A stretch of 64,000 nucleotides of DNA from an uncultured Spirochaetota bacterium (GTDB lineage Bacteria; Spirochaetota; Spirochaetia; SZUA-6; Fen-1364), in the NCBI GenBank assembly GCA_963781885.1, contig CAWAHW010000004.1, positions 384,001-448,000 on the forward strand, read 5' to 3'. This document shows positions 1-64,000 of the stretch, piece by piece. Both the position numbers and the translations under genes were made by a program. A model generated the notes under the pieces. It had not been told where the DNA came from, did no database searches, and worked only from the letters and a program-made list of their open reading frames with translations. Within the stretch, counting starts at the first letter, position 1, and the number at the start of each line of letters is the position of its first letter.

Positions 1-240
1 GAAGATGGTGAGCGCGGTGGCCGCCGCCACGAACACCCCGAGCGGGATGCGCGCCCCGAGGGCGAGGAAGGCCTCCTCGGGTCCGTACGACGAGGAGGTG
101 AGACCGTCCGAGCCCAGACCCACCCATGCAAGCAGCGCGGCAAGAGAGAGCTTCTGGAACAGGTCGGGATCCTTGATTGAACGCGCACCGCCGATCAGGA
201 TAGACAGGAGGCGCTGCGCGATGTCTGTCTTCTTCCTCAT
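1..240 (-). CDS. APC-family amino acid/K+ permease, N-terminal part (runs off the window)
   Basis: Manual translation from ATG at 240: MRKKTDIAQRLLSILIGGARSIKDPDLFQKLSLAALLAWVGLGSDGLTSSSYGPEEAFLALG; the SDGLxSSxYGPEEA motif is typical of APC/KimA-like permeases. Not in the ORF track because it has no stop in the window. Confidence 0.8.
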   Translation of the reverse strand, partial: MRKKTDIAQRLLSILIGGARSIKDPDLFQKLSLAALLAWVGLGSDGLTSSSYGPEEAFLALGARIPLGVFVAAATALTIF

Positions 241-319
241 TCAGTCTCTTTGCAAAAGCGGCTCATCTTAGCCGGACGAGCGCGTGGGGCGCAAGCTGCC
301 GCGCGGGAGGCCGTTTTCC

Positions 320-348
320 TTGAATTGCTCCGGCCGCGCGTGTATGAT
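320..348 (+). promoter_or_regulatory. sigma70-type promoter for exbBD
   Basis: TTGAAT-N17-TATGAT, followed by AAGGAG RBS before GTG at 385. Confidence 0.65.
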
Positions 349-384
349 TGATTTGCGTTCATCCGGAACAACAAGGAGACGACA

Positions 385-1005
385 GTGTTTGCAGGCAAAA
401 CCATATTCCAGATTCTTTCCATGGGCGGGTTCACGATGTACGTCCTGCTCCTCTGTTCGGTGCTTTCCCTGGGCGTCATCATCGATCGCGTCGCGAGCTA
501 CTGGAAGAAATCGCGCGTCGCGCGGCCGGCGTTCATGGAAAGAATAAAGGATGAGCTGAAAAAAAAGGATTTTGCGCGCGCCATGGAGATCTGCCGGGAG
601 ACGGAGACCCCGTTCGCCAAGGTGGTGCTTGCGGGCTTGGAGAAGGCCGGCCGCGCAGAAAAGGTCGTCGGCACGGTCATGGAGAGGCAGATCGCCATTG
701 AAGTCGACAAGCTGGAGCGTCTCACGAGCATCGTCGCGACGATCGGAAACATCGCGGTTTACGTCGGGCTTTTCGGCACGGTGCTCGGCATCATCCGCGC
801 CTTCCGCGACATCTCGGCGGCGGGAACCGGCGGCATGGACGTCGTGATCGGCGGCGTCGCGGAGGCGCTCATCACCACCGCCACGGGTCTCGCGGTGGCG
901 GTGCCGTCGGTGATTCTCTACAACTGGTTCAGCCGGCGCATCGAGAGGTTCGAGGGCGACATGCAGCTCGCCGCCTCCGAAGTCTCCGACCTGATCGGGC
1001 GCTAG
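385..1005 (+). CDS. exbB: MotA/TolQ/ExbB proton channel family protein
   Basis: Three TM segments; LATIGNIAVYVGLFGTVLGIIRAF-like and VAEALITTATGLAVAVP motifs. Confidence 0.9.
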   Translation: MFAGKTIFQILSMGGFTMYVLLLCSVLSLGVIIDRVASYWKKSRVARPAFMERIKDELKKKDFARAMEICRETETPFAKVVLAGLEKAGRAEKVVGTVMERQIAIEVDKLERLTSIVATIGNIAVYVGLFGTVLGIIRAFRDISAAGTGGMDVVIGGVAEALITTATGLAVAVPSVILYNWFSRRIERFEGDMQLAASEVSDLIGR

Positions 1006-1006
1006 C

Positions 1007-1414
1007 ATGCGCGGCGCACGGCGCTCCCGCGGCGGGCTGATTGCCGGTATCAACATCACGCCCCTCACGGACGTGGTGCTCGTCCTGCTGGTCATCTTCA
1101 TGATCGCCACACCCCTGCTCATCCGCTCGGAGATCAAGGTGAATCTCCCGCGCACGGCCACGGCGGAGGCCGCGGCGGAAAAGAGTCTCGTGATCACCAT
1201 CGATGCGGCGGGCAATGTCTATCTCGACGGCGCGCGCCTGGCCGTCGCCGACCTTGCCCAGAATCTCACCGCGACCCTCGCAAGCCGGCCCGGCGCCCCC
1301 GTCATCATCATGGGCGACAAGGACGTGCGCTACGACCTGGTGGTGCGGGTCCTGGAGATCGCGAAGTCGGTGGGGGTGAGCCGCCTGTCGCTCGCCGTCG
1401 AGGTGAAAAAGTAA
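1007..1414 (+). CDS. exbD: ExbD/TolR biopolymer transport protein
   Basis: INITPLTDVVLVLLVIFMIATP signature; VNLP; GDKDVRY. Confidence 0.92.
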   Translation: MRGARRSRGGLIAGINITPLTDVVLVLLVIFMIATPLLIRSEIKVNLPRTATAEAAAEKSLVITIDAAGNVYLDGARLAVADLAQNLTATLASRPGAPVIIMGDKDVRYDLVVRVLEIAKSVGVSRLSLAVEVKK

Positions 1415-1444
1415 CACGCCCCTGCCCCCGCGGGGTTGCATCAC

Positions 1445-1473
1445 TCGACAGGCCCCGTGGGGGGCCCTATACT
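1445..1473 (+). promoter_or_regulatory. sigma70-type promoter for the 1501-2829 gene pair
   Basis: TCGACA-N17-TATACT, then AGGAGG RBS before ATG at 1501. Confidence 0.55.
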
Positions 1474-1500
1474 TGCTTCGATCACCGACAGGAGGCTCGC

Positions 1501-2010
1501 ATGGACAATCGCTCGAAGTCCGCCGTCGTGACCGGGACGGTCCTCATCGTCCTGGGTGTGTTCTTCCTCGTCACGCGCTTCGTCCCCAGCTTCTTCCAGG
1601 TCCTGTCCTGGCCGTACATCGTGATCGGCATCGGCGTGGTGTTCATGCTGATCGCCCTGATCACCTGGACGCCCGGGCTCGCGGTGCCTGCCTGCATCAT
1701 CGGCGGCATCGGCGGGATCCTCTTCTGGATGAATCTCACCGGTGAATGGTGGCGATGGTCGTACATGTGGGCCCTCATCCCCGGCTTCGTCGGCGTCGGC
1801 GTGGCGCTCAACGAGCTCCTGGAAGGCCGGCCGCTGCGCGCCCTGCTGGAGGGCGGGTGGCCCATCCTCATCAGCCTCCTCCTGTTCTTCATATTCGGCT
1901 CCTTCCTCGGCGGCCTGCCCTGGACCGGGCCGTGGTGGGCAATCGTGCTGATCGCAATCGGGGCGCTCGTCATCCTGCGGCCCCTGGTAAGGAAAGGAAA
2001 GGGGGACTGA
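1501..2010 (+). CDS. Multi-pass membrane protein (LiaF/LiaI-like TM region)
   Basis: 169 aa, about six hydrophobic helices, WP motifs, strong RBS. Confidence 0.7.
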   Translation: MDNRSKSAVVTGTVLIVLGVFFLVTRFVPSFFQVLSWPYIVIGIGVVFMLIALITWTPGLAVPACIIGGIGGILFWMNLTGEWWRWSYMWALIPGFVGVGVALNELLEGRPLRALLEGGWPILISLLLFFIFGSFLGGLPWTGPWWAIVLIAIGALVILRPLVRKGKGD

Positions 2011-2829
2011 ATGCGCAGGTGGAGCTTCATCGTCGGTGGCATCCTCATCATCCTCGGCGTCTTCTCCCTCCTTCAGGTCGCCCTGGACGCCATCGGCATC
2101 GTCTTCCGCATCTGGTGGGTCTTCTGGCCGCTCGTTCTCATTGCCGTGGGAGTGTGGATCATCATGGGGTTCACGCGCGCCGGCTTTTCCGCCCTTCCGC
2201 GCGAACAATCATCGGTCCCCCTGGAAGGGGCGCAGACAGGCTCCGTCACCGTGCATCACGGCGCGGGAAGGCTCACGATCGGCGCCGGGGCGCCGGCGGA
2301 CCAGCTCCTCTCCGGCAGCTTCGGCGGCGGTCTGGACGCCTCGCGCCGCGTGGATGCCGGCAGGCTCTCCGTCGACATGAGGGTGCGGGACCGCACCGTT
2401 TCCCATTACATCTTCGGCCCCTGGCACAGGGGCTGGGCGGGAGCGCTCGATTGGGATTTCGATCTCAACCCGTCGCTGCCGCTTTCCCTGCGCCTGGAGA
2501 CCGGCGCGAGCGAAAGCCACCTGTCGCTCACCGATCTGCAGGTCCGCGAGCTGCACCTGAAGACCGGCGCGAGCTCGACGACCATCGACCTGCCGGCTGC
2601 CGCGGGCTTCACGCGCGTCATCGTGGAATCCGGGGCGGCATCCGTGCGGTTGCGGGTTCCCTCGTCCGTCGCCGCCACGATACGGGTGAGGAGCGCCCTT
2701 GCCGGCATCCGCGTCGACTCGTCGCGCTTCCACCGCTCGGGCGGCTCCTATGCGTCGGCGGACTACGATTCAGCGAAGAACAAGGTGGAGATCGACGTCG
2801 AGACCGGCGTCGGATCGGTGGAGATCTGA
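2011..2829 (+). CDS. LiaF-like / toast-rack (DUF2154-like) cell-envelope protein
   Basis: Two N-terminal TM helices (WPLVLIAVG) plus a beta-repeat domain (LETGASE, LKTGASS, VESGAAS, VETGVGSVEI); abuts the upstream stop. Confidence 0.7.
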   Translation: MRRWSFIVGGILIILGVFSLLQVALDAIGIVFRIWWVFWPLVLIAVGVWIIMGFTRAGFSALPREQSSVPLEGAQTGSVTVHHGAGRLTIGAGAPADQLLSGSFGGGLDASRRVDAGRLSVDMRVRDRTVSHYIFGPWHRGWAGALDWDFDLNPSLPLSLRLETGASESHLSLTDLQVRELHLKTGASSTTIDLPAAAGFTRVIVESGAASVRLRVPSSVAATIRVRSALAGIRVDSSRFHRSGGSYASADYDSAKNKVEIDVETGVGSVEI

Positions 2830-2883
2830 CTAGGCGGCGCGGCCCCCGCAGGCGCGGCGCCGCGCCCTTTCCTTCGACCCGCC

Positions 2884-3915
2884 CTAGCGCATCTGCCAGA
2901 AAGACGGCAGGAGAAGCCGAAGCGCGGTATCCGCCGCGACCCCGAGGATGAAGAGGTTCCCGAACCTCCTGTTGTGCACGAAGCACACGGTGGAGAACCA
3001 TCGCGGCCAGACGGGATAGCCGGGCGGCGCCTCCGTCGGCCGGGGCTTTGCAAGCTTCGTGACGGCCTTCCATGCCTGCGGCGCTGCGATAAAAACCACG
3101 AGCATGACAGGTGTGAAGAATCGCGAGACGGCCACCGCGTACAGCGTGACGGCATAGGCGAGCGCGATCGCCGCAATCGTCGCGACGCGCGCCGCCGTTT
3201 CGCCGATCAGGACGGGAAGCGTGTGGATTCCCTTCTGCCTGTCCTGCCCTGACTTATCGATGTGCTTGCCGAGATTGATGCTCGCCGTGCTCAGGCCGAA
3301 GGGAATGCCCGCGACTGCCACGGCCCAGCTCCAGTGGTGGGCGAGCACGAGAAACACCCCGCCGATCATCACGGGACCCCAGATGATGAAGATCGTGAGC
3401 TCGCCCACCGCCACGTGCTTCAGCGGATAGGTGTACAGGAGGAGCATGAGGGCGCCATAGGCGAACAGGCCGACGACGACCGGATCGAACTTGGTGTAGA
3501 AAAGCGCGAAGACCGCGGAGGCCAGCCCCAGGATGCCCGTGATGACGAACCACCGCACCTGTACCGGCTTGCTCCAGAAGCCCTGCGCGAGAGGGTGCAC
3601 CCCGTACTGGGTGCGGAAGTAGTTGTCGGTGTCGACGCCGCGTCGGTAATCCGTGTAGTCGTTGAGCAGGTTGTTGGCCCCGTGCGCAAGGAAGAGACCC
3701 AGTGTCATGACGAGCCACGGCAGGGGCGAGAAGACGCCGTCGCGGAGGGCAAAAAGCCCCGCGATGACGCAGGAGCACAGCGTCACCGTCGTGACGCCGG
3801 ATCGGGTGGCGATCAGCCACTTGGAGATCACGTCCAGCGCGTCCCACTCCTGCTTCTTTTCCATCCGCACGAGCTGGGTCGACGCCCTTTTCCACATTGC
3901 CAGGTTGACTGCCAT
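2884..3915 (-). CDS. menA: UbiA-family prenyltransferase (MenA-like)
   Basis: NLLNDYTDYRRGVD and KHIDKSGQDRQKGIHTLPV Asp-rich motifs, many TM helices; ATG at 3915 chosen for its GGAG RBS. Confidence 0.75.
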   Translation of the reverse strand: MAVNLAMWKRASTQLVRMEKKQEWDALDVISKWLIATRSGVTTVTLCSCVIAGLFALRDGVFSPLPWLVMTLGLFLAHGANNLLNDYTDYRRGVDTDNYFRTQYGVHPLAQGFWSKPVQVRWFVITGILGLASAVFALFYTKFDPVVVGLFAYGALMLLLYTYPLKHVAVGELTIFIIWGPVMIGGVFLVLAHHWSWAVAVAGIPFGLSTASINLGKHIDKSGQDRQKGIHTLPVLIGETAARVATIAAIALAYAVTLYAVAVSRFFTPVMLVVFIAAPQAWKAVTKLAKPRPTEAPPGYPVWPRWFSTVCFVHNRRFGNLFILGVAADTALRLLLPSFWQMR

Positions 3916-3973
3916 TCCCTTCTCCTTGCGCGCGTTCGTTGGCTTCAATATACGGAGGAGAATGGCGGGAGGA

Positions 3974-4004
3974 AAAGAAGCGCGCGCGGGAGCTCCCGCG
4001 CGCG
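3974..4004 (-). terminator. Intrinsic terminator of the pyrimidine catabolic operon
   Basis: Perfect 24-bp palindrome CGCGCGCGGGAGCTCCCGCGCGCG (3981-4004) followed on the minus strand by CTTCTTTT. Confidence 0.7.
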
Positions 4005-4016
4005 AAAACGGGCGGC

Positions 4017-5348
4017 TTAAGACTTCCTGACGAGCGTGTCGGTCCAGGCCAGGCCCTTTTCTATGGTGGCGACCATCTCGTCGATCTGCGGCCGGGTGAT
4101 GATGAGCGGCGGGGAGATGAAGATGTAGTCCCAGTTGCTATAGAGGTACAACCCGTTGTCCATGAAGATCTTGCCCAGCTGCCCCGAGACGTTGCGGATG
4201 GAATCGTTGAAGCCCGCCAGGGGCGCCTTTGTCTTCTTGTCGGAGACCAGCTCGATGCACGCCCACAGCCCTTTGCAGCGCGTGTCGCCCACCGAGGGGT
4301 GCTTTGCTTCCAGCGCCTTCAACTTGCCTGCCAGGTACTCTCCGTCTTTCGCCGATTTCTCGATGAGGTTGTCCTTCTTGTAGACCTCGATGTTCGCGAT
4401 GCCGCACGCGCAGGCGAGCGCGTGGCCGCAGTAGGTGAGACCCGAGGTGAACTTCCGCTCCTGGAAGTAGTCCCAGATCTTCTTGCTCCAGATGGTCGCG
4501 CCCAGCTGCACGTACCCGGACGTGATGCCCTTTGCCGTGGAGATGATGTCCGGCACGACGTCGAAGTGCTGGATGCCGAACCACGCCCCCGAGCGGCCCC
4601 ACCCCGCCATGACCTCGTCGGAGATCAGGAGGATGCCGTTCTCGTCGCAGAGCTGGCGCAGGCCCTTCATGTAGCTCACGGGAGGGACGATGATCCCGTT
4701 CGTGCCGACGATGGGCTCGATGATGATGGCCGCCACCGACTTGGGGTTGTCGTACATGAGCTGCTCTTTCAGCACCGCGAGCGTCTTCTGCCCGCATTCC
4801 TCCGCATCGCGCGACCCGAAGGGGCAGCGGTACGGATAGGGGCCGAAGAAATGCTCGACGCCGGGGATGCCGGGTTCCGCGGGCCAGCGGCGCGGGTCGC
4901 CCGACAGGGTGATGGCACCGGCGGTGGCGCCGTGGTAGCTCTTCCAGGCGGCGTAGATCTTGTGCCGGCCGGTGAACCAGCGGGCGGACTTGATGGCGTT
5001 CTCATTCGCTTCGGCGCCGCCGTTTGTGAACAGCACGTAGTCGAGGTCTCCCGGGGTGACCTCGGCAACCATGGAGGCGAGCTTCGCCTTGGGCTCGGTG
5101 CCGAATCCTGGCGACACGAAGCACAGCTTCTCCATCTGCGCCTTCATCGCGTCCAGCACGTGCCGGTTGCCGTGGCCCAGGTTGATGTTGAGCAGGCCCG
5201 AGCAGCCGTCGATGATCGCGCGGCCGTCGTTGTCGTACATATAGATGCCTTCCGCGTGATCGATCACGGTCGGCTTCCACCCGCCTTGCGCCTTCCAGCT
5301 GTAGATCACGTGCTCGCGGTCGAGCTTCTGCAGTTCGTCAGTCTTCAT
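4017..5348 (-). CDS. Class III PLP aminotransferase (probable beta-alanine transaminase)
   Basis: FTNGGAEANENA, SYHGAT, LISDEVMAGWGRSG, STAKG (PLP lysine); last gene of the pyrimidine catabolic operon. Confidence 0.85.
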   Translation of the reverse strand: MKTDELQKLDREHVIYSWKAQGGWKPTVIDHAEGIYMYDNDGRAIIDGCSGLLNINLGHGNRHVLDAMKAQMEKLCFVSPGFGTEPKAKLASMVAEVTPGDLDYVLFTNGGAEANENAIKSARWFTGRHKIYAAWKSYHGATAGAITLSGDPRRWPAEPGIPGVEHFFGPYPYRCPFGSRDAEECGQKTLAVLKEQLMYDNPKSVAAIIIEPIVGTNGIIVPPVSYMKGLRQLCDENGILLISDEVMAGWGRSGAWFGIQHFDVVPDIISTAKGITSGYVQLGATIWSKKIWDYFQERKFTSGLTYCGHALACACGIANIEVYKKDNLIEKSAKDGEYLAGKLKALEAKHPSVGDTRCKGLWACIELVSDKKTKAPLAGFNDSIRNVSGQLGKIFMDNGLYLYSNWDYIFISPPLIITRPQIDEMVATIEKGLAWTDTLVRKS

Positions 5349-5385
5349 TGTCTCTCCTGTCACCCTTCGGGGCGCGTGCGGCGTC

Positions 5386-6651
5386 CTATTTCTCGTTCGC
5401 GGTTGCAATCAGGCAGTGCAGCAGGACATTTGCGCCGGCCGCGCAATCCTCCCACGTGGTGTTTTCCACTTCCACGTGGCTGCGTCCGCCAATGCTCGGC
5501 ACGAACACCATGGCCGTGGGGCAGACCTGATTCATGTAGCTTGCGTCGTGACCGGCGCCGCTCACCATGTGCAGGTGGGAATATCCCAATTCCTTCGCGG
5601 TGTCCAGCACCCTTTGCACGAGCTTTTCGCTGAAGGGCGCATGCGGGCAGCGCCATGTTTCCTCGATTCGCAGGGGGGTGCCACGCCGCGCCGCGATGGC
5701 GGCGAAATCCTTTTTCAGAAGCTCCCATGCCTTCACGGCATGCTCGTCATCCCAGGACCGTATGTCCACCGTGAAATGCACCTTGTCGGGGATGATGTTG
5801 CGCGAGTTTGGCCCGTTCTGTATCTCGCCGACGGTGGCCACCATGTCGCCACGGTACGCCGTGGATTTGTCGCCTTTCATCCTCCCGGGCAGCGTGTTGA
5901 CCGCCAGGATCATCTCCGCCGCGGAGCACAGCGCGTCGTGACGGCCCTCCATCGGCGTCGGCCCGACCTGGTTCGCCTCCCCTTCCAGATACACGTCGTA
6001 CCAGTGCAGGCACAGGATGCCCTTGGGCACCCCGATGGTCTTTCCCTGCCGCTCCAGCAGCGGGCCCTGCTCGATGTGAAACTCGTAGTAGGCGTGCGTG
6101 GGCCACTTTTTTGCCGGCGCGCTTCCCTTGTAACCGATGCGCACCAGCTCGTCTCCCAGCTTCTTCCCGTCCCTATCCGTGCGGGCGTAGACCCAGTCGC
6201 GCTCCAGCGCGCCTGCCCACACCCCCGAGGCAACCATGGCCGGTGCGAAGCGCGAGCCTTCCTCATTCGTCCAGTCCACGATGATGAGGGGCCGCTCCGT
6301 CTCCACGTGGTTGTCGTGCAGCGTGCGCATGACTTCCAGGGTGCCCATGACCCCGAGGATCCCGTCGAATCTCCCGCCCCGGGGCTGCGAGTCCACGTGC
6401 GATCCGCTCATGACCGGCGGCAGGCTGTCGTTGCGGCCCTTTCTCCTGCCGAATATGTTGCCCATCTCGTCGATGGTGACGGTAAGGTCGATCTCTTTCA
6501 GCCATTGAACGAAAAGGTCGCGGGCGCGCTTGTCCTCATCCGAGAGGGTGAGCCTCTGCACGCCCCCCGCCGGTGTCGCCCCGATCTTCGCCATCTCTTC
6601 GAGGCTTCGTCGCAGGCGGCCGGCATCGATCCGCAGCTTCGCTGTATCCAT
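5386..6651 (-). CDS. pydC: Zn-dependent M20 amidohydrolase, beta-ureidopropionase (PydC type)
   Basis: GSHVDSQPRGGRFDG, WTNEEGSRF, EFHIEQGP, SGAGHDA motifs; real start MDTAKLRID at 6651. Confidence 0.85.
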   Translation of the reverse strand: MDTAKLRIDAGRLRRSLEEMAKIGATPAGGVQRLTLSDEDKRARDLFVQWLKEIDLTVTIDEMGNIFGRRKGRNDSLPPVMSGSHVDSQPRGGRFDGILGVMGTLEVMRTLHDNHVETERPLIIVDWTNEEGSRFAPAMVASGVWAGALERDWVYARTDRDGKKLGDELVRIGYKGSAPAKKWPTHAYYEFHIEQGPLLERQGKTIGVPKGILCLHWYDVYLEGEANQVGPTPMEGRHDALCSAAEMILAVNTLPGRMKGDKSTAYRGDMVATVGEIQNGPNSRNIIPDKVHFTVDIRSWDDEHAVKAWELLKKDFAAIAARRGTPLRIEETWRCPHAPFSEKLVQRVLDTAKELGYSHLHMVSGAGHDASYMNQVCPTAMVFVPSIGGRSHVEVENTTWEDCAAGANVLLHCLIATANEK

Positions 6652-6680
6652 GGGTTCTCCTCCCGGCCGGATTAATTCGG

Positions 6681-8072
6681 CTAGAAAAGGGCGATGGGGT
6701 CGCGCTTCACGAACCTGCCTTTCCCGACCTCGCCGACGAACTTTATCTGGTCGCCCGACCACTCCGCCACCTTCCTGCCGCGGGAGTAGACGATCTGGGG
6801 CATGCCGGTCATCTTCCAGCCTTCCCAGGGGGTGTAATCCACGTTCTGGTGCAGCTTCTTCTGGGTGATCGTGAACTCCCTCTTCGGGTCGAAGACGACG
6901 ATATCGGCATCCTTGCCCGGGGCGATGGCGCCCTTGTTCGTCAGACCGAACATCCGGGCGGTGCCCGTGGACAGCACGTCCACCATGCGCTCCTTCGTGA
7001 TGCGGCCCTTCACGACGCCTTCCGTGTGCAGGAGCATCAACATGGTTTCGATGCCGGGTGCGCCGTTGGGAATCACCTTGTAGTCGTTCTTGCCGTTCAT
7101 GTCCTTCTGGCCCTTGAAGTTGAACGGGCAGTGATCCGTGCCGACGGTCTGCACGTCGCCGTCCCGCAGCCCGAGCCACAGCTCGTCCAGGCTTTCCTGC
7201 GGCCGCAGCGGCGGGGACATGACGTATTTCGCGCCGTTCCAGTCCGGTTCGTTGTACCTGTCCTCCGTGAAGGTGAGGTACTGGGGGCAGGTCTCCGCGT
7301 AGACCCGCAGGCCGCGATCGCGCGCCTTCTTGACCTTCCACATCCCCTGGCCCGAGGAGAGGTGCACGATGTAGATCCTGCTGCCGGTGAACTCCACGGC
7401 CTTCGTGGCGCGGTCAACGGCTTCCTCCTCCGCCATGATGGCGTGGGCCTTCGCATGATAGATCGGTGAAAGCTTTCCTTCCGCGGCGAACTGCTCGTTC
7501 AGACGGCGGATCATGTCGAAGCTCTCCGCGTGCACCTGCACCAGTCCACCGTACTTCTTCGTCTCTTCGAGGAGCCGGATCATTGCATAGTCGTCGACCC
7601 GGAAATCATAGAAGAGGAAAATCTTGAAGCTGGGCGTGCCATAATCGTTGATGGCCTTCTTCACCTCGTCGAAGACGTCGGGGCGCGCATCGGTGACCCC
7701 GGGATGGATGCTGTAGTCCACCACGGTCTTCCCGTCGGCCTTGCCTTTCTGCCGGTCCACCGCATCCTGCAGGCTCTCCCCCTTGTTCTGGAGGTTGAAG
7801 TCCACGATGCAGGTCGTTCCGCCGCAGGCAGCCGCGATGGAGCCCGTCTTCCAGTCGTCGGAAGACGTGGTCCCCATGAAGGGCATGGCGATGTGCGTAT
7901 GCGGGTCGATGGCGCCGGGCAGGATGTACTTGCCCGTGGCATCCACGGTTTCATCCGCCTTCACGGTGAGACCCGCGCCGATGGTCTTGATGGCGTCCCC
8001 TTCCACGAACACGTCCGCGACGTAGGACCCGCTGGCCGTCACGATGCACCCGTTCTTCAACAGCACGCTCAT
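6681..8072 (-). CDS. hydA: Dihydropyrimidinase
   Basis: PGAIDPHTH, SFKIF (carbamylated Lys), VHAE, AETCPQY, MSPPLR, GTDHCPF. Confidence 0.93.
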   Translation of the reverse strand: MSVLLKNGCIVTASGSYVADVFVEGDAIKTIGAGLTVKADETVDATGKYILPGAIDPHTHIAMPFMGTTSSDDWKTGSIAAACGGTTCIVDFNLQNKGESLQDAVDRQKGKADGKTVVDYSIHPGVTDARPDVFDEVKKAINDYGTPSFKIFLFYDFRVDDYAMIRLLEETKKYGGLVQVHAESFDMIRRLNEQFAAEGKLSPIYHAKAHAIMAEEEAVDRATKAVEFTGSRIYIVHLSSGQGMWKVKKARDRGLRVYAETCPQYLTFTEDRYNEPDWNGAKYVMSPPLRPQESLDELWLGLRDGDVQTVGTDHCPFNFKGQKDMNGKNDYKVIPNGAPGIETMLMLLHTEGVVKGRITKERMVDVLSTGTARMFGLTNKGAIAPGKDADIVVFDPKREFTITQKKLHQNVDYTPWEGWKMTGMPQIVYSRGRKVAEWSGDQIKFVGEVGKGRFVKRDPIALF

Positions 8073-8103
8073 ACTCGTCCCCTTTCGCTTTTCGCTGGAA
8101 TAC

Positions 8104-9396
8104 TCACGCGGTCGCCATGGGCGACAGCTTCACCTGCCTCTCCATCCCCTTGTCCATGACGGCCGTGGGCCGGCGTGTCCAGCCCGCCGGCATCTCCTTG
8201 TGCGTGATGAGACCCGGCACGGGACAGATGAAGCTGCAGATCATGCAGCTCAGACACTTGTCCTCCACCAGCTTCGGCCGGCGCCTCTCCGCGTCCCATT
8301 CCAACGCCTGGCCGCCGGCGTCACGGCAGACGATGAAGCACTGGCCGCAGCCCACGCAGCGGTCCATGTCGTAGGCGGCAATTCCCTGGCGTTTCAGGTC
8401 GAAATGATCGGTGGTCTGCAGCTTGGGCAGCGCCTTGCCGATCAGGTCCTCCACACGCGTGATCCCACGGGAGACCATGTAATCCGACAACCCCTCCAGG
8501 ATGTCGCGCACGATGCGATAGCCGTACTTGATGACGCCCGTGGTGACCTGCACGATGGATGCGCCGACCAGGAGATACTCCAGCGCGTCGATCCACGTCT
8601 CCACGCCGCCCATGCCGGACAGCGGAAGGCCGAGCTCGGCGCATTGCGCCATCTCCGCAATGAAGTGCAGCGCGATGGGCTTTATGGCCGCGCCCGAGTA
8701 CCCGCTCATGGCGCCCACGCCGAAGACGTTCGGCTTTGCCACCCAATCGTCCAGCCCGATCTCCGAGATGCCGCGGAGCGTATTCACCGCGGAGATCGCA
8801 TCGGCCCCGCCCTTCTTTGCAAAAAGCGCGGGCTCCGTCATGTCGGTGATGTTCGGCGTCATCTTCGCCATGACGGGAACCTTCACCGCCTTTTTCACCG
8901 TGGCGGTGAACTTCTCCAGCAGGTGGAACGCCTGCCCCACCTTGTGACCCGAGCCCTCCACGGTCATGTGCGGGCAGGAGAAGTTGAGCTCCAGCATGTC
9001 GGCGCCATGGTCCGCCGCCGCCTTTGCAAGGTATGCCCATTCATCGTTGGAGAAGCCCATGATGCTCGCGATGATCGGGTGATCGGGATACCGCTTTTTC
9101 AGGTACAGGAAATCCGCGAGGTTGTCCTTCAGGGGCCTGTCGGAGATCTGCTCCACGTTCTGCAGGCCGATGAGCCTCTTGGCCTCGTAATGATACGCGT
9201 TCATCCGCGGCGACGGATGGATGATGGGAATGCGGTCCGAGTTCAGCGTCTTGTAGCAGACCCCTCCCCAGCCTTCCGCGTACGCCTTCTCCACCATCTC
9301 CGCGCTGTTCGACACCGGTGAGGAGGAGAGGATGAAGGGGTTGGGAAATCGAACCCCGCAGAAGCTCACGGACATATCGAGGTGAGTATTGGACAT
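8104..9396 (-). CDS. preA: NAD-dependent dihydropyrimidine dehydrogenase subunit PreA
   Basis: GLQNVEQISD, ELNFSCPH, GYSGAAIKPIAL, two C-terminal 4Fe-4S motifs (CVGCGQC, CLSCMIC). Confidence 0.93.
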   Translation of the reverse strand: MSNTHLDMSVSFCGVRFPNPFILSSSPVSNSAEMVEKAYAEGWGGVCYKTLNSDRIPIIHPSPRMNAYHYEAKRLIGLQNVEQISDRPLKDNLADFLYLKKRYPDHPIIASIMGFSNDEWAYLAKAAADHGADMLELNFSCPHMTVEGSGHKVGQAFHLLEKFTATVKKAVKVPVMAKMTPNITDMTEPALFAKKGGADAISAVNTLRGISEIGLDDWVAKPNVFGVGAMSGYSGAAIKPIALHFIAEMAQCAELGLPLSGMGGVETWIDALEYLLVGASIVQVTTGVIKYGYRIVRDILEGLSDYMVSRGITRVEDLIGKALPKLQTTDHFDLKRQGIAAYDMDRCVGCGQCFIVCRDAGGQALEWDAERRRPKLVEDKCLSCMICSFICPVPGLITHKEMPAGWTRRPTAVMDKGMERQVKLSPMATA

Positions 9397-9406
9397 GGTG
9401 CGCCTC

Positions 9407-10726
9407 CTATTCCAGCGACGCCCGGATGGCCCGGGCCGCAAGCTTGCCGTCCTGTACCGCTTCCACGACCAGCCCCGGACCGCGCGCGATGTCGCCGCCC
9501 GCAAAGATCGTCCGGGCCGAGGTGGCCCCCGTCGTCCTGTCCGTGACGATCAGGCCCGCCTGGTCCACCTTCACGATGCCCCGCCACTCCGCGGCATCCG
9601 GCCTGTTGCCGATCGCCTCGATCACGACCTGGGCATCCAGGGTCCAGTCGGAGCCCTTGATCTCCTGCGGCTTCCTGCGCCCCGAGCTGTCCGGGTCGCC
9701 GAGCTGGGTGCGGACGAGCTTCACGCCCGTGACCTCCCCCGCGGCGCTCACCGCGTAGCCGACCGGCTGGTTCAACATGAGGAAATGGGCGCCGAGGCGC
9801 AGCGCGGCCAGCCGCTCGTCCTCCTCCGCCGGCATCTGGGCAAAGGATCGGCGATAGACGAGGTATGCGTCCCGCGCCCCGAGCTTTGCTGCCGACTCTA
9901 TGCAGTCCATGGCGACGCTGCCGCCGCCGATGACGGCAACCACCTTGCCCTCCACGAGACGGGCCATCGCTGCCTGCTTCCCGTCATCACGCAAGGCTGC
10001 CAGGAATTCCACCGACGTGATAACGCCCGTGGCCCTTTCGCCTCCCGGGATGCGGTCGGCCGCCCAGAGCCCCGGGGCCAGGAAGACCGCCTTGAACCCT
10101 TCTGCCAGAAGCTTTTGCGCGCCGGCAGCACCATCGATGCGTGCGTGACAGACGAACTTCACGCCCAGATGCTCGAGGTCCGCCAGCTCGTGCAGGAGAA
10201 AATCATGGTCGAACCTGTAGGCCGGCACGCCGTAGCGGATCACGCCGCCCGGTTGGCCGCGCTCCTCGAACACGGTCACGGCGTATCCGCCCAGAGCGAG
10301 CTCCGCGGCGCAGGAGAGTCCGGCGGGGCCGGACCCGACCACCGCGACCTTCCCCCGGGTCAGGGCGGGTTTGGGCAGTGGCTGGAAACCGATCTTCCAC
10401 GCGTGTTCCACAAGAGCGCGTTGGATTTTGCCTATCTCCACGGGCCTTCCGATGCCCGTCGCGCTGCATTCCGCCTCACAGAGCCGGGCGGTCGGGCAGA
10501 GGACACCGCAGGCGCCGCCGAGGATGTTGTTCATCTTCACCGTGCGAATGGCGCCGGTGACGTTGTGGAGGCGCAGCTTGCGGATGAATGCGCCCGGGTC
10601 GGTCTCCGCGGGGCAACCGCGCGAGCAGGGGGGATCATGGCAGAGAAGGCAGCGATCCGCCTCGGCGACGGCTTGGGCGATATCGAAGCCCTTTTCCATC
10701 AGCGGGGAGAGCCCGGCATTGCTCAT
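9407..10726 (-). CDS. preT: NAD-dependent dihydropyrimidine dehydrogenase subunit PreT (GltD-like)
   Basis: EADRCLLCHDPPCSRGCP, VGSGPAG, IGGGSVAMD, FAGGDI; AGGAGG RBS; adjacent to preA. Confidence 0.9.
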   Translation of the reverse strand: MSNAGLSPLMEKGFDIAQAVAEADRCLLCHDPPCSRGCPAETDPGAFIRKLRLHNVTGAIRTVKMNNILGGACGVLCPTARLCEAECSATGIGRPVEIGKIQRALVEHAWKIGFQPLPKPALTRGKVAVVGSGPAGLSCAAELALGGYAVTVFEERGQPGGVIRYGVPAYRFDHDFLLHELADLEHLGVKFVCHARIDGAAGAQKLLAEGFKAVFLAPGLWAADRIPGGERATGVITSVEFLAALRDDGKQAAMARLVEGKVVAVIGGGSVAMDCIESAAKLGARDAYLVYRRSFAQMPAEEDERLAALRLGAHFLMLNQPVGYAVSAAGEVTGVKLVRTQLGDPDSSGRRKPQEIKGSDWTLDAQVVIEAIGNRPDAAEWRGIVKVDQAGLIVTDRTTGATSARTIFAGGDIARGPGLVVEAVQDGKLAARAIRASLE

Positions 10727-10870
10727 GAAGAGCCTCCTGTGGAAAAAAATCACCCGCGGCGAGGGAAGCACGCGGGAAAATGCCTGCCTCATCAATCCGG
10801 GAACGGTGCTTCTCAGTGTGTGAATGATGGCGCGCCGGCTCGTTCGATCCGGACCGGCGCGGACGAAAGC

Positions 10871-10899
10871 AGTATAGGACCCGTCAGGGCATTTGTAAA
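10871..10899 (-). promoter_or_regulatory. sigma70-type promoter of the preT operon
   Basis: Minus strand TTTACA-N17-TATACT. Confidence 0.65.
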
Positions 10900-10928
10900 T
10901 AAAAATCTATGCGATGGACAAATTCCCT

Positions 10929-10958
10929 TTGACGAGCTGTCTTGCCATCACCTATAAT
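10929..10958 (+). promoter_or_regulatory. sigma70-type promoter of the nitrilase-family gene
   Basis: TTGACG-N18-TATAAT, then AAGGAG RBS. Confidence 0.7.
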
Positions 10959-10993
10959 CCGTCGCATCCTCATCGCCTGAAAGGAGCGCACCA

Positions 10994-11863
10994 ATGCCAC
11001 GCACCATCCGCTGCGGATTGATCCAGGCATCCAATCCCCTGCACGAAGGCTCGCTCGCCGAGATCAAGGAGGCCATGATCCGAAAGCACCTGCCCCTCAT
11101 CGATGAGGCGGGCAGGAAAGGGGTCCAGATCCTCTGCCTGCAGGAGCTCTTCCACGGCCCCTACTTCGCGGCCGAGCAGGACATCAAGTGGTACAAGACG
11201 GCGGAGCCCGTTCCCGGACCCATCACGGAGCGCCTGGCGCCGATCGCGCGCAAGAACAAGATGGTGATGATCGTTCCCGTCTACGAGATGGAACAGGAGG
11301 GCGTCTACTTCAACACTGCCGCGGTGATCGATGCAGATGGCTCCTATCTTGGCAAGATGCGAAAAGTGCACATCCCGCACACCTACCCCGCGTTCTGGGA
11401 GAAGTTCTATTTCAAGCCGGGCACGCTGGGCTTCCCCGTTTTCCAGACCGCCTACGCGAAGATCGGAATCTACATCTGCTATGACCGGCATTTCCCCGAG
11501 TGCGCGCGCATCCTCGCGCTGAAGGGGGCCGAAATCCTTTTCAACCCCTCGGCGACGACAGAGGGCAAGTCACGCTACCTCTGGGAGCTGGAGCAGCCGG
11601 CACAGGCCGTGGCGAACGGGGTCTTCATCGGCGCAAACAACCGTGTGGGGCTGGAGAAGCCGTGGGAGTTCGGGAAGTTCTACGGCTGCAGCTATTTCGT
11701 GGACCCCCGCGGCAAGATATTGGTCAGGGGCTCGGAGGACAAGGACGAGGTCGTCGTTGCCGACCTTGACCTGGACCAGATCCGCGAGGTTCGCGACGGC
11801 TGGCAGTTCTTCCGCGACCGCAGACCCGAGCTGTACGCGGAAATCGGGGAGCAGCGGCCGTAG
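10994..11863 (+). CDS. Nitrilase-superfamily N-carbamoyl-beta-alanine amidohydrolase (beta-ureidopropionase)
   Basis: E-K-C triad (CLQELF, RKVHIP, ICYDRHFPE), FWEKFYFKPG, WQFFRDRRPE; divergent from preT. Confidence 0.85.
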   Translation: MPRTIRCGLIQASNPLHEGSLAEIKEAMIRKHLPLIDEAGRKGVQILCLQELFHGPYFAAEQDIKWYKTAEPVPGPITERLAPIARKNKMVMIVPVYEMEQEGVYFNTAAVIDADGSYLGKMRKVHIPHTYPAFWEKFYFKPGTLGFPVFQTAYAKIGIYICYDRHFPECARILALKGAEILFNPSATTEGKSRYLWELEQPAQAVANGVFIGANNRVGLEKPWEFGKFYGCSYFVDPRGKILVRGSEDKDEVVVADLDLDQIREVRDGWQFFRDRRPELYAEIGEQRP

Positions 11864-11979
11864 ACATGGATGTCGAGCTGCGCCGAGTCCATGGATGGAC
11901 GGAAGGCGCAGCGCAGCCCCGCCGCGAGCTTGCGGCGTTGGAAGCGTCGCGCGGTACGCCGCGCGGAGGGCGGCAGCCG
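11859..11979 (+). repeat. GTAG-led structured intergenic repeat, copy 1, plus a GC-rich module fragment
   Basis: CGTA-GACATGGATGTC-GAG-CTGCGCC-GA-GTCCATGGATGGAC-GGAA-GGCGCAG; 11961-11979 matches the reverse complement of part of the 47300-47597 repeat. Confidence 0.75.
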
Positions 11980-11995
11980 ACCCTCCATCGCCCTC

Positions 11996-13048
11996 CTACC
12001 TGACAAACAGGAGCACGACGAAGCAGCTCGTCATGAGCACCATGCCGACGGGCACGCCGATCTTTGCCCATTCCTGCGCGCCGATCTTCAGGCGGCCTGC
12101 CGCGATGATGTTGGGGATGTTGCCGGGCACGAGCATGCCGCCGGCGATCAGGAGGCCCATCAGCGCGGCGACGATCTGGTTGAGCTGCAGCGCCGGCACG
12201 ATCTCGGCGGCCGTCAACGTCGCGTTGTCGAGGATCGCGGAGACGATATTTGCCCAGAACAGGGCGAGGTGCGACACGGAGCCGGCGAACCGGTCGATGA
12301 TCGGGGTGAAACCGGTCCCAAGCAGCACGAGACCGTAGACGAAAACATAGACCTTGCCGGTACGGATGAAGACCTCGCCGAGCTTCTCGGGGCCCTCTTC
12401 CGGTTCATCCTCCGCCTTTTCCAGCCCCGCGCGCATGATGAAGATTGCCGCCAGGCCGCAGAGGGCAATGCCGGGGATGACGTACATCCAGAGCTTTCTC
12501 AGCAAGAACCAGAAATCCGCGTGGTAAGGCTCTCCGGAGAGCTTGGAGATGGCGATGGTTGCCAGGGGTTCGCCAAAAGGCGTGAGCGCCGCACCCAGGC
12601 CGATGGAGAAGCACGCGAGCACGACCAGACGGATTTCCGTCCTCCGCGGGAGGTGCATTGACCGCACGATCTCCACGAGCACGAGCGCGGCGATAATTGC
12701 CGTGATGAAGCTGGAGGCGAGGCCGACAAGGATGACCAGGCCCACTGCCATGATCCGCAGCCCCATGAATATCCGCAGCCGCCCGATTCCCTTGTGAAGG
12801 GACGGGCGCAGGAAATGGAAAAGGAGACCTGCCACGAGCACAGCGCCCGTGATCTTCAGCGGCTCGACCAGTGCATCCAGCACGAGGTGGATGCTCCACT
12901 GCGATGTCACCGTGACCGCCAGGGCCCCAATGATGAAAAGGAATATCTCCAGCTGCTCGCCCACCTTCTTCACGAAGAGCGGAAGAAGCATCACGACCAG
13001 CCCGATTGCGATCATGCCGTCGTCGGTAATCGTCACTCCCGTCGCCAC
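11996..13048 (-). CDS. DUF1646-like membrane protein (putative cation transporter)
   Basis: About ten TM helices; GAALTPFGEPL, SAILDNATLTAAEI, GGMLVPGNIPNII motifs. Confidence 0.75.
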   Translation of the reverse strand: MATGVTITDDGMIAIGLVVMLLPLFVKKVGEQLEIFLFIIGALAVTVTSQWSIHLVLDALVEPLKITGAVLVAGLLFHFLRPSLHKGIGRLRIFMGLRIMAVGLVILVGLASSFITAIIAALVLVEIVRSMHLPRRTEIRLVVLACFSIGLGAALTPFGEPLATIAISKLSGEPYHADFWFLLRKLWMYVIPGIALCGLAAIFIMRAGLEKAEDEPEEGPEKLGEVFIRTGKVYVFVYGLVLLGTGFTPIIDRFAGSVSHLALFWANIVSAILDNATLTAAEIVPALQLNQIVAALMGLLIAGGMLVPGNIPNIIAAGRLKIGAQEWAKIGVPVGMVLMTSCFVVLLFVR

Positions 13049-13266
13049 CTTGTCCGCACACTATCGCTTAAAAATATGCGCCGTGTGAAGAGATATGCAT
13101 TTTTTTCTTGACAACGAGAATTCAGCGTGCAACTATCCATACTTAATAAATTGGCAAGGCAAGCGGCAATCGAGATCGGCCGTTCCCGATGGCCGCGCTC
13201 TCTACTCCTGTTACCGGGCATTCTCACCCAGTGGTGAGCCAATATTTTCCCAAAAGGAGCGTTGTC

Positions 13267-14727
13267 ATGCCCGAACAGATGTACGAGCTGAAGCGTGATG
13301 TCACACAGAATCACCGACTCTACAACAAGGACCTCGCGCCGACGGCGATCAAGCAGCGCAAGTGGGGGACGTACAATTTCGCTGCCCTTTGGATCGGCAT
13401 GGCGCACTGCGTTCCCACCTATGCACTGGCTGGCGGTCTGATCGCCCTTGGCATGGATTGGAAGCAGGCCTTGTTCACGATCACGTTGGGAAACCTGATC
13501 GTCCTCGTTCCCATGCTGCTGAACGCGCATCCTGGCACCAAGTACGGCATTCCGTTCCCTGTCTTTGCCCGGGCCTCGTTCGGGGTTTTCGGGGCCAACA
13601 TTCCCGCCCTTCTGCGCGCCATCGTTGCCTGCGGATGGTTCGGGATCAACACCTATATCGGCTCCCTGGCAATCGACATCTTCCTGGGCAAGCTCGTTCC
13701 CGGGTGGAGCGGCATCGGCGGTTCATTGACCTTCGCCTTCGGATTGACCGTCCACGGCGCCATCGCATTCCTGGTCTTCTGGGCCTTCCAGATCTATATC
13801 ATCATGCGCGGCATGGACGCGGTGCGGATATTCGAGAACTGGGCAGCCCCCTTCGTCATCCTGCTTGGCCTTGCCCTGGTCATCTGGATGATCACGGCAG
13901 CCAAGGGATTCGGCCCGCTTCTTTCCCAGCCCAGCAAGTTCAAGAGCGGCGCCGAGTTCTTCAAGATCTTCATTCCGTCCCTGACGGGCATGGTCGGGTT
14001 CTGGGCCACCTTGTCCCTGAACATTCCCGACTTCACCCGGTTCGGCAAGGGTCAGAAGGAGCAGATGATCGGGCAGGCCATCGGTCTCCCCCCGACGATG
14101 CTCGTCTTCTCCGCCTTTGGCGTCATCATTACGTCGGCGTCCGCCATCGTGTTCGGCGAGGCCATCTGGGACCCGGCAACGCTCCTCAGCAAGTTCAACA
14201 ACCCGATCACGCTGGTCCTGGCCTTGATCGGTCTCGTCGTGGCGTCCCTGTCGGTGAATATTGCCGCCAACACGGTATCGCCGGCGAATGACTTCTCGAA
14301 CACCGTTCCCAAGCACATCAGCTTCAAGATGGGCGGCGTGATCACGGGCATAATTGGCATCCTGATCATGCCCTGGAGACTGCTCGCGGATCCCAGCGGA
14401 TACATCTTCGGCTGGCTCGGCACCTACTCGGGCTTCCTGGGCCCCATCGCGGGCGTGCTCATCGCCGACTACTGGGTCATCCGCCATACGAACCTGAATC
14501 TTGAAGACCTCTACACGGAAAAGGGCGGCGTCTACGGGTTCACGCGGGGGTTCAACATCCGGGCGATCATCGCGCTGGCCGCGGGTGTCGTTGTTGCCCT
14601 CATCGGCACAATCGTGAAGCCTCTGCACTTCCTCTTCGATTACGCCTGGTTCGTCGGATTCGCGGTTTCGTTCTTGGTCCAGTGGATCCTCATGGCCGGA
14701 CGGGCGGAGCCCAAACTCGCCACCTGA
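13267..14727 (+). CDS. NCS1 nucleobase:cation symporter (uracil/hydantoin type)
   Basis: YNKDLAP, WIGM, GTKYGIPFPV, WATLSLNIPDFTRF, NIAAN motifs; AAGGAG RBS. Confidence 0.92.
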   Translation: MPEQMYELKRDVTQNHRLYNKDLAPTAIKQRKWGTYNFAALWIGMAHCVPTYALAGGLIALGMDWKQALFTITLGNLIVLVPMLLNAHPGTKYGIPFPVFARASFGVFGANIPALLRAIVACGWFGINTYIGSLAIDIFLGKLVPGWSGIGGSLTFAFGLTVHGAIAFLVFWAFQIYIIMRGMDAVRIFENWAAPFVILLGLALVIWMITAAKGFGPLLSQPSKFKSGAEFFKIFIPSLTGMVGFWATLSLNIPDFTRFGKGQKEQMIGQAIGLPPTMLVFSAFGVIITSASAIVFGEAIWDPATLLSKFNNPITLVLALIGLVVASLSVNIAANTVSPANDFSNTVPKHISFKMGGVITGIIGILIMPWRLLADPSGYIFGWLGTYSGFLGPIAGVLIADYWVIRHTNLNLEDLYTEKGGVYGFTRGFNIRAIIALAAGVVVALIGTIVKPLHFLFDYAWFVGFAVSFLVQWILMAGRAEPKLAT

Positions 14728-14750
14728 CGCCGACTTTCACCACGGATTTC

Positions 14751-14790
14751 GCAAGCCCGTCGCGGTCTCCGCGGTGGGCTTGCTTTTTTT
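14751..14790 (+). terminator. Intrinsic terminator after the NCS1 gene
   Basis: GCAAGCCC..CGCGG-TCT-CCGCG..GGGCTTGC followed by T7. Confidence 0.8.
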
Positions 14791-14847
14791 GCGGCGCCCG
14801 GGAAATACTGGTCCTGGGTGCTGATACCGCAGCACAGGAGGAACACC

Positions 14848-16380
14848 ATGACGACAACCATCAAAAAACTGCGTTACTACGCGGCCGGTTGGAAAGAATC
14901 CCGGACGGCAAAATACATGGATTGCTTCGACCCGTCGACGGGCGACGTGATCGCCCTCGCGCCACAGTGCACCGCCGACGAGGTGAACGAGGCAGTCGCC
15001 GCGGCCGCGGCGGCGTTTCCCGCCTGGTCCGATACGACGCCCAGCAAGCGCGTCCAGGTGTTGTTCAAGATGAAGACCCTCATGGACACGCACCTGGACG
15101 AGATCGTAACGCTGGTCGCCCGGGAAAATGGAAAAGTGCTCGACGAAGCGCTGGGCGATGCCATCAAGGTGACCGAGCTCATCGAGTTCGCCTGCGGCAT
15201 TCCCCACATGTTGAAGGGTCACGCTCTGATGAATCTCACGCCGGGGTATGACACCACGCAGTACCTGGAGCCGCTGGGCGTGTTCGCCGGCATCGTGCCG
15301 TGGAACTTCCCCGCCATGCTCCCCATGGGCTGGATCGCGCCCCTGTGCATCGCCACCGGCAACACGCTCGTGCTGAAGCTCGCCAGCTTCGTTCCCCAGT
15401 CAGCCATCAGGATCATGGAGCTCTGGGAAGAGGCGGGCCTGCCCAAGGGCGTCATCAATCTGGTCACCTGCTCCCGCAATGAAGCCGAGGTGCTCCTGAA
15501 GCATCCCGACGTGAAGGGCGTCACCTTTGTCGGCTCCACCTCCATCGGGAAACACATCTATGCCACCGCTGCCGCCAACGGCAAGAGGGTGCAGGCCCTG
15601 ACGGAGGCCAAGAACCACGCCCTGGTTCTCAAGGACGCCGCCCTGGAGCGCTCGGCCCGCAGCATCGTTGCTTCCTCGTGCGGCTGCGCCGGGGAGCGCT
15701 GCATGGCGCTGCCCGCGGTCGTGGTGGAAGAGCCCATCGCGGACGCGCTGGTCGAGCTGCTTGCCCGGTTCATGAAGGAGCTGAAAATCGGGCCTGCCTA
15801 TGAGAAGTCCAGCCAGCTCGGCCCCCTGGTCAATGCGGAGCACCGACAGTCGGTGGTCAACTGGATCCAGAAGGGCGTCGACGAAGGGGCAAAGCTCGTG
15901 GTGGACGGTCGCTGCGCCACCGTCAAGGGATATGAGAAGGGCTTCTACCTCGGCCCGACGCTTTTCGACCACGTGACGCCGGGCATGACCATCGGCGACC
16001 GTGAGGTCTTCGGACCCGTGCTCTGCGTGAAGCGCGTGAAGAACTTCGAGGAAGGCATCGCGCTCATGAACAGGAGCGAGTTTGCAAACGGATCGGTGAT
16101 CTTTACGCAGAGCGGCTACTACGCGCGGGAGTTCGCACGGCACACCCACGGCGGCATGGTGGGCGTCAATGTCGGCATCCCCGTCCCGCTGGGCATGTTC
16201 GGGTTCACCGGGCACAAGAACTCGTTCTTCGGTGACCTGCACACCATGGGGACCGACGGTGTGCGTTTCTTTACCGAGCTGAAGACCGTCACCGCCCACT
16301 GGTTCTCGGAGAAGGAAGCGCGCGAAGGCAAGGTCGTCAATACCTGGGACGGGATGATCTCCCTCCCGGACAAGAAGTAA
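14848..16380 (+). CDS. mmsA: CoA-acylating (methyl)malonate-semialdehyde dehydrogenase
   Basis: PWNFPAM, FVGST, AKNH, AGERCMA, GMVGVNVGIPVP, SFFGDLH. Confidence 0.9.
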   Translation: MTTTIKKLRYYAAGWKESRTAKYMDCFDPSTGDVIALAPQCTADEVNEAVAAAAAAFPAWSDTTPSKRVQVLFKMKTLMDTHLDEIVTLVARENGKVLDEALGDAIKVTELIEFACGIPHMLKGHALMNLTPGYDTTQYLEPLGVFAGIVPWNFPAMLPMGWIAPLCIATGNTLVLKLASFVPQSAIRIMELWEEAGLPKGVINLVTCSRNEAEVLLKHPDVKGVTFVGSTSIGKHIYATAAANGKRVQALTEAKNHALVLKDAALERSARSIVASSCGCAGERCMALPAVVVEEPIADALVELLARFMKELKIGPAYEKSSQLGPLVNAEHRQSVVNWIQKGVDEGAKLVVDGRCATVKGYEKGFYLGPTLFDHVTPGMTIGDREVFGPVLCVKRVKNFEEGIALMNRSEFANGSVIFTQSGYYAREFARHTHGGMVGVNVGIPVPLGMFGFTGHKNSFFGDLHTMGTDGVRFFTELKTVTAHWFSEKEAREGKVVNTWDGMISLPDKK

Positions 16381-16389
16381 GAGGATCCA

Positions 16390-16413
16390 CCCCCGGCGCG
16401 CCCGCGCCGGGGG
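16390..16413. terminator. Hairpin between convergent genes (probable bidirectional terminator)
   Basis: CCCCCGGCGCG-CC-CGCGCCGGGGG; no clear U-tract. Confidence 0.55.
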
Positions 16414-16414
16414 G

Positions 16415-18718
16415 CTATTTCTGCGGCGCCGCCGGGCCGAACATGCCCATGCCGCGCTGCGACTCTCCGTCCAGGAGCACGTGCAGGAGCTTGCCGTCTT
16501 TCAGGGACGGGATGTGCAGCACGTGGACCACCTCCGACAAATCCGCCGCGGCCGGCTCCAGCTCTGCAAGCAGGTTGTGAGAGCCAAGGAGGAAGTCCTC
16601 CTTCAGCATGCTGCCCGTGGTATCGGGGTACAGCGGCATGATCGCGATGTCGGCCTCCACGAGGTCCTGGAAGAAATGCGTGCCGTAGGAGACCTCGGGG
16701 GTGTAGCCGTCCCGGGCAAAAGCGATCTCCACGAGAAGCCGCGTGCTGTTGATGTCGGCATAGGTGACGCGCACGCCGAGATTGATGTCATTGCTGCCCC
16801 ACCGGCCGGGGCCCATGAGGGCATAGGGTTTTCCGGCAAGGCGGAGATTCAGCTTTCCCACCGTCCGTCCCACCTTGTTCTTCTTCTCCACGGTGTCCAG
16901 CCGGTCATACGCGCGCGGATCCACGTAGACGACGTATTCGATGTTGGTGATGCGGGCATTCGTGATGCCGGACCCGGTGAGGAAAAGCGTATCCTCCGCC
17001 GGCACGTTGGCCGGCAGCGGAACCCGGTCCGCCTCACGGCGCATGGAAAGTGAGCGGCACTGCAGGATGTACAGCTTGTTCTCATCCCAGGCGAACTCGA
17101 TGTCCACGGGACGGCCGTAGGCCGCCTGCACCGTGGAGAGCACCTTCCGCGCCAGGGACACGAACGCCGACTGCTTGAGGAAGTTGTCGAACGTGAGGCA
17201 GAGAGACGCCGGCGGGAGCTCCTGCGTCCTGAAAAGCGGCGCCCGCATCTCACCGTCCGCCATGAGCGAGCCGGCAAGGAAGAGGTCGGGATGGCCGCTT
17301 TCAGCGGCCAGGGTGCGGAAGTCGATCGTTTCAAATGTCCGCGTGCGGAGATTGATCGCATCGACCATCTTCTGGGAATACTTGTAGATCTGCTCGGGGG
17401 TCACCTCGGGACGCAGGGAGGGATGGGAAAGCGGTATCATGCGGGGATAGTCCCCGCCCACCCTGTCGACCGCCCGGGTCCCCAGACCGAATACCAGCCG
17501 TACAAGGCCATCGCTCTTCTTGATCTTCGGGTTCCATACCCACGCGTTGGAGGAATACATGACGCCCGCGGCAAAGGGGAGGAACCAGTCGCCGAATCTG
17601 CGGCCCACCACCTTCTGCACGATCATCGCCATACGCTCGTTGAAATCCAGCAGGCCGTGATCGCGCCGATAGATGATGGGGTCGGGCCCGTACATGCTGG
17701 CCATCACGGTCTTCACGCCGCGGATGAACGCGAGCAGCCGCTCGTCCTCGGTGCCCAGGTTGGCGAGGAAGATGGATTGGTACTTGCCCGAGAACGCCAG
17801 CCCGAAGCTGTCCTCCAGGTAGCTGGAGGAGCGGACGATGATGGGGTGCTCGCCGATCTGCCGGATCAGGGTGCGGAACTCCGCCACCACATCGTCGGGG
17901 AAGGAGGCTTTTTCGAACATCCCGCCGATGCTCTTGTACTCCTCGTCGATGGCGTCGCGGTCGCGGTACTTGTGGGTATGGAAGACGTAGAAGTGATTCC
18001 GATCGATGAAATCCGACATCACCCCCGAGCTGATGTACCACGTGTCGGGAACCGAGATGTACTTTTCGAAATCGGCGTCGCGGTCCTGGAGGATGGGCAG
18101 CAGGATCTTCTGCGCGACGATCATGCCGGCCGCCTTGCCGCCGAGCTTCCCGGGATAGGCAACATGCCCGATGGTATGCCCGAGCACCGTGTCGATGTCG
18201 CGGATGGTGACGTGGTTCTTGGCGATCCCGATGAAGGGAAGCTGGCTGGAGATGTAGTAGGAAAGGAGGGAGACGCGGATGCCCTCCGCCTCCTCCCGCG
18301 AGATGTACAGCTCGCCCTTGGGGATGTCGCAGAACTCGCGCAGCGCCCGCCAGATCGCGGCCGGATCGTTGTGCTCGCCGGAGACGACCCGGCCCAGCTC
18401 GTGGCAGCGGTCGCGCTTGCGCACGAGGTTCACCCAGTTCTCCACCTCCTCCTCGCCGAGGGAGTTGGCGAAGAGAAGATCGATGAGGCAGTCGGTGTAA
18501 TCCGCGCGGATGACATCCGTGTCGGGGGCCCCGTCCGCCGCCATCGCGCGGCTCACCATGCCCGCAAGGTCCTCCCGGACCAGGACGCCGCGCTCCACCA
18601 GCACGTCGAGGAAGGTGGAGCGCATCTGCGCCTGGAGCTCGGGGAAGCGCGCGATGAGGCGGAAGAGCCGATAGCCCTTCAGCGTCGTCCGGCTGACAAG
18701 GGAGTCGGGAAGGCTCAC
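16415..18718 (-). CDS. PEP-synthase/PPDK-like ATP-grasp protein of unknown function
   Basis: [66 protein letters not shown]; GTGA overlap with the gdh stop. Confidence 0.8.
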
Positions 18719-19962
18719 ACCCACCCGCGCAGCTTGCACGCCTCGGCGACCCTGCTCACCGAGACGAGGTAGGCGGCCTCCCGCATGTTCACCTTGTGGC
18801 GATCGTGCATCGCGTAGACGTCGCCGAAGGCCTTCGTCATCTTTTCATCGAGCCTGCTATAGACCAGGTCGAGGTTCCAGTAGTAGTTGTACGCGTTCTG
18901 GACCTGCTCGAAGTAGCTCACCGTCACGCCGCCGGCATTCGCAAGGAAGTCGGGGATGACGAACACGCCGTTCTTGTAGAGGATGGCGTCCGCCTCCGGC
19001 GTCGTGGGACCATTGGCGAGCTCGCAGACGATCTTCGCCTTGATGCGCGCGGCGTTCGCGTCCGTGATCATGTTCTCCAGCGCCGCCGGAAAGAGGACCG
19101 CGACATCCAGCTCCAGGAGCTTTTCGTTCGTGATGCTCTCCGCGCCCGGGAAGCCGGCGAGGCTGCCCTTCTTCCGCTTGTAGTCGATCAGCGCCTTGAC
19201 GTCGATGCCCTTCGCGCTGTACACGCCGCCCTGCGAGTCGGAAGCGGCGACGAGCTTCATGCCCAGCAGCTCCGCGCCGAGCACCGCGGCGAACTGACCG
19301 GCGTTTCCGAATCCCTGGATCGCCATGGGCTTGCCCTTCAGGTCCATGCCGAGCTTTGCCGCGGCCTCGCGCGTCACGAAGATGCCGCCCCGCGCGGTGG
19401 CGTCGCCGCGTCCCGCCGAGCCGCCCAGCGCGATGGGCTTGCCCGTGATCACGCCGGGGCTGTGCTGGCCGATGATCGTCTCGTACTCGTCCATCATCCA
19501 CGCCATGATCTCGGGTGTCGTGTAGACGTCGGGCGCCGGCACGTCGCCGGTTTCGGAGAGGAAGCGGCCGACGGCGCGGATGTAGGCGCGCGCAAGGCGC
19601 TCCTTCTCTCCCTGCGAGAGCTCCTTCGGGTTGCACGTGACACCGCCCTTTGCGCCGCCCAGGGGAAGGTCGACGACCGCGGTCTTCCACGTCATCCACG
19701 CGGACAGCGCACGCACGGTGTCGATCGTCTCATCCGGATGCCAGCGCAGGCCGCCCTTTGTCGGGCCGCGCGCGCCATTGTAGTGCACGCGATAGCCGTG
19801 GAATATGCGGATGCTGCCATCGTCCATGTGCACGGGAAAGGTTACCTGCAGCTCGCGCTGCGGCCAGCGGAGAAGCTGGTGCGTCGCCTCGTCGAGCCCC
19901 AGGGTGGCCGCCGCGGTGTCGAGCTGCTTCTGCGCGATTTTGAATGGATTGAGCTCTGCCAT
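18715..19962 (-). CDS. gdhA: Glu/Leu/Phe/Val dehydrogenase, glutamate dehydrogenase
   Basis: [56 protein letters not shown]. Confidence 0.93.
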
Positions 19963-20124
19963 GCTGGTTTCTCCTTGTTGTTTCGGACTTCCCGCACTAT
20001 AACCTTCTGAATTCCGTATTTCAAGACGGCAAGGGGAAACGCCGATGCATGGAACGGCCATTCACGGTATATTTATCGAAGCCCCCCGTGCGAGGCGGCT
20101 GTCAAAGGAAAAGGAGACCCGCGC

Positions 20125-21594
20125 ATGAAAAAACGCTTCCTGCTTTTCGCCGCGCTCCTGCTTGCGTCCGCGCCGTTGAGCCTTGCGGCCGCCGCGGACG
20201 TGACGGGTTTGCAGACGTACACGCTGGACAACGGTCTGGAGGTCTTCGTCCTGGAAAATCACAATGTTCCCCTTGCGCGCATACAGATCACGTTCCGCAC
20301 CGGCGCCATCAGCCAGACGCCCCAGACGGCGGGACTTTTCCACCTCTATGAGCACATGCTGTTCAAGGGCAACAGGGCCTATCCGAATCAGACCGCCCTC
20401 CAGGGGGCGCTGAAAGACCTCGGCGTGGGAGACTGGAACGGGGGCACATCCGTGGAGGACGTGTCCTACTATTTCACCGTGCCTGCGGACAAGGTGAGCA
20501 AGGGCATCCAGTTCTGGGCCGACGCCGTGCGCTACCCGCTCTTCGATCCCGCGGAGCTGGACACGGAAAAGAACGTTGTCGTGAATGAGATCCGCGGTTA
20601 CTTCAGCGACCCGGACAATATCTACAGCTCCGCCCTGGACAAGGCCATGTTCTGGAAATACCCGTGGCGAAAGGACGTGGGAGGCTCGGAGGCCCTGGTG
20701 AGGGCAGCCACGATACCGGTGCTCAAGGACATGCAGGCGACGTGGTACGTGCCCAACAATGCCGCCCTTTTCATCGGTGGGGACGTGGATCCCGCCGCCG
20801 TGCGGGCGGCGATCCAGACGTATTTCGGCGACTGGAAGAGGACGAATGATCCGTGGTCGTCCCCGCCGCCCGCCCACCCGGCGCCGCAGAAGGACGCCCT
20901 GCTGGTGTTCCCGGACGACCAGATGTATCCGGGGATCGTTTCGGTGGGCCTCCAGTTCCGGGGACCCGACGTCCTGGCCGACCCGTCGGCGACCTATGCC
21001 GCCGACGCGCTGGGCAATCTCCTGGACGACCCCAATGGGAAGTTCAAGACCGACATCTTCAACAGCGTCCCGGGCCAGTATCGCAAAGAGAGCATCAGCG
21101 AAGCCTATTCGACGATGCGTGACGGCGGCCTGATCGGCTTCGGCACGCTCATGCTGGTCTCCCCCCAGAAGGATACATTCGCCCGGCTCGCCTCGCTGAA
21201 GACGGCATTCGCCGCGGAGATGGGCGTCATCGCCTCCAACCCGTCCTATTTCACGGACGACAACTTCAGCGTCATGAAGCGACAGCTCACGGATGACCGG
21301 ATCTGGGAACGGGAGACGGTGAACGGTTTCGTGAGCTCCCTGTCCTTCTGGTGGTCGTCCGCGTCCACGTCGTACTACATGGGCTACTCGGACGCGCTCC
21401 GCCAGGTCACGCAGCCGGACATCGCGAAGTTCATCTTGACCTACATCATTTCCAAGCCGAGCGTGATGTCGATCCGCATGAACCCGAAGGATTTCGAGGC
21501 CGAAAAAGCACAGGCCCAGGACCAGGGGTGGGTCGTGATCAGCAAGGACAACGCATACTGGTGGGCCGACCAGGCCAAGGGGGTGTCGCAATGA
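20125..21594 (+). CDS. Secreted M16 zinc peptidase, catalytic subunit
   Basis: Signal peptide; TLDNGL; inverted Zn motif HLYEHMLFKG; EKNVVVNE. Confidence 0.88.
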   Translation: MKKRFLLFAALLLASAPLSLAAAADVTGLQTYTLDNGLEVFVLENHNVPLARIQITFRTGAISQTPQTAGLFHLYEHMLFKGNRAYPNQTALQGALKDLGVGDWNGGTSVEDVSYYFTVPADKVSKGIQFWADAVRYPLFDPAELDTEKNVVVNEIRGYFSDPDNIYSSALDKAMFWKYPWRKDVGGSEALVRAATIPVLKDMQATWYVPNNAALFIGGDVDPAAVRAAIQTYFGDWKRTNDPWSSPPPAHPAPQKDALLVFPDDQMYPGIVSVGLQFRGPDVLADPSATYAADALGNLLDDPNGKFKTDIFNSVPGQYRKESISEAYSTMRDGGLIGFGTLMLVSPQKDTFARLASLKTAFAAEMGVIASNPSYFTDDNFSVMKRQLTDDRIWERETVNGFVSSLSFWWSSASTSYYMGYSDALRQVTQPDIAKFILTYIISKPSVMSIRMNPKDFEAEKAQAQDQGWVVISKDNAYWWADQAKGVSQ

Positions 21595-23093
21595 TCGCAC
21601 GACGCGCGCTTCTCGGTGCGGCCCTTGCCGCCCTGCTCCTTCCGCTCGCGGCATTCCCGCAGGCGCCCCAGCTCATGCGGGAGCAGGCAGCCGTCGAGGC
21701 GGGCAAGATCAACCCGTTCGCAAAGGAGAACATCCCCACCTTCTCGGTCACGTCCCTTGCCAACGGCATCCCCGTGATCGTGAAGAGGTCGCCGACGAAC
21801 CGCATCATGTCGCTGAAGGTGGTGCTCATGGGCCATGTCTCCTTCACCCCGGTCCAGAAGGCGGGGCTGGAAGCGGTGATGCTCCGCATGCTTACACGGG
21901 GCTCGGCGCACTACACCTATGCCGACGTCCAGAAGATGCTTTTCGAGACGTCGTCGAGCATCGCCGCCAACGCGGGCTCTTTCGACAGCAGCTCGCTGGA
22001 TCTCGTCACCATCGACACCTATTTCAACGAGCTCTTCCCCGTCTTTGCCGACGCCTTCCTCCACCCGAAATGGAATGCGGAAGAGTTTCCCCGGGTGATC
22101 AATGACTTCAAGCGCGCGAAGCAGCAGGAGGAGAACGACCCCTACGGCCTCATGAATCAGCTGCTCCGCGACAGTTTCTTCGCGGGTCATCCCTACGAGG
22201 CGTATTTCCAGGGCGAGGGATACTCGCTGGAGGGGATCACGCTCGACGACGTGATGTCCTACTACGACAAGAACGTGGCGTCGGGCCGCATCTTCATCGT
22301 CGCCGTGGGGAACTTCGATCGTGCCGCGCTCATCACGAAGCTCAACGCGACATTCGGTCTCCTGCCCCACTCCTCCTACGTCCGTCCGCCCGTTCCCGCC
22401 TTCACGGGAGCGGTGAAACCGGACCTGATCGTGGAGACATATCCGCAGTCGGAGGGGTTGGCGTACGTGCGCGGCAACTTCGCCATGCCCGGCCAGGACA
22501 GTCCGGACTTCGCCCCCTCGCTCCTCACCTTCAGCCTGCTGGACGACCTGCTCTTCGAGATCGTACGGACGCGAAACGGCGCGGCATACAGCGTCAACTC
22601 CACGGTGCACGGCTTCACGGCGAGCTACGGCGACATCACGGTCTACAAGACGGCCACGCCGGGCACGGTGAAACCGCTCATCGACCAGGCGATCGCGGTC
22701 CTCGCGTCGGGACGCAGCATGGGAGGCAACGTGACGGCATCAGCTGCCGGCAAGGGCGGAATCGGCAGCGCGGAAGAGGCGAAGGCCGCGAGCTTCGTTC
22801 CCGTCGCGGACGCCCTTCCCTTCTACAAGGCGAGCTTCCTCTCCCAGTTCTATTCAGGCCAGGAGACGAACATGTCGATCGCGGCGCAGATCGCATCGTC
22901 CATCATCTATGACGGCGACTACCGCGACTATCTCCTGATCATCGATCGCATCAACGCGGTCACCGCGGATGACGTCGTGCGGGTGACGAAAAAGTACCTG
23001 ATCGGCAATCCGACGCTCTGGATCGTCCTGGGAGACCCGGCCCTGCTCCAGAGCGTGAAGAAGGACGACTTCATGAGGTTCACGGCGCAATAG
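21591..23093 (+). CDS. Secreted M16 peptidase, non-catalytic partner subunit
   Basis: Signal peptide; LANGIPV; no HxxEH; R/Y pair (VRTRNGAAYSV); ATGA overlap with the partner. Confidence 0.82.
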   Translation: MIARRALLGAALAALLLPLAAFPQAPQLMREQAAVEAGKINPFAKENIPTFSVTSLANGIPVIVKRSPTNRIMSLKVVLMGHVSFTPVQKAGLEAVMLRMLTRGSAHYTYADVQKMLFETSSSIAANAGSFDSSSLDLVTIDTYFNELFPVFADAFLHPKWNAEEFPRVINDFKRAKQQEENDPYGLMNQLLRDSFFAGHPYEAYFQGEGYSLEGITLDDVMSYYDKNVASGRIFIVAVGNFDRAALITKLNATFGLLPHSSYVRPPVPAFTGAVKPDLIVETYPQSEGLAYVRGNFAMPGQDSPDFAPSLLTFSLLDDLLFEIVRTRNGAAYSVNSTVHGFTASYGDITVYKTATPGTVKPLIDQAIAVLASGRSMGGNVTASAAGKGGIGSAEEAKAASFVPVADALPFYKASFLSQFYSGQETNMSIAAQIASSIIYDGDYRDYLLIIDRINAVTADDVVRVTKKYLIGNPTLWIVLGDPALLQSVKKDDFMRFTAQ

Positions 23094-23095
23094 GT

Positions 23096-23124
23096 TTGCC
23101 ATCCGGGCAGCCAGGGAGTACTAT
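23096..23124 (+). promoter_or_regulatory. Promoter giving a probable leaderless mRNA
   Basis: TTGCCA-N17-TACTAT, 6 nt before the GTG start. Confidence 0.6.
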
Positions 23125-23130
23125 TGCCGG

Positions 23131-23961
23131 GTGAAGCACGAGGAATACTCCTGGAAGTCGTTCGATGGTCTTTCGATGTTTGCCCAGTCGTGGGGGCCGG
23201 ACTCTTCCCCGCGCGCGGTCCTTGCGCTCGTGCACGGCCAGGGCGATCATTCGGGCCGCTATGTGCGGCTGGTGGAGCGGCTTGTCGCCGGCGGCATCGC
23301 GGTGAATGCAAGCGACAGCCGGGGGCATGGCCGCTCGGAGGGGCCGCGCGCCTTCACGCCGTCGATGGAAGCCCTCATGAAGGACATCGACACCCTGATC
23401 GAGCAGACGCGCGCGCGGTTCCCCGGCGTGCCCCTCTTCCTGTACGGCCATAGCTTCGGCGGGGAGCAGCTGCTCTCTTACGGGCTCGACAGGAAGCCTC
23501 GCGTCAGCGGCGTGATCGCCTCCAGCCCGCTTCTGGGATTCGGCATCCGCCAGTCCGCCGTCAAAGTCGCCGGCGCGAAGATTCTTTCGGCCATCGTGCC
23601 GAAGCGCACCATCCCCATGGGCGTTCCTCCCCGCTCGCTTTCCCACGATGCCGCATTCGTGGAGTCCAGCCTCAAGGATCCGCTGCTCCAGAACGTCGTT
23701 TCCGTCCGCTCCGCGATCGTCATGCTCCGCGCAAGCGAATGGATCCGGACCCACACGAGCTTCCCCCTCCCCCTGCTCGTCGAACAGGGAACGGACGACC
23801 TGTATGTCAACTCGTCCATGACCATCGACTTCGCGCGGAGTCTCTCGGGCGACGTGACCCTGAAGATCTGGGAGGGACTGTCACACGAGCTACACAACGA
23901 GCTGCGCAAGGATGAGGTGATCGATTCGATCATTGAGTGGCTGAACCGGCACGCACACTGA
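23131..23961 (+). CDS. Alpha/beta hydrolase (lysophospholipase/monoacylglycerol lipase family)
   Basis: VHGQGDHSGRY, RGHGRSEG, GHSFGG nucleophile elbow, GTDD, HELHNE. Confidence 0.88.
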   Translation: MKHEEYSWKSFDGLSMFAQSWGPDSSPRAVLALVHGQGDHSGRYVRLVERLVAGGIAVNASDSRGHGRSEGPRAFTPSMEALMKDIDTLIEQTRARFPGVPLFLYGHSFGGEQLLSYGLDRKPRVSGVIASSPLLGFGIRQSAVKVAGAKILSAIVPKRTIPMGVPPRSLSHDAAFVESSLKDPLLQNVVSVRSAIVMLRASEWIRTHTSFPLPLLVEQGTDDLYVNSSMTIDFARSLSGDVTLKIWEGLSHELHNELRKDEVIDSIIEWLNRHAH

Positions 23962-23995
23962 GCCGCCGGCCGCCACAGCGCCGGGGGCCACCTGC

Positions 23996-24952
23996 TCAAG
24001 GCGCCGCGTCCTGGAGTGGCGGAACGGGTATGGCTTTGAGCAGCTCGGCGAGGATGGCCTCCGACGACACCGCCCGCGCGGCTCCCTCCTCCCTGAGGAT
24101 CATCCTTTTGTTGAGCACGGGCACGACGATATCGCGCACGTCCTCCGGCACGGCATAATTCCTCCCTCTCATCGCCGCAAGGGCCTGCGCGCCCTTGTAC
24201 ACGGCAAGAGAGCCGCGCGGCGACACCCCGAGCACGAGACGGGGATCCGCGCGCGTCGCCGTCACGAGGTCCAGGATGTAACGGCGGAGAAGCGGGCTCA
24301 CGTGCACGCCGAGCACCTGCCGCTGCATTTCCACCAGGCCTTCGAGCGTGGCCACGGCGTGCACCGCTGAGAGCGGGTTTCCCACTCGGCGCTGCTGGAG
24401 CATGATGGCGCGCTCGGCCTCCCTGTCAGGATAGCCCAGGCGCAGGGAGAGAAAGAACCTGTCCTTCTGGACCTCCGGCAAGGGAAATGTCCCCTCGGAT
24501 TCGACGGGGCTTTCGGTGGCAATGAGGAGGAACGGATCCGGCAGCGGCAGGCTCCTGCCTTCCACGCTCACCTGGCCTTCCGCCATGGCCTCCAGGAGCG
24601 CCGACTGCGTCCGCGGTGTGGCGCGGCTGATCTCGTCAACGAGCAGCACATTTGTCATGATCGGCCCCTCGCGGAACTCGAAATCCCCGCTGGCCTGGTT
24701 GAAAATGGAGACGCCCAGGACGTCGGCAGGCAGGAGATCCGGGGTGCACGGGATCTGGCTGTATTTCCCCCCGATGCTCGCCGCAACCGCGCGCGCAAGC
24801 ACCGTCTTGCCGACACCCGGCACGTCCTCGATGAGAACGTGGCCCCGGCAGAGAAGCGCGACGCATATCTTCTCCACCGGGTCCTCGCTGCCCTGGAAGA
24901 CCCCCCGCACCGATGCAATGAAAGACTGTGCCCACGCGCTGACATCGCTCAT
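23996..24952 (-). CDS. MoxR-family AAA+ ATPase, divergent paralogue
   Basis: GHVLIEDVPGVGKT, TPDLLPADV, DEISRATPRTQSALLEAM, ATESP, SPR. Confidence 0.85.
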   Translation of the reverse strand: MSDVSAWAQSFIASVRGVFQGSEDPVEKICVALLCRGHVLIEDVPGVGKTVLARAVAASIGGKYSQIPCTPDLLPADVLGVSIFNQASGDFEFREGPIMTNVLLVDEISRATPRTQSALLEAMAEGQVSVEGRSLPLPDPFLLIATESPVESEGTFPLPEVQKDRFFLSLRLGYPDREAERAIMLQQRRVGNPLSAVHAVATLEGLVEMQRQVLGVHVSPLLRRYILDLVTATRADPRLVLGVSPRGSLAVYKGAQALAAMRGRNYAVPEDVRDIVVPVLNKRMILREEGAARAVSSEAILAELLKAIPVPPLQDAAP

Positions 24953-26493
24953 TTGACGATCCCATCCACCATTCTTGAAAATGCCTGCTCCGCGTGCGCC
25001 GCCGGCGCTTCCGCGTAGATGAGCTGCTCGAAAAGGAGCGCTGCTTCCCGCAGAACGGACCCCTTGGAAGGGATGGCACGCTCGAGACGCCGCGCGTACT
25101 CCGCCGGTCCTTCGGCCGCCGTGAAGGCGACACCGGCCTTCCTTCCCCAGCGCGCCAGGCGCTGGTAGTCGCGCACGGCCCTCTGCGCGGCCCGGTGTCG
25201 GGCGCGGCTCCCCGCGGTCCCCGGCCGAGCCTTCGCGCCCGCGGCAGGCGCGCGCAAGGAGCCGACGATGGCCCGCGGGACGGACGCGAGGCCCCTGCCC
25301 GATGCCCGCATCCATTGAGAGATGGCGTGGGGCAGCTGGAGCAGGAAACGACCAAGGGAGCTGAGGCACCGCAGAAGGGTCTTGAGCGGGTGCATCTGCC
25401 CGGCCGACGCGCGGGTATCGCGCAGCAGGAGCGGCCGGATCACGAAGTAGAGGAGCGCGATTCCCGCCGCAATCGCAATGCCAATGCGTGCGACATGGAA
25501 GATCCGCACGAGAAGATCGGACTCAGTCAAACGTGAAAGACCGGTCGGCGGCAAGAGGGGACCGCGGGGTATCTCCGGCTGCTCCCCGTTTCCCGGGGAC
25601 GCCGCGGGAAGCGATCGGGGTACGGGAAGGAGGCTGAGCAGCCAGAGGAAAAAGCGCCCAAGCGCGGCAAGCGACCCGACAGCCGGGGGAGCGGAGAGGA
25701 ACAGGCTCGCGATGAGGATGACACCAATGCCCGCGAGGGAGCCGCCGATCCGCCGCAGATCGCGGCCCGGGCCATGATCCACTCCCGCACCGCTTTCGAG
25801 CTGGTCATAGGAGAAAAGACCGAAGAGGACGATCGCGGCGCAGCCGCAGATGACGTGGATGAAGATCCGCACGGTATCCCACGCGGAAAGGGCGGGAGCG
25901 GAGACCACCACACGCGCCGCCATGAGGAGCACAAAGGGCACAAGGATGAATGCTTCGAGCATCAGGGTCGTGCCGCGCAGCCTCCGAAGGGCTTGCTGGG
26001 ATTCAGTCGCTTCCCCACTTGCATCGCGGGCGGCGCGGACGAGCGCGTGGCCGGTGGCGCCGCCCAGGAGAGAGAGAAACAGCTCGCGAGGCCGAAGGGC
26101 ATCCTGGATCCGCAGGGTGAGGAGCCACTGGAGGCCGCAGAGGACGAGCGGCCAGACGAGCGCCGGCCCAAGGGGATTCCAGTCGCCGCGGAAGGGCCCT
26201 CCGCCCAGGAGCAGCAGGAGCGCGGCGACACAGACAAAGGTGAGGAGGGCCTCCCGGATGCGGGGGAAAAAGCCGGTGACGCGCCGCGTCCCCAGCGCGT
26301 TGGACACCACGGTGCGGCTGACGCCGGTCACGAGCACGACGAGGAGAAACGCGGGCGGGGGTGCAGGAATCGTACCCGGGAGAATGCCGCCGCGGACCAG
26401 GGCGTCGAGCGCCTGGACGAATGAGAAGGGCAGGAGGACGGAGACCAGGGGATGAAGAGACGAGCGCAGCATCGACAGGCGCGATTCACGCAT
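24949..26493 (-). CDS. Multi-pass membrane protein with DUF4129-like C-terminal domain
   Basis: Many TM helices; C-terminal YQRLARWG...EGPAEYARRL...FEQLIYA pattern; overlaps both neighbours. Confidence 0.65.
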   Translation of the reverse strand: MRESRLSMLRSSLHPLVSVLLPFSFVQALDALVRGGILPGTIPAPPPAFLLVVLVTGVSRTVVSNALGTRRVTGFFPRIREALLTFVCVAALLLLLGGGPFRGDWNPLGPALVWPLVLCGLQWLLTLRIQDALRPRELFLSLLGGATGHALVRAARDASGEATESQQALRRLRGTTLMLEAFILVPFVLLMAARVVVSAPALSAWDTVRIFIHVICGCAAIVLFGLFSYDQLESGAGVDHGPGRDLRRIGGSLAGIGVILIASLFLSAPPAVGSLAALGRFFLWLLSLLPVPRSLPAASPGNGEQPEIPRGPLLPPTGLSRLTESDLLVRIFHVARIGIAIAAGIALLYFVIRPLLLRDTRASAGQMHPLKTLLRCLSSLGRFLLQLPHAISQWMRASGRGLASVPRAIVGSLRAPAAGAKARPGTAGSRARHRAAQRAVRDYQRLARWGRKAGVAFTAAEGPAEYARRLERAIPSKGSVLREAALLFEQLIYAEAPAAHAEQAFSRMVDGIVK

Positions 26494-27670
26494 CGACGCC
26501 CGGCTTTCCATCGGAGGAATGGACGTGGGAGCGGATGCCGGTCATTTCCGTGTCCGCCCTCGCCGTCGCCGCGGAGGTGACGAAAAAGACCTCCAGCTCC
26601 CAGCCTTTGCGGGCAAGGGCATGCAGCCCGGCGCGGCGCTCGGGCGGAAGCGGCGGGGTCACGGCGATGATCCGCGTCCCCGTGCGGACGGCGACCCCCG
26701 CGCCGCCGGCCAGCCGCGTGAAATCGCCGCCGCCGCGGTCGGGCGCCGCGCGGGCCAGCTCTTCGAGCATCCTCACCGCGTGGCCCGTGCCCGCGCGAAT
26801 GGGCACCGCGATCGGACCGTCGCCCGCGCCCGCCATTCGACTGGCGAGCGCCGCCAGGCCAACCTCCTGTTTCATGCCGATGAAATACACGACAAGCGAC
26901 GCCGCGAGCTCGATGGCCCTCTCCATGTGATGGTGCCTGCCGTCGAGGGGGTAATCCGACGCGGAGAGGTTCAGGAGCACGAGCACGGGAAAATAGAGCG
27001 AGGGCACGTACTCCATGGTGTGGAGCTTCCCCAGCCGCGCCGACACCTTCCAGTTGATGCGGCGAAGCTCGTCGCCGGGGACGTATTCCCGCAGCGAACG
27101 GTACCTGCTCACGTCCTCGTAGAGCCGGTTGGCAACGACAAGCGAGCCCGCGGGCAGCCCGCGCCTGTGCTCCAGCGACACGGGAAAAACCGCGGGGTAC
27201 ACGATGAGCGTCGTCGTCGATTCATACGCCTTGCCCCACGGCCGAAGCGCAAACGGCCCGGGTCCTGAAACCTGCGCCGGGCCGATCCGGAACTCGCCCC
27301 TTTCCCGCGTTTCCGCCTCCCAGCTCAGGATCGTCGTCCCGCGCGGCGCGAGATCGACGCGGAACACCGGCGGGGCGTCGGGGAACAGACCGCCGGGTGC
27401 GTCGACAATCAGCACGGAGCGCAGGGGCAGGGGCCAGCGGTTCCGCACCTCGAGGCTGACGACGACCTTCTGCGTCCTGTTGACCCGCAGCACGGGATCC
27501 CGGCGTGACACCGACACGGCGCCGGGAAGCAGCCAACGCGCGGTCGCGGGCATCCCCACCATCAGAGAAAGAAAGATTCCGAGCAGCCGCACCTCGCGGA
27601 ATGGGGCAAAGGCAAAGCAGAGCAGAAAAAGGATGATGAGCGCGATGTCTCCCCGGGCGAGCGGTCTCAC
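26486..27670 (-). CDS. DUF58 domain protein (MoxR-associated, VWA-like)
   Basis: LIVYP, SLREYVPGDELRRINWKVSAR, ERAIELAASL. Confidence 0.88.
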   Translation of the reverse strand: MRPLARGDIALIILFLLCFAFAPFREVRLLGIFLSLMVGMPATARWLLPGAVSVSRRDPVLRVNRTQKVVVSLEVRNRWPLPLRSVLIVDAPGGLFPDAPPVFRVDLAPRGTTILSWEAETRERGEFRIGPAQVSGPGPFALRPWGKAYESTTTLIVYPAVFPVSLEHRRGLPAGSLVVANRLYEDVSRYRSLREYVPGDELRRINWKVSARLGKLHTMEYVPSLYFPVLVLLNLSASDYPLDGRHHHMERAIELAASLVVYFIGMKQEVGLAALASRMAGAGDGPIAVPIRAGTGHAVRMLEELARAAPDRGGGDFTRLAGGAGVAVRTGTRIIAVTPPLPPERRAGLHALARKGWELEVFFVTSAATARADTEMTGIRSHVHSSDGKPGVDA

Positions 27671-28628
27671 GAAGACGCCTGCGACGCGCCGGACGGCGCG
27701 GCGGGGATCCGCAGGAGGATTTCATCGATGACATTCTCTTCCGTGCATCCCCGCAGCAGATGCTCCGGTTTCACGCTGATGCGCTTCAGGAGCACGGCGG
27801 GAGCGAGCGCACGCACGTCGGCGGCCGCCGCGGCCTGCCTGCCCTGGAGCAGGGCCATCGCCTGGCTTCCCTTATAGAGTGCCATGGACGCGCGGGGCGA
27901 TGCTCCCCGCGAAAGCCGGGGCTCGCGCCGGGTTTCCTCCACGAGCGCGAGGATATAAGAGGAGACAGGGTCGGGCACCGGCACGGAGAGCACCCTTGCC
28001 TGCAGGGCAACGAGTGCCGCGGGGTCCGTGATCGCGGTGAGGAGCGTCACGGGATGCGCGAGGCTGCTCTGCGCCGTCATGATCTCTTCCTCCGCCTCGG
28101 GAGGCGGGTATCCCATGCGGAGGCTGAGGAAGAACCTGTCCTTCTGGGCCTCGGGAAGCGGAAACGTGCCGTCGAACTCCACGGGATTCTCCGTGGCAAT
28201 GAGGAGGAAGGGCCGGGGCAGAGGAATGGTCCGTCCTTCCAGGCTCACCTGCCCGTCCGCCATGGCCTCCAGGAGCGCCGACTGCGTGCGCGGGGTCGCC
28301 CGGTTTATCTCGTCGACGAGCAGCACATTCGTCATGACGGGCCCTTCGCGCAGCTCGAAACGGGTGCTGCGGGGGTTGTAGACGGACACGCCCAGGACGT
28401 CCGCGGGAAGCAGGTCAGGCGTGCACTGGATGCGGCGGAATTTCCCCCCAGGGAAGCGGACAGCGCCCGCGCGAGGATCGTCTTGCCGACGCCCGGCACG
28501 TCTTCCAGCAGGACGTGCCCGTTGCAGAGCAGGGCCACGACGATCCTTTCAATCACGGCGCGCTTGCCATACACCACGCGCTCGACGTTTTTCACGAGCG
28601 CGGCGGCAAACTCCTCGACGCCGGTCAT
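27667..28628 (-). CDS. MoxR-family AAA+ ATPase (apparent 1-nt deletion near 28441-28449)
   Basis: N-part MTGVEEFAAAL...GHVLLEDVPGVGKT joins FRRIQCTPDLLPADV...DEINRATPRTQSALL...ATENP in another frame at a T3/C6 run. Confidence 0.85.
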
Positions 28629-29551
28629 GCCGCGCCGTGCGGTGACGCCGCCAGCGCGGCGGCGATGGCGCAGCCGAGATCGACGTTGTTGAGGAAAAGC
28701 CGCACGTTCGTCTCCAGCGCGCCGCCGCCAGAGAGCTCGACGATGCGCGAGAGCAGGAACGGCGTCACGGCCTTTCCGTGGATATTGCGCGCATCGAGAT
28801 CCCGCAGCGCCGTCTCGATCCAGCCGCTCATGGTCTCGCGCGGGATCTCTGATTCCGACGGCACGGGGTTGGCGACGAGGATACCCTGCGGCGCGCCCAG
28901 GGAGCGCTGCGCGCGGAGCACTCGCGCGATCTCGGCGGCAGATTCGACTTTCAGCGGCACGGGCAGACCGCTCGCGCGCGAGTAGAAGGCGGGGAACTCG
29001 GCCGTCTGGAAGCCGAGCACGGGAACGCCGAGCGTTTCCAGAACCTCCAGCGTCTTCGGCAAGTCGAGTATCGCCTTTGCCCCCGCGGAGACGACACAGA
29101 CGGACGTGGCGGCAAGCTCCGTCATGTCCGCTGAAACGTCGAATGTGCCCTCTGCGCCGCGATGCACCCCGCCGATGCCGCCCGTGGCGAACACGTCGAT
29201 GCCCGCCAGACGCGCCGCCCACATGGTGGCGCTCACGGTCGTCGCACCGGTCTTGCGATTTGCCAGGGCCCACGCGAGGTCACGCCGCGAGACCTTGAGC
29301 ACGCCCTTTTCCGTTGCAAGACGATCCAGCTCTGCCGCGCCCAGTCCGATGAATATCCTGCCGTCCAGCACCGCAACGGTGGCGGGTATCGCACCCTTGC
29401 CGCGCGCCAGAGCCTCGGCCGCACGGGCGGTTTCCAGGTTGCGCGGGTAGGGCATGCCGTGACTGATGATCGTCGATTCGAAAGCGATGACGGGTGCGCC
29501 GGCGGCCAGCGCGTTGGCGACCTCCGGGGTCAGGTGCAGGAACTCGTTCAC
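28625..29551 (-). CDS. psuG: Pseudouridine-5'-phosphate glycosidase
   Basis: AFESTIISHGMPYP, KVSRRDL, GATTVSATM, FATGGIGGVHRG, DVSADM, GKAVTPFLL. Confidence 0.95.
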   Translation of the reverse strand: MNEFLHLTPEVANALAAGAPVIAFESTIISHGMPYPRNLETARAAEALARGKGAIPATVAVLDGRIFIGLGAAELDRLATEKGVLKVSRRDLAWALANRKTGATTVSATMWAARLAGIDVFATGGIGGVHRGAEGTFDVSADMTELAATSVCVVSAGAKAILDLPKTLEVLETLGVPVLGFQTAEFPAFYSRASGLPVPLKVESAAEIARVLRAQRSLGAPQGILVANPVPSESEIPRETMSGWIETALRDLDARNIHGKAVTPFLLSRIVELSGGGALETNVRLFLNNVDLGCAIAAALAASPHGAA

Positions 29552-30376
29552 GTCGTCTCCTTTGCAAGACGGTCTTCCACAACGCTCATTGCATTGCGGA
29601 CCGCGGCGCGCATCTCCACGCCCTTGTGCAGCTCGGAGATGAGGGCGGCAAGAAGCAGGTCACCGGCGCCCGTGGTGTCGCGCGCGTCCACGCGCCGGCC
29701 GGGGCTCCAGTCCTCGCGCGCCCCGGCGTGGTACAGGCTGAGCCCGTTCTCCCCGCGCGTCACGACGATCGTCTTGATGCGCCGGTCCGCCATGAACCGG
29801 GGGATGTCGCGAATGCCCAGGACGTCCATCTCCTCCTCCGTGGGCGTCAGGAGGAAAAGGTCGTGGAGCGACGCGGCGTGACGCGCCGCTTTCTCAACGG
29901 AGACAGGTTCGACGACGAGGCGCGTGGCCCCCGCGTAGCTGTCCACAAGCCGCGCGAGAAGCGCCGCGGAGAGATTTGCGTCCAGGATGAGGAAGTCCGC
30001 AGGCGCCGGCGCGCCAAGAGAGCGCTCGAACGAAGTCCGCGGACAGAGCCTGCTCGATGATGCGGAAGTCGGACGCGGCGACCTTGAGGCTCCCGCTCTC
30101 CATGAGAGCGAGATACAGCGGCGGACGCGCCTCCTTGTCCGTCACGGACTGGATGATGACGCTGCCGTCCGCTTCCAGCGCCTCCCGCGCCCACCGCGAA
30201 ATGGGGTCGGCCGCGAGGGCCGTGATGAAGCGCTTCGGTCCCTCCAGATTGCTGAATATGCGGTAGCCGACCCCGCCCAGCCCCATGCGGATGTCCGACG
30301 GATTTGAGGTGCCGTCGAGAAAAACCTCCCGCATCGCGATCAGGTCGATGCCGACCGCCCCCACCACCTGGATCAT
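29548..30376 (-). CDS. psuK: PfkB-family kinase, probable pseudouridine kinase (apparent 1-nt insertion near 30029)
   Basis: GAVGID, SNPS, GGVG in one frame; LILDANL, VEPVSVEKA, TPTEEE, TRGENG, DTTGAGD in the other; GTGA overlap with psuG. Confidence 0.8.
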
Positions 30377-30447
30377 GAATCCACCATGCCCCCTCCACCG
30401 ACGCCCTGTCAATTCTCCGCGCACTGTGGTATCAATGAAGCCTTCCC

Positions 30448-32079
30448 ATGGCACACGAAGGCTCAAAGCAAGGTCAGGACGTCGTTCTCAAGGCAGGGCT
30501 GATCGTTGACGGAACCGGCGGGGCCCCCTACACGGCGAACGTCCTGATCCGGGCCGGCAGGATCGGCCGCATCACGACGAAGCCCGTGCGCACCACGGGG
30601 ACCGTCATCGACTGCGCGGGCCGCGTCGTCGCGCCCGGTTTCATCGACGCACATTCCCACCTCGACTGGCATATTCCGCTCAAGGGGCACGACGAGCTCC
30701 GATACCCCTTTCTCGCGCAAGGCATCACGACCGTCGTCGCGGGCAATTGCGGAATCGCCGCGGCGGGCATCCGCCCGGGCAGCGCGTGGAAGAAGCTGAT
30801 CGCGGAACGCCCCGCCGGCGCCGGCCTCTTGCAGATGCAGTGGGACACGGTGGAGGAATACTACGACAGGCTCGCCTCGTCGGGCGCAAGCCACAATATC
30901 GCGATCCTGGCGGGACACGGGAGCACGCGCGCATCCATCCGGGGGCTGGAGACCTCGCCCCTCCATCCCTACGAATCCAAGGAGCTGCTCTACCTTCTGG
31001 AAGCCGCGATGGACCAGGGGGCGCGCGGCGTCTCGCTCGGTCTGCAGGACGAGCCGGGCATGTACGCCCACGTGGAAGAGCTGCGCGAAGTGGCGCGCCT
31101 GGTCAAGCGCAAGAACAGGATCCTCGCGGTCCACCTGCGCGCGTATTCCGCGCTCGCCCCGGGCTACCGCATCCGCAGCTTCGGCGAACCGCACAACCTG
31201 ATCGCCCTGCGTGAAGCGCTCGATCTTGCCCGCGCGACCGGCGCGCGCCTCCAGGTGTCCCACCTCCAGTTCGTCGGGTCGCGCACCTGGCGCACCGCCG
31301 ACAGGGCAGCCGCGCTGATCGACGAGGCAATCACCGACGGCGTCGACGTGCGATTCGACCTCTCACCCCATCCCTGCGCCGCGACCACGATCGGTCTTCT
31401 CCTGCCTCCCTGGTTCGTCGCGCGCGGAGCGGACGCCTACACCGACCAGTCGTCGCTGCGGAGGCTGGGCCGGGAAACGCGCGCGGTGGAGAGACGGCTC
31501 GGTTTCGGCCCGGCCGACGTCCAGCTCGTCGATGCGCTCGACACGGAGCTCGCCGATTGCAACGGGAGATTCCTCAACGAGATCGCGCGGCTGCGGCGGA
31601 CGAGCACGGTCGATACGCTGATCGAGATCGCGCGCAGGAGCGGAGGCCGCGCGCGCGTTCTCTGCCACCGCGCGAGCACGAATCATATCGTGGAGTCGCT
31701 CATGCGGCACCCGGCAAGCATTTTCATGACCAACGCGCGCGTGGAGCCGCGGGGCGCGCAGAACCCCTCCGCCTACGGGGCGTTTCCCCGGCTGCTCCAG
31801 ATCGCCCGGGACCGCCGCGTCCTGTCCCTCGAGGAGGCGGTCCACAAGATGACCGGCGCAACGGCGGATCGTTTCGGTCTGGCCGAACGGGGGCTCCTCA
31901 AGGAGGGGAACGCGGCGGACGTCGTGGTCTTCGATTGGAGCACGGTCGCCGACAACTCCACCGGCGCGGAGCCCGACGCCGCGCCAACCGGCATCGACTA
32001 CGTGTTCGTGAACGGGAAAAAGATCATCGGCTCGGGCCGGAAGGAACACCCGCTTTCCGCCGGGGTTCCCCTCCCCTGA
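30448..32079 (+). CDS. N-acyl-D-amino-acid deacylase-like amidohydrolase
   Basis: IVDGTG, APGFIDAHSH, QGITTVVAGNCG, YGAFPR, AVHKMTG, ADVVVFD, VFVNG. Confidence 0.8.
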   Translation: MAHEGSKQGQDVVLKAGLIVDGTGGAPYTANVLIRAGRIGRITTKPVRTTGTVIDCAGRVVAPGFIDAHSHLDWHIPLKGHDELRYPFLAQGITTVVAGNCGIAAAGIRPGSAWKKLIAERPAGAGLLQMQWDTVEEYYDRLASSGASHNIAILAGHGSTRASIRGLETSPLHPYESKELLYLLEAAMDQGARGVSLGLQDEPGMYAHVEELREVARLVKRKNRILAVHLRAYSALAPGYRIRSFGEPHNLIALREALDLARATGARLQVSHLQFVGSRTWRTADRAAALIDEAITDGVDVRFDLSPHPCAATTIGLLLPPWFVARGADAYTDQSSLRRLGRETRAVERRLGFGPADVQLVDALDTELADCNGRFLNEIARLRRTSTVDTLIEIARRSGGRARVLCHRASTNHIVESLMRHPASIFMTNARVEPRGAQNPSAYGAFPRLLQIARDRRVLSLEEAVHKMTGATADRFGLAERGLLKEGNAADVVVFDWSTVADNSTGAEPDAAPTGIDYVFVNGKKIIGSGRKEHPLSAGVPLP

Positions 32080-32083
32080 CCCA

Positions 32084-33589
32084 TCAGGCCAGGCTGCGGG
32101 TGAGGGCTTCGCCCCAGCGGCCGAATGCATCCGCGTGGGCAGCGGACTTCCCGGCGTCGGGTTCCACCGTTCGGACGGGGCGCAGAGAGGCGAATGCCTC
32201 CTTCGTGCCGCGGTACACGCCCGACCCGATGCCCGCACCGCGCGCCGCTCCCTGTGCCCCGTCGGTTTCAAACATTTCCACGCGCGCCCCGGTCGTCGTG
32301 GCGAAAGCCTCCTGGAAAAGGGGGCTGAGGAACATGTTGGCGTGACCGGCGCGGACCGTGTCCGCCGTGAGCCCGGTGCCCTTCATGATGGCAAGGCCGT
32401 GCGTGAGCGCGAAGACGACTCCCTCCTGGCCGGCGCGGAGGAGATGGGGAATGCCGTGCCTGTTGAAGTCCAGCCCGAGCACGGACGCGCCGGGGTTGCG
32501 ATTGCCCAGCGTCCTCTCGGCGCCATTGCCGTAAGGAAGCACGACCAGGCCGTCGGCTCCCACCGGGGCCTGTCCTGCCACCCGGTTCAGCTCCTCGTAG
32601 GGCACCCTGCCCGATTCGCCGACCAAAAGCTTCCTGAGCCAGCTATAGAGAATGCCGGCGCCGTTGACGCACATGAGCACGCCATAGCGGGGGCTCCCGG
32701 GTGAATGATTCACGTGGACGAATGCATTGACCCGGGATTCGGGATCGGATCGCGGCGCATCGATGATGCCATACACGACCCCCGACGTGCCGGCCGTGGT
32801 GGCAGCCTCGCCGGGGTTCAGCACGTTGAGGGAGAAGGCATTATTGGGCTGGTCGCCCGCGCGGTAGCAGACAGGCGTTCCCTTTGCCAGGCCGAGCGCC
32901 GCTGCCGCGGCAGAGGTGAGCCCGCCCTGCGCGGAGAAGGTCTCCACCGTCGGAGGGACCAGCTCGTGGGGGATGCCGAACCAGTCCAGGACGATGTCCG
33001 CGCGGCCGCCCGTGCTGAAGTCCCAGAGTATCCCTTCAGACAGGCCCGACGCCGTGGTGACCATTTCCCCCGTCAGGCGATAGGCCAGCCAGTCGCCAGG
33101 AAGGAGCATCCTGTGCGCGCGCGCGAACACCTTCGGCTCGTTCTCCTTCACCCACGCGAGCTTCGACGCCGTGAAGTTTCCCGGTGAGTTGAGCAGGCGC
33201 GCGAGGCACGTCGTTTCCCCGATGCCGCGGAATGCCTTCTCCCCGATCTGCACCGCCCTGCTGTCGCACCAGATGATGGACGGCCGCAGCACCGCGCCTG
33301 AGGAGTCCACGAGCACCAGCCCATGCATGTGGTAGGCGATGCCGATGGCTTTCACCGACTCGAAGGCCTTGCCCGTTGCCGCCTTGAGCTCGGCCGCTGC
33401 TGCGACAACGTTGTCCCACCAGATGGAAGGGTGCTGCTCGGCCCAGCCGGGATGGGGGGCATCGATGGCGAGCTCCGTCTTCGGGCTCGTGGCGCTTCCC
33501 ACCAACCCCCCCGTCGAGACGTCGACGAGCGAGGCCTTGATCGAAGAGCTGCCGAGATCGAATCCGAGCAGGTAGCCGTCGGAACCCAT
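32084..33589 (-). CDS. xylB: FGGY carbohydrate kinase, probable xylulokinase
   Basis: GFDLGSSSIKA, WAEQHP, IIWCDSR, GNFTASKL, RAGDQPNNA, AGTSGV. Confidence 0.8.
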   Translation of the reverse strand: MGSDGYLLGFDLGSSSIKASLVDVSTGGLVGSATSPKTELAIDAPHPGWAEQHPSIWWDNVVAAAAELKAATGKAFESVKAIGIAYHMHGLVLVDSSGAVLRPSIIWCDSRAVQIGEKAFRGIGETTCLARLLNSPGNFTASKLAWVKENEPKVFARAHRMLLPGDWLAYRLTGEMVTTASGLSEGILWDFSTGGRADIVLDWFGIPHELVPPTVETFSAQGGLTSAAAAALGLAKGTPVCYRAGDQPNNAFSLNVLNPGEAATTAGTSGVVYGIIDAPRSDPESRVNAFVHVNHSPGSPRYGVLMCVNGAGILYSWLRKLLVGESGRVPYEELNRVAGQAPVGADGLVVLPYGNGAERTLGNRNPGASVLGLDFNRHGIPHLLRAGQEGVVFALTHGLAIMKGTGLTADTVRAGHANMFLSPLFQEAFATTTGARVEMFETDGAQGAARGAGIGSGVYRGTKEAFASLRPVRTVEPDAGKSAAHADAFGRWGEALTRSLA

Positions 33590-33712
33590 GTCTGCCTCCC
33601 TGTGCGCGTGTGGGGGCGCAGCTCCCCGCAGGATGCGGACCGCGCCGTTGCCACAGTTATATCCGACGGTGAGCGCCTGGGGAAGTCGCCGACGAAAACC
33701 GCCCGCCTTTCC

Positions 33713-33741
33713 TTGACCCCGGGCCCACTCGAAGATATCCT
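33713..33741 (+). promoter_or_regulatory. sigma70-type promoter
   Basis: TTGACC-N17-TATCCT, then GGAGG RBS before 33759. Confidence 0.6.
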
Positions 33742-33758
33742 GCCCCCGGGAGGCCAGA

Positions 33759-34049
33759 ATGGAACCGGATCAGGGCAATGAGTTCAAGGTCAAGGGCGAA
33801 GAGATGCTGCGCAAGATCAAGGAGATCGTCCACGAGGGAAATGTCCGCAGGATCATCATCAAGGATGACAAGGGCGAAACCTACGTCGAGATCCCCCTCA
33901 CCGTCGGCGTCGTCGGTGCGCTTTTCCTTCCCGTGCTTGCCGCGGTCGGCGCCCTGGCGGCGCTCGCATCGAACTTCACCCTGCAGGTCGTCCGCAGGGA
34001 GGGGGAAGAGGAAAAAAGCACCGGCGAAACGCCCCAGAAGGAAAAATAG
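33759..34049 (+). CDS. DUF4342-like small protein
   Basis: KIKEIVHEGNVRRIIIK...EIPLTVGVVGALFLPVLAAVGALAAL. Confidence 0.85.
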   Translation: MEPDQGNEFKVKGEEMLRKIKEIVHEGNVRRIIIKDDKGETYVEIPLTVGVVGALFLPVLAAVGALAALASNFTLQVVRREGEEEKSTGETPQKEK

Positions 34050-34167
34050 CCTCCCGTCGTCGGGACGCCGCGCTGTCGCTCTCAACGGCGGCGCGCCGTT
34101 TTTTCCGCGGGGGCAGAATCGGGTCCCCGGGGTGTTGCATCTATGAACGATAAAACAGGAGGTACTC

Positions 34168-34449
34168 ATGTCGGATCTCAACGAGAAGCTCGCGCTCGCG
34201 CGCAACATCGCGCGGCGCAAAATCGCTTTTATTCGCCACGCGGTCACCTATCTCGTGGTGCTGCTCGGCTTGGCGCTCGTCAACAACCTCACCTGGGGCG
34301 GCTACCAGTGGTGGCTCTGGGTGGCATTCGGCTGGGGCATCGGCGTCGTCTCCCATTTCCTTTCCGCGTTCCTCTACCAGTCGGGAAGCCTCGTGGAGCG
34401 CCTTGCCAAGCGCGAGATGGAGAAGATGGATGAGACGCACAAAGTTTAG
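34168..34449 (+). CDS. 2TM domain protein
   Basis: FIRHAVTYLVV...WWLWVAFGWGIGVVSH; AGGAGG RBS. Confidence 0.82.
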   Translation: MSDLNEKLALARNIARRKIAFIRHAVTYLVVLLGLALVNNLTWGGYQWWLWVAFGWGIGVVSHFLSAFLYQSGSLVERLAKREMEKMDETHKV

Positions 34450-35338
34450 CGCGATCGATATCCTGGGCATCTCTCTCGGCGTTCTGGCGATCCTCATCGT
34501 GATCGGGAGCATCGTGACGATCGCCCAGGGAAAAATGTTCGCCTTCCGGTGGGAGATTCCCTCCGGTCGCGGCTTCTGGAACGGCCAGGCATTCTCCTAC
34601 GGCGGCGCGGTCCGCGAGGAGAAGGACGAGCAGGTCCCGTCTGACGTCACAGAGCTGGAGGTGCGCAACATCGCAGGGTCGATCGACATCAGCGGCGATA
34701 CGGCGGGCGCAACGCTCGCGGTGCATTCCGTGAAGACGGCGATGACGCAGGCCGCGCTGGAACGGGTCAGCGTCGACATCAGCAGGATCGGCAGCCGGCT
34801 GATCCTGGAAGAAAAGCACGAGCCGGGTTTCGCGTTCCAGACGGGAACCGTTTCGTTTCAGATCGTCGTTCCCCGGACCGTGAAGGTCCTCGAGGCCCAC
34901 TCCGTCAGCGGAAGCGTCACCGTTCGCGGCGTGGACCGGACCGTGGACGAAATCCTCTCCACCATCTCGGGCTCCGTGGCCACCAACGCGGCGCGCAACC
35001 TCGACGCATCCTCCACGAGCGGCCACGTCGAGTTCGCCTCGGCGGGAAACGACGTGAAGGTGCACACCGTCTCGGGCTCCATCGACGGGACGCTGGATAC
35101 GCTCGCGAAAAGCGGCTCCGCGACGCTCGGCAGCGTGTCGGGATCGGTCACGCTTAACGCATTCCCCCAACTTGACGCGATGGTGAACCTCCACTCGGTG
35201 AGCGGGAGCGTCGCCTGCGGCTTCCCGATCACCATCACCGAGCAGAAGCACAACAGATTGAGCGGCAGCATCGGAAGCGGCACGGCCAACCTCGACGTGG
35301 GGACCGTGAGCGGCAGCATCAGCATCAACAGGGAATAG
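34430..35338 (+). CDS. DUF4097-like beta-strand-repeat (adhesin-like) protein with an N-terminal TM anchor
   Basis: Repeated [ST]VSGS[IV] units. Confidence 0.8.
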   Translation: MRRTKFSAIDILGISLGVLAILIVIGSIVTIAQGKMFAFRWEIPSGRGFWNGQAFSYGGAVREEKDEQVPSDVTELEVRNIAGSIDISGDTAGATLAVHSVKTAMTQAALERVSVDISRIGSRLILEEKHEPGFAFQTGTVSFQIVVPRTVKVLEAHSVSGSVTVRGVDRTVDEILSTISGSVATNAARNLDASSTSGHVEFASAGNDVKVHTVSGSIDGTLDTLAKSGSATLGSVSGSVTLNAFPQLDAMVNLHSVSGSVACGFPITITEQKHNRLSGSIGSGTANLDVGTVSGSISINRE

Positions 35339-35360
35339 CGGCGCGCACCGCGGAAATCGA

Positions 35361-35400
35361 GGGCCGCCCCGGGGCATCGCTCCAGGGGCGGCCTTTTTTT
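35361..35400 (+). terminator. Intrinsic terminator
   Basis: GGCCGCCCC...GGGGCGGCC followed by T7. Confidence 0.8.
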
Positions 35401-35416
35401 GAAGCTCGCGGCAGGG

Positions 35417-36493
35417 CTACGTCATTCTGCTGAACCAGGCGAGAGACAGCGTCGCGCCGAGGAGGAGGACCGCCATGGCAATACCGGTGAAGATGGCCGT
35501 CACCTCGGTCTCGTCGCGGCCCATGGTGAGTCGGACGCTGAGCGCCTGGTAGATCCGCACGAGATCGCCTTCGTTGTCGGCCTTGTAGTAGCTGGCGGCG
35601 GTGTTCTGGGCGATCTTCTTGAGTGACGGCTCGTCGAGCTGCACACGGAAGAACCTGCCCTCCGCGCCAACTGTGTCGCCTCGGTTCGTGCCGACGCCGA
35701 CGGTGAAGACCCGCACCCCCCGGTCGGCCGCCTGCTGCGCGGCATCCAGCGGGTCGGGTCCCGTGTTGTTCTGCCCGTCGGTGAGCAGAACGATCGCCGC
35801 GGCGGTGTAGGAGCCGGGCTCCACCGCGGGGGGAGCCGTGGGATCGGGCGCTGTGCCAAGCGGAGCATTGGGGTCCTGCTGCGCCGGCGCACCCGGGAGA
35901 AGCTGCTGATCCTGCGCGCCCTGCTGGTCGCCGGTCTGGTCCTGCGCGGTCTTTGCGTCCTCGAAGATGGCGTCCAGCGCGACGAGGATTCCACTGCCGA
36001 TGGCCGTGCCGCGCTGGAGGTGGAGACGATCCATCGCGGCGTTCAGATCGTCCCGTGAGGTCGTCGGTGCCTGGACCAGCGCCGCCGAGCCGCTGAACGC
36101 AACGATCCCGACGCGCACGTTGTGCGGCTGCTTCGCGATGAAGGCCCGCGCCGCGGCCTTGGCAGCCTCGAAACGGCTAGGGGCCACGTCGCGGGCGCGC
36201 ATGCTTCCGGACATGTCCAGGGCAAGGATGATAGTGCCGCGGCTGGACGGCAGCATGACGGTGGCCTGCGGCCGGGCAAGGGCGAAGATGCCCACCGCCA
36301 GCCCGACGATGAAAAGGATGGCAGGTATGTGGCGGCGGAATCCCGGTCCCCGGCCCAGCGCGTCCTTGACCGCGATGAGGCTCGCGTAGCGCGCCGCATA
36401 GCGCCGACGGCGGCGCTGCATGAGGATGTAGATGCCGACCAGGAGCGGGACGAGCAAGAGCAGCCACAGAAGACCGGGCCATTGGAACGACAT
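35417..36493 (-). CDS. BatA-like membrane VWA domain protein
   Basis: N-terminal BatA-type TM pair (ALARPQ), MIDAS DMSGSM, GTAIGSGI, LLTDGQNN, C-terminal TM. Confidence 0.88.
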   Translation of the reverse strand: MSFQWPGLLWLLLLVPLLVGIYILMQRRRRRYAARYASLIAVKDALGRGPGFRRHIPAILFIVGLAVGIFALARPQATVMLPSSRGTIILALDMSGSMRARDVAPSRFEAAKAAARAFIAKQPHNVRVGIVAFSGSAALVQAPTTSRDDLNAAMDRLHLQRGTAIGSGILVALDAIFEDAKTAQDQTGDQQGAQDQQLLPGAPAQQDPNAPLGTAPDPTAPPAVEPGSYTAAAIVLLTDGQNNTGPDPLDAAQQAADRGVRVFTVGVGTNRGDTVGAEGRFFRVQLDEPSLKKIAQNTAASYYKADNEGDLVRIYQALSVRLTMGRDETEVTAIFTGIAMAVLLLGATLSLAWFSRMT

Positions 36494-36502
36494 CTGCCCT
36501 CC

Positions 36503-37434
36503 TCACGCCCTACCGGAACGGACAAGCGCGCGCGAGGAGGCGGCCTTCCGCTTCTCCCTGCGCATCGCGGCAAAACGGACGATTTCCCGCGCGAGATCCC
36601 CTCCGTGGAGAGGGAGAGCTGGTCGACGCCGGCGCGCGCAAGCGAGCCGGCAAGCTCCGCGTCCCGTCGGCGCGTCACCTCGGCGAAACGCCGGCGGAAA
36701 CCGCGATCATGCGTGTCGACGAAGATCTGCTCGCCGGTCTCGGCGTCTTCCAGCACGAGCGGCCCGAGGTCGGGCAATTGCACCTCCCGAGGGTCGGAAA
36801 GCTTCACCGCGATCACCTCGTGCCGATGGGTCGCCAGTGTGAGGGGGCGACCCCAACCGGGGACGCTCATGAAATCAGATACGAGGAAGAGAAGCCCCCT
36901 GCGGCGGATCATCCGCAGCGCGTCGTCCAGCAGGACGCCGAGGTCGGTGCGCGGCGCCCGGCGGAGCCGGGGCTGGCTCCGCAGCTCCTGGATGAGACGC
37001 AGGACGTGCATCCTGCCGCCCTGCGCGGGAATCACGCGCTCCGTCCCACCGGTGAAAAGGAGCGCACCCACCCGGTTGCCATGCCGGGTGAACAGACGCG
37101 CAATGACGCCGACGAAGTCGATGAGCAGGCTCCTCTTCTGCACCTCGGCGGTACCGAAGTCCACCGAAGGGCTCATGTCGAGCAGGAACCACGCGGTCAC
37201 CTCGCGGTCCTCGATGTGCTGGCGCACGTACGGGGTCTGCATCCGGGCGGTCACGTTCCAGTCGATCATGCGGACGTCGTCGGAGAGCTGGTATTCACGC
37301 AACTCGGCAAGCTCCATGCCGAATCCGCGGAACACGGTGCGGTAGTCTCCCTGGAGGAGGCCGTCCAGCCTCCGGATGATGGTCCAGTCCAGGCGCTGGA
37401 GGACGCGCTCAGGCTCCGACGCTTGCCGCGGCAT
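36503..37434 (-). CDS. DUF58 domain protein (apparent 1-nt deletion at 36598-36601)
   Basis: ELREYQLSDDVRMIDWNVTAR, DMSPSVDFG, VSDF, DPRE, DAETGE; adding one G gives ...STEGDLAREIVRFAAMRR...* ending just before the VWA gene RBS. Confidence 0.85.
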
Positions 37435-38440
37435 GGCTCTGGAGGGGCTGGGCAGGGGCGGGAACGGCCTGCATCACCTTCTGGAGGATCGCATCCGTGC
37501 TCACGCCGTCGGCGAGCGCCTCGTAGGACGGGATGATGCGGTGGCGCATGACGTCGTGGGCGAGATCCGTAAGATCCTGTGGTATGACGTAGGAGCGGCC
37601 GCGGACGAACGCGAGGGCCCGCGCGGCGATCACGAGGTTGATCGAGGCGCGCGGGCTCGCGCCGAAGACGATGTAGCGGCCCAGGTCGGGCAGGCCGTGC
37701 TTCGCCGGGTCGCGCGTGGCCGCGGCGAGCCGCACCGCGTGCTGCATGAGAAGCGGGTCGATGAACACCCTTTCGCAGGCGGCGCGGAGCTCCAGGATCT
37801 GCCCCGTGCTCACCACCGCGGCCACGCGCGCCGCCGCGCCGGCCGCGCGCTGCACGATGACGAACTCCTCGGGTTCGCTGGGGTAATCGACGAGCACCTT
37901 CATCATGAACCGGTCGACCTGGGCCTCGGGCAGCGGATAGGTGCCGTCCGTCTCGATCGGGTTCTGCGTCGCCATCACGAGAAAGGGCGCCGGCACGGGG
38001 AAGGTCTCTCCGCCAATGGTGACCTGCCGCTCCTGCATCACCTCCAGGAGCGCGCTCTGCACCTTGGCAGGGGCGCGGTTGATCTCATCGGCAAGGAGCA
38101 GGTTCGCGAATACCGGGCCCAGCGACGTGCTGAACTCGCCCGTCCTCTGGTTGTAGATCCGCGTCCCTACCAGGTCCGCGGGGACAAGGTCCGGCGTGAA
38201 CTGGATGCGCTTGAAAACTCCCTGCGTCGCCGCGGCGAGCGTCTTGACCGTCAATGTCTTCGCAAGCCCCGGCACCCCTTCCACGAGGAGGTGCCCGTCG
38301 GAGAGCAGCGCGACCAGCACGCGCTCCAGGAGGTGGTCCTGGCCCACGATGACTTTCTTCACCTCGTAGAGGATCCGCTCCATCGTGCGCGCCTGCTCTG
38401 CAAGCTGTCCGTCCTTCACCGCATCACTGCCGTCCATCAT
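37409..38440 (-). CDS. MoxR-family AAA+ ATPase
   Basis: GHLLVEGVPGLAKT, RIQFTPDL, DEINRAPAKVQSALLE, ATQNPIE, GASPRA. Confidence 0.92.
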   Translation of the reverse strand: MMDGSDAVKDGQLAEQARTMERILYEVKKVIVGQDHLLERVLVALLSDGHLLVEGVPGLAKTLTVKTLAAATQGVFKRIQFTPDLVPADLVGTRIYNQRTGEFSTSLGPVFANLLLADEINRAPAKVQSALLEVMQERQVTIGGETFPVPAPFLVMATQNPIETDGTYPLPEAQVDRFMMKVLVDYPSEPEEFVIVQRAAGAAARVAAVVSTGQILELRAACERVFIDPLLMQHAVRLAAATRDPAKHGLPDLGRYIVFGASPRASINLVIAARALAFVRGRSYVIPQDLTDLAHDVMRHRIIPSYEALADGVSTDAILQKVMQAVPAPAQPLQSHAAASVGA

Positions 38441-39321
38441 CGTCCCCTCTCGCCGGCCTCAACCGGCGGTATGCCCAGCGCCCCTCCGGTGTCGTCGATT
38501 GGCACGGCGAATCCGATCCCGATGAATACGTCCTGGTTTGTGGGATTCAGCAGCGAGGCGACGATTCCGACCACTTCGCCCTGCCGATTGACCAGGGGCC
38601 CACCGGAGTTGCCCGGGTTCACGGCAGCGTCGAACTGGATGAGATTCTTCAGGGTCGCGCCCGTTTCCTTGGATGTGTATTCCCGTCCCAGCCCCGAGAC
38701 GATGCCCGACGTTGCAGAATCGAGCACGGCAAAGGGGTTGCCCACGGCGATCACCTCGTCTCCGACATTCAACGAGGAAGAGCTCGCGAGCGTGGCCGGC
38801 TGCAGCTCATCCGGCACGTTCATCGCGCTCAGGACCGCGAGGTCCTTCTCCGGCTCCCGAACCGTGACCAGCGCGTCGGACTGCGTGCCGTCCGCGAAAA
38901 TCACGCTCACTTGCGGCGCGTCGCCGACGACGTGGAGGCAGGTGAGGATGATCCCCTTGTCGGAGATGACCACGCCGGTCCCGAGGGAGGAAGTCGGCTT
39001 GCCCTTCTCCAAGGCTTTTGCAGTCACCAACACAATCGAGGGGCGTATCGCTGCGTATGCGACCGACTCGAATGACGGAGGCGTCGGGGTGTTCTGCAGG
39101 GTCCTGTCCACCGCCTTGTCGATGTCACGCTGGGTGAGACGCTGCGGCGGGGGCATCAGGAAGTGGTAGACCAGGATGCCCGTTGCGATCAGGGCGACTT
39201 GTCCCGCGACAAGTGCGGGCGCCCGGTGACGGCGATACGTGCGGACGAGCCATGCACGAAAAAGCTGCCAGTCCGAAGGAGGCTCCTGCGGGGGAACCCC
39301 GCTGCTGCGCTCAGGATGCAC
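38437..39321 (-). CDS. Membrane-anchored trypsin-like (S1C) serine protease lacking a PDZ domain
   Basis: One TM helix; LTCLHVV, DLAVL, IQFDAAVNPGNSGGPL triad. Confidence 0.88.
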   Translation of the reverse strand: MHPERSSGVPPQEPPSDWQLFRAWLVRTYRRHRAPALVAGQVALIATGILVYHFLMPPPQRLTQRDIDKAVDRTLQNTPTPPSFESVAYAAIRPSIVLVTAKALEKGKPTSSLGTGVVISDKGIILTCLHVVGDAPQVSVIFADGTQSDALVTVREPEKDLAVLSAMNVPDELQPATLASSSSLNVGDEVIAVGNPFAVLDSATSGIVSGLGREYTSKETGATLKNLIQFDAAVNPGNSGGPLVNRQGEVVGIVASLLNPTNQDVFIGIGFAVPIDDTGGALGIPPVEAGERGR

Positions 39322-39427
39322 ACGCTAAAATACTCTCCAGCGCACGCAGCGGGTAATAATTATTTGTTAGGGCAGCCACGGGCCTCGTGACGTGCATCCA
39401 ACTCCGCCAGCAGCGGAAGGCACTCCT

Positions 39428-39449
39428 CGGCCCTCGGCATCCTGCCTAT
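39428..39449 (-). repeat. Partial copy of the GTAG-led hairpin repeat
   Basis: Minus strand ATAGGCAGGATGCCGAGGGCCG resembles GTAGGCATGGATGCCGAGGGCG at 57164. Confidence 0.5.
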
Positions 39450-39463
39450 GGTACCCCCTGGAA

Positions 39464-39991
39464 TTAGTACAGCCCTCCCCAGCCGATCCTCACCCCAAGG
39501 GTCGGGGTGTAGACGAATGCATTGGAGAAGGGGATGCCGGGGATCGTGTTGCCCCACGCCTGGTAGCCCGCGTAGGCCACGACCTGCATCCACGGCAGCA
39601 CCCGCAGGCCAAGCTCGAGATCGGCCTCGCCGAAAATGAGCATGTAGCCGTGGCGAGAGTAGCTCGCGCCGCCGACGCCGCCCAGGCAGGTGACGGCCGC
39701 CATGATCGGTCCTGCCCTGAACTCCTGGCCGAAAAGCATGCCCCCGACGCCGCCGTCCGCGGCTCCGATGCCCGATAAAAGCGCCATGCCGAATCCGCCA
39801 ATGCGGTTGCCCCATCGGTTCACGCCATAACCGTAACCGGTGATGTAGCTCAGCCCCAGATTCTGGTTGGAAAGTTGGGGATCGTAGTACTGGAAGCCAT
39901 AGCTCACGCCACCGGCGCCGCCGGCAACGGCGACGCACGCGGGAACGGCGACAAGAAGAAGGACCGCAAGCAAGAGCCGCGCGCTTTTCAT
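39464..39991 (-). CDS. Secreted Gly-rich putative small beta-barrel protein
   Basis: Signal peptide MKSARLLLAVLLLVAVPA; alternating beta-strand patterns; ATGA overlap with the caspase gene stop. Confidence 0.7.
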   Translation of the reverse strand: MKSARLLLAVLLLVAVPACVAVAGGAGGVSYGFQYYDPQLSNQNLGLSYITGYGYGVNRWGNRIGGFGMALLSGIGAADGGVGGMLFGQEFRAGPIMAAVTCLGGVGGASYSRHGYMLIFGEADLELGLRVLPWMQVVAYAGYQAWGNTIPGIPFSNAFVYTPTLGVRIGWGGLY

Positions 39992-42416
39992 ATTCGAACT
40001 CCTACAATGAACTGGGGCTTGAAAACCAACTGGGAATCGCTGTACCCCGCGATGCCGGAGGAAAGCCACGGTGTGAGGATCGGCATGGACACACCCGCGT
40101 TCACGGAGAGACCGCCGAAGAGCGGAAGCCCTGCAACGGCGTGCAGGCGCGGGTAGACATCGCCGGAGAATGCCGTGCTCGTATCCGCGGCGCCGGTGCG
40201 ATCCTGGACGATGGAAAGATCGTAATCGAGATAGAATGGACCGATGGTGGAGCTTCCGCCGACGCCCAGGCCGATGTTCCAGTCCGTGGTCCCGGGCTGC
40301 CATCCCGCGGTGAACGTCGTGTACAAGTGCTTCGTGCCCAGTGAGAAACCGACGATCGACAGCCCGTTCATGTCGATCCACATGTCAAGGTCGTGCCGGC
40401 CGCGGCCTTCAATGGAGATCAGCCCGATGGGGATGCCGTCGATCTGATCGGAGAGATTCACCAGCCCCACCTGCGTGCCGGTGATGTGACGGGCGATATT
40501 TACCAGACCGACCTGGACGCTCGCGCTGTCGGCGACATTGATGAGGCTGATCTGCGGCCCCGCGATCGCGCCGCCCACGTTGCCGATGCCCGCCACTTGC
40601 GCGCCCTGTACGCCGACGGCCCCCAGATTGAAGATGCCCGCCACCTGCGCGCCCTGCACGCTGCCCGTCGTCCAGTTGAGGATGCCGGCCGCCTGCGCGC
40701 CTTTCACGTCGCCGCTGGTCCAATTGACGATGCCCGCCAGTTGTGCCCCGGTCACCGGGCCCAGAGAAATGTTGGCAAGACCGCCCGCCTGTGCGCCGGA
40801 CACGCCGCCGCTGATATTCACGAGACCCGCCGACTGGAAGAAGCGCGCCTCGCCGCCCAGGTAATTGACCATGCCGGCCGCCTGGAAACCGGAGAGCGAG
40901 CCTTGCACGACATTGAAGAGACTCGCGGCCTGGAAACCGGAGACGTCGCCGGACTCGATATTGCCGAATCCGCCGACCTCGAAGCCGTGGAGGGAACCAG
41001 ACGTTCCAATGAGAAGGTTGATCGAGACAATGCGATCCGCGCGCGCGTCAGGCCCCAGGAGGAAGTCAGGGATCAGCGACAGGTGGAAAGCCTGCACGCG
41101 GGGGGCCGCCTCCGCTTCCTGATCACCGGTGGGCGTCGCCGGCGCGGCGGTCTTCTTCGGTGCCGGCGCGACAGGCGCCGCCGCGGCGGCCGCGGCCGCG
41201 GTGATGGCCGCGCTCACGGCATTGCCGACTGCCTGGCCTGCCTTGCCGAATGCAGAGCCCACCGCGGCGCCGACTGCGGCGCCGATCACGGTGGCGGCGT
41301 CCGGTGCGCTTGCAACCTGCCCGGTCGGGGAGCCGCCCGGCGCCTGGTCGTTGCCGTCGCCGCGCGCAACAGCCGGGTCAAGCGACACCGGGTGCATGCC
41401 CGCAAGCGTCAGCGTGGCAGGCTGCCGGCCGGTCACGTGCAGATCGGCGGCAAGCCGCGCGCTCTTGGTGTCGAGCACGGCGGAATACGTGCCCGGCTCC
41501 AGCCCGAGATCGATGCTCTGGCCGTACTGCTTGTTCAGCTCCACGGCGAGATTCCCGTCCGAATCGCGCAGGTAGAGCCTTCCCGCGACGTCCTCCGCCA
41601 CGACAAGCCGCGCGCCGGACTGCCGCAGGTCGGTGAGCACCAGGTCGCCTGACCCCGAGAGATTGATGTCATAGGCGGGATGCTGCGGCCCGTACTGGGT
41701 TTTCTCCGTGGAAGCAAGCGTCTCCTGGAAGGCGTAGGTGTAGGCTTCGTTGAGGGTCACGATGCCGTCCCCCGCCGTGTCGGCGGCGCCGCGCATGGCG
41801 GAGATGAGGAAATGGGTGAAATACGACGAGCCGATGCGATCCGATTCCTGCGCCGCCTCCTCCGCGGAGGCAGAGGTGAGGAATGCGTGACCGGTCATGT
41901 CCGCGGACGCGTCGAAGAGGAATGCCGGCCGCGCGACCCCGCCCTTCGCCCGAGTGAGCGAGCCGGAAGAGCAGGAGTCGAGGATGGCGATCTTCACGTC
42001 CGCCGGGATGTCATTGATCTGGTTGCGCAGGTCATCCCACGCGACCCGGTCCTTGCCGAGGATGAGCCCGTCGTCGTCCGAATGACCGGAATAGTAGAAA
42101 ACGAGCTCGCGTCGTTCATCCAGCTCCCGCGGCGAGCCAATCATCTGGCGGATGCGCTGGAGGGCGTCCTCGAAGCGCTCGAGTGTCGGGCTGGAGACGA
42201 GCACGAGGTCCTGCGGCCGCACGCCTCCGAGATCCTGCATGACCGCGGCAAAGGCGCGCGCGTCGCTCTCCGCGTAGCGGAGCTTCACGAGAGCGTCCCC
42301 CCGTCATTGGAGCCCGTGACGAAGGCAAAACGCCGCAGGGGCACCGGCGTGTCCGCCGCGGCAGTCCACGCGATAGCACCCAGGAGGACAAGAACCAAAA
42401 GTTTCCGCATTTTCAT
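39988..42416 (-). CDS. Secreted caspase-family (peptidase C14-like) protein with beta-helical surface repeats (apparent 1-nt deletion at 42297-42302)
   Basis: Signal peptide + RRFAFVTGSNDGG joins LVKLRYAESDA in the next frame; catalytic dyad YYSGHS and ILDSCSSG; AQESDRIGSSYFTH; later GxQxxGxxN repeats. Confidence 0.85.
40415..40986 (-). repeat. Coding repeats of about 13-15 aa, G[AF]Q[AVL]AG[IL][VF]N (LA_2272-like surface repeat)
   Basis: GFQAASLFN, GFQAAGMVN, GAQAGGLAN, GAQLAGIVN, GAQAAGILN, GAQVAGIFN, GAQVAGIGN, GTQVGLVN. Confidence 0.8.
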
Positions 42417-42420
42417 GACG

Positions 42421-43209
42421 TTATCCTTGCTTGCCCAGGACGAATGAGTACTGTCCCAGACCGGGGGGAAGGGAGAGCGTGGCGCGGTCGGCGGTCGACC
42501 CCTGTGCCGCCAGCGCGCGTGCGTTCCGCTCGATGACCGTGACGTCGAAAGGAGAGGCACCGTAGACGAGGAAGAAGCGCTCGAATCGGGGGGCATCGTC
42601 CAACTCATAGGCCGCGGGAAGGATCACGAGGCCGCGACTGTCCAGCGCCGGCGCCGTGCGGGCGCCGCCTGCATACCCCGCGGGCAGGTGCCAGGTGAGC
42701 GTGCCGCGTCCATCAATGGAGAAGATCACGCCGTACTTCGCGTCGCCGGCCGCGTAGCTCACCTGCAGGAGGTCGCCGCGTCGGGCAACGGAACCGGGCC
42801 TGAGCTCCTCAGAAACCCCCCCGGCCGTCTTGCGGAAAACGGTGAGGTGAGTGGAGAATCCCTTGAGGCGCGTTTCATCCGGCCGCAGCATGGTCACGGA
42901 AAGCGTGAGCGCGATGAGGATGGTGGCCGCGATGGGCAACGCCCAGAGGGGCCCGACCCGGCGGCGCGGCCGCGCCCTACCCGCCCCTTCCCGCAGCATC
43001 CTTTCGCGGATGCGGGGAACGAGCTGCTCCGGCGGATAAGAGGCCAGGATTTCCGCATCGGAGTCCCGCAGAGCGGCAAGCCTCGTCCTTAAATTGGCGT
43101 CCACGGCGAGCATCGCGCGCACGGTGCGCTCCGCATCGGCCGGAAGCTCGCCGAGCGCATACTGTTCGAGCATCAGGTCGGATATCGTCCTTTTTTGCTC
43201 CATGTTCAT
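42421..43209 (-). CDS. Putative transmembrane anti-sigma factor with an extracytoplasmic beta domain
   Basis: N-terminal ISDLMLEQYALGEL (ZAS-like, without HxxxCxxC), single TM, RLKG motif, LPAAYELDDAPRFERFF; ATGA overlap with the sigma gene. Confidence 0.75.
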   Translation of the reverse strand: MNMEQKRTISDLMLEQYALGELPADAERTVRAMLAVDANLRTRLAALRDSDAEILASYPPEQLVPRIRERMLREGAGRARPRRRVGPLWALPIAATILIALTLSVTMLRPDETRLKGFSTHLTVFRKTAGGVSEELRPGSVARRGDLLQVSYAAGDAKYGVIFSIDGRGTLTWHLPAGYAGGARTAPALDSRGLVILPAAYELDDAPRFERFFLVYGASPFDVTVIERNARALAAQGSTADRATLSLPPGLGQYSFVLGKQG

Positions 43210-43685
43210 GCCTCCTCCAGGGAACGGGTGCGCTCCCGGAGCTGTCGGAGGCGTTTTCGCACCCCCGACACGGAGAGCCCCACCTGGCCGGCCACCTCTT
43301 CCAGTGTCATGCCGTCCACATAGTGCAACACCGCCATGGTGCGGGTGGAGACCCTCTCGCGGCTGAAAATTCCATCGATTGTCGTGCGGTCAAGCGCGCG
43401 CGTCTCCACGTCCTCCGCGGAGGCGATGCGCTCCAGAGTTTCCTCACCGGTGGTCTGCGGGCGACGGTGGCTCGTGCGGATCATGTTGATGCAGACATTG
43501 GTTGCGATGGTATAGAGCATGCTGGACGGCGCCCGGTCATTCAGGCTGTCCTGGTAGCGCAGAAGCTTCACAAACGTCTCCTGCATCGCGTCCTGCGCCT
43601 GCTCTTCATCGACGAGCAGCCGCCGGCACCGACGGAGCACCATGGGTCCGTATTTCCTGTAGAGGGCATCGACGTCGAGCGCCAC
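43206..43685 (-). CDS. ECF RNA polymerase sigma factor
   Basis: 159 aa; region 2 AQDAMQETFVKL...LYTIATNVCIN; region 4 YVDGMTLEEVA...SVSGVRKRL. Confidence 0.92.
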   Translation of the reverse strand: MALDVDALYRKYGPMVLRRCRRLLVDEEQAQDAMQETFVKLLRYQDSLNDRAPSSMLYTIATNVCINMIRTSHRRPQTTGEETLERIASAEDVETRALDRTTIDGIFSRERVSTRTMAVLHYVDGMTLEEVAGQVGLSVSGVRKRLRQLRERTRSLEEA

Positions 43686-43795
43686 CAGATTCTCCCGCTC
43701 ATCTCAAACTATAACACGGAAACCGTGCCGAAGTGACACTCCGCTGTTCTCACGGTGTTCCACGGGGCGTGAAACGACACGAAGGAGACTTTCCG

Positions 43796-44380
43796 ATGAA
43801 AGCGAAGATCCTCATTCTCACTCTGGTCATCGCGGCCCTCGGGGCACCTTGCTTTGCGAGCGCCGTGCACGTGACCGCCGACCTTACCGCGGACTTCGCG
43901 ACGGGCGCGTCCGCGCAACAGATCATATCCACATTCACCGACGGCAGCCAGCCCGCGCTCGGTGGATTCGGATGGGAAGCGATCCTCGGCCGCATGGGAT
44001 TCGGCGGCGACTACGAGGTGGACTTTCACAAGGACGCCGCGGCGGCGTGGTGGCTGGACTGGTACGCACCGGCCCTGTACCTCAGCCTGCACCCCGTGGG
44101 CGCCAATCATTTCCTGGATCCGTTCATCCAGGTCGGGTTCGGCTGCGCGGGCCGCGTCTTCCTGCAGGGCATGAGCGCCCCCGACTTCAACGACCAGCTC
44201 ATGCTTTCCCTTTTCCCGTTTGCCGCCGTCGGTCTCGGGCTGAACCTCGACGGGCTCCTCATTTCCGCCAAGGTGAACTGGACGCCGTACAACATTGAGA
44301 TACCCGTGACGAATATCCCCGTCTACCCCCTGGGCACAATCCAGGTGACGCTGACGGCCGGGCTTTCCCTCGGCTGGTAA
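43796..44380 (+). CDS. Secreted putative outer-membrane beta-barrel protein
   Basis: Signal peptide, AAGGAG RBS, amphipathic strands, C-terminal VTLTAGLSLGW. Confidence 0.7.
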   Translation: MKAKILILTLVIAALGAPCFASAVHVTADLTADFATGASAQQIISTFTDGSQPALGGFGWEAILGRMGFGGDYEVDFHKDAAAAWWLDWYAPALYLSLHPVGANHFLDPFIQVGFGCAGRVFLQGMSAPDFNDQLMLSLFPFAAVGLGLNLDGLLISAKVNWTPYNIEIPVTNIPVYPLGTIQVTLTAGLSLGW

Positions 44381-44468
44381 CCGGCAGGACCGCCCGGCGC
44401 CGCCGCCTCCGCGCCGTTGGGGTTTCCACTCCCCCGACGGACGTGCTACGGTGCGCGCGGAGGCGGGC

Positions 44469-45702
44469 ATGGGCGCAACATTCGTCGGGTTTGGCTTCGG
44501 CCCCATCCAGACGGGACTGATGCTCTATGAGGCGATCGCTTCGGGCAGCTTCGATCGTTTTGTCGTCGCGGAAGTGGACCAGGGTCTCGTCGACGCCGTG
44601 CGCGCGGCAGACGGCGCAGTATCGATCAACATCGCCGGCCGCGCCGGCATCAACGTGGCTGCTCTGCCCGGGCTCGAGCTCTACAACCCCCGCGACGCCG
44701 GGGACAGGAAGGCGATCGTCGCGGCAATCAGTGACGCCACGGAGCTCGCCACGGCAATACCCAGCGTTGATTTCTATATCGCCGGGGGAGAGTCCTCCAT
44801 TGCCCGCAATGATCGCCGCCGGGGCCTCCGACGGGCGACAGCGCATTGTCTACACCGCGGAGAACAACAATTTCGCCGCCGAGATCCTCCACGAGGCGGT
44901 GCTGAAATGCGCTCCCGGGAGAGGCTTCGAAGACCTGCAGATCCTCAACACCGTCGTCGGCAAGATGAGCGGCGCGGTCTCATCGGCGGCGGAGATGAAG
45001 AGACTCGGCTTGGCGCCGCTCGTGCGCGGTTTCGAGAAATGTGTCCTCGTGGAGGAGTTCAATCGCATCCTCATCACGCGCATCAGACTGCCCGGCTTCT
45101 CCCGCGGAATCCGCGTCTTCGAAGAGAAGAACGACCTGCTTCCTTTCGAGGAAGCGAAGCTCTTCGGGCACAACGCCGTGCACGCGGTGCTCGGCTACCT
45201 CGCGTGGCTGCGCGGCCACGACGTCATGAGCAGGATCGGCGCCGACCCGGAGCTCCTCGGCTTCGGCCGCGACGAGCTTCTCCACGAGTCGGGTGCGGCC
45301 CTGCGCGCGAAGCATGGCGGCACCGGCGACCCGCTTTTCACCGAGGCCGGCTACACGTCCTACGCGGACGATCTCCTGGGACGCATCATCAACCCGTGGC
45401 TTCTCGACCGGGTGGAGCGCATCATCCGCGACCCGCGAAGGAAGCTCGGGTGGAATGACCGTCTTTTCGGCACGATGCGCCTCGCCCTGGAGCATGGCAT
45501 CGAGCCGCGCCGGGTCGCCCTCGCGGCCGCCGCAGCGGTCGAGTTCGCGCGCGAATCGGCGAGAAGCGACGCCGCGCCGCGCGCCTTGTTGCAGGGGCTC
45601 TGGGGAAAAGGAGCCGAAGGGCCCGCCGCCGAAAGATGCATCGCACTCGTGGAGGAGGCGCGACCCGCGCTTCCGGGATGGCGGCGCTCCCGCACCGATT
45701 GA
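44469..45702 (+). CDS. Mannitol/mannitol-1-phosphate dehydrogenase-like oxidoreductase (apparent 1-nt insertion at 44803-44805)
   Basis: FVGFGFGPIQ Rossmann start; AENN, EAKLFGHNAVHA, NPWLLDRVERIIRDPRRKLGWNDRL in the second frame. Confidence 0.75.
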
Positions 45703-45735
45703 CCGATATTCCGCATCGGCCCGATGGGGCCGCTG

Positions 45736-47238
45736 CTATCCCAGTCCTTCGAGCACCTCTGACGGGTAGCCCAGCAGCCGGAGGAGCTTGATGGCATTCC
45801 CCGCCTCCACGATCCCGTCGTGGAGCACGTAGTCGAACTGCAGTCCTTCCTCCTCCACGCGGTGCGTGAAATGGACGTTGTTGTAAACCCCCTCGAGGTC
45901 CGCGGCAATGGCGCGGTCATGGGTGGCGGCCACCACGCGGCAATTCAACCGCGCAAGGTATCTCAAGATGCTGATGGAGGCGGCGATGCGCTCCTCCGAG
46001 TTGGTGCCGGAGAGTATCTCGTCGATGATGACAAGCGCGGGATGGCGGCCGCGCGCCGCGCTCAGGATGTCCAGGAGGCGCCGCGCCTCCACCAGGTAGT
46101 GGCTTTCCGACGCGAGGATGTTGTCGCGGTTGGTGATCGACGTGATCGTGAAGAACGCGGGACCGCGCATGCGGCGCGCGAATGCCATGCAGAGCGTGCC
46201 CGCAAGAATCTGGTTCACGCCGAGCGTCCGCAGGAATGTTGATTTTCCCGACATGTTGGAGCCGGTGACCACCACGCCTTGCCTGTCCATGCGCAGGGAG
46301 TTGGGCACGGGCTCGGCAAGCAGGGGATGGACGAGCGCGTCCGCCTCGAAGGCTTCCGCCGTCTCCGGCGTGGAGAGGCCCGGAAAGTCTTCGCGCATCG
46401 CCGCCGCTGCCTGCAAGGCGTCCACGCCGCCCACGAGGCCATAGACGCGCGAGATGTCATCCATGCGCTTGACGATCTCATTGTGGACGAAGAAATAGGT
46501 CGTCACCTCTTGGAGAAAGAACTGCCGGATGTATTCGACGAACATCGCGAGGATGTCCCCGGAAAATCCCGACGGGGTCATGAGGAGCGCGGTGCGGCTG
46601 CGCAGCTTCCGCAGACTGTTTGAAAGCTCCGCGAGCTCGCGGAGCTCCGTTTCGATCTCCGAAATGGGCATGCGGGAGATCCTGTTGCCCGCCGCGAGCA
46701 GACGGTGCAGGTATTCGTAGGAGGGAGACTCGACGATCACCGTCGCTTTGAACTTGTAGTGGATGACGAGGTTCGTGATGCCGATTGCGGCGAGGATCAG
46801 GAAACCGGGGATACCCAGCAGGAACGGCGCGGCGATCGAGAGCACCGCGATGGTGCTGAGCGCCAGGTACAGGTAGCGCCGGCGGTCGGGGATGCCCGCG
46901 CGCCGCACCGCCAGAAACTGGTAGATCTCGCCGGATCGTTGCGCGCCAAGACGCGTGAGCGCGCGCCGCAGCCTGCGGCAATGCGCGGGTTGGGCAAGGA
47001 GCCCCGCAATCCGTGCGGCCCGTCCCGCGCGCGTCTCTTCATCGAAAAGCGGACGGCGCAGCATGTCGTACAGGACGGCCTGGCCCACGGTGGACTTCGT
47101 GCGATCGAGCTTCAGGAAGACATCGTCCATGTCCAGGTCGTTCCAGGTCCGGTCGTCGATCCGCGGCGTGTCCTCGGCATCGGTCCGCTCCCTGAAATAG
47201 CAGGAGATGAAATCCCACTTCCTGTGTTCTACCGGCAT
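45736..47238 (-). CDS. MutS-like ATPase (domain V) with TM segments
   Basis: TWNDLDMD, HPLL, TGSNMSGKSTFLRT, IDEILSGTNSEER, ATHD, FDY; hydrophobic pair near aa 120-160. Confidence 0.85.
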   Translation of the reverse strand: MPVEHRKWDFISCYFRERTDAEDTPRIDDRTWNDLDMDDVFLKLDRTKSTVGQAVLYDMLRRPLFDEETRAGRAARIAGLLAQPAHCRRLRRALTRLGAQRSGEIYQFLAVRRAGIPDRRRYLYLALSTIAVLSIAAPFLLGIPGFLILAAIGITNLVIHYKFKATVIVESPSYEYLHRLLAAGNRISRMPISEIETELRELAELSNSLRKLRSRTALLMTPSGFSGDILAMFVEYIRQFFLQEVTTYFFVHNEIVKRMDDISRVYGLVGGVDALQAAAAMREDFPGLSTPETAEAFEADALVHPLLAEPVPNSLRMDRQGVVVTGSNMSGKSTFLRTLGVNQILAGTLCMAFARRMRGPAFFTITSITNRDNILASESHYLVEARRLLDILSAARGRHPALVIIDEILSGTNSEERIAASISILRYLARLNCRVVAATHDRAIAADLEGVYNNVHFTHRVEEEGLQFDYVLHDGIVEAGNAIKLLRLLGYPSEVLEGLG

Positions 47239-47244
47239 GGGGAG

Positions 47245-47273
47245 ACTGTACGGGCCCCGCGCCTGCCGATCAA
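47245..47273 (-). promoter_or_regulatory. Promoter giving a probable leaderless mRNA
   Basis: Minus strand TTGATC-N17-TACAGT, 6 nt before ATG. Confidence 0.6.
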
Positions 47274-47299
47274 GTCAGCCAGACCGGCCAGGGAGCACG

Positions 47300-47597
47300 A
47301 ATGCCACGGACTACCGTGGCCGGCGTGGCCGCGGCTCTCGCCGCGCCAGCGCGGCTGCCGCCCTCCGCACGGAGTACAAATGCCACGGACTGCAAATGCC
47401 ATGGAGTACCCTGGCCGGCGTGGCCGCGGCTCTCGCCGTCTGCTTCGCAGCCGGCTGCCGCCCTCCGCGCCGCTTCGCGTTGCTACGAAAATGCCACGGG
47501 CTACGTGGCCGCGGCTCTCGCCATCTGCTTCGCAGCCGGCTGCCGCCCTCCGCGCCGCTTCGCGTTGCTACGAAAATGCCACGGACTACCGTGGCCG
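47300..47597. repeat. Tandem array of about 85-bp palindrome-rich units (about 3.5 copies)
   Basis: 47419-47499 and 47504-47584 are identical at 80 of 81 nt; recurring GCCACGG-ACTA-CCGTGGC core. Confidence 0.9.
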
Positions 47598-47599
47598 CC

Positions 47600-47628
47600 T
47601 TGACCGCACGCGGCGCTGACCCTACTAT
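47600..47628 (+). promoter_or_regulatory. pyk promoter, probable leaderless mRNA
   Basis: TTGACC-N17-TACTAT, 7 nt before ATG at 47636; no SD. Confidence 0.7.
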
Positions 47629-47635
47629 GGCCGCC

Positions 47636-49402
47636 ATGCGCAAAACGAAGATCGTGTGCACGCTCGGGCCTGCCAGCGAGGACGTCGGAGTGCTTGCACA
47701 GCTGATCGGGGCGGGCATGAATGTCGCCCGGTTCAACATGGCCCACGGGACGTACGACTACCATTCGGAAATGATCAGGAAGGTCCGCGAAGCAAGCACC
47801 ACGACGGGAACGCCGGTTGCCCTGCTCATCGATATCAAGGGGCCCGAGATCCGCACGGGCAACGTGGTCGGCGCGGATTCGATCGACGTTCCCACGGGCG
47901 CCGAGGTGAGCGTGGTCGTCGACGACTCCCCCTGCACCGCGCAGAGGCTCAGCATCAGCTATCGCGACCTGCCTGACCAGGCCGTTGCCGGCCAGCACAT
48001 CCTCATCGCCGACGGCCTCATCGATCTGGAGGTCCTGCGCGTGGAAGGCAAAGCCGTGATCTGCGCGGTACGGGCCGGCGGGTCCATGGGATCGCACAAG
48101 AACGTGAACATCATCGGCATCAAGAGCCGTCTGCCCGCGGTGACGGAGAAGGACATCGAGAACCTGCACTTCGCGGTGCGGGAAGACATGGACTTCGTCG
48201 CCGCCTCCTTTGTGCGCAAGCCGGCGGACGTCCTGGAGATACGGCAGATCCTGCGCGCCGCCGGCTCGCGCATGCACATCATCGCGAAGATCGAGGACCA
48301 GGAGGGCGTCGCGAACATCGACGGCATCATCCGCGTCTCCGACGGCGTGATGATCGCGCGGGGCGACCTCGGGGTGCAGATCGCCACGGAGGAGGTCCCG
48401 CTCGTACAGAAGCGGATCATCCTCAAGTGCCACGACCAGAACAAGGCCGTCATCACCGCCACCCAGATGCTCGATTCCATGATCCACAACCCGCGCCCCA
48501 CGCGCGCCGAGACAACCGACGTCGCGAATGCCATCTTCGACGGCTCCAACGCCGTCATGCTGTCGGGGGAGACGGCGAGCGGGAAATACCCGCTGGAGGC
48601 GGTGCAGGTCATGGCGTCCATCGCCGGGACGGTGGAGGGCTCCCCGGAATACGAATCGCGCGTGCGGCGCTTCTTCCGCCTGGACGACATCGGCGAGGAC
48701 ACGGCGCAGGCCGTCACGCGCAGCGCCTTCCTCGTGGCGCGGGAGATCCGCGCATCGGCGATCATCGCGCCCACCCTGCACGGCAACACACCGCGCATGA
48801 TCAGCAAGTACCGCCCCTCGCAGCCCATCATCGCGGTGACGCCGTCGGAATCCGTCGTACGGAGGCTCCTCCTCTACTGGGGGGTGCAGCCGCTTCTCTG
48901 CGACCTTGCCGACAACTCCGACATGATGCAGAACAACGCGCTCGCCGCGGCGCTCGCGCGCGGCCTCGTGAAAAAGCATGAGAAGGTGGTGATCCTCGCC
49001 GGCGTTCCGCTGCACTCCCCCGCCATGCTCAACACCATCAAGGTGCATTTCGTCGGCACCGTGCTCGCCAAGGGCGAGCGGGGTTTCGGCGGCTACCGAT
49101 CGGGCAGGATCGTGCGCGTGCTGGATTCGCTGGACGCCGAGTTGCGCCTGAAGCACGACGGCACCGAGATACTGGTCGCGCGATTCCTGACACCCGACTT
49201 CCTGCCCCTTCTCAAGGGTCTGGGCGGCATCATCCTCGAAGAATCCTCCTACCTGAGCCCCGAGCAGATCCTCAGCATGACACCGGACGTGGCGGCCGTC
49301 GGGAGCGTACCGGGAGCCATGACGCAGTTGGAGGATGGATTCACCGTGACCGTGCACGGCGAGGAGAATGTCATCTACGAAGGAATCATCGGCGGCACGT
49401 AG
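47636..49402 (+). CDS. pyk: Pyruvate kinase with a C-terminal PEP-utiliser swivel-like extension
   Basis: RKTKIVCTLGPAS, DIKGPEIRTG, IAKIE, MIARGDLG, ATQMLDSM, MLSGETA. Confidence 0.95.
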   Translation: MRKTKIVCTLGPASEDVGVLAQLIGAGMNVARFNMAHGTYDYHSEMIRKVREASTTTGTPVALLIDIKGPEIRTGNVVGADSIDVPTGAEVSVVVDDSPCTAQRLSISYRDLPDQAVAGQHILIADGLIDLEVLRVEGKAVICAVRAGGSMGSHKNVNIIGIKSRLPAVTEKDIENLHFAVREDMDFVAASFVRKPADVLEIRQILRAAGSRMHIIAKIEDQEGVANIDGIIRVSDGVMIARGDLGVQIATEEVPLVQKRIILKCHDQNKAVITATQMLDSMIHNPRPTRAETTDVANAIFDGSNAVMLSGETASGKYPLEAVQVMASIAGTVEGSPEYESRVRRFFRLDDIGEDTAQAVTRSAFLVAREIRASAIIAPTLHGNTPRMISKYRPSQPIIAVTPSESVVRRLLLYWGVQPLLCDLADNSDMMQNNALAAALARGLVKKHEKVVILAGVPLHSPAMLNTIKVHFVGTVLAKGERGFGGYRSGRIVRVLDSLDAELRLKHDGTEILVARFLTPDFLPLLKGLGGIILEESSYLSPEQILSMTPDVAAVGSVPGAMTQLEDGFTVTVHGEENVIYEGIIGGT

Positions 49403-49425
49403 CCGCCGATGACGTAAAGATCGCG

Positions 49426-51564
49426 CTACTGCCGCGGGGCTTTCTGCCCCGGGGCCTGCGTCGCATCCGACAGCTGTCTCAGGATATCGTCGATCTGATT
49501 CTGTACTGCCAGCGCGGCCTGCAGTGCCTGGTCCTGGTTTCCATCTGCAAGCAGTCTCTCTGCGCCCGCCAGGGAAGCCCGTGCTGCCTCGATCTGACGC
49601 GACACGGCGTTCAAGTCCAGGCGTATGCCGGCGACGTTCCGCGCGGCCGCGAGCTGCCGATCCGCCTGCGGCAGCATCTGCGTCTTGAGCATGGCAATGA
49701 CGGAGGCAGCGCTGGAGTTGCCCGGCGTGCCGTTCGCGCCGGTGGCGGGGACGCCCCGGCCGGGCGCGCCGCCGTTCACCACACCGCGCGGGGTCGTGCT
49801 GTCAGGCGCGCCCTGGTTTGCGCCGGCCTTGTTCGGCGCCGCGCCATTCGCCGGACCAGTGTCAGGCGCGCCCCTGACGGGTCCGCCACGGTTGGGTACC
49901 GCGTTGTTTTCACCGCTGAAAACGGGCCCTCCATTCGCGGGAGGAGGTGGCGCGCCGTTGTCGGGGGTGGGCCGCGTGTTGTCGGGGGTGGGCCGTGTGT
50001 TGTCAGGGGCAGGCCGCGGAGCGCCCGAAGCCGCCGGATTTCCCGGACCGACAACGAAAGGAGTCGGGCGTTGATTGCCTTGCAGCCGCGCAAGCGCGTC
50101 CGGGTCGAGCGGACGGCCGGGATTTGCCGACAGTATCTTCTGCTGCTCGTCAAAGGGAACCGGCGCGGGCGGCGGGGCGATCCGGGAGAAGACACGCCGT
50201 CCCTGCACGTCCTGGGGCGGCTGGGGAACGGGGTTCCGCGCGGCCTGCGGCCTTGAGATGATGCTTTCCCGCTGGGGAGCGACATTCGCGGTCATTCCCA
50301 TGACGGGAGCGCGCGCCGCCTCTGCGGAAGACACCAGAAGCGCTGCGCCGCCCGCGGGACGCGATTGGGCAAAAACATCGCGCGGCACATAGGTCATCGC
50401 CCGCGGGGCGGCGCGATTGACATAGACGACCGCGGCGGGGTCGTAGCGCTGGATGACCTGCACATTGATATTCGGCACGGACATGACGTTAATGCGCTGC
50501 ACGTATGCGGTGCTCGCCTGGTAGGGCGGCACATAGACCTCGCCGGGTCCCAGCGGGAACCAGCCGATTCCCTGTCCGGCGGAAGGTGTCCACCCCTCTC
50601 CGCCGACGAATACGACAAGGGCGGGAGCGTAGACCGGACGGGCCACGAACGCTCCGGGAACCCATACCCACTGCGTATTCACATAAGCCCAGCGACCGTA
50701 GTGGAACGGCGCAAAACCCCACGGCATATCGTCGATCCACGTCCATCCCCACGGCTCAACCCATGTCCAATGCCCGTCACGATACGGCGCCCAGCCGGCC
50801 GGCACATTCGAAGGAGCCCAGACCGTTCCATACCCCGCGGTCGTCATCCACGTCCCGCTGTCGATGAGGTCCTCCGCGCCGATCATTTCCGGTGGGACAT
50901 AGGGATTCGAGGCGACCCGTGCTCCCCGACGATCCCTGTCCGCGCTCCACGCATCCCATTCATCCGCCTGCGGGGCGGCGGTGACGTAATAAATGATGGA
51001 ATCGACCCCCGTGATGACCGAGCTCTGGCCGGTGGACACGTCGAATGCGTCCCCCGCTGCCGTCACCTGTGCATCGCCATTCCACGTCGTGACGCTCGTT
51101 TCTCCTGTCGGCTCGACGTCCACCCGGTAGCTGCCCGCGGAGACGAGCGACACGGTTGCATTCGGCGTATCGATCTCGAATGACGTGTTTTCATCGAGAC
51201 TGCTCAGGCTGACAGCGATCGATCCACTGGAGACGGCGACCTGGACCGTCTGGTCATCCAGGTTCACGAAGGAGAGCTCGGTGGCGTTGTTCAGCCGGAA
51301 TGCCGCGGAGAGCACCTGCACCTCCGCGCGGGCGTCCGCGTCCGTCCAGAGATGATCTCCCGCGGTCAGGGGATAGTTCAACGTGGCCGGCGTCCACTCA
51401 TCGAGGCTTCCCGGGCGAAACGACACGGTGCCGCTCATGTAGCTCAGCCTGCCGACCTGCGCCGGCGGATCCGCCCATGCGGAGAGTGCGGCAGTCATCG
51501 ACAGGGCGACAAAGGCCAGGAAAACGGGAATCGTCGGGGCGACGTGCACGCGATTGCTTTTCAT
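49426..51564 (-). CDS. Secreted FecR-like/DUF6600-like protein with a Pro/Gly-rich tail
   Basis: Signal peptide; DPPAQVGRLS; GWAPYRDGHW..EPWGWTWIDDMPWGFAPFHYGRW; YAPALV; GWFPLGPGE. Confidence 0.8.
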   Translation of the reverse strand: MKSNRVHVAPTIPVFLAFVALSMTAALSAWADPPAQVGRLSYMSGTVSFRPGSLDEWTPATLNYPLTAGDHLWTDADARAEVQVLSAAFRLNNATELSFVNLDDQTVQVAVSSGSIAVSLSSLDENTSFEIDTPNATVSLVSAGSYRVDVEPTGETSVTTWNGDAQVTAAGDAFDVSTGQSSVITGVDSIIYYVTAAPQADEWDAWSADRDRRGARVASNPYVPPEMIGAEDLIDSGTWMTTAGYGTVWAPSNVPAGWAPYRDGHWTWVEPWGWTWIDDMPWGFAPFHYGRWAYVNTQWVWVPGAFVARPVYAPALVVFVGGEGWTPSAGQGIGWFPLGPGEVYVPPYQASTAYVQRINVMSVPNINVQVIQRYDPAAVVYVNRAAPRAMTYVPRDVFAQSRPAGGAALLVSSAEAARAPVMGMTANVAPQRESIISRPQAARNPVPQPPQDVQGRRVFSRIAPPPAPVPFDEQQKILSANPGRPLDPDALARLQGNQRPTPFVVGPGNPAASGAPRPAPDNTRPTPDNTRPTPDNGAPPPPANGGPVFSGENNAVPNRGGPVRGAPDTGPANGAAPNKAGANQGAPDSTTPRGVVNGGAPGRGVPATGANGTPGNSSAASVIAMLKTQMLPQADRQLAAARNVAGIRLDLNAVSRQIEAARASLAGAERLLADGNQDQALQAALAVQNQIDDILRQLSDATQAPGQKAPRQ
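49957..50009 (-). repeat. 21-bp coding tandem repeat (PDNTRPT, about 2.5 copies)
   Basis: GTTGTCGGGGGTGGGCCG[CT]GT at 49957 and 49978, partial at 49999. Confidence 0.8.
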
Positions 51565-51619
51565 TCTCCGCTCCTCTTGAGAATTCAACACCCCTGTGGA
51601 GAGTATATGCCCAAAATCG

Positions 51620-52852
51620 CTACTTGTAGCGCGCCAGCCTCAGGACCTCGCCGAACTTGAAACGCTTTCCCGTCATGAGGATGCCCACGCGGAATATCTT
51701 CGCGGAGAGCCAGATCACCCCCGCTGTCGTCAGGAGGATCAGGCCGACGGAGACCAGGATCTCCACGGGCTTGGCGGCGCCGACCACGATGCGAAGGAAC
51801 ATGACGATCGGGGCGGTGAGCGGGAAGAGGGAGAGCCCGACGATGAAGGGCGCCTGCGGGTTGGAGATGATCGGCGAGATCATCACGACGGGAATGACGA
51901 GGAAAATGATCACGGGCCACGCGAGCTGCCCCAGATGCTGCTCGTCCTCGGAGGCGGCGCCCAGGGCGGCATAGAGGGAGCAGTAGAGGAAGAAGGCAAG
52001 GAGAAAGAAAACGACGAGATAGCCAAGGGTGCCGATCGACAACCCGAAACCGATCGAGACGCCCAGGCGCGGCCCGATCAGCTTCAGGACCACCGCGCTG
52101 ATGCCCACCCAGATGCCGTATTGCAGCAGGCTCGCCAGCGCCTTTCCGAGGATTTTGCCGAACAGGAGCTGCATCGGCCGCACGGATGACAGCATGATCT
52201 CCACGGTCTTGTTCGTCTTTTCCGTGAGCACCGAACGTCCGATGACCTGGCCGTAGAGGAGCACGGTCATATAGAGCAGCATGGCGAGCATCAGACCCGT
52301 CATGAGGACGGTGAGGAAATCGGAGTTTTTCTTCTCACCGCTCTGCGTGAGCTGCCGCGTCTGGAAGGCAGGCGATTGCGTGAGCGTGGAGACTTGCGAC
52401 GCGGGAATTCCCGCCTTCACCAGCCTCTGCGCGACGATTGCTTGTCCGATCACCCCCTGGAGGATCCCCACGACACGGAAGTCCGCGGCGTTCTTGGACA
52501 CGTATTCAAGGCGTGTGACGTCGGAGAGCCCGGTCGGCACGATGAGGTAGCCGTCGTATGCACCGGCGAGCACCTCCGCATCCATCTGGTCCGGTGTCCC
52601 CTCCGCGGCACTGACCTCGATCCGCGACTGCGTGAAGGCGGGGGAGATCTCCTGGACGAATCGGGGGTCGGCGCCCAGCAGGGCGATCTTCGTGATCGGG
52701 GCGCCCATGGCCCCGCCCGACATCGTGAGGAGGCTGGGGAGGATCGTCACCGCCGCGATGAGGAACGGGCCGAGGATGGTGAGGACGATGAACACCTTGT
52801 TCGCCGCGGTGAGACGGAACTCCATGCGGATGATCTTCAGGAGCTTGCCCAT
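51620..52852 (-). CDS. ABC-2 type permease (NatB/YhaP-like)
   Basis: SVLTEKTNKTVEIMLSSV, LLFGKILG, LYAALGA, FPLTAPIVM, KIFRVGIL. Confidence 0.88.
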   Translation of the reverse strand: MGKLLKIIRMEFRLTAANKVFIVLTILGPFLIAAVTILPSLLTMSGGAMGAPITKIALLGADPRFVQEISPAFTQSRIEVSAAEGTPDQMDAEVLAGAYDGYLIVPTGLSDVTRLEYVSKNAADFRVVGILQGVIGQAIVAQRLVKAGIPASQVSTLTQSPAFQTRQLTQSGEKKNSDFLTVLMTGLMLAMLLYMTVLLYGQVIGRSVLTEKTNKTVEIMLSSVRPMQLLFGKILGKALASLLQYGIWVGISAVVLKLIGPRLGVSIGFGLSIGTLGYLVVFFLLAFFLYCSLYAALGAASEDEQHLGQLAWPVIIFLVIPVVMISPIISNPQAPFIVGLSLFPLTAPIVMFLRIVVGAAKPVEILVSVGLILLTTAGVIWLSAKIFRVGILMTGKRFKFGEVLRLARYK

Positions 52853-53772
52853 CACTCACTCATCCTTTCCGAATCGGTCTTCGCTCCCTTGCCCACGATC
52901 TCGACGAATATCTTGTGCAGAGACGGTGAGACGACCTCGAAACGCCGCACGGACACCTGGCTCACGAGTATCGAAAGGAGCGTCTGGGGGCTCGCGCCCT
53001 CGGCAAGCTCGATCTCCACCCAGCGGGGGTAGCGGGTGACGTCACGCACCATCCCGGAGAGGGAGGCAAAATCGATCGTCCCGTCGAACTCGGCGACGAC
53101 GACGTTGTGCCCGTAGCGCGACTTGATATCGGCGAGCGAGCCCGAGATCACCTCCCTCCCGTGGTCGACAATGAGGATGCGCGAGCAGATCTTTTCCGCG
53201 ACCTCCATGTTGTGCGTGGAGAAGAGGATGGTCTTGCCCTGGCTTCCCAGCTCCAGCACCGCTTCCCGCAGGACGTCGGTGCTCACCGGGTCGAGCCCGG
53301 AGAACGGCTCGTCGAGGAAGAGGAACTCGGGATCATGGAGGATGGAGGAGATGAACTGGACCTTCTGCGCCATGCCTTTTGACAGCGTCTCGGGCGTCCG
53401 CGTCTTCCACTCCGTGAGGTCGAAACGCTCGAACCATTCGTCCAGCCTCTTTTCCGCCGCGGCGTGATCCGCGTTCTTGAGGCTCGCGAAGTAGAGGAGC
53501 ATCTCGTTGATCTTCACCTTGCGGTAGAGGCCGCGCTCCTCGGGCAGGTAGCCGATGCGGTCCTTATCCGATTCGCGGATGGTTTCCCCGTTGAAAAGGA
53601 TGGTGCCGGAATCGGGGGCGAGGATGTTCATGATCATTTTGATCGTCGTCGACTTGCCCGCCCCGTTGGGACCGAGCAGCCCGAATATCTCGCCTTCCCG
53701 GGTCGCGAAAGAGATCTTGTCGACGGCGCGCAGCTGGCCGAAGCTCTTGCAGACGGCACGCAATTCTATCAT
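52852..53772 (-). CDS. ABC transporter ATP-binding protein (NatA/YhaQ-like)
   Basis: GPNGAGKS, GYLPEERGLY, LSKGMAQK, LDEPFSGLDP, FSTH. Confidence 0.92.
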   Translation of the reverse strand: MIELRAVCKSFGQLRAVDKISFATREGEIFGLLGPNGAGKSTTIKMIMNILAPDSGTILFNGETIRESDKDRIGYLPEERGLYRKVKINEMLLYFASLKNADHAAAEKRLDEWFERFDLTEWKTRTPETLSKGMAQKVQFISSILHDPEFLFLDEPFSGLDPVSTDVLREAVLELGSQGKTILFSTHNMEVAEKICSRILIVDHGREVISGSLADIKSRYGHNVVVAEFDGTIDFASLSGMVRDVTRYPRWVEIELAEGASPQTLLSILVSQVSVRRFEVVSPSLHKIFVEIVGKGAKTDSERMSE

Positions 53773-53819
53773 GGAGGCTCCTTCCGGGGAGGTGAATCTA
53801 TCAGAACCGCCGGTCCCTG

Positions 53820-54941
53820 TCAGCCTTCGAGCGTGTGCGAAAGCTCCTCGATCAGCTCGCGCTGCCGCGGGGTGAGTCGACGGGGAATCTCCACGTTCAC
53901 TTTTACCAGCTCGTCGCCCACGCCTTTGCCGCGAAGCTCGGGCATTCCCCTGCCCTTGAGACGGAAGACCCGGCCGCTCTGCGTCCCCGGGGGGATGGTC
54001 ATGACGACGTTTCCTTCCATCGTCGGCACCGACAGCTCAGTACCGAGTATGGCGCGGGTGAGACCGATTGAAAGCTCGGCGGCGAGGTCGGAGCCCTGGC
54101 GCTGGAACACGGCATGGGGGGCCACCTCGACGACGAGAAACAGATCGCCCTTGCCGCCCGTCCCCCACTCCCCTTCCCCCTTCATGCGAAGGCGGGACCC
54201 CGTCTGCACGCCAGGGGGCACGGTCACCGTGAGGGTGCGCGTCACGCGCACGCGGCCCTCGCCCTTGCAGGTGTCGCACGGTGTGCCCACGATCGTGCCG
54301 GACCCGCCGCAGCGCGCGCAGGTCTGCGCCATCTGGAATATGCCGCTGGAGACATTCCTCTGTCCCGAGCCGCCGCATTCGGGGCAGGTGGTGCGGCTGG
54401 TTCCCGGCGCGGCGCCGGAGCCCGCGCAGGTGGGGCACGAATCGTAGCGGGGGACCGTGATCTGCTTCTCCGTGCCCTTGTACGCTTCTTCCAGCGTCAC
54501 CGATACGGCGACTTCAAGGTCCTGGCCTCGCGCCGCGCCGGCCTGCGCGGACCGGGAGGCCTTGCGCCGTCGGCTCCCGAAGAGATCGAATCCGGCATCA
54601 CCGAAAAGGTTTTCGAAAAACCCGCCGCCGAAACCCGAGTCGCGAAGCCCTTCAAAGACGCTCCCGAAGTCGGTGCCGCGGAAAATGTCCTCCCGCGCAA
54701 ACTTCTGGTCGACACCGGCGTGGCCGTACTGGTCGTAGAGGGCGCGCTTCTGGGAATCCGAGAGCACGGCATAGGCCTCCGAGATTTCCTTGAAGGTGGC
54801 CTCCGCCTCCTTCTTCCTTTCCACGGGCACGCGATCGGGATGATGGCGGAGCGCAAGCTCCCGGTAGGCCTTCTTCAGCTCTTCATGCGTGGCGTTTTTC
54901 TTGACACCGAGTATTTCGTAGTAATCACGTTTGGACGACAT
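53820..54941 (-). CDS. dnaJ: Chaperone DnaJ (class A)
   Basis: [12 protein letters not shown], four CxxCxGxG zinc-finger repeats, C-terminal domain. Confidence 0.95.
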
Positions 54942-54954
54942 GCTTCTTCCTTAG

Positions 54955-54981
54955 AAAAAGGCCCCGATGCACATCGGGGCC
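54955..54981 (-). terminator. Terminator-like hairpin between dnaK and dnaJ
   Basis: GGCCCCGATG-CA-CATCGGGGCC followed by T5 on the minus strand. Confidence 0.7.
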
Positions 54982-54998
54982 ATTCGCTTTCTTTCCCT

Positions 54999-55054
54999 GT
55001 GGGCCTTTCGGCCATCCCTGGCCTCGGCCCACCTCGCCTTCCATGGCTACGCTT
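54999..55054 (-). repeat. GTAG-led structured repeat, copy 2 (immediately after the dnaK stop)
   Basis: Minus strand AAGCGTA-GCCATGGAAGGC-GAG-GTGGGCC-GA-GGCCAGGGATGGCC-GAAA-GGCCCAC. Confidence 0.75.
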
Positions 55055-55055
55055 C

Positions 55056-56984
55056 CTACTTCTTCTCTTCGCGGAACTCCGCGTCGATGACGTCATCGTC
55101 CTTCTTCTTGCCGGGGTCGCCGTCACCCGCGGGACCGGCCTGCGGCCCGGGGCCCGCTCCCGGCCCGGACCCGGGACCCTGCCCCTGCGCGCCGCCCGCC
55201 GACTGCTTGTAGACCTCCTCGGCCAGCTTGTGGGAGGATTTCGTGAGCTCATCAGTGGCCTTCTTGATCCGGTCCACGTTCTTGTCCTTGATCGCCGAGC
55301 GCAGGTCGTTGAGCTTCGCCTCGATGTCGGCCCTTTCCGCCTGGCTCACCTTGTCGCCGTAGTCCTTGAGCGACTTCTCCACGGAATATGCCAGCGTGTC
55401 TGCCTGGTTGACCGCCTCGACCTCTTCCTTCTTCTTGGCATCGTCGGCGGCGAACTGCTCCGCCTGGCGCACCATCTTCTCAATTTCTTCCTTTGAGAGC
55501 TTCTTGGGCGCGGTGATCTTTATCGACTGGGTCTTGTTCGTGCCCAGGTCCTTTGCCGCCACGCTCACGATGCCGTTTGCGTCAATGTCGAAGGAGACCT
55601 CCACCTGCGGGACGCCGCGCGGCGCCGGCGGGATGCCCACCAGGTTGAACCTGCCCAGCTCCACGTTGTCGTTTGCCATGGGCCGCTCACCCTGGAGCAC
55701 GCGGATGGTGACCTCGGTCTGGTTGTCGGCCGCGGTGGAGAATATCTCGCTCTTGCGCGTCGGGATGGTCGTATTGCGCTCGATGAGCTTCGTGCTGACG
55801 CCGCCCAGCGTCTCGATGCCGAGGGAAAGGGGCGTCACGTCGAGCAGGAGGACGTCCTTCACTTCTCCCTTGATAATGGCCGCCTGGATGGCGGCGCCCA
55901 TTGCGACGCACTCCATCGGGTCGACGCCGCGCTCGATCTTCTTGCCGAAGAAATCCTCCACGAACTTCTGCACGATCGGCATCCGCGTGGGGCCGCCGAC
56001 CATGATGATCTTGTCGATTTCCGCCCCGTTGTCGCTGAACTGCACGCCGTCCTTGGCGAACGCGCCTTTCGCGTCTTTCAACGCCGTTTCCAGAGGCCCG
56101 CGACAGCGCTGGACGATGGGCCCGATCAACTCTTCCAGCTTCGCGCGATTCACCGTCATGGTGAGGTGCTTGGGACCCGTGGCATCCGCCGTGATGAACG
56201 GGAGGTTGATGTCCGTGGTGAGCGTGCTGGAAAGCTCCACCTTCGCCTTCTCCGCGGCTTCCCGCACGCGCTGGGTCGCCATCGTATCCTTTTTCAGCTC
56301 GATGCCGGTCTGGCGCATGAACTCTTTTTCGATGTACTCCACGAAGGTGTTGTCCATGTCGGTGCCACCCAGCTGCGTGTCGCCGCTCGTGGACACGACC
56401 TTGAAGCCGCCTTCCTTCCACATCTCCATGATCGTGACGTCCAGCGTGCCCCCGCCGAAGTCGAACACGAGTATCTTCAGCTCCTTGCCGGCCTTCTCCA
56501 GGCCGTAGGCGAGACACGCGGCGGTGGGCTCGTTGATGATGCGCAGGACCTTCAGACCGGCGATCTCGCCGGCATCCTTTGTCGCCGTGCGCTGGTTGTC
56601 GTCGAAATACGCGGGGCAGGTGATGACCACCTCCTCCACGGTGTCCCCGAGATACGCCTCCGCGTCCTGCTTGATCTTCTGGAGAATGAAGGCCGAGATC
56701 TGCTGCGGGCTGTATTCCTTTGCGAACACCTTGAACTTGTAGTCCGTTCCCATCTTGCGCTTGGCGGCGTAGATGGTTCCGTCAGGGTTGATGGCCGCCT
56801 GACGTCGCGCCGGCTCTCCCACCAGCCTGTCCGCGTCCTTGGTGAAGGCGACGAAAGAAGGGAAGGCTTTGCCCGAAGAAACGCCCGCGCCTTCCGCCGA
56901 TGGAATGATGACCGGCCGGCCGCCTTCCATGACGGCAGCGGCGGAGTTCGATGTCCCGAGGTCGATTCCGATGACACGTCCCAT
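55056..56984 (-). CDS. dnaK: Chaperone DnaK (Hsp70)
   Basis: [42 protein letters not shown]-terminal DDDVIDAEF. Confidence 0.97.
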
Positions 56985-57132
56985 ACTGTTGCTCCTTTGT
57001 GAACCTGCTCTCCCGCCGCCACGGTACTCCGTGGCTTGGTCCGGGCGCGCGGCTCTCCCGCTGTTATGCTACCCGGTTAAACCCATCATCCGTTTCCTGT
57101 CATGAGGATGCGAGAGACATTCAACTAAAAAA

Positions 57133-57161
57133 AATGTAAATAGAGAAGGGTCGGAAGTCAA
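57133..57161 (-). promoter_or_regulatory. dnaK promoter (sigma70 type)
   Basis: Minus strand TTGACT-N17-TACATT in an AT-rich patch; no CIRCE seen. Confidence 0.7.
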
Positions 57162-57295
57162 GCGTAGGCATGGATGCCGAGGGCGAGCGAGGCCAGGGAC
57201 GGCCGAGAGCGAGCCCGGAGCGCCGTATTCCGCCCGAGAGGCGGCAGCCGGCCGCGTAGCGGACGGCGAGGGCCCGGCCAGGGACGGCGAGGGCG
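57160..57295 (+). repeat. GTAG-led structured repeat, copy 3, plus GC-rich hairpin module
   Basis: AAGCGTA-GGCATGGATGCC-GA-GGGCGAGC-GA-GGCCAGGGACGGCC-GAGA-GCGAGCCC; 57235-57280 resembles the reverse complement of the 47.4-kb unit. Confidence 0.75.
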
Positions 57296-57349
57296 TCGGC
57301 GAGCGAGGCCAGAGCGCGCGGGGGCCGGCAGGCATGCGGGGAGGGTGCA

Positions 57350-58009
57350 ATGGTGAATCTCAGGCTTTTCGACGGCACGGCCGACCTGTATTTCCTCCGC
57401 CACGGGGAGAGCCAGGGCAACCAGGACGGCGTCATCCAGGGGCGTAACCACTCCCACCTGACGGAAACCGGCCGGGAGCAGGCGCGCACGGCGGGAGAAT
57501 GGTTCAGAGACAAATCCATCGAACTGATCCTCACCTCCCCGCTGGCGCGCGCCTCCGAGACGGCGCGGATCCTGGGCCGGGAGGCGGGAATCCCGCGGGT
57601 TGAAATCGCCGAGGAGCTCATGGAGATCGACACCGGCGTGTTCAGCGGTCGAAGCTTCGCGGAGGCCCGTGACATGCACCCCGGGGAATGGGATTCCTTC
57701 CAGCGCGAAAGCTGGGAGGGGGTGCCCGACGCTGAGCGAATCGAGAGCCTGCTGGGTCGCGCAGAATTGCTTTGGGAAAAGCTCTGCACCCTCGTCGCCC
57801 ATGGCACGCGGCGCGTCCTATGTGTCACCCACTCAGGCTTCCTCCAGTGGATCATGCGGTCGACCATCGGGGGAGCGGCATGGATGCCGCTTCTCCCTGC
57901 CTCGGAAAACTGCGGCGTTACGCAGCTGCGGATCGCCAACAGCCGCGGCCCGACCGGCAGCCCCTGGCATTACGCCGCGTGGACCATGATCAACCAGGCC
58001 GTCCAGTGA
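57350..58009 (+). CDS. Histidine phosphatase (phosphoglycerate mutase-like) family protein
   Basis: FLRHGES, LTETGREQA, TSPLARASETA, LMEID, VTHSG. Confidence 0.88.
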   Translation: MVNLRLFDGTADLYFLRHGESQGNQDGVIQGRNHSHLTETGREQARTAGEWFRDKSIELILTSPLARASETARILGREAGIPRVEIAEELMEIDTGVFSGRSFAEARDMHPGEWDSFQRESWEGVPDAERIESLLGRAELLWEKLCTLVAHGTRRVLCVTHSGFLQWIMRSTIGGAAWMPLLPASENCGVTQLRIANSRGPTGSPWHYAAWTMINQAVQ

Positions 58010-58059
58010 AGGAAGACGCCCTTGCGCAGGAAAAGGGGGCAAAATCTGCATCGCTGGCG

Positions 58060-58088
58060 TTGACGGCGAAGGTGCCGACTATTAGAGT
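58060..58088 (+). promoter_or_regulatory. Promoter giving a probable leaderless mRNA
   Basis: TTGACG-N17-TAGAGT, 6 nt before ATG at 58095. Confidence 0.65.
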
Positions 58089-58094
58089 AGCGGA

Positions 58095-59405
58095 ATGCAC
58101 GCGCGCGTCATCACCTGGAGCAAACTACCCGAGCAGGAAAAAAAGAAGATACTGTCGCGCTCGGAGCAGGACATTGCCGATGTCACCCCGAAGGTCCGCC
58201 AGATCATCGATGCGGTCCGGGCCGACGGAGACGCCGCCCTGGTCCGCTACACGCGCGAGTTCAACGGCGCCGACCTGCAGGGCATGCCCCTCCGCGTGAG
58301 CGGGGCGGAAATCGAGGATGCAGAGCGCGGTCTCCCGGATGCCGTCAAGGACGCCATACGCTTCTGCGCGGCGAACGTGCGCTCCTACCACGAAAAGCAG
58401 CTCCCCGGGCCCATGACCCTCGGGGAGGTGATGCCCGGCGTCTATGCGGGAGAGCGGGCGACGCCCATCCCGTCGGTCGCCCTCTATGCCCCGCGCGGCA
58501 AAGGGAGCTTCCCCTCCTCCACGTACATGATGGCCGTGCCTGCCCAGGTTGCAGGCGTTCCCCGGGTGGTGTTGGTCACCCCGCCGGACGCGGAAGGCAA
58601 GTGCGATCCGGCGACCCTTTACGCCGCGAGCCTCTGCGGCGTGCACGAATGCTACCGGGTCGGCGGCGTCCAGGCCGTCGCGGCGCTCGCCTATGGGACG
58701 CAGAGCATCCGCGCGGTGGACAAGCTGCTCGGCCCGGGCAACCAGTACGTGACGGCAGCCAAACGGCTGCTCGTCGGCGTCGTCGACGTGGGGCTTCCTG
58801 CCGGGCCGTCCGAATCGATGATCGTCGCCGATGAGAGCGCCGATGCCCGGCTTCTGGCCCTGGACCTCATGATCGAGGCGGAGCACGGTCCCGATTCGCA
58901 GGCCCTCCTCGTAACGCCCGACACACGCTGCGCGGAAGCAGTCGCCGCCCTGCTGCCGAAGCTCGTCGGGGAGCTGCCGGAGCCCCGCCGCGGCTACGTG
59001 ACAAGAGTGATGGAAGTCTACGGCGGGGTGATTCTCACGCGCGACATGAACGAAGCGGCGGAGGTTGCCAACGACGTGGCACCCGAGCACCTGCAGATCG
59101 CCACAAAGGATCCGCTTGCCACGCTCTCTCTCATCAGAAACGCGGGAGAGGTGCTGCTGGGACAGCACACGCCTTTTTCCCTTGCCAACTACGCCGTCGG
59201 CGCCAACGCCGTTCTGCCGACCGGTGGCAAGGCGAAGACCTGCTCGCCGCTTTCGGTCCGGGATTTCATGAAATACACGTCCATCGCGTGCCTGACCGCC
59301 CCGGGGCACGAAGCGCTTCGCGACGCGGCCATCACCCTTGCCGACTACGAGGGTTTCCCCGCGCACGCCAAGGCATTGAGGGAAAGGAGAAAGAATGAGC
59401 CCTAA
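58095..59405 (+). CDS. hisD: Histidinol dehydrogenase family protein (divergent hisD2-like)
   Basis: GGVQAVAALAYGT, GPGNQYV, PAGPSE, EAEHG, APEHL, VLPTGG, EGFPAH. Confidence 0.85.
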   Translation: MHARVITWSKLPEQEKKKILSRSEQDIADVTPKVRQIIDAVRADGDAALVRYTREFNGADLQGMPLRVSGAEIEDAERGLPDAVKDAIRFCAANVRSYHEKQLPGPMTLGEVMPGVYAGERATPIPSVALYAPRGKGSFPSSTYMMAVPAQVAGVPRVVLVTPPDAEGKCDPATLYAASLCGVHECYRVGGVQAVAALAYGTQSIRAVDKLLGPGNQYVTAAKRLLVGVVDVGLPAGPSESMIVADESADARLLALDLMIEAEHGPDSQALLVTPDTRCAEAVAALLPKLVGELPEPRRGYVTRVMEVYGGVILTRDMNEAAEVANDVAPEHLQIATKDPLATLSLIRNAGEVLLGQHTPFSLANYAVGANAVLPTGGKAKTCSPLSVRDFMKYTSIACLTAPGHEALRDAAITLADYEGFPAHAKALRERRKNEP

Positions 59406-60797
59406 AACGACAACGAAAGCCGCACAGCAGAAGAGGATCCGGCGGCGCGAACCGCGGGCAAGGCGGCCACGGCGAACAGCCCCCGTGCTGAAGCACGCCC
59501 GGTCGCGTGGGTGGCGACCGCGGACATGGGATTGGGCCACCAGCGCGCCGCCTATCCCCTGCGCGACATCGCGGAGGGCGGCCTCATCACGCTGGGCCGG
59601 GCGGAGAACACCTCCGCCGCCGAGCACAAGACCTGGGAGCGCCTTCGCAAAAGCTACGAGTTCCTTTCCCGGACGAAAAGCTGGCCGGTGATCGGCAACG
59701 CGGTCTTCGGCCTCCTGGACCGGCTTCAGAACATCCCCCCCTTCTATCCGATCCGCGACCTGTCCAATGCCTCCTTCCAGGTCCGCTGGCTCAAAGGCTT
59801 GATCCAGAGCGGCATGTGCTCGGGCCTTCTGGAACAGATGAAGAAGAAGCCCCTTCCCCTGGTCACGACATTCTACGCTCCCGCCATTGCGGCGGACATG
59901 GCCGGCTATGGTCTGGTCTACTGCGTGATCTGCGACGCGGAGATCAACCGGGCGTGGGTCGCCGAGAACCCGCGGGAAAGCAAGATCACCTATCTCGCGC
60001 CGTGCGGCCGCGCCGTGCGCCGGCTGAACGAATATGGCGTGCCCAACGAGCGCATCTGGCTCACGGGATTCCCCATTCCGCTGGAGCTGATCGGCGACAA
60101 GAACCTGTCCGTGCTGAAGTGGGATTTCGGCCAGCGCCTGCGCTACCTCGACCCGCAGGAGCGCTTCTGGCCGCTGCACGGCCTGAACGTCCAGCATTTC
60201 CTGGGCCCGAAGAATTGCAAGTTCGCCAAGCAGCGCGCGCTCACGCTCACCTTCGCCGTCGGCGGGGCCGGTGCCCAGACCGACATCGCCTACAAGGTGG
60301 CCCGCAGCCTCCGCGACAAGATCGCCAAGGGCGAGGTGAAATACAACATCCTCGCGGGCATCCGCTCCGAGGTGGCATCGTACCTGGAGAGCATCAAGAA
60401 GGATCTCGCTCTTCCCCAGATCACCATCGTGGGCGGAAAGACGCTGCCGGAATACTTCGCCGGTTTCACCGAGTGCATGCGCACCACGGACCTGCTCTGG
60501 ACAAAGCCGAGCGAGCTCTCCTTCTACTGCGGCCTGGGCATCCCCATCATCATGGCGCCGCACATCGGCTCGCAGGAGGATTTCAACCAGGCATGGCTTC
60601 TGGAGATACAGGCCGGTTTCCCGCAACAGGATCCCCAATACACGCACCAGTGGCTCTCGGACTGGCTCATCGCGGGAAGACTGGCGGACGCGGCATGGAA
60701 CGGCTTCCTGAAGGCGCGCAAGTACGGCACCTACAAGATCCACGAGATACTCCAGACCGGCACGATGGAAAGGGAGACCTCGGTGCTTCGTCGATGA
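59395..60797 (+). CDS. GT-B glycosyltransferase-like protein (apparent frameshift within 59406-59500)
   Basis: AWVATADMGLGHQRAA, ICDAEINRAW, LTGFPIP, VGGAGAQ, LWTKPSELSFY, GSQE; the ATG with AGGAG RBS at 59395 is out of frame with the body, whose first in-frame start (GTG 59511) lies inside the first motif. Confidence 0.7.
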
Positions 60798-62113
60798 CAG
60801 GGGGGCTCGACACGCCGGAGGGCGTCTACTCATGGGCGGAATCCTTCACGAATCTGGAGAAGAACGCGCTTCCCGCCGACAAGCGGAACTTCCGGCTGGA
60901 GAGGATGCGGAGCCTGCTCGCGCTTTTCGGAAACCCACACGACGCGCTGCGCATCATCCACGTCGCCGGCACCAAGGGCAAGGGCTCCACGGCGGTCATG
61001 ATCGCCTCCGTGCTCCATGCCGCGGGGGTCCGCACGGGCCTGTACACCTCGCCGCACGTTCATTCGGCGACCGAGCGCATCAGCCTGCAGGGCGAGCCGC
61101 CGCGGGACGACCTGATCGTCGCGCTCGGCCGGGCGATCAAGGAGGCGGTCGACACGCTCCCCGCCGAAGGCATGCCCGGGCACTTCGCGCCGACCACCTT
61201 CGAGCTCCTTACGCTGCTCGCGTTCCTCTATTTCCGCGACGCGGGCTGCACGGATGCGGTGATCGAGGTCGGCATCGGCGGCAGGCTCGACGCGACGAAT
61301 GTCGTCGCCCCGTCCGCCTGCGTCATCACGCCGCTGGACCTCGAGCACACCGACGTCCTCGGCGACACGCTGGAGCAGATCGCTTTCGAGAAGGCGGGCA
61401 TCATCAAGGCCGGGGCGCCGGTTTTCATCGGGCTTCAAACCCCCGCCGCGCGCGAGGTTTTTCGGAAGGTGAGCGAGGAGAGGAGCGCGCCCGGCTCATT
61501 CCTGGACGACGAGATGCAGGGCATCGATGCGCGAGTGGACGCGCGCGGCACCACGTTCACCCTGCGTCTGCGGGGCGAGCCGCCCGTCGATTTCAGGCTC
61601 TCCCTGGTCGGTGAGTTCCAGGCGGAGAACGCAGCCCTGGCGTATCTCACCCTGCGCCGCACGCGCCCCGAGATCCTTCCGGCCCATTACCGTGACGGCT
61701 TCCTCGCCGCCACGCTTCCGGGGCGCATGGAAGTGCGAGGCGGCGCGCCGGTGATCGTGCTGGACGGCGCGCACACCCCGCTTGCCGTCACCCGGCTCCT
61801 CGAATCGTTTCGCAAGATTTGTCCCGGCGACTCGATCCTCATTTTCGGCTCGGTCTCCGGCAAGAAGCCGAAGGAAATGGCCGACATCCTTGCGCGGGCC
61901 TTCATGCACGTCATCATCTCCACGCCGGGCACGTTCAAGGAGAGCAACCCGCAGGAGGTGGCGGAGATTTTCAGCGCGCGCAATCCTGCCACCCGGTTGG
62001 AAAAGGATCCGCGGCAGGCCCTGGGGCTTGCGCGAAAGATTTCCGGCGGTCGGATGCCCATCCTGGTGACCGGCTCCTTCTACATGGTAGCGGAGGTACG
62101 AAAGCTCCTGTGA
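60794..62113 (+). CDS. folC: Folylpolyglutamate synthase/dihydrofolate synthase
   Basis: IHVAGTKGKGST, YTSPH, TTFELLT, EVGIGGRLDATN, EKAGIIK, PGRME, LDGAH, TGSFY. Confidence 0.93.
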   Translation: MTGGLDTPEGVYSWAESFTNLEKNALPADKRNFRLERMRSLLALFGNPHDALRIIHVAGTKGKGSTAVMIASVLHAAGVRTGLYTSPHVHSATERISLQGEPPRDDLIVALGRAIKEAVDTLPAEGMPGHFAPTTFELLTLLAFLYFRDAGCTDAVIEVGIGGRLDATNVVAPSACVITPLDLEHTDVLGDTLEQIAFEKAGIIKAGAPVFIGLQTPAAREVFRKVSEERSAPGSFLDDEMQGIDARVDARGTTFTLRLRGEPPVDFRLSLVGEFQAENAALAYLTLRRTRPEILPAHYRDGFLAATLPGRMEVRGGAPVIVLDGAHTPLAVTRLLESFRKICPGDSILIFGSVSGKKPKEMADILARAFMHVIISTPGTFKESNPQEVAEIFSARNPATRLEKDPRQALGLARKISGGRMPILVTGSFYMVAEVRKLL

Positions 62114-62658
62114 GCGGCCTTTTCATCGGCGGACGCCTGTCGGTGACGACCGGCGACATCACGCGCGTCCACGCGGACGCCATCGTGAACGCGGCGAACT
62201 CCTCCCTCCTGGGCGGCGGCGGCGTGGATGGCGCCATCCATCGGGCCGGAGGACCTTCCATTCTGGAGGAATGCCGCCGCATGCGCGCGGCGCGGTTTCC
62301 CGACGGCCTTCCCGCGGGTGATGCGGTGGAGACCACGGCGGGGTTGCTGCCCGCGCGCTGGGTCATTCATACCGTTGGCCCGATCTGGCACGGGGGAAGC
62401 GCCGGTGAGCCTGGCACGCTCGCGCGTTGCTACAGGAGCTGCCTGGAGCTTGCGGCGCGGCGGGGCGCGCAGAGCGTCGCATTCCCCGCGATATCCACCG
62501 GCGTCTACGGCTACCCGCGTGAAGGAGCCGCGCGCATCGCCGCGGATGCGATCTCCGCGTGGCTCGCGGCGAACGAGCTGCCGCGCACCGTGATGCTCGT
62601 GTTCTACTCCGGCGCGGATGAAGCGGTCTTTCTCCGCAACTCCGGCCTCCACGAATGA
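62110..62658 (+). CDS. ymdB: Macro-domain O-acetyl-ADP-ribose deacetylase (YmdB type)
   Basis: GDIT, AIVNAANSSLLGGGGVDGAIH, IHTVGP, AFPAISTGVYGYP; GTGA overlap with folC. Confidence 0.9.
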   Translation: MSGLFIGGRLSVTTGDITRVHADAIVNAANSSLLGGGGVDGAIHRAGGPSILEECRRMRAARFPDGLPAGDAVETTAGLLPARWVIHTVGPIWHGGSAGEPGTLARCYRSCLELAARRGAQSVAFPAISTGVYGYPREGAARIAADAISAWLAANELPRTVMLVFYSGADEAVFLRNSGLHE

Positions 62659-64000
62659 GCGACGCTGCCCCTGCCCCTCGACCCCTTCCCACGTCGCTGA
62701 ACTGGAAGGAGATCGACCTCGTCCTCTCCGAGATGACCCTGCCCGGCAGCCTCATCCAGGAGGTGCATCAACCCCGGCACGACAGATTCGTGCTCACCCT
62801 CTTCCGCGCGGGCGCGTCGTCCATGCTGTTCGTGTCCCTTTCCGCGCGGCTTCCGCGCATGCACATGATCGTGAACAAGCTCGCCAACCCGGAGAAGCCT
62901 TATCGCTTCGCTTCATTCCTGCGGGCGCATATCCGCGGCGGAAGGATAGAGAGCGCGGAGCAGGTGCGGCGGGACGGCGCGGGAGCCGCGGCTGACACGC
63001 CGCTTCCCGGCGAGCGCATCGTGAAGATCGTCATCCTGCGCGGCGGGGAGAAAAAGGTGCTCTGGGTGCGCCTGTGGGGAGCGGCCGCGAATGCCCTCCT
63101 CACCGACACGGACAACGTGATACTCGACGCATTCTATCGACGGCCGAAAAAGGGGGAGGTATCCGGTTCGCCCTTCGATCCTCTTCCACCGGCGCGCGCG
63201 CGCGCCGCGGGTGCGGAGCCGCAGAAGGAGTTCTCCGTCCGCGATCTTCCCGGACCGGGAACGTTCAATGAGAGGCTGGAGGCGTGCCTCAACGAGGCCG
63301 AGAACCGCGGTGACGTGGAAAAAGCCACCGTGCAGGCCGACGGGGAGCTCGAGATCTCTGAGAACAAGGTGCTCGCCAACCTGGAAAAGCTCACACGGAG
63401 GATTGCCGAATACGCCGGCGTCGAGCGCTTCCGGGAGCTGGGCGACATCGTCACCAGCAACATCCACGCGATCGGCAAGGGCGACAGGTGGCTGCACGCG
63501 GTGGATTTCTTCCATTTGGACGCGCCGGTGGACATCGAGCTCGCCCCGGAGCTCACCCCGGCGCAGAACGCGGAAGCCTATTACGACCGTCACAGGAAGG
63601 CGCGGCTTGGCAAGGGCAAGGTGGAGGAAGAGATCGCGCATCTCACCCGGACCCTCAAAAGGATACGGGCGCAGCGTGCGGCGCTGTCAGAGACGCCCGA
63701 TCCCGCGGCGCTCGGCCGGGTGGCGGAAAAGGCCGTGCGCGCCCGCGCGCCCTTGCGGGAACAGAGCATGCCGGGCCTCGTGTTCCTGTCCCCGCCGTAC
63801 CGGATCATCGTTGGGCGCACCGCCGCGGAAAACGACGAGCTCCTGCGAAGGAAGGTGCGCGGCAACGACTGGTGGTTTCACGCCCGCGACTGGCCCGGCG
63901 CATATGTGTTCGTCAAGGCGCAGCCCGGCAAGAGCCTGCCGCTCGCGACGATGCTCGACGCGGCGACGCTCGCCCTGCATTTTTCCCGGGGAAAATCCTC
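62655..64000 (+). CDS. rqcH: RqcH/NFACT (FbpA-like) ribosome quality-control protein, runs off the window
   Basis: Manual translation: SLNWKEIDLVL, FASFLRAHI, ERIV, RLWGAAAN, LTPAQNAEAYY, IVGRTAAENDELL, DWWFHARDWPGAYVFV. Confidence 0.88.
   Translation, partial: MSDAAPAPRPLPTSLNWKEIDLVLSEMTLPGSLIQEVHQPRHDRFVLTLFRAGASSMLFVSLSARLPRMHMIVNKLANPEKPYRFASFLRAHIRGGRIESAEQVRRDGAGAAADTPLPGERIVKIVILRGGEKKVLWVRLWGAAANALLTDTDNVILDAFYRRPKKGEVSGSPFDPLPPARARAAGAEPQKEFSVRDLPGPGTFNERLEACLNEAENRGDVEKATVQADGELEISENKVLANLEKLTRRIAEYAGVERFRELGDIVTSNIHAIGKGDRWLHAVDFFHLDAPVDIELAPELTPAQNAEAYYDRHRKARLGKGKVEEEIAHLTRTLKRIRAQRAALSETPDPAALGRVAEKAVRARAPLREQSMPGLVFLSPPYRIIVGRTAAENDELLRRKVRGNDWWFHARDWPGAYVFVKAQPGKSLPLATMLDAATLALHFSRGKS

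Follow-up and report, generated by a model that had tools for sequence, protein, structure and literature searches.

A conserved ECF sigma, anti-sigma and caspase gene cluster in Spirochaetota and Myxococcota, with a possible role for the protease in sigma factor release

We analysed a 64,000-nucleotide stretch of DNA (the window) from an uncultured Spirochaetota bacterium. It contains four minus-strand genes and one divergent gene, laid out as a preliminary description had it, with ATGA overlaps at 43206-43209 and 39988-39991, a 4-nt gap at 42417-42420 and the end of the divergent gene at 44380. This arrangement is not chance, because the triad of ECF sigma, anti-sigma and caspase genes recurs in two phyla. 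The features, with the evidence for each, are:

43796..44380, plus strand: small exported protein (“barrel2”), 194 aa; signal peptide, C-terminal residue, Atlas clusters
43733..43759, plus strand: ECF-type promoter for the divergent barrel gene, GTGACAC-N15-GTGTT; motif match, conserved in relatives
43713..43739, minus strand: ECF-type promoter for the sigma operon, GTGTCAC-N15-GTGTT; lies 27 nt before the start of the sigma gene
43206..43685, minus strand: ECF (group 4) sigma factor, 159 aa; Pfam, NCBIfam
42421..43209, minus strand: predicted single-pass anti-sigma factor; AF2 model, fold resemblance, DUF4384 in homologues
about 42886-42948, minus strand: predicted anti-sigma transmembrane (TM) helix; AF2 model
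42859..42873, minus strand: TRLKG juxtamembrane motif, candidate cleavage site after K116; conservation in 70 homologues
42285..42416, minus strand: 5′ piece of the caspase gene, covering the signal peptide and the first beta-strand; matches N-termini of intact homologues
42297-42302, minus strand: G6 run with one base missing (frameshift); DNA alignment with loci L003 and L004
39988..42303, minus strand: caspase gene, main frame of 771 codons; homologues, AF2 model of the homologue P0001
to about 41700, minus strand: Peptidase_C14 domain; main frame of the caspase gene
42079..42096, minus strand: YYSGHS, catalytic His; invariant in 99/99 sequences of alignment A2
41962..41979, minus strand: DSCSSG, catalytic Cys with Asp at Cys-2; D147 and C149 invariant
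41938..41955, minus strand: TRAKGG in the flexible post-Cys loop, candidate site of autoprocessing; conservation
about 41392-41649, minus strand: predicted beta-sandwich; model of P0001
about 40410-41090, minus strand: predicted beta-helix of GxQxAGxxN repeats; model of P0001
39991 to about 40400, minus strand: predicted 8-stranded barrel; model of P0001
39464..39991, minus strand: Gly-rich exported protein (“barrel1”), 175 aa; ATGA overlap, GC3

The gene at 43206-43685 encodes an ECF sigma factor, as previously claimed. Its product matches Pfam Sigma70_r2 (53.9 bits) and r4_2 (28.9 bits), both above the cut-offs, and the NCBIfam sigma70-ECF model (77.3 bits; cut-off 42.9). SigL, SigE and SigW are among its PDB relatives, and its N-terminus, MALDVDALYRKYGPMVLRRC, is kept in homologues. 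The GTGACAC...GTGTT motif, earlier put forward as a candidate, is conserved as an ECF-type promoter and is used in both directions, for the sigma operon and for the divergent small barrel gene. A related motif lies at most 120 nt upstream of the sigma gene in 37 of 62 loci (background 0.0008 per 120 nt), and of 21 loci testable for the barrel gene, 11 have the motif upstream of it. The two promoters have a palindromic heptamer in common (43733-43739), and they were the only matches in a motif search of the 4.64-Mb genome.

From 558 confirmed relatives we took the 80 best loci and surveyed their neighbourhoods. The loci include ones from Myxococcus, Corallococcus and further Myxococcota. Across genomes, the genes occur together, as had been proposed, and the ECF sigma factor, anti-sigma factor and caspase are a conserved unit in Spirochaetota and Myxococcota. 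Among these 80 loci, 73 could be tested for the anti-sigma gene: in 71 it is the caspase gene's same-strand neighbour, and in both exceptions (L014 and L082) it is disrupted by frameshift-like breaks. The sigma gene is present in 62 of 71 loci, and the anti-sigma-caspase pair is intact even in the 9 Myxococcaceae-type loci that have no adjacent sigma gene.

The two small genes differ in their conservation. The divergent gene, barrel2, occurs in 23 of the best 80 loci, 18 times divergently and 5 times downstream. GTG 43733 was ruled out as its start; ATG 43796 (MKAKILIL...) opens a signal peptide that is conserved in homologues. Its product ends in ...AGLSLGW; in homologues the last residue is W or F. 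The protein has no Pfam match and no PDB sequence match; its nearest Atlas clusters are named outer-membrane beta-barrel (score 0.96, a lead only). It is likely that barrel2 is an outer-membrane beta-barrel, and it is a probable member of the regulon. The gene for barrel1 is translationally coupled to the caspase gene by the ATGA overlap and is coding-like (GC3 0.81). However, its relatives occur in only 2 of the best 80 loci (L004 and L005), Pfam and NCBIfam profile searches gave no family match, and it appears to be lineage-specific. Of the two genes that had been proposed to be induced, only the divergent one has the promoter and is conserved; the downstream Gly-rich gene lacks such conservation.

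The third gene of the operon had been described as coding for one signal-peptide protein. The signal peptide and the caspase dyad are indeed present, but not in a single open frame. The signal-peptide frame (42416..42285) ends at a TGA (42287-42285) after 43 residues, and the caspase frame is open from 42303 only. DNA alignment with L003 and L004 places a single gap of exactly one base at the G6 run, where intact homologues read ...GSNDGGDALVKLRYAESDA. The 5′ piece corresponds to the N-termini of P0001-P0004, homologues with an intact gene, and the main frame is 86% identical to P0001.

The main frame has 2786 homologues, and the intact ones are above the cut-off of Pfam PF00656 (Peptidase_C14; 36 bits versus 21.4). 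The SGHS and DSC motifs of the dyad were correctly noted, and their His and Cys (H112 and C149) are invariant in 99/99 aligned homologues; 79 of the best 80 loci keep the dyad in frame. YYSGHS and DSCSSG align with HYSGHG and DSCHSG of metacaspase-4, whose fold the caspase domain in the P0001 model also matches (Z 17.5, rmsd 3.3, 204 residues aligned; caspase-9, Z 17.3; MALT1, Z 17.0). D52 and D147, invariant in 99/99, align with the Asp residues of VND and DSC in metacaspase-4. They are at the alpha1 and L4 S1-pocket positions, where TbMCA2 has Asp95 and Asp211 and the Arg-specific MALT1 has Asp365 and Asp462 (PMC4357240). These residues point to a metacaspase-type cysteine protease with Arg/Lys specificity.

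The repeats and the C-terminal region were studied in the AF2 model of P0001, which is arranged in the order caspase fold, beta-sandwich, linker, beta-helix and 8-stranded outer-membrane barrel. The linker is rich in Ala, Pro and Gly, much as first described. Where roughly 12 GxQxxGxxN repeats had been described, we count 8 strict G.Q..G..N copies along with degenerate ones, and the modelled beta-helix has about 15 rungs. The presumed C-terminal beta-strand domain is all-beta, but in detail consists of the beta-helix and the barrel. The beta-helix resembles EtpA (Z 15.6), HMW1 (Z 15.5) and pertactin (Z 14.0), and the barrel resembles the OprF N-terminal domain (Z 14.6), NspA, PagL and OmpW. 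With the barrel's N-terminus counted as periplasmic, turns 1-3, of 3, 2 and 5 residues, are short, and loops 3 and 4, of 12 and 18 residues, are long. The beta-helix is directly N-terminal to the barrel, and these lengths suggest that the N-terminal parts are periplasmic. The model of this intact homologue of the window's broken gene therefore suggests an outer-membrane-tethered periplasmic protein, and not the sensor of a surface ligand that the repeats were previously taken to be.

The neighbouring gene encodes a single-TM protein of 262 aa, in agreement with the earlier claim. Its AF2 model (pLDDT 86.7) has helices at 11-75, a TM helix at 93-106 and a beta-sandwich at 121-260, and the N-terminal part was likened to RslA (Z 6.7) and RsiW (Z 6.3) in fold comparison. 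DUF4384 matches 24 of 70 homologues (best E 5e-06), and the window's own protein has an E-value of only 0.097. The protein is thus predicted to consist of a cytoplasmic helical anti-sigma domain, a TM helix and a periplasmic DUF4384-like beta-sandwich.

Between the beta-sandwich and the membrane is a conserved (E/D)xTRxKG stretch, whose RxKG is the best-conserved motif of the anti-sigma factor. Among 70 homologues, R114 occurs in 58 and is absent from 12, K116 occurs in 69 (the remaining one has Arg) and G117 in all 70. A similar sequence occurs in the caspase loop after the catalytic Cys: T155, R156, K158, G159 and G160 are invariant in 99/99 sequences, and R-x-(K/R)-G is found in 79 of the best 80 loci. 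RxKG is the sole one of 7 conserved anti-sigma a-x-c-d motifs that is also among the caspase alignment's 84. It is in disordered or flexible segments of both models: caspase loop 151-180 has pLDDT below 50, and TRLKG is at the end of a low-confidence linker (107-114). The motif is absent from the genome's two other DUF4384 proteins and from its other caspase. By itself, the coincidence is modest. With uniform residue use, a rough estimate of chance matches is 84 x 7 / 8000 = about 0.07, and the Gly-rich composition makes the true figure higher. The single anti-sigma factor with Arg in place of Lys (L037) has as partner one of only two caspases with Arg at that position. However, the other such caspase is paired with a Lys-containing anti-sigma factor (L060), so this co-variation rests on one locus. 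K116-G117 is at the very start of the folded domain in the model, and its role could be structural.

Our best reading, which we hold tentatively, is an autoregulated ECF sigma/anti-sigma switch in which the caspase cuts the anti-sigma factor. The caspase protein would be exported by its signal peptide and anchored in the outer membrane by its C-terminal barrel, and the rigid beta-helix and flexible linker would keep the protease in the periplasm. The helical domain of the anti-sigma factor would hold the sigma factor in the cytoplasm, with the beta-sandwich exposed in the periplasm. On an envelope cue, the Arg/Lys-specific protease would cut the anti-sigma factor after the conserved Lys, at the same RxK-G sequence that occurs in its own post-Cys loop, where caspases are auto-processed. 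An RseP-type site-2 protease, for which the genome's one Peptidase_M50 gene is a candidate, would then remove the stub. The freed sigma factor would read the two back-to-back (G)TG(A/T)CAC-N15-GTGTT promoters, yielding more of its own operon and more of the divergent small outer-membrane protein. To our knowledge, none of the characterised site-1 proteases of ECF anti-sigmas (DegS, Prc, PrsW) is a caspase. Nonetheless, the idea gains indirect support from the invariant metacaspase-type acidic S1 residues, from the RxKG common to both proteins and from published precedents (Craspase and DdvA). If true, a cluster that is widely conserved in bacteria may use a protease to switch on a sigma system by cutting its membrane inhibitor.

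Other readings concern where the protease acts and on which side of the switch it stands. An autotransporter-like protein, whose barrel exports the beta-helix and caspase so that the repeats bind a ligand outside, would fit the resemblance of the beta-helix to the secreted EtpA, HMW1 and pertactin, and the NCBIfam repeat model matching it is named “surface repeat”. Classical autotransporter barrels have 12 strands, though, and the modelled barrel has 8, with fold matches that are 8-stranded anchors and enzymes. Given also the predicted periplasmic sensor domain of the conserved partner, this is very improbable. The third gene of an autoregulated ECF operon may just as well encode an output, as the position of the caspase gene downstream in a sigma-driven operon would suggest. 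DUF4384 would then sense another periplasmic cue, other proteases would inactivate the anti-sigma factor, and the sigma factor would induce an outer-membrane-anchored protease and a small outer-membrane protein for envelope remodelling or repair. The same promoter on the divergent barrel gene fits such a small envelope regulon, and the Casas-Pastor supplement records DUF4384 in anti-sigmas of other ECF groups (ECF25), in entries that do not mention a caspase. However, an output gene is not expected to stay with the anti-sigma gene in the 9 loci without an adjacent sigma gene, and RxKG would be left unexplained. Moreover, DUF4384 is reportedly often fused to protease domains (10.1101/2022.08.17.504292), and this genome has it fused to a papain-like peptidase. 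We therefore regard a purely output role as rather unlikely.

A further question, compatible with any of these readings, is whether the caspase gene is dead in this organism. If the break is real, the system cannot operate here as proposed. The break is present in the assembly as given, G-runs are natural slippage sites too, and intact rpoB and rpoC show that the assembly is not error-ridden throughout. Yet three genes in 64 kb (the caspase, DUF58 and MoxR genes) have the identical signature of one base lost in a G-run on the same strand, and the DUF58 gene is contiguous in L007. The caspase frame downstream of the break has no more disabling changes. The genome's 7 contigs for 4.64 Mb suggest a long-read assembly, and similar breaks occur at other long-read MAG loci (L014 and L082). 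Because two other window genes carry the same kind of break, the loss is probably an assembly or sequencing error; a real frameshift, confined to the window copy, is doubtful.

Parts of the proposed switch have counterparts in known systems. In RseA/DegS/RseP, two cuts remove a single-pass anti-sigma, first at site 1 in the periplasm and then within the membrane, but the site-1 enzymes of that system are serine proteases. In FecA/FecR/FecI, an outer-membrane protein likewise passes the signal to the anti-sigma, but it is a TonB-dependent transporter, where the present system would have a protease on a beta-helix stalk. Type Va autotransporters have a signal peptide, beta-helix and C-terminal barrel in the same order as the caspase protein, and differ in barrel strand number. 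The caspase protein's barrel resembles OmpA-like anchors. However, OmpA and OprF have an N-terminal barrel and a peptidoglycan-binding periplasmic domain, whereas the caspase protein has its barrel at the C-terminus and its periplasmic cargo would be a protease.

The preliminary description knew of no mechanistic account of the triad, and our literature searches found none either. The sigma-metacaspase operon itself was already in print in 2012: four of five metacaspases of Myxococcus xanthus DK1622 are in operons with sigma-70-family factors, and the same operon type occurs in Anaeromyxobacter, Haliangium, Sorangium, Ralstonia and Fibrobacter (Asplund-Samuelsson et al. 2012, PMC3501461). By operon type, these are of the same kind as the present cluster. 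The passages of PMC3501461 on these operons tie the genes to cell death; they give no anti-sigma, topology, promoter or mechanism and do not name Spirochaetota. In Craspase, a caspase-fold protease also acts on an anti-sigma-like protein controlling an ECF sigma factor: Csx29 cleaves the RpoE-binding Csx30, whose C-terminal domain is in some cases DUF4384 (10.1101/2022.08.17.504292). Craspase (type III-E CRISPR) is cytoplasmic and RNA-activated, with a CHAT protease and TPR, whereas the present protease is a Peptidase_C14 predicted to be exported and barrel-anchored, at a locus without CRISPR genes. In the ECF pair DdvS/DdvA of Myxococcus xanthus, an anti-sigma likewise meets a periplasmic caspase-fold His-Cys module, and proteolysis is proposed as the first step before RseP (PMC11506125, PMC6061681). 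The anti-sigma DdvA is a TM protein that carries a TPR-CHAT domain in the periplasm, and it is proposed to undergo trans-autoproteolysis (PMC11506125). There, anti-sigma and module form one fused protein, and the module is proposed to act in trans within a dimer; by contrast, the present protease is a separate protein, apparently anchored in the outer membrane, and the anti-sigma ectodomain is predicted to be a small DUF4384-like sandwich.

We found that the module at 39464-44380 is real, but its preliminary description needs correction in four respects: the caspase gene carries a frameshift, the divergent gene starts elsewhere, the exported protease has a different domain architecture and the fourth gene is not conserved. 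A check of the sequence bore out the ATGA overlaps and the 4-nt gap between the minus-strand genes. A divergent gene does exist, although its start is not GTG 43733 but ATG 43796, which gives it the signal peptide common to its homologues. The features are as follows.

43206-43685, minus strand: ECF sigma factor, 159 aa, with Pfam Sigma70_r2 and r4_2 above their cut-offs
42421-43209, minus strand: single-pass anti-sigma factor, 262 aa, its gene overlapping the sigma gene by ATGA
42285-42416 and 39988-42303, minus strand: signal-peptide frame and main frame (771 codons) of the caspase gene
39464-39991, minus strand: Gly-rich exported protein, 175 aa
43796 (start ATG), plus strand: divergent small protein
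43713-43739, minus strand: GTGTCAC-N15-GTGTT, facing the sigma operon
43733-43759, plus strand: GTGACAC-N15-GTGTT, facing the divergent gene

The length and the two domains of the sigma factor are those of an ECF (group 4) protein, and the NCBIfam model TIGR02937 (sigma70-ECF) scores 77.3 bits against a cut-off of 42.9. As a possible group we considered ECF216 (Myxococcales), whose description this protein does not fit. ECF54 is tied to CHAT proteins and differs in being without an anti-sigma factor. The word "caspase" is absent from the main text of Casas-Pastor 2021 and from a part of its supplement.

Of 8000 candidates scored against the caspase protein, 2786 are homologues at E <= 0.001, and a scan of species-representative genomes yielded 558 confirmed relatives. 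We analysed the best 80 of these 558 loci, calling neighbours by tblastn with the window's proteins; most are from Spirochaetota and Myxococcota, and a few records are titled Acidobacteriota or Eiseniibacteriota. The genes co-occur across genomes, as the preliminary description had supposed. A homologous anti-sigma gene lies directly upstream of the caspase gene, on the same strand, in 71 of the 73 loci with enough sequence, and in the remaining two (L014 and L082) it is present but broken. A sigma gene was found in 62 of 71 loci. The nine sigma-less loci are all Myxococcaceae-type records, and in one of them (L075) a GNAT-like gene precedes the anti-sigma gene. Of 401 genomes sampled from the phylum, 59 (42 of 153 genera) have a match at E <= 1e-40.

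The small genes are less constant. The divergent one was found in 23 of the 80 loci, 18 times divergent upstream and five times downstream of the caspase gene, and the Gly-rich gene in only two. Profile comparison of the barrel of the caspase protein with the divergent protein gave a probability of about 2% or less, as did comparison of the two small proteins with each other. The divergent protein ends in ...AGLSLGW, and the Atlas clusters closest to it bear the names of outer-membrane barrels, which is a lead only.

Several further observations concern the neighbourhoods. Anti-sigma-caspase pairs without an adjacent sigma gene occur at L036, L041, L042, L047-L049, L051, L053 and L075; the promoter motif described below lies within 250 nt upstream of the anti-sigma gene in two of ten loci without a called sigma factor, the candidates being L042, L047 and L075. 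An HtrA/DegS-like, membrane-anchored trypsin-fold protease without a PDZ domain is encoded 142 nt downstream of the module (38437-39321, minus strand). Since its synteny is limited to close relatives (6 of the 80 loci), it probably lies outside the conserved system. Two long reading frames that looked like natural anti-sigma-caspase fusions are artefacts, owing to a stop in L006 and a frameshift in L082, and a search for longer proteins returned only P0122, a garbled read-through, which is weak evidence that such fusions are absent. Between genes for a MutS-domain-V protein and pyruvate kinase, at 47300-47597, a unit of about 85-95 nt is repeated in tandem (3.2 copies, 77-96% matches).

The sequence GTGACAC...GTGTT had been proposed as a motif shared upstream of orthologues, and it is. 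The pattern T(G/A)(A/T)C(A/G)(C/T)-N14-16-GTGTT stands upstream of the sigma gene in most loci of both phyla. Of 62 testable loci, 37 have it no more than 120 nt ahead of the sigma start, against a background of 12 other matches in 1.79 million strand-bases, or 0.0008 per 120 nt. The small barrel gene has the motif upstream in 11 of 21 testable loci. The two promoters of the window stand back to back, with the palindromic heptamer 43733-43739 common to both. No sigma-70-type promoter and no convincing terminator were found in 39200-44600. Throughout the 4.64-Mb genome the strict pattern occurs at only these two places (one match for the reversed control), and the looser pattern, with 33 matches versus 20 for the reversed control, names no further regulon members. 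Because of this, the regulon appears from its predicted promoters to consist of the operon itself and one small exported protein. The earlier idea that the system induces barrel genes keeps its promoter at the divergent gene but loses the fourth gene as a conserved target.

In the window, the signal-peptide frame of the caspase gene runs from 42416 down to 42285, reaching a TGA after 43 residues, and the caspase frame is open only from 42303. The best homologue, P0001 (813 aa, 86% identical), is unbroken across the junction and reads ...FAFVAGSNDGGDALVKLRYAESDA. DNA alignment with two related loci places the window exactly one base short at the G6 run 42297-42302; the remaining caspase frame is free of damage. 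Two further genes of the window show the same defect, each with a single base missing from a G-run, likewise on the minus strand. Since this defect recurs in three genes, the rest of the frame is intact and the genome is assembled in 7 contigs, a consensus error is the probable explanation. That the gene is a true pseudogene is the less likely reading, and we doubt it. In three peat-metagenome runs, reads of this strain over 42297-42302 were not found, only fragments or relatives; one loose end of a relative passes through in frame, which shows only that relatives are intact. Both rpoB and rpoC are intact, and therefore no essential gene was caught broken. One-base-missing junctions at G/C runs number 43 versus 42 genome-wide, natural gene boundaries swamping the signal. 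Programmed frameshifting is ruled out, given that relatives are in frame and there is no G7 or slippery context.

The first of the two other frameshifted genes encodes a DUF58 protein in a MoxR-DUF58-VWA/BatA cluster (36043-37434, minus strand). Its break, near the 3' end at about 36580-36590, is one base short in GGGG; the reading frame overruns 450 nt into the next gene and the tail ...GDLAREIVRFAAMRRE resumes in another frame. In the relative L007 this gene is contiguous. The second encodes another MoxR-type AAA_3 ATPase (27667-28700, minus strand) and breaks at about 28440-28450, at the GGGGGGAAA run just past the Walker A region. Its Pfam match begins only at profile position 25.

We modelled P0001 with AlphaFold2 from an alignment of 99 homologues (mean pLDDT 80.5). 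The predicted parts, in P0001 numbering, are these.

27-240: caspase domain
260-336: beta-sandwich
349-437: disordered stretch and two Ala/Gly-rich helices
443-672: beta-helix, pLDDT above 90
676-812: eight long strands forming a barrel

The caspase domain has, in the model, the caspase/hemoglobinase fold of Peptidase_C14. In searches independent of Foldseek, residues 23-270 match metacaspase-4 (6w8r, Z 17.5, rmsd 3.3, 204 aligned), caspase-9 (Z 17.3) and MALT1 (Z 17.0), and Foldseek against the PDB places caspases (E ~4e-05), MALT1 and metacaspases among its top rows. The Pfam model PF00656 (Peptidase_C14) scores 31-38 bits in P0001 and three other intact homologues (P0017, P0045 and P0106), where the cut-off is 21.4; the 771-aa frame of the window lacks the first strand and has no match even at E 10. 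The His/Cys dyad (SGHS and DSC in the window) is conserved as stated in the preliminary description: His112 and Cys149 are invariant in 99 of 99 homologues, and the dyad is in frame in 79 of the 80 loci.

Asp52 and Asp147 are also invariant, and a profile alignment pairs them with the Asp residues of the VND and DSC motifs of Arabidopsis metacaspase-4. According to a structural review of clan CD, Asp residues on alpha1 and L4 line the S1 pocket in TbMCA2 (Asp95/Asp211) and in Arg-specific MALT1 (Asp365/Asp462), whereas caspases carry Arg/Gln/Arg at those positions (PMC4357240). An alpha1 Asp together with an Asp two residues before the catalytic Cys corresponds to the acidic S1 pocket, accepting basic P1 residues, of the metacaspase/orthocaspase/paracaspase branch, and the alignment predicts this pocket here. 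Judging by these residues, the enzyme looks active and specific for Lys or Arg.

The C-terminal half of the protein bears on its location. Residues 440-671 match beta-helices (3p4g, Z 20.2; the secretion domains of EtpA and HMW1, Z ~15.5), and residues 672-813 match transmembrane barrels of small size, including a designed one (Z 14.8) and those of the OprF N-terminal domain (Z 14.6), NspA, PagL and OmpW. Counted from a periplasmic N-terminus, the modelled barrel has turns of 3, 2 and 5 residues and last two loops of 12 and 18, which is the usual outer-membrane pattern. A surface role resembling that of an autotransporter might be suggested by the match to the LA_2272 surface-repeat family NF047436 (38.2 bits in the window against a cut-off of 25, and 29-43 bits in three homologues), where "surface" is part of the family name. 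We consider such a role very improbable. Type Va autotransporters have a 12-stranded barrel, and the eight strands of the model are too few for an autotransporter pore. Because of this strand number and the loop pattern, we infer an anchoring role for the barrel and a periplasmic position for the beta-helix, linker and caspase domain. The original proposal that the repeats sense a surface ligand is accordingly unlikely, and protease-driven signalling as such is still plausible.

An Ala/Gly-rich helical hairpin (P0001 377-416, corresponding to about 40980-41200 on the minus strand of the window) separates the sandwich from the beta-helix. It has a weak Gly-zipper_Omp match in P0017 (E 0.018), is present only in closer spirochaete relatives and absent from distant ones, and may be a membrane-associating element.

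The model of the anti-sigma factor (pLDDT 86.7) has a four-helix N-terminal domain (11-75), a transmembrane helix (93-106), a linker modelled with low confidence (107-114) and a beta-sandwich that includes two helices (121-260). A helical N-terminal domain, a single transmembrane helix and a gene adjoining the sigma gene are the marks of a class I anti-sigma factor, and the modelled protein has them all. Fold matches of its N-terminal part to the anti-sigma domains of RslA (Z 6.7, 62 aligned) and RsiW (Z 6.3) are weak. The NCBIfam antisigma model scores 37.5 bits, under its cut-off of 100, and no Zn-binding His/Cys motif was seen in the sequence. The ectodomain has generic matches to Ig-like or macroglobulin-like sandwiches (Z up to 8.8). 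DUF4384 (PF14326) reaches only E 0.097 in the window copy (13.2 bits against a cut-off of 27) and is matched at E <= 0.01 by 24 of 70 anti-sigma homologues, the best at 5e-06. Elsewhere in the genome, a secreted papain-like cysteine peptidase carries a C-terminal DUF4384 (L086, contig C4, 379-1932, outside the window). A small secreted DUF4384 protein (L085, contig C7, 1231-1881) is encoded next to a small barrel-like exported protein, and may be another DUF4384/outer-membrane pairing.

Conservation in the anti-sigma factor is highest at the motif (E/D)xTRxKG, where linker and sandwich join; its Arg is present in 58 of 70 sequences, its Lys in 69 (Arg in the other) and its Gly in all 70. The caspase protein has TRxKGG nine residues past the catalytic Cys, invariant in 99 of 99 homologues, and R-x-(K/R)-G is found there in 79 of the 80 loci. 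This loop, with pLDDT below 50, topologically matches the post-Cys loop in which caspases are auto-processed. Among conserved motifs of the form a-x-c-d, seven in the anti-sigma alignment and 84 in that of the caspase, RxKG is the only one common to both; about 0.07 such matches are expected by chance (a rough estimate), which makes the sharing alone a modest argument. The sole anti-sigma factor with Arg for Lys, at L037, is partnered by one of only two caspases with Arg there, and the other such caspase, at L060, has an anti-sigma factor with Lys. Neither the other caspase of this genome nor its two further DUF4384 proteins carry the motif.

Together with the predicted acidic S1 pocket, the shared motif suggests cleavage by the protease after the motif Lys, both in its own chain and in the anti-sigma factor. 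The same motif could, however, be a structural cap or a pseudo-substrate. Profile comparison of the anti-sigma factor with the caspase protein gave a probability of about 2% or less. A complex prediction for P0001 22-356 and ectodomain 106-262, with both alignments, scored 0.00 against a mark of 0.32, and speaks neither for nor against binding. We tentatively propose an ECF switch that regulates itself. Its metacaspase-type protease, tethered to the outer membrane and facing the periplasm, would remove the anti-sigma ectodomain between the Lys and Gly of RxKG, whereupon the genome's single Peptidase_M50 enzyme would clear the stub and the sigma factor would be released. This scheme falls a little short of probable. 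The protease gene belongs to the operon that the regulon appears to include, and the main rival takes the protease to be the output of the system; we think this rather unlikely.

Given the anchor and the stalk, the system may take its cue from the condition of the envelope itself. The signal could then lie in outer-membrane anchoring, in barrel assembly or in the distance between the two membranes. The most specific version, in which the tethered caspase on its beta-helix stalk acts as a site-1 protease dedicated to a DUF4384 anti-sigma factor, the RxKG that it cuts copies the protease's own maturation site and the envelope is the signal, is doubtful as a whole.

Caspase homologues abound in bacteria and are usually discussed in connection with cell death, and we know of almost none with a known substrate or role. 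The present family is large and extends to Myxococcota, where genetics is easy. The occurrence of a caspase next to a sigma factor now becomes concrete: one enzyme, one candidate substrate, a predicted scissile bond (after the Lys of RxKG), a reporter promoter (GTGACAC-N15-GTGTT) and, for the protease, a predicted position on the outer membrane's periplasmic face. If the mechanism is true, it would be a new class of site-1 protease in the regulated proteolysis of anti-sigma factors, and would give a first role to many sigma-linked bacterial metacaspases, including those of four Myxococcus xanthus operons.

Sigma factors are encoded in all four of those metacaspase operons, and comparable ones are noted in other genera; no mechanism is given for them (PMC3501461, Asplund-Samuelsson et al. 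2012). Full-text searches of the literature returned no account of this architecture, motif or promoter beyond that operon note. In M. xanthus DdvA, the anti-sigma factor is fused to a periplasmic TPR-CHAT module and self-cleavage is proposed (PMC11506125, PMC6061681). Pfam reported no TPR or CHAT family for P0001, P0017, P0045 or P0106. In Craspase, the Csx29 protease cleaves Csx30, the holder of RpoE, and the preprint adds that DUF4384 is often fused to protease domains (10.1101/2022.08.17.504292), as it is to the papain-like peptidase of this genome. The module is not Craspase itself: its protease domain is Peptidase_C14, the protein is exported, and no CRISPR-type family was reported among the flanking window genes scanned against Pfam. 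If true, the mechanism would be a periplasmic counterpart of Craspase, and would join Craspase and DdvA to a broader theme that is independent of CRISPR.
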